Shown: positions 1-15,078, counted from the stretch's first letter. The stretch is 15,078 nt of DNA from Promethearchaeota archaeon (GCA_048941015.1 JBHLNZ010000070.1:1-15078), one strand, 5' to 3'. Notes: generated by a model not told the origin, from the letters alone. Program-made: numbers and translations.

Positions 1-90
1 GAACGTGCTGATCTTCTAACAGAAATGAGAATGATTAAACATTATTATTCCTCAAAAGGAATAAGCTCTCGCTTTGGCATAGAATATTAA
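1..90 (+). CDS. cobO: 3' end (partial) of cob(I)alamin/cob(I)yrinic acid a,c-diamide adenosyltransferase, CobO/BtuR family
   Basis: Not in the ORF track. Frame 1 reads ERADLLTEMRMIKHYYSSKGISSRFGIEY*, resembling the CobO/BtuR C-terminus (ADLVTEMxxIKHxxxxGIxARxGIEY/F). The stop at 88-90 is 1 nt from the convergent gene's stop. Confidence 0.8.
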   Translation, partial: ERADLLTEMRMIKHYYSSKGISSRFGIEY

Positions 91-91
91 G

Positions 92-772
92 TCAAACTTT
101 CTTTCCGATCGTTTGTTCCTCCCATTTATGATATAATTCCATTAATCTATCTATTTCTTCGAGATTTGCTTTTATGTTAAAAGCGATTTTTTTAGAGATC
201 CTAAAATATTCAGCATAAATTTCTTTGTTTCTTATCATTTTCTTTACAATTTTTACTACAGTGCCTTTATCGATTGATAGATTTTTAGAAATTGGTGTAA
301 GATTAACATCTGGATTCACAGTTCCCATTTTTAATACTTCACGTCTAATTAATGATTCTTCATCATAATCTAGCTTGAATCTTTTCAATACTAAAAATCC
401 ATATACAATATAAATAATTAAAGGAGCTATTAAGTTTCCCAACAAATTTTTTACTTCGCTTACGTAAAAAATAGGCCCTATCATAAATACACATCCCATA
501 ATTCCTATATATATACACTTATTCAAATCTAACCTTAACGCAAAATATATAGATATCCCTAAAAAAATTATAGCTAAATTCTTCAAAAAACTATGAATAT
601 TAGAATAAAACAAAGAATTTCCTGTAAACACTTTACCAAAAACAATAATTTCAATAACATTTCCTTCCATATCTACAGACGTGATTGCTTCTGTAAATGA
701 ACTAGTTATATAATATAAAATCAATAAAAAAATTAGTAAAAATGAAATAGATATCAAGTTCTTATTTTTCAT
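92..772 (-). CDS. 4-TM membrane protein with C-terminal PCI-like winged-helix domain (paralog B')
   Basis: Basic N-terminus and about four hydrophobic segments, then LTPISKNLSIDKGTVVKIVKKMIRNKEIYAEYFRISKKIAF and a terminal helix EEIDRLMELYHKWEE. ATG is preceded by AAGAGAG and lies 7 nt downstream of the upstream paralog's stop. Confidence 0.8.
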   Translation of the reverse strand: MKNKNLISISFLLIFLLILYYITSSFTEAITSVDMEGNVIEIIVFGKVFTGNSLFYSNIHSFLKNLAIIFLGISIYFALRLDLNKCIYIGIMGCVFMIGPIFYVSEVKNLLGNLIAPLIIYIVYGFLVLKRFKLDYDEESLIRREVLKMGTVNPDVNLTPISKNLSIDKGTVVKIVKKMIRNKEIYAEYFRISKKIAFNIKANLEEIDRLMELYHKWEEQTIGKKV

Positions 773-779
773 ACTCTCT

Positions 780-1469
780 TTAACCAGTGTCTTTTTTATA
801 TACTTTTTTTTCCCAATTTTTATAAAGGGCCATTAGGGCATCTAATTGATCAATATTTTTATTTTGGTCAAATTCAATCATTTTAGAGTCATCTGAATAG
901 ATCGCATATATTTCATTTGCTTGAATCATTGTATGTATTACTTTTTCTACCTTTTCTCTATTGACATAACACTTTTCGGCAATATCTCTTATCTCTAATC
1001 GATGAAATCTGGTACCTAAATCTATCACAGTGCTTTTGATTTTTTTTTGATCTTTTTTAAAAAAGGTTGATTTTAAAAAAATGATAAAAATTATTCCACA
1101 AAGCCCAACAAAAATGAAAATGTGGATGAAATTTACATGAAATGGAATAAGATTGAGAGATATTTCAACATAAAAGTAAATAACTGTATACATATAATTA
1201 ATAAATATTAATAAAAATCCAATTAAGCCATACAAAATAGTTAGATGAAATCTTAATTTGTACATAAAATTCATCGATACATATAAAAGACCTACACCAA
1301 TACTTCCAATGATTCCTGTGAAAAAGTTATGAAAGTCCTTTGGAATTTGTGGAACACTTGTCTCCAATTCAGAAGTAAATATTGAAACAAAGGGTACATA
1401 AAAAGTTGCGATAATGAAAATTACAATAAATGAAAATAATAATAATATAAACGTTCTATTTAACTTAAT
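780..1469 (-). CDS. 4-TM membrane protein with C-terminal PCI-like winged-helix domain (paralog A'); start extended to a putative ATT
   Basis: The track starts at TTG 1367, but the frame is open up to a TAA at 1475-1473 and adds IKLNRTFILLLFSFIVIFIIATFYVPFVSIF (basic end plus TM1). GAAGGTG at 1484-1478 lies 8 nt before ATT 1469. C-terminal domain is DLGTRFHRLEIRDIAEKC...EIYAIY...LMALYKNWE. The gene is well supported; the start is inferred. Confidence 0.75.
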   Translation of the reverse strand: MKLNRTFILLLFSFIVIFIIATFYVPFVSIFTSELETSVPQIPKDFHNFFTGIIGSIGVGLLYVSMNFMYKLRFHLTILYGLIGFLLIFINYMYTVIYFYVEISLNLIPFHVNFIHIFIFVGLCGIIFIIFLKSTFFKKDQKKIKSTVIDLGTRFHRLEIRDIAEKCYVNREKVEKVIHTMIQANEIYAIYSDDSKMIEFDQNKNIDQLDALMALYKNWEKKVYKKDTG

Positions 1470-1510
1470 CGGTTAAACACCTTCATTTTTCTTTTTACTA
1501 ATTATCTTTT

Positions 1511-2227
1511 TTAAATAATCTTTCCAATTGTTTGTTCCTCCCATCTATAATATAATTCCATTAATCTATCGATTTCTTCAATATTCACACGTCTGTTAAA
1601 TACAAACTTTCTTGAAATATTAAAATACTCTGCATATATTTCCTTCTTTCTTATCATTTCATTCACAACTTTGATAATGCTGTCCTTATCAACATTAATA
1701 TTCTTTGCTATCTCTTTAAGTTTTAAAAATTCATAATTTGTCCCTAAATCTAAAATTGTTTTTCTTATCTGAGCTTCTTGATTGTAATTTTTCCTCCTGC
1801 TTAAGCTTATCAATAAAATGAATTCTATAAGAAAGATCAATGGACTAAAAAACATCAATATTAAATCATTCAATAGATATGAGATTAAAGGAGAATAACT
1901 TAAACTAATCCAAGCTAAAAGACAGATGGGAATTAATAATGCTGTAAAAGTAACAATTAAGCCTCTTTTCCCATAAATTACTACTTTACTTAAATTTGAA
2001 TAAAAAATAAAAATTATTGAAACACCCATCAATAAAATTCCAAATAATATTCCATTCCATAATATATAAGAAATACTACCTGCTGGCCACCACACAATCA
2101 AATCATTAATATATTGATTGATATACTGATTTAAAAAGTGATTGTAAGTAAATGAGTCAAAAAATAATTGGGAGAGAAGAATTATAATACCTACAATTCC
2201 GAAAAGTTTTAAATTAGATCTTTTCAA
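1511..2227 (-). CDS. 4-TM membrane protein with C-terminal PCI-like winged-helix domain (paralog B)
   Basis: The track starts at 2263, but GAGAGGG + 6 nt + TTG at 2227 gives MKRSNLKLFGIVGIII and a 14-nt overlap with the upstream paralog, consistent with translational coupling. C-terminus is LKLKEIAKNINVDKDSIIKVVNEMIRKKEIYAEYF...EEIDRLMELYYRWEE. Confidence 0.8.
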   Translation of the reverse strand: MKRSNLKLFGIVGIIILLSQLFFDSFTYNHFLNQYINQYINDLIVWWPAGSISYILWNGILFGILLMGVSIIFIFYSNLSKVVIYGKRGLIVTFTALLIPICLLAWISLSYSPLISYLLNDLILMFFSPLIFLIEFILLISLSRRKNYNQEAQIRKTILDLGTNYEFLKLKEIAKNINVDKDSIIKVVNEMIRKKEIYAEYFNISRKFVFNRRVNIEEIDRLMELYYRWEEQTIGKII

Positions 2228-2930
2228 TGAATGCCCTCTCATCCAATTTTTTTCCAACTGCATCGCTTTCCCATTTTTTGTAAATTTGCATCAATTTATC
2301 AATCTCTTCTATGTTTATATCTTGATCCAATTGAATAACTTTAGTCTCGCTATTGTATTTAGCAAAAATCTCTTTATTCGCAATCATTTTATTTAGTATT
2401 TTATCAACCTTTTCTTGATTTAAAAAACATCTTTCAGCTATATCTTGTAATTCTAATTGAGTGAATTGAGTACCTAAATCTAAGATATTTTGTTTTATCG
2501 AGCTTTCCTCTTCATGTTTTAAAACTTTAAGAGAAGTGTTCAGCTTTTTATTTACTGAAATCATTAAAATTAATAAACCAAAAGATGAAAAAAAAGGAAT
2601 AGAGAGGAGATATTTAGGAAAAAGACTTGTTAATACTACAATATGATTAATTATTAATAATATTATGACTCTATTATAGAAAATTGTGGGCTGAAATTGT
2701 AATCTATGAAAATGTATTCTTGAAATTAATGTTAATATTAACCTTAACCACCCTATAAAGAACAGAATAACAGTTATAATATTATAAAGAGCCAATAAAT
2801 ATGGAGAATCCACATGAGATGCGGATGATACGATTTTTGCGAAAATAGTAAAATCTACCAGAATAATAAGTATTGAAATGAAAAATATTAAAAGATATAA
2901 TTTTTTTAATTTGTCTATATTCGATTTTAT
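2214..2930 (-). CDS. 4-TM membrane protein with C-terminal PCI-like winged-helix domain (paralog A); start extended to a putative ATA
   Basis: The track starts at GTG 2813, but the frame is open up to TGA 2939-2937 and adds IKSNIDKLKKLYLLIFFISILIILVDFTIFAKIV. AGGTGA at 2942-2937 precedes ATA 2930. C-terminus is DLGTQFTQLELQDIAERC...EIFAKY...EEIDKLMQIYKKWE. Confidence 0.75.
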   Translation of the reverse strand: MKSNIDKLKKLYLLIFFISILIILVDFTIFAKIVSSASHVDSPYLLALYNIITVILFFIGWLRLILTLISRIHFHRLQFQPTIFYNRVIILLIINHIVVLTSLFPKYLLSIPFFSSFGLLILMISVNKKLNTSLKVLKHEEESSIKQNILDLGTQFTQLELQDIAERCFLNQEKVDKILNKMIANKEIFAKYNSETKVIQLDQDINIEEIDKLMQIYKKWESDAVGKKLDERAFIEKI

Positions 2931-3016
2931 TAATTTTCACCTATTTGAAGCATATAATTAAGATTGATTGCTTTAAACTGAAATTTTCTCTTTATAATTC
3001 TGATTTGATCTTTTAA

Positions 3017-3030
3017 CTTATAAATGTTTC
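3017..3030 (-). promoter_or_regulatory. Putative BRE-TATA promoter for the four-gene PCI-like operon
   Basis: The minus strand reads GAAACA-TTTATAAG, a purine-rich BRE followed by a TTTATAA box, about 90 nt upstream of the first paralog. Confidence 0.5.
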
Positions 3031-3063
3031 AAAAATTATTAAAAAAAGAAAATAGAAAAAATT

Positions 3064-3498
3064 TTACATAAATACTATTGTACCTTCGCCAGATGTTACG
3101 ATTTCACCATTCTGATTCTTAACTATTGTATCAGCAATAATGAATTTCAATTTACCTTCTTTTTTAGTAAACTTTTCTTTTACAGTAGCAACTGCAGTTA
3201 ATTTATCGCCAAAAAACACAGGCTTTATAAATTTCACTGTTTGTCCACCATATAAAATTCCAGGTCCAAATAATTTCGTTCCTAAAACTGCCGAGATTAA
3301 GCCAGAGCTTAAAGCACCATGAGCTACTTGCTTTCCAAACATCTGAGTTTTAGCATATTCAGGATTTACGTGAATAGGGTTGTAATCTCCTGTCACTTCT
3401 GCAAATTTCATTACATCCTCTTCGGTTATTGTTTTGGTGAATTCTGCGGAATCGCCTACTTTATAATCATCCCATTTAACAGGTTCTAGATTTGACAT
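3064..3498 (-). CDS. MaoC/PhaJ-family (R)-specific enoyl-CoA hydratase (hotdog fold)
   Basis: FAEVTGDYNPIH (D-x4-H catalytic dyad), VAHGAL and FIKPVFFGD motifs. No SD, and TTTTTATC lies about 23-30 nt upstream, so it is probably leaderless. Confidence 0.92.
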   Translation of the reverse strand: MSNLEPVKWDDYKVGDSAEFTKTITEEDVMKFAEVTGDYNPIHVNPEYAKTQMFGKQVAHGALSSGLISAVLGTKLFGPGILYGGQTVKFIKPVFFGDKLTAVATVKEKFTKKEGKLKFIIADTIVKNQNGEIVTSGEGTIVFM

Positions 3499-3626
3499 AA
3501 ATAAATTTAATGAAAAAATAGATAAAAATCTTAACTATTAAGATAAAGAAAAAGAAATAAAAAATGTCAACAATTGAATAAAATTATCTTAAATTGAATT
3601 AAAAATTAATAAAAGGGGAAAAAAAA

Positions 3627-4886
3627 ATGGGAAGATTAGCTAGAAAAGTTGCTTTAGTGGGAGCGGGAATGTCTAAATTTGGAAACCACTTTCCCGTAAA
3701 ACGTAATCCTGATTTATGGATTGATGCTTGGCTAAATGCAGTTGAAAGTGTAGATAATGGAATTGAACCAAAAGACATTGACGCTTGTTATGTTGGAAAT
3801 TATTCTTCAGACTTGTTCAATCATCAGGGACATTTAGGCCCCCAGATGGCTAATTTGGTTGGATTAACTCCAAAACCAGCATCAAGATTTGAAGGAGCGT
3901 GTGCTAGTAGCGGTATAGCATTACGACAGGCTATTATAGCAATTGCTTCAGGCGTACATGATGTAATTGCTGTGTCTGGGGTAGAATGTATGACTGAACT
4001 TCCAACAGCAGGAGTTACAGATGTTTTAGCAACGGCGTCTGATAGCTTGTTTGAATATCCAGCTGGGGCGACATTTCCAGGACTATATGCAACCTTAGCA
4101 TCAGCACATTTTCATAAATATGGAACGACTGCAGAAGATTTGATGAGAGTTGGAATTAAAAATCATGCAAATGGAGCAGAAAATCCGTATGCACAAATGC
4201 AGAGTTCAATTGCTGATATGATGAAAAAAAAAATAGCAAAAATAGAACAATCAGGGGGAACCGTTCCAGATTGGAAGGATGAATTTGATTATCTTAAAAG
4301 TTCTTCCAATCCTATTATTGCGTATCCACTTCGCCTTTTTGATTGTAGTCTCATCACAGATGGCTCAGCTTGCTTATTTCTCACTTCTGGGGAATTCGCT
4401 AAAAAATATACGGATACTCCAGTATGGATTACTGGTACAGGTCAAGGTAGTGCTGCTTTATCATTACATGACAGAGATTCATTAACATCTTTTATTGCTA
4501 CTAAAGAGGCATCAAGACAGGCTTATCAAATGTCTGGTTTGAAACCCAAAGATATTCAAATCTGTGAAGTCCATGATTGTTTTACTATTGCAGAAATTGT
4601 AGCTCTTGAGGATTTAGGTTTCTATGAAAAAGGAAAGGCAGTAGAAGCTATAAAAAATGGAGAAACAAAAAGAGATGGAACTTTACCAATTAACACCTCT
4701 GGAGGTTTAAAGTCAAAAGGACATCCTGTTGGAGCGAGTGGGGCTGCAATGGCAGTGGAAATTTTCAAACAAATGAAGGGTAAAGCAGAAAGGAATAGGC
4801 AAGTTAAAATCGATGTAGAAAGAGCTATGACACATAATTTAGGAGGATCTGGAGGAACTTGTGTGGTAACAATTTATGAGAGGTGA
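3627..4886 (+). CDS. Thiolase, SCP2-type/archaeal DUF35-associated subfamily
   Basis: EGACASSG (nucleophile C92), EVHDCFT (HDCF fingerprint), INTSGGLKSKGHPVGASG and C-terminal HNLGG. Confidence 0.95.
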   Translation: MGRLARKVALVGAGMSKFGNHFPVKRNPDLWIDAWLNAVESVDNGIEPKDIDACYVGNYSSDLFNHQGHLGPQMANLVGLTPKPASRFEGACASSGIALRQAIIAIASGVHDVIAVSGVECMTELPTAGVTDVLATASDSLFEYPAGATFPGLYATLASAHFHKYGTTAEDLMRVGIKNHANGAENPYAQMQSSIADMMKKKIAKIEQSGGTVPDWKDEFDYLKSSSNPIIAYPLRLFDCSLITDGSACLFLTSGEFAKKYTDTPVWITGTGQGSAALSLHDRDSLTSFIATKEASRQAYQMSGLKPKDIQICEVHDCFTIAEIVALEDLGFYEKGKAVEAIKNGETKRDGTLPINTSGGLKSKGHPVGASGAAMAVEIFKQMKGKAERNRQVKIDVERAMTHNLGGSGGTCVVTIYER

Positions 4887-4896
4887 TCATGAGAAT

Positions 4897-5319
4897 ATGT
4901 CAGAAGTAGAAAAGGACTTTACAATACAAAACTATTTGGAATTCCTACAAAATAGAAAATTAATGGGTTCAAAGTGTAAAGATTGTGGGACATTATATGC
5001 TCCAGTAAGGAAATTATGCACAAAATGTAATACCGCTAACATGGAATGGGTTGAAATGTCTGGAAAAGGGAAATTGACAGCTTTTACAAGTATTACTGTA
5101 GGTACTCCTTACTTTATCCAGAAAGGCTATGATAGAAATAAACCATATTGCTTTTCAATTATTACTCTTGAAGAAGGACCAATGGTTTCAGCCCAACTTG
5201 TTGGGGTAGACGAAAGTAAGCCAGATACTATCAAAATTGGTATGCCAGTGAAAGTAAAATTTCTGGAAACGGAAATTAAAGGAGAAACTAAAATAGATTT
5301 AGGTTTTGAACCTAATTAA
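4897..5319 (+). CDS. DUF35-family Zn-ribbon plus OB-fold protein (thiolase partner)
   Basis: CKDC...CTKC zinc ribbon, WVEMSGKGKL, PY, LEEGP and IKIGMPVKVKF. It directly follows the thiolase. GAGGTGA at 4880-4886 favours ATG 4897 over 4876. Confidence 0.92.
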   Translation: MSEVEKDFTIQNYLEFLQNRKLMGSKCKDCGTLYAPVRKLCTKCNTANMEWVEMSGKGKLTAFTSITVGTPYFIQKGYDRNKPYCFSIITLEEGPMVSAQLVGVDESKPDTIKIGMPVKVKFLETEIKGETKIDLGFEPN

Positions 5320-5502
5320 ATTTTTAAATATCTTTTTTATTTCTAATTTTTTTAATTAATTAATACACACGTCTTATATTGTTAAATTAGTAGTGGGCTA
5401 GTATTAAAAGACTATATAAAAGAATGATTATTGTATTCATTTCTTTCTCTATTATTATTAAGAATTAAGAAAATAATATCGATAATAAAAAAAGTAAAAA
5501 AT

Positions 5503-6456
5503 TTAATGAGTACATTCCCACATATAGTGACCATATTTCTGTTTAAATTCCTCTGCAAACTCGTTTATTTTTGGTCTTATAAATTCATATCCATACTGAA
5601 TACATTCATAAGTAACAGGTAATAATCCTAATACCTCACCATCAACTTGACAATAATATGGATCTTCTTCGGAATTTTTCATTTCTACTCTCACTTTCTT
5701 GCTCTGATATTCACTAATATCAGGATGAGGGAGAAGTGAGGCATTATACATTCTTCTAAATTGTCTTGCTAATTTAACCTTATCAATATTTACTATACTT
5801 ATGTCAAAAAGGCCGTCTTCAATACTAGCTCTTTGGCAAATAAACATCCCTCCTCCGTAAGCTCCAGAAAGCCCTACTGCAGCAAGATTTGCTTCACCTT
5901 CAAATGTATCATTATCCATTTTAACGATAATTTCTTGGTTTTCCCATTCTCGTAATAAGGTAAGAATTATCATGTTATAATCCTTTTCTTTATTTTCATT
6001 TGATCTACGAGCTACCTCACTATCAAATCCTTGAGAACCTATCCCTAAAAAATAGCGTTCTGTCCCATCATCTCGCCTAGCAAAACCAATATCTGATTTA
6101 CTTGAATATCCTTCAGCAATAATTTCACAAGCTCTTTTTATATCTGCCTTATAACCAATAGCAGCGGGAATGTCATTTCCGGATCCCATAGGGATAAACC
6201 CACATAAAGCTCCCGTCTTTGACATAATTGTACCATGCAATACTTCGTTAGCAGTACCGTCACCTCCTGCTCCAATAACGCGAAAACCATCTTTAGCAAG
6301 ATTTATAGCTAAATCGATTGCGTGTCCTGCATATTCTGTAGCAAAAAGTTTGAATTTTACATTTAATTCATTTAAATATTTGCTAACCTCATTGATTTGC
6401 TTCCCTACTTCACCTTTATTAGCCGTTGGGTTATATATGATTGCGTAATCTGTCAT
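5503..6456 (-). CDS. Diacylglycerol/lipid kinase family protein (DAGK_cat, YegS/DgkB-like)
   Basis: IYNPTA, TEYAGHA, GGDGT, PMGSGND, YGGG, EDGLFD and QVDGE motifs. GTGAG SD, and a TTTATAT box at 6511-6505 on the minus strand. Confidence 0.92.
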   Translation of the reverse strand: MTDYAIIYNPTANKGEVGKQINEVSKYLNELNVKFKLFATEYAGHAIDLAINLAKDGFRVIGAGGDGTANEVLHGTIMSKTGALCGFIPMGSGNDIPAAIGYKADIKRACEIIAEGYSSKSDIGFARRDDGTERYFLGIGSQGFDSEVARRSNENKEKDYNMIILTLLREWENQEIIVKMDNDTFEGEANLAAVGLSGAYGGGMFICQRASIEDGLFDISIVNIDKVKLARQFRRMYNASLLPHPDISEYQSKKVRVEMKNSEEDPYYCQVDGEVLGLLPVTYECIQYGYEFIRPKINEFAEEFKQKYGHYMWECTH

Positions 6457-6572
6457 AATATTCTCACTTTGATTTAGATCGTGATATAAAATTAGTTTAA
6501 ATTAATATAAATATCTTTTTTTTTTCCAAAAAAGTTTCATCATTTCTATTTCCAGGTGGATTATCTTCTATT

Positions 6573-6629
6573 GAAATTGAACTTCAAGGCGGAGAGACTC
6601 GAGTAGATTTAGGTTTTAGATCCAATTAA
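6573..6629 (+). pseudogene. Orphan 3'-end remnant of a DUF35 gene
   Basis: Translates EIELQGGETRVDLGFRSN*, against ETEIKGETKIDLGFEPN* at the end of the intact DUF35 gene. 6591-6629 matches 5281-5319 at 31/39 nt, including an exact 14-mer TAGATTTAGGTTTT. Confidence 0.75.
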
Positions 6630-6708
6630 GCATTCTGAAAAAATTTAATTATGTTTTTTTTATTTTAATACTATAGTTAATATTAGATTCCATTAATTGG
6701 TGGGTTAA

Positions 6709-7857
6709 ATCGAACGTAAAGCAAAATTAATAATTATTATTTCAATGATAACTATAATCTATTCCGGATTAATAATTACCATAATCCTTTTCTATGGAAA
6801 TAACTTCAACAATCTAGATATTGATCTAAATTTTGATGATACTAATGCTTTTTCTTATATCGAAGATCAATTGAATATTAATACTACTCATTATCGAATA
6901 CCAGGTACTCAGGGAAGAGAGGATTGTGCACAATATTTTATATCCAAATTTCAGGAGATTGATCCTACTTATAATTATATTTTACATAATTTTACTATTA
7001 ATTCAATTGAATGCCAAAATGTATTATTTAAATTTAATGATAACAATTCAAAAATCTTAATCTTAGGAGCACATTATGATTCAAGAGCAAGAGCAACAAA
7101 AGATTCAAATTATCCAAACTCACCTGTACCTGGAGCTAACGACGGTGCAAGTGGAAGTGCTGTTCTTATAGAATTAGCAAGAGCACTCTATAATAGATCT
7201 ACTGATCTTTCAGTTCAAATTTGGTTCTTATTTTTTGATGCAGAAGATCAAGGTTATGACCAGAGTTATGGAATCAATGGCTGGGATTGGTGCGAAGGTT
7301 CAAATAAATTTGTAGATGAGATTGAGAATTTTTATAACTTGACACATGAGCGAATTGAAGCAATGATTTTATTAGATATGGTTGGTGGAATAGGCTTAAA
7401 ATTTATTAAAGAACAGTATTCTACTTCCTCATTATTAGATGAGCTATTTGAAACAGGACGACAATTAGGATATGAATCTGAATTTCCAATTAATGCAATA
7501 TCGCAATCGATAACAGACGATCATGTTCCTTTCGTAAATTACGGCATACCTTCAGCAGATTTAATAATTAATTTCTGGCAAAATCCTAATTGGCCTTATC
7601 ATCATACCATAGATGACAATTTGCAGAACATTTCAAATTTTAGTCTTGAGGTTACTGGAAGAACTGTTGAACAATTTATTTATAATAATTATATGGATCC
7701 CAACGACGAATATCATGGAAATTACCCTTGGAAAGGAGACTTAAATCTTCCAGATACCACCTCTTTAATCATAATTTTAACCATTACAGTTTTGATAGGG
7801 ATTTTTAGTATCATGACTTTAATTTTAAAGAAGTTTAAGAAGAAGCCTGAAACTTAA
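6709..7857 (+). CDS. M28-family Zn enzyme, glutaminyl cyclase-like, with N- and C-terminal membrane segments
   Basis: GAHYDSR, GANDGASG, FFDAED, LLDMVG, TDDHVPF and HHT motifs. The C-terminal TM is followed by KKFKKK. First ATG is 6745. I propose ATC 6709 (GGTG + 6 nt, just after an in-frame TAA), which adds IERKAKLIIIIS. Confidence 0.85.
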   Translation: MERKAKLIIIISMITIIYSGLIITIILFYGNNFNNLDIDLNFDDTNAFSYIEDQLNINTTHYRIPGTQGREDCAQYFISKFQEIDPTYNYILHNFTINSIECQNVLFKFNDNNSKILILGAHYDSRARATKDSNYPNSPVPGANDGASGSAVLIELARALYNRSTDLSVQIWFLFFDAEDQGYDQSYGINGWDWCEGSNKFVDEIENFYNLTHERIEAMILLDMVGGIGLKFIKEQYSTSSLLDELFETGRQLGYESEFPINAISQSITDDHVPFVNYGIPSADLIINFWQNPNWPYHHTIDDNLQNISNFSLEVTGRTVEQFIYNNYMDPNDEYHGNYPWKGDLNLPDTTSLIIILTITVLIGIFSIMTLILKKFKKKPET

Positions 7858-7895
7858 TTAATAATGAAGTTATTATAATTAGAAAGGTCTATTAT

Positions 7896-8357
7896 ATGGT
7901 CAGATTTGAAGATTTAAAAAATTTAAGCGGAGATTTCGCAAAAGATTATTGCAATGCAATAAATAATAATACCGATTATGCTGAAGCAGCTAAAGGATGG
8001 GGTATTGATTTTGAAGGGTCCATTTTATACTTAATGGAAGCTAGCGGAGAGATTGAAGATGATATATCAATTTATATGGATTTGAAAAATGGAAAATGTT
8101 TAGGCATAAAATTGTTAGCTCCGAATGAAGAACCTCCAAGAAAACCAGGTTTAATAATTAGAGCCTCTTTAGTAATTTGGAATGAAATGGCTAAGAGGAA
8201 AATTACTGCTATGAATGCTATTATGTCAGGTAAGCTTAAGCTAGAGGGACAAGTTAATTTGGTAATGAGATATTCTCAGGCTGCGATGATATTGGCAAAA
8301 ATTGCGGGTAAGCAGAATTTTTTCAAAATTTTGTTTAATCAATTTAATTTAAATTAG
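7896..8357 (+). CDS. SCP2 sterol/lipid-binding domain protein
   Basis: AINNNTDYAEAAKGW, IYMDLKNGKC and AMNAIMSGKLKLEG are typical of stand-alone prokaryotic SCP2 proteins. Confidence 0.85.
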   Translation: MVRFEDLKNLSGDFAKDYCNAINNNTDYAEAAKGWGIDFEGSILYLMEASGEIEDDISIYMDLKNGKCLGIKLLAPNEEPPRKPGLIIRASLVIWNEMAKRKITAMNAIMSGKLKLEGQVNLVMRYSQAAMILAKIAGKQNFFKILFNQFNLN

Positions 8358-8367
8358 GATAAGGTTT

Positions 8368-8991
8368 TCACTTTTTAATTCCAAGAATAGCTCTATGGTT
8401 TGTTTTATCAATATACATTTCCTGTATTTCAAAATTTTTAAAAAGCTTATAAATTTCACTTTTTTTAAAAAAATGGTGGGGTAAATCTTTTTCTTGACCA
8501 TTTTGGGGTATAAAGGTTCGTGGTTCAACTTCAACTAAATCCCAGTAATCTTTATGTTTGAATAGTTTAAGGGTTGGAAAAGTAATGAAGATTATTCCTC
8601 CTTTTCGTAAAACTCTTTCAATTTCTTTAATGGTTATTATAATTTTATCCAAAAAATTATGGTGTATGACTTGAATGGATACAATTGCATCAAAAAAATC
8701 ATCTTTAAAAGGCAATTTTTCTTCTATCCTATGAAGTAAAAGTTCAGCACATTGATTTTCCTCTTCAAGCCACATTTTAGCAATTTCTAGCCCCTTAGGA
8801 GCAGCATCAATGCCATATAGTTCAAAACCATTTTTTAAGAAAAAAATTATGTGTCTGCCCGTTCCACATCCTAAATCAAGAATTCTTTTTACTTGTTTAT
8901 CTTGAAAAAGTTTAACTAAACGTTTCATATCTGGATGAGGTTTAAGAAATACTTTCCCCTTTTCATTAAAAATATCATTCCAATCAGGCAT
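8368..8991 (-). CDS. Class I SAM-dependent methyltransferase
   Basis: ILDLGCGTGRH (motif I), YGID, LPFKDDFFDAIVS, and IERVLRKGG. Confidence 0.93.
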   Translation of the reverse strand: MPDWNDIFNEKGKVFLKPHPDMKRLVKLFQDKQVKRILDLGCGTGRHIIFFLKNGFELYGIDAAPKGLEIAKMWLEEENQCAELLLHRIEEKLPFKDDFFDAIVSIQVIHHNFLDKIIITIKEIERVLRKGGIIFITFPTLKLFKHKDYWDLVEVEPRTFIPQNGQEKDLPHHFFKKSEIYKLFKNFEIQEMYIDKTNHRAILGIKK

Positions 8992-9108
8992 AATAATTGA
9001 TCTATTGAATAGTTTTCAAAGGAAAAAGTTAATTAATGGCTACATTCATAAAAATATCTTCCATATTTTTCCTTAAATTCTTTCTTACAATTGAATTAGC
9101 AGGATTTC

Positions 9109-9642
9109 TTACTTTTCTCTCCACACGCACCCGCATCCATCACAAGTATATTTTTTACCATAAATGCGAGGATAAGCACATATTATATTTGTTTTATCAA
9201 TAAATTCATGTATATTAAACATTGTATCATTTCCGCAAACTGGACATACACGGCGACCTTCGGGTTTTGGAAAGGTTAAGATCTCCTCTTCACCGTCTAA
9301 AATTGAAGTTTTTTTGAATGTTTCAACAAGGTTAATTCTACTTCTAAATCGTTTAATGATTGGATCCATTACATCCTCTAATGATTTATCTCGTTCTACT
9401 TTTACAGGCTCATTCTTTATACTTTCTTCTTCTTTTTTAATTAATTTCATATAACTGATAACAATTGGCTTAATTTCATCTTTTCTGGGTAATCGTTCAT
9501 ATTTTTCTTCAAAATTCTCAATGAAGCCTTCAACATAATTTCTTTCAATATTGAATCCTAAATCCTTAATTTGGTTAGTGATTTCTTCAATTAAGTTATT
9601 TTTAGATAATAAACCCTCTATATACATTTGAGTAATTCTCAC
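9109..9642 (-). CDS. Hypothetical protein with C-terminal Zn ribbon
   Basis: Charged, probably helical N-terminal part, then CPVC...CDGCGCVWR at the C-terminus. The start is uncertain (GTG 9642 or the ATG five codons later). Confidence 0.75.
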   Translation of the reverse strand: MRITQMYIEGLLSKNNLIEEITNQIKDLGFNIERNYVEGFIENFEEKYERLPRKDEIKPIVISYMKLIKKEEESIKNEPVKVERDKSLEDVMDPIIKRFRSRINLVETFKKTSILDGEEEILTFPKPEGRRVCPVCGNDTMFNIHEFIDKTNIICAYPRIYGKKYTCDGCGCVWREK

Positions 9643-10013
9643 CCTTAACCTTAAAAAAATTTTAGATAAAAACTAATAACTGATATCAAATAATATGATG
9701 TTATTCTTTATATTAGTTTCTCCAGATCAAATTGAAATTCTACATTGTATTAAATACAAAATTGAACAGATTAATACTTGTAACATAGATTAGGTTATTC
9801 TTTTTTAAAAGATTATACAAATATTATAATTATATTAATATTCGATCTAAACTATTAACGATTGGTTCGAAGAGAATGGAATTTTCCCAGTAATACTTTA
9901 ATTTTTCATTTAGATTAAATTTATCACAAAGGTTGATAAAAATTTGAATTGAAACAAAAACTTATATTATTAAATTTATTTATTTAGTCAAGAGATACTA
10001 TTTTAATGCAATT

Positions 10014-10628
10014 ATGGACAAAAAAGATTTATCTGTTAATAAAAGGGAAGAAAAAAGGCCACTTCCAAAAAAAAAGATCATAATAGCAGTTGTTATGATT
10101 TGTTTTGCTTTTCTCGGCTCTTTTTTAGTATATTTTATATTACAAATTTCTTTAAATTCTAAAACTCCAGTAGTCGTTGTTATCTCAAATTCAATGGTTC
10201 CTAATATTAACAAAGGAGATTTACTTTTTGTAAAGGGAGTTAATGCAGAAGATATAAAGAATGGCACTGCTGAAAACTTAGAAGGTGATGTAATAGTTTT
10301 CGATGCTCGTAATTTATGGATGGGCGCCCCTAATGAACCTATTGTTCATCGCGTTATTGATAAATGGGAAACTGGAGGAATATATTATTTTCAAACAAAA
10401 GGGGATGCGAATTCTTCACCTGATCCTGCCCCTGTCCCAGAAGACCGTGTTAATGGTATTGTGGTAGGGAGGATACCCTTTATTGGATGGATTAAAATTG
10501 TTTTAGCTGATTCTGGATTATTAATACCCATACTTGTAATTATATCTGCTTTATTAATAATAAGCATAATCTGGGATATCATAAAGGATGAGACTAAAAA
10601 TCAAGAAGAGATTAATGAGAAGAATTAG
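10014..10628 (+). CDS. sec11: Signal peptidase I, archaeal/ER type (S26B, Sec11-like)
   Basis: N-terminal TM, VVISNSMVP (catalytic Ser), KGDLLFV, IVHRV (His), TKGDAN...D and a C-terminal TM. Confidence 0.93.
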   Translation: MDKKDLSVNKREEKRPLPKKKIIIAVVMICFAFLGSFLVYFILQISLNSKTPVVVVISNSMVPNINKGDLLFVKGVNAEDIKNGTAENLEGDVIVFDARNLWMGAPNEPIVHRVIDKWETGGIYYFQTKGDANSSPDPAPVPEDRVNGIVVGRIPFIGWIKIVLADSGLLIPILVIISALLIISIIWDIIKDETKNQEEINEKN

Positions 10629-10736
10629 ATACTAATCCCATAAGAACAGGAAAATGAAAAATAAACGTAAGAAAAATAAATTTTATAATGATGCTGTTTT
10701 AGATGATTTCAGACATTTTTTTTATATTTTATTAGT

Positions 10737-10750
10737 CAAAAATTTATATC
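10737..10750 (+). promoter_or_regulatory. Putative BRE-TATA promoter of the 72-aa membrane protein gene
   Basis: CAAAAA-TTTATATC lies about 55 nt upstream of ATG 10806, which has a GTGA SD. Confidence 0.45.
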
Positions 10751-10805
10751 AACTAGTTCTTCATATAAATTACAAATAAAATTTCAAAAATTAAAGTGAA
10801 TTAAA

Positions 10806-11024
10806 ATGGCATGGACGCCACCAAGTAAATTTATTGTATTTTTAACATTCCTTATGATGGCATTTGGGATATTTATCTTACTTGACTTATTCTTAGGTGC
10901 TTGGCCAGCTATATTACCTGCTTTCGATTTAGCAGGCTATAATGGATGGTTCATTATCGCGTTATTATTATTTTTCCTAACTTGGTTCTTCTTTTTCCTT
11001 GGGGTCAAGCTTAAAGGATTATAA
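10806..11024 (+). CDS. Small 2-TM membrane protein, unknown function
   Basis: Two hydrophobic segments and a basic C-terminus (VKLKGL). It has a GTGA SD, a TATA box and a downstream T-tract. Confidence 0.75.
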   Translation: MAWTPPSKFIVFLTFLMMAFGIFILLDLFLGAWPAILPAFDLAGYNGWFIIALLLFFLTWFFFFLGVKLKGL

Positions 11025-11263
11025 ATTCAATTTTTATCTATCTTTTTTTTATTAATATCATTGAATTTTTATTGCTTAATTAATAAAATTTTTAAGATTT
11101 CTAAGATTTGAAAAAAATGTTATGTCTTGTAATTTATTACGAGACAACATTAATACATAAAAACAATAAAACAAAACGAATTAAAACTAAAAAACTCAAC
11201 ACTTTTTGACCTAGATAGTGAAAAAGTGAATTAAGTGACTAAAATATAAGGAAGTGAAAACTT

Positions 11264-11545
11264 ATGTCAAAGAAAGAAGAAAATGCCGTATTTGTTGGAC
11301 GGCGTCCAACAATGAACTACGTTATGGCCACGATGATGATTCTTAATAAAGGAGAAGAATGCACCGTTAAGGCTAGAGGCAGGGCTATTTCCCATGCCGT
11401 AGACGTATGCGAAATCCTTAGAAACAGATTCTTAAAGGGAACTGAATATAAGGAGATAAAACTTAGTACCGAACAACTCGAAGGAGAAAATGGTCAAAAC
11501 AATAATGTTTCAAGCATTGAGATCGTTCTCGCCCCACCAAAATAG
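11264..11545 (+). CDS. albA: DNA/RNA-binding chromatin protein Alba
   Basis: VFVGRRPTMNYV, VKARGRAISHAVDVCEILRNRF and VSSIEIVL are Alba signatures. Confidence 0.96.
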   Translation: MSKKEENAVFVGRRPTMNYVMATMMILNKGEECTVKARGRAISHAVDVCEILRNRFLKGTEYKEIKLSTEQLEGENGQNNNVSSIEIVLAPPK

Positions 11546-11591
11546 ACAATAAATATTTCATCTGTTCGGGAATACAATAAAACATTAAACT

Positions 11592-11611
11592 CTTTTTTTT
11601 ATTATTTTTTT
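11592..11611 (+). terminator. Oligo-T tract, probable archaeal terminator after albA
   Basis: Two long T runs about 50 nt after the stop. Similar tracts follow the DUF35 gene (~5331), the 72-aa gene (~11041) and the histone gene (~12121). Confidence 0.4.
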
Positions 11612-11890
11612 ATCGGGTTTGGTTTTAAACTAATATTGTTAAAGTTTTTCTTTTAAGTTTAAATATTTTCTATGAATTATTTGTTATCGCCAACATTTAT
11701 TATGTTTATTATTCTTCAAATTCTGAAGTTACAGAACTTAAATTGAGTAGTTAATAATAAAATTCAATAAGATTTAAAAACAGAAATAGTAATAATTATT
11801 ATTAACAAATCAATCTATAACAGTTTAATTTTTAACTATATCTAAATTAAATATTAAAAAATTAAAATTATAAAAGGTAGGAGAGTAAAA

Positions 11891-12094
11891 ATGGCCAAAA
11901 AAGCTGCAGGTAAAGTTGAACCGCTTTTTGTTAAATCTAAAGTTCGTGAATATATTAAAGGAAAAGGATTAAATACTTCTAGCGGTATTCTTGATGGAGA
12001 AGCTCTTAATGGTATGATCACTTGGATGCTTGATAAAGCAGTTGAAAGAGCAAAAGGGAATGGGCGAAAAACCGTAAAAGCAAGAGATTTATAA
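11891..12094 (+). CDS. Short histone-fold protein, alpha3-truncated type (face-to-face/DUF1931-related or bacterial Bd0055-like)
   Basis: LFVKSKVREYIK (alpha1), GLNTS (L1), a long alpha2 ending KAVERAKGNG, and RKTVKARD (RxTxxxxD). The chain stops one residue later. AGGAG SD. Confidence 0.88.
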   Translation: MAKKAAGKVEPLFVKSKVREYIKGKGLNTSSGILDGEALNGMITWMLDKAVERAKGNGRKTVKARDL

Positions 12095-12243
12095 TCATTA
12101 TAATCCAAAAATTAATCTTAATTTTATTTTTTTATTATTATCTTTAATCTTACAGATTTTATAAATTTCTAAATCTCTTTTTTAAAAACTAATATTATTA
12201 AAATTATAGAAGCAATTTGAATAAGAGATTCTAGAATAACTAA

Positions 12244-13428
12244 CTATTTTAAATAATTCTCAATATGATTGTATACTTCTTCTAGAATCTCTAAAGTTGG
12301 TAAAAAAGTTAGACGAATATGACCTTTACCGTATTCTCCGAATCCTGACCCATATACCGTACAAACTCCTGTTTCTTTTAAAAGTTTTATAGCAAAATCT
12401 TTATCATCTTTCCATTTCTTCAATTCTTTAAAGTCTAATTTAGGAAATAAATAAAATGCCCCATTGGGATTTACACAATTCATTCCTTCTATCTGACGTA
12501 TTCTTTTATATGAATAATCACGTCTCTCTTTCAATTTTTTTACCATTTCTTTAGTGTGAGTCCCTGGATTTTTTAAGATCTGAATTGCAGCATGTTGTGC
12601 TATTGAACTTGCACACAATCTTGCTCTTGCTAATTTTGCTACAGCTTGCTTAAGATCTTGCAATTTATTTTCTGGATCGTAATAATAAAGATAACCTAGC
12701 CTCCAACCTGTAACTAAATGCGTTTTTGAAAAACCATTCAATCCTATAACTGGTACATCTTTACTTATAGATGCTGGACATATATAAGGCTTATCATATG
12801 TAATATGATCATAAATTTCATCAGATATGACGGGTAAATTATACTCTCCAGCTAAATCAATTATACTTCTAACTTTCTTCTCGCTATATAACACTCCTGT
12901 GGGGTTATTTGGCGAGCAAATTAAAATTGCTTGAGTTTCACTAGAAATCTTTTTTCTTAAATCTTCAATATTAGGCTCCCATTCATCGTTCTCATCTAAT
13001 TCATACTCAATCGGTAAACCATCAAAAAATTTAGCATAATTAATATACAATGGATATGAAGGGCCAGGGATCAATATTTGGTTATTATTCTCAATCATTC
13101 CAGCTAATAAAAAATATATTCCTTCTGTAACACCAGTTGTAATCAAAATGTCATCAGGATTAATGTCTAATCTGTTATTACTTTTTAATAGGTTGCTTAT
13201 TTCTTTTCTCAGTTCATAGATACCCATCGAATCAACATAATAATTTTTTCCCTCAAAAGTAGCATCTGCTAAAGCTTGAGAAATATATTGAGGAGTGGAA
13301 AGATCATATATTACGGGATCTCCAATATTAAGATGATATACTTTCTTTCCACTTTTTTCCACTTCATTAGCTACAACTGCTATTTCTCTAATTGCATATT
13401 CAATCTCTTTTAATCTTTTAGACACCAT
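12244..13428 (-). CDS. PLP-dependent aminotransferase class I/II, AlaA/alanine aminotransferase-like
   Basis: IEYAIR, LNIGDP, SPNNPTG, ISDEIYD, NGFSK (PLP Lys) and TGWRLGY. GTGA SD before ATG 13428 makes it a better start than TTG 13467. Confidence 0.93.
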   Translation of the reverse strand: MVSKRLKEIEYAIREIAVVANEVEKSGKKVYHLNIGDPVIYDLSTPQYISQALADATFEGKNYYVDSMGIYELRKEISNLLKSNNRLDINPDDILITTGVTEGIYFLLAGMIENNNQILIPGPSYPLYINYAKFFDGLPIEYELDENDEWEPNIEDLRKKISSETQAILICSPNNPTGVLYSEKKVRSIIDLAGEYNLPVISDEIYDHITYDKPYICPASISKDVPVIGLNGFSKTHLVTGWRLGYLYYYDPENKLQDLKQAVAKLARARLCASSIAQHAAIQILKNPGTHTKEMVKKLKERRDYSYKRIRQIEGMNCVNPNGAFYLFPKLDFKELKKWKDDKDFAIKLLKETGVCTVYGSGFGEYGKGHIRLTFLPTLEILEEVYNHIENYLK

Positions 13429-13562
13429 AAGATTCACTAAATATAATTTAAAATAATTTTTTGACAATTTTTTTCTAGTATTGAATAGTAATATTAACTA
13501 ATTTTATTAAATTTCTTTTTAGCAAATAGTCTAAAGAAGAGTTAAAAAAAATTTTTATGAAA

Positions 13563-13805
13563 TTATTGAGGATAAGACTTTATTTCTTGCTTTAATAATT
13601 CAATTAAAGACTCAAGATACTGTGCATTAAAAGAATCCTTGTTATGGATTTCTTCATAAGCATATAAGTACTCAGAAAGGCGCTTATTTTTTTCTATTAA
13701 TTCTAATTCAAGGTAACCCTTAACAAATTCTTGTTTAAAGAGTTTATCATCCTCATAATCTTCCTTACCATCGATTTTATTAGCAATTTTTACAATAGTT
13801 TCCAT
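13563..13805 (-). CDS. Small acidic helical hypothetical protein (80 aa)
   Basis: The track's GTG start lies inside an AGGTGA SD, which is followed 8 nt later by ATG 13805 (METIVKIANK). No family recognised. Confidence 0.7.
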   Translation of the reverse strand: METIVKIANKIDGKEDYEDDKLFKQEFVKGYLELELIEKNKRLSEYLYAYEEIHNKDSFNAQYLESLIELLKQEIKSYPQ

Positions 13806-14010
13806 TTTATTATTCACCTTATTTGTATAGCTTAAAAAATAATTTTATTCTACTAATTAAAAAATGTTTTATCTGGAATTTAAAAGATTTGACAAGGAAA
13901 ATTTTTGATAAATTGACAATTTTTATTTTCAAAATTCTTTTTTGACAATTGAATTATATTTTGAGAAGATTGAGTATTTATAGATTTTAATTATTAAAAA
14001 AAAATTTTGA

Positions 14011-15078
14011 TTATTGATACAGATTTTCAATATTGGTTTTTATTTCTTCTTGATAGGATTTTTTTGCTTTTTCAGCATTTCTTTTTATTTTTTCAATAGC
14101 TTCTTCAAATTCAATTTCTGATACATAAATTCTTTTAAATGATTCAAGATTCTGAGCATCAGTATTATCATCATATACTCCCCTTCTAATCGCTAATAAA
14201 GTTGCTTCCTCACAAATTGCTTCAATATCTGCACCAGTATAACCCTCTAGTTTTTCACTTAATTTTTCAATATTAATATGTGGATCTATTGGTTTATTAG
14301 CTAGATGTATTTGAAATATTTTCTTTCGAGAATTTTTATTTGGTAAAGGTATTTCAATATGACGCCCGAAGCGACCTGATCTTAGAATTGCTGGGTCGAG
14401 CATATCTGGCCGATTAGTAGCTGCAATTAGAATAACATTCTTAAGTTCTTCTAAACCATCCATTTCTGTTAAAAGTTGAGCAACAACTTGTTCAACTACT
14501 CTTGAACTAGACGCTTCTGATCTTTTTGATGCGATTGCGTCGAGTTCATCAAAAAATATTATACAGGGTGCTGCTGCTCTTGCCTTACGAAATACCTCTC
14601 TAACAGCCTTAGCACTTTCACCAACCCATTTAGACAAAAATTCTGGACCTTTAACTGAAATAAAATTCACTTCTGTTTCATGAGCAAGTGCTTTCGCTAA
14701 TAATGTCTTTCCTGTACCAGGTAGTCCAAATAACAAAATTCCTTTAGGAGGTTTTGATTTCATATGCTTATAAAATGCTGAAAATTTAAAAGGCCATTCC
14801 ACTATCTCTCTTAATTGTTGCTTGGCATCTTTTAGGCCTCCTATATCATCCCAAGTCTCAGTTGGACGGGTTATTAAGACTTCACGTAAAGCTGAGGGTT
14901 CAATACTATTTAATGCATCTATAAAATGTGTCATTTTAATTTGTAAACAATTTAGTACCTTTTCAGGAATCGGTTTATCTAAATCAATTTGAGGTAGAAT
15001 TTCTCTAATTGCTAACATTGCTGCCTCCTTACATAATGCTTTAATATCAGCACCAACAAATCCATGAGTTTTTTCTGC
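14011..15078 (-). CDS. cdc48: Cdc48/VCP/VAT-family AAA+ ATPase, partial (end of D1, D2 and C-terminal tail)
   Basis: The frame is open to the window edge (AEKTHGFVGADIKALCKEAA). PSALREV linker, WDDIGGL, Walker A GLPGTGKT, pore loop KWVGES, Walker B IIFFDE, ATNRPD and a C-terminal LYQ. Confidence 0.95.
   Translation of the reverse strand, partial: AEKTHGFVGADIKALCKEAAMLAIREILPQIDLDKPIPEKVLNCLQIKMTHFIDALNSIEPSALREVLITRPTETWDDIGGLKDAKQQLREIVEWPFKFSAFYKHMKSKPPKGILLFGLPGTGKTLLAKALAHETEVNFISVKGPEFLSKWVGESAKAVREVFRKARAAAPCIIFFDELDAIASKRSEASSSRVVEQVVAQLLTEMDGLEELKNVILIAATNRPDMLDPAILRSGRFGRHIEIPLPNKNSRKKIFQIHLANKPIDPHINIEKLSEKLEGYTGADIEAICEEATLLAIRRGVYDDNTDAQNLESFKRIYVSEIEFEEAIEKIKRNAEKAKKSYQEEIKTNIENLYQ

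Follow-up and report, generated by a model that had tools for sequence, protein, structure and literature searches.

Probable ATA, ATT and ATC start codons behind SD motifs in three genes of a Lokiarchaeia archaeon

Results

Gene content and candidate start sites

The window analysed here is a stretch of 15,078 nucleotides from a Promethearchaeota archaeon, and it includes two related membrane protein genes (A and A'), their paralogs B and B', and a gene for an M28-family peptidase. The features discussed are listed below; ATH denotes ATA, ATT or ATC throughout.

92..772, minus strand: paralog B', 226 aa, ATG start
780..1469, minus strand: gene A', 229-aa membrane protein with a C-terminal PCI domain (Pfam PCI E = 3.2e-6)
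1460..1486, minus strand: short out-of-frame ORF of 8 codons from ATG 1486, overlapping the SD and ATT of gene A'
1467..1469, minus strand: ATT, proposed start codon of gene A', 8 nt past GGTG
1478..1484, minus strand: GAAGGTG, SD of gene A', read from sequence
1511..2263, minus strand: paralog B, canonical start (ATG 2263, or TTG 2227 giving 238 aa)
2214..2930, minus strand: gene A, 238-aa membrane protein with a C-terminal PCI domain (Pfam PCI E = 3.9e-8)
2928..2930, minus strand: ATA, proposed start codon of gene A, 7 nt past AGGTG
2937..2942, minus strand: AGGTGA, SD of gene A, complementary to the 16S 3' end GGATCACCTCCT
6699..6702, plus strand: GGTG, SD core of the M28 peptidase gene, read from sequence
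6709..6711, plus strand: ATC, proposed start codon of the M28 peptidase, 6 nt past GGTG
6709..7857, plus strand: M28-family peptidase, 382 aa, N-terminal signal anchor (Pfam Peptidase_M28 E = 5e-33)

The initial annotation had placed each of the three starts at an ATH codon behind a well-spaced SD, bounded upstream by an in-frame stop and followed by a stretch lacking ATG, GTG and TTG (the canonical codons), and the spacings, coordinates, stops and gaps were all found to be correct. At site (i), AGGTG (2942-2938, minus strand) is followed after 7 nt by ATA, and the TGA of this SD doubles as the in-frame stop, two codons upstream, that bounds the open frame of gene A; the first canonical codon is GTG 2813, 39 codons past ATA. 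At site (ii), in gene A', an in-frame TAA sits one codon (CCG) before ATT, and the first canonical codon, TTG 1367, comes 34 codons later. At site (iii), TAA directly abuts ATC on its 5' side, and ATG 6745 is the first canonical codon, 12 codons downstream. The extended lengths given for A and A' were reproduced, and the short out-of-frame ORF at ATG 1486 is present, although it is probably incidental. Nearby genes with ATG starts had been described as sharing the GTG spacing; they do carry GTG(A) 6-8 nt upstream, but in the weaker AGTGA form.

The PCI assignments (PF01399) score 33.8 bits for gene A and 27.7 bits for gene A', both above the Pfam gathering cut-off of 22, and the peptidase match (PF04389) scores 114.9 bits against a cut-off of 21.3. 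Residues 13-31 of gene A, its most hydrophobic segment, fall wholly inside the ATA-dependent extension and have as their counterpart in the alignment helix 1 of six paralogs. Similarly, helix 1 of gene A' (residues 7-25) lies inside the ATT-dependent extension, the beginning of which, (I)KLNRTF, aligns with MKKLNSRTL of an ATG-started paralog. Helices were counted with a crude hydropathy script that merges neighbouring helices, giving three in A and A' and four in B and B'. On contig C59, genes paralogous to A and A' have ATG starts at the aligned position, 6-7 nt behind the same SD, and the GAAGGTG motif of gene A' is also found 6 nt before the ATG of a C59 paralog (start at 11800).

Public gene calls adopt GTG 2813, TTG 1367 and ATG 6745, so that the public gene collection holds truncated forms of A and A' (199 and 195 aa) and a 370-aa peptidase, as had been anticipated for standard gene callers. 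Should these annotated starts be correct, the stretches upstream of them would be untranslated leader in which stop codons happen to be absent. The peptidase does retain a hydrophobic N-terminus when read from ATG 6745, and the three extensions are predicted from sequence alone. However, all three annotated starts lack an SD, and the truncated A and A' would lose helix 1, which is common to all seven paralogs. We consider the leader explanation unlikely, and return to it below with the genome-wide and ortholog data.

Another explanation is assembly or sequencing error, with either a true ATG called as ATH or a single-base indel, the latter already raised in the initial annotation for site (ii). 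The source genome was assembled from a metagenome into 144 contigs, and an indel can be drawn at two sites: at site (i), GTG 2940 opens a 52-codon frame that would join gene A via the A7 run at 2901-2907, and at site (ii), a shift of one base would bring ATG 1486 into the frame of gene A'. Nevertheless, sites (i) and (ii) and the homopolymer are covered by three separate-run assemblies that are 100% identical over 3040 bp, which weakens the indel proposal at both sites; these assemblies have neighbouring run accessions and may sample one population and one sequencing technology. Neither GTG 2940 nor ATG 1486 has an SD of its own, GTG 2940 being the SD core itself. Error is further opposed by the recurrence of the same SD-ATH anatomy in dozens of genes across more than 30 genomes, and we regard it as extremely improbable. 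No full-length orthologs of A or A' were found in the 40 relatives searched, which returned PCI-domain matches only; the case for sites (i) and (ii) is accordingly built on the paralogs, the genome-wide pattern and the reproducibility of the sequence.

ATH codons behind GGTG across the genome

We examined codons lying ahead of the first ATG, GTG or TTG in long open frames (termed pre-canonical) across the whole genome. GGTG was found 7 nt upstream of 30 of 5009 pre-canonical ATH codons, compared to 16 of 31548 other codons (OR 11.9, p = 1.2e-15). The frame boundaries at this spacing comprise ATG (21), TTG (18), GTG (6), ATT (15), ATA (10) and ATC (3), with other codons represented by AAA (6), AAT (0), TTA (1) and TTT (1); ATH codons thus total 28, more than ATG. 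At control spacings, ATH accounts for just 6-10 of about 95 sites. The ATH share of starts is 38-40% behind GGTGA or AGGTG, 12% behind the weak HGTGA and 6-10% behind GGAGG, and the arrangement seen at gene A, AGGTG at 7 nt, is the SD class richest in ATH starts genome-wide (17 ATH among 56 sites). GGTG peaks at 7-8 nt before ATG starts genome-wide, and the three sites have spacings of 7, 8 and 6 nt. At the 8-nt spacing of site (ii), genome-wide ATH enrichment is weak (OR 1.65, p = 0.09).

The extensions of the genome-wide candidates have a coding score of +0.10 bits per codon, versus -0.16 for non-coding sequence (p = 9e-12). This score is below that of true N-termini (+0.25), so some ATH candidates are probably false. 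An SD-independent screen for long coding-like pre-canonical regions returned 42 ORFs, of which 28 have an SD-ATH pair, a count that, with the noisy 4-mer definition of an SD, serves as a rough lower bound only. ATH starts are very probably used by at least 30-50 genes in the source genome, or about one third of genes with a strong GGTG SD. It had been suggested that such starts might dampen membrane-protein expression, and this was not borne out: membrane proteins make up 17 of 48 ATH-started genes and 29 of 85 canonical SD-led genes (p = 1.0), and ATH-started genes include those for cytosolic IscU, GTPases and enzymes, housekeeping ones among them.

Several of these genes have Pfam domains that are completed by the extension, which, together with the coding-like score, argues against an untranslated leader. 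A Ras domain starts at residue 9, with the next canonical codon at codon 11, and in a ParA-type ATPase the next canonical codon falls within the Walker A motif. Without their extensions, a crotonase would be short of 22 domain residues and FolE2 of 54. For IscU, the ATT codon coincides with position 1 (Met1) of the Pfam profile. In the source-genome aIF1, the factor responsible for start-codon proofreading, no canonical codon occurs before codon 74 of 113.

Orthologs and spread across Lokiarchaeia

Orthologs of the M28 peptidase are present in 38 of 41 genus genomes, with alignments beginning at residues 1-5, and the protein sequence of the extension is conserved throughout the genus. The start position is ATA, ATT or ATC in 23 of 30 same-genus orthologs and GTT in 3, with the remaining 4 being script mis-parses; ATG occurs there in none of the 30. 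In the genus orthologs, GGTG lies 6 or 7 nt before ATH regardless of frame, and a motif that shifts frame in this way is not a codon. In several orthologs a run of 26-105 codons is free of canonical codons, and this, with the protein-level conservation, is difficult to reconcile with a chance-open leader. We would like to note that at the 6-nt spacing the SD itself supplies an in-frame GTG, making M28 orthologs of this type ambiguous when taken alone. In the source genome, translation could also begin at the in-frame ATG located 12 codons past ATC.

IscU begins with ATT in 20, ATA in 7, ATC in 2 and GTA in 1 of 30 family genomes, whereas a genome from another family has ATG at the aligned position. 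The ATT or ATC of aIF1 is kept in about 26 family genomes, in which the zinc knuckle precedes any canonical codon; among five other-family genomes, aIF1 has ATG or TTG in four and ATA in the fifth. The expectation that orthologs would place ATG opposite ATH therefore holds for paralogs and other families only, since within the family ATH stands opposite ATH. Loss of start-fidelity residues in aIF1 had also been proposed, and nothing obvious of this kind was seen in a 12-sequence alignment.

Lineages were compared using unbiased 1.2-Mb samples per genome. In another genus of the same family, boundaries at GGTG plus 7 nt comprise 1 ATG, 3 TTG and 15 ATH (p = 4e-8). In a closed genome from a second family (G032), they comprise 14 ATG, 3 GTG, 2 TTG and 2 ATH (p = 0.22), this non-significant result outside the family being based on a single 1.2-Mb sample. 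Frequent ATH initiation in the lineage, as put forward in the initial annotation, is thus supported both by the genome-wide enrichment and by the M28, IscU and aIF1 orthologs.

Decoding machinery and proposed mechanism

The 16S 3' tail GGATCACCTCCT, located on contig C101, is complementary to the SD. An initiator tRNA gene with a normal GGGCTCATAACCC anticodon arm was found by an anticodon-arm pattern. Detection of tRNAs was incomplete, with 16-19 genes from ARAGORN (with and without introns) and 23 from Rfam; neither program called a Met or Ile tRNA in this partial inventory.

A different decoder could in principle read these codons, whether a specialised initiator-like tRNA bearing an Ile anticodon, an elongator Ile-tRNA, or RNA editing to AUG. 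ATT, ATA and ATC swap freely and ATG is absent among the 30 IscU and 30 M28 orthologs, as Ile codons would behave; four orthologs have GTT or GTA at the start site, and the tRNA inventory is incomplete. Against this, tRNA-like arms that combine the initiator GGG/CCC stem with an anticodon for Met or Ile were of the CAT type only, and a pattern search for initiator-like arms with a GAT or TAT anticodon found none. A-to-I editing would account for ATA only, while the commonest start is ATT, and the rarity of third-position G or C is accounted for by AT-biased drift in a genome of 29% GC. We therefore hold a separate decoder to be very unlikely.

Our preferred reading, to which we assign a probability of roughly 85%, is that the three genes start at ATA 2930 (minus), ATT 1469 (minus) and ATC 6709 (plus) as instances of family-wide, SD-anchored ATH initiation by the ordinary Met-tRNAi. 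Taking sequence anatomy, enrichment, conservation and domain completion together, ATH is very probably the start at each of the three sites. The most likely mechanism, we infer, is SD-anchored near-cognate initiation by the ordinary initiator tRNA. A strong (A)GGTG(A) SD would pair with the 16S 3' tail and thereby place in the P site whichever codon lies 6-8 nt further on (optimum 7). There, the ordinary initiator Met-tRNA (anticodon CAU) would start on AUA, AUU or AUC despite the third-position mismatch. Such starts would presumably yield less product than ATG, and the ATT start of aIF1 may create an infC-like feedback loop that sets stringency.

More tentatively, and at slightly less than even odds, this Lokiarchaeia family may have shifted rules of initiation, in which AUA, AUU and AUC (perhaps also GUU and GUA) are the commonest starts behind a strong GGTG, ATG is scarce, and aIF1 is made from a conserved AUU in an infC/eIF1-like loop that keeps stringency low.

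Discussion

With gene finders limited to ATG, GTG and TTG, a few per cent of the genes in these genomes would be shortened or overlooked. A call truncated in this way can lack a signal anchor, the first helix of a membrane protein, a Walker A strand or, in aIF1, the zinc knuckle, and such truncation would skew protein families, topology predictions and structure models derived from Asgard metagenomes. With AUH rivalling AUG behind the strong GGTG SD and an eIF1 homolog that appears to start at AUH, these archaea offer a natural system for start-codon stringency near the eukaryotes. The contrast between families (strong signal in two genera, not significant in the closed genome of the second family) would amount to a dated evolutionary transition. 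If the more tentative reading of shifted initiation rules is true, start-codon fidelity would have relaxed naturally throughout a lineage closely related to eukaryotes, and the evolution of aIF1/eIF1-based start selection would become testable.

A literature search for AUH starts in Asgard archaea found no report. Archaeal start codons are given in review as AUG, GUG and UUG (PMC7531240), and the reviews of archaeal initiation consulted mention no others and describe SD motifs as rare in Lokiarchaea. SD-dependent initiation in Pyrococcus abyssi has been studied with the model mRNA GGAGGUGAUUUAA-AUG (PMC6237735). The present sites are like that system in having the same anti-SD tail, the GGTG core and 6-7 nt spacing, but differ in that the start is AUH.

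In bacteria, SD-led AUU, AUA and AUC starts occur in E. coli infC and pcnB, and these codons are among the alternative initiators of NCBI table 11. As in infC and pcnB, a near-cognate AUH lies at a normal SD distance here, presumably read by the CAU initiator, and as in infC, the gene for a fidelity factor, in this case aIF1, itself carries a weak start codon. However, bacterial AUH starts are rare exceptions, whereas here ATH rivals or outnumbers ATG behind a strong GGTG, and unlike bacteria with IF3, this is an archaeon with eukaryote-type aIF1, aIF1A and aIF2. infC is autoregulated, and the feature that aIF1 shares with it in sequence is the near-cognate start codon. Eukaryotes also use near-cognate initiation, and their eIF1 is autoregulated via a poor start context. 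The likeness is that the homolog aIF1 sits behind a sub-optimal signal and that near-cognate codons serve a minority of proteins, while the differences are that initiation here would be SD-anchored without scanning and that the poor signal is the codon itself rather than its context.

Start sites of three genes

The window is the whole of one contig (C9) among the 144 of a 3.59-Mb genome with 29.4% G+C, whose gene content (PCI-domain proteins, Ras-like GTPases, aIF1 and intron-rich tRNAs) fits a Lokiarchaeia-type Asgard archaeon. The initial annotation had tentatively placed the starts of three of its genes at ATA, ATT or ATC (ATH) behind Shine-Dalgarno (SD) motifs, and the positions, spacings and stops were all exactly as claimed:

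2942-2938 (-): site (i), gene A, SD AGGTG, 7 nt before ATA 2930
5' of ATA 2930 by two codons (-): site (i), in-frame TGA, part of GGTGA, the bounding stop
2813 (-): site (i), GTG, first canonical codon (ATG, GTG or TTG), 39 codons past ATA
1484-1478 (-): site (ii), gene A', SD GAAGGTG, 8 nt before ATT 1469
5' of ATT 1469 by one codon (-): site (ii), TAA, the bounding stop
1367 (-): site (ii), TTG, first canonical codon, 34 codons past ATT
6699-6702 (+): site (iii), M28 peptidase gene, SD GGTG, 6 nt before ATC 6709, which TAA abuts 5'
6745 (+): site (iii), ATG, first canonical codon, 12 codons past ATC

Read from ATH, the products are 238 aa (A), 229 aa (A') and 382 aa long; Pfam places a PCI domain at the C-terminus of A and A' and identifies the third as an M28 peptidase. 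The ATG genes of the window have a weak AGTGA-type SD. Gene callers do shorten ATH genes, as had been anticipated, and the public protein collection holds the three as truncated proteins of exactly 370, 195 and 199 aa.

Upstream of the M28 gene, 6541-6630 (+) is a remnant 3' end of an OB-fold/DUF35-type gene (..IEIELQGGETRVDLGFRSN*); the gene at 4876-5319 ends similarly (..ETEIKGETKIDLGFEPN*), and in genus orthologs such a gene end lies directly 5' of the M28 gene. It would seem from this that the diacylglycerol-kinase-like gene at 5503-6456 (-) was inserted, with a fragment duplicated or left behind.

Genome-wide enrichment of ATH codons

The count of codons following GGTG, proposed as a check in the initial annotation, was run on all 3,651 frames that extend from stop to stop over 100 codons or more, and ATH was enriched at 7 nt beyond chance. 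Among codons from the bounding stop up to the first canonical codon, GGTG lay exactly 7 nt 5' of ATH in 30 of 5,009 cases, against 3/5,299 for AAH, 1/5,485 for TTH and 12/19,437 for the remainder (ATH vs. other codons, odds ratio 11.9, p = 1.2e-15). At 8 nt, the spacing of site (ii), the genome-wide ATH excess was weak (p = 0.09). Where the codon 7 nt after GGTG (GGTG+7) opens at least 100 codons with a stop at most 6 codons upstream, we counted ATG 21, TTG 18 and GTG 6, ATT 15, ATA 10 and ATC 3, and, as controls, AAA 6, AAT 0, TTA 1 and TTT 1. At control spacings of 4, 10 and 13 nt in the same frame class, ATH made up 6-10 of about 95 codons, and AAA predominated.

The SD of confident ATG starts matches the 16S tail GGATCACCTCCT, and GGTG peaks 7-8 nt upstream of them, being present in a minority of genes only. 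ATH starts associate with the strong GGTG(A) core, with a share of 38-40% after GGTGA or AGGTG, 12% after weak AGTGA and 6-10% after GGAGG. TTG almost equals ATG at GGTG+7 genome-wide (18 vs. 21), and ATG-started genes for the most part lack an SD or have the weaker AGTGA motif, as if a strong SD and a strong start codon avoided each other.

The stretch from ATH to the next canonical codon scored +0.10 bits/codon for coding where non-coding sequence upstream scored -0.16 (p = 9e-12), with true N-termini somewhat higher at +0.25. Homology shows the predicted extensions to be protein. Thirty-eight boundary cases were listed. In Pfam comparisons, profile position 1 of IscU falls on its ATT (contig C55, position 8272; IYSEKV...). 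A small GTPase has its Ras domain from residue 9 and its next canonical codon only at codon 11, and the next canonical codon of a ParA/MinD-type ATPase is a GTG within Walker A (GKGGVGKT). A canonical start would cost a crotonase 22 domain residues and FolE2 54.

Orthologs and paralogs

The related genomes form a single genus (g1) inside family f1, and other families of the order are represented by closed genomes. Of 41 genus genomes, 38 have an M28 peptidase ortholog, with alignments beginning at residues 1-5. In their DNA, GGTG stands 6 or 7 nt before ATA (20), ATC (2) or ATT (1), after which come K-K/R and the membrane helix; the position is GTT in 3 genomes, 4 others were mis-parsed by the script, and ATG occurs in none. 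The motif's GTG is in frame in some genomes; elsewhere it is out of frame or has TGA after it. Since the 6/7 spacing alternates and the frame of GTG varies with it, GGTG is conserved as an SD and not as a codon. At Met1 of IscU, 30 family genomes from several genera have ATT (20), ATA (7), ATC (2) or GTA (1), and a closed genome of another family has ATG. The GTT of three M28 orthologs (L031-L033) and the GTA of one IscU ortholog (L056) lie 7 nt after GGTG with no alternative start, which hints that GTH perhaps initiates too.

Full-length orthologs of A and A' were not found in 40 related genomes, where matches were confined to the PCI part, and the comparison set was five paralogs. The family comprises seven in two tandem clusters (window 92-2930 (-); contig C59, 11165-13270 (-)). 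All seven are membrane proteins with a PCI/winged-helix domain at the C-terminus, and crude hydropathy predicts 3-4 helices. In the C59 set, one ATG lies 7 nt after AGGTG and another 6 nt after a GAAGGTG identical to the SD of site (ii), and MKKLNSRTL of an ATG-started paralog aligns with (I)KLNRTF of A'. The expectation of ATG opposite ATH in homologs held for the C59 paralogs and for IscU outside the family, but not for M28, none of whose genus orthologs examined at the DNA level has ATG there. The segments of peak hydrophobicity (A residues 13-31, A' residues 7-25) lie entirely within the ATH extensions and align with helix 1 of all paralogs. The longest frame of paralog B (ATG 2263) overlaps the 3' end of A by 50 nt (2214-2263 (-)); TTG 2227 after GAGGG would give the 238-aa form assumed initially.

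An indel could instead join GTG 2940 to A via an A7 homopolymer, or ATG 1486, whose frame is off by one base, to A'. Both codons are without an SD, and this explanation is weakened because three assemblies, each from its own sequencing run, show 100% identity across 3,040 bp, a stretch that takes in both ATH codons and the A7 homopolymer.

Breadth and probable mechanism of the proposed ATH initiation

The lineage very probably uses ATH starts often, as was first suggested. Another genus of f1, sampled without bias over 1.2 Mb of a closed genome, gave ATG 1, TTG 3 and ATH 15 at GGTG+7 (OR 9.6, p = 4e-8); the source genome, in a sample of similar size, gave ATG 5, GTG 2, TTG 8 and ATH 12. With enrichment in two genera of f1, the habit is family-wide; it was not significant in the single outside genome sampled, a closed one of a second family with 31% G+C (like-sized sample, ATG 14, GTG 3, TTG 2, ATH 2; OR 2.0, p = 0.22).

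The best reading of how ATH is decoded is by Met-tRNAi, because the initiator arm is normal (GGGCTCATAACCC) and the genome yielded no initiator-like arm bearing an Ile anticodon, tRNA detection being incomplete. Initiation would be near-cognate and SD-anchored, a strong SD offsetting the third-base mismatch. ARAGORN, which misses most other tRNAs, presumably owing to introns, called a tRNA-SeC with anticodon TCA (contig C119, about 65081 (-)), which suggests selenocysteine use; a pattern search found at the same place the anticodon arm GGGCTTCAAACCC, also TCA and probably of the same gene.

One gene of the initiation machinery may itself start at ATH:

18498-18839 (-), contig C101: aIF1 (SUI1 domain), 113-codon frame, no canonical codon before codon 74

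In about 26 family genomes, aIF1 has a conserved ATT or ATC immediately before the zinc knuckle, 9 nt after GTGA; in other families the start is ATG or TTG in 4/5 genomes examined and ATA in 1/5. The suggested loss of fidelity residues was not apparent, the aIF1 core having no obvious family-specific loss. The suggested dampening of membrane-protein expression is likewise unsupported, since membrane proteins were no more frequent among ATH genes than among SD-led genes with a canonical start (17/48 vs. 29/85, p = 1.0).

The reviews consulted, PMC7531240 among them, name only AUG, GUG and UUG as archaeal start codons, and SD motifs are described in such reviews as rare in Lokiarchaea. Our full-text literature searches turned up no account of AUH starts in any Asgard archaeon. 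We rate SD-led near-cognate initiation as a known kind, of which the frequency, the lineage and the factor gene here appear undescribed. Bacterial infC likewise uses SD-anchored near-cognate initiation, a likeness we propose for the ATH genes, and the putative ATT/ATC start of aIF1 would be compatible with an infC/eIF1-like feedback loop.
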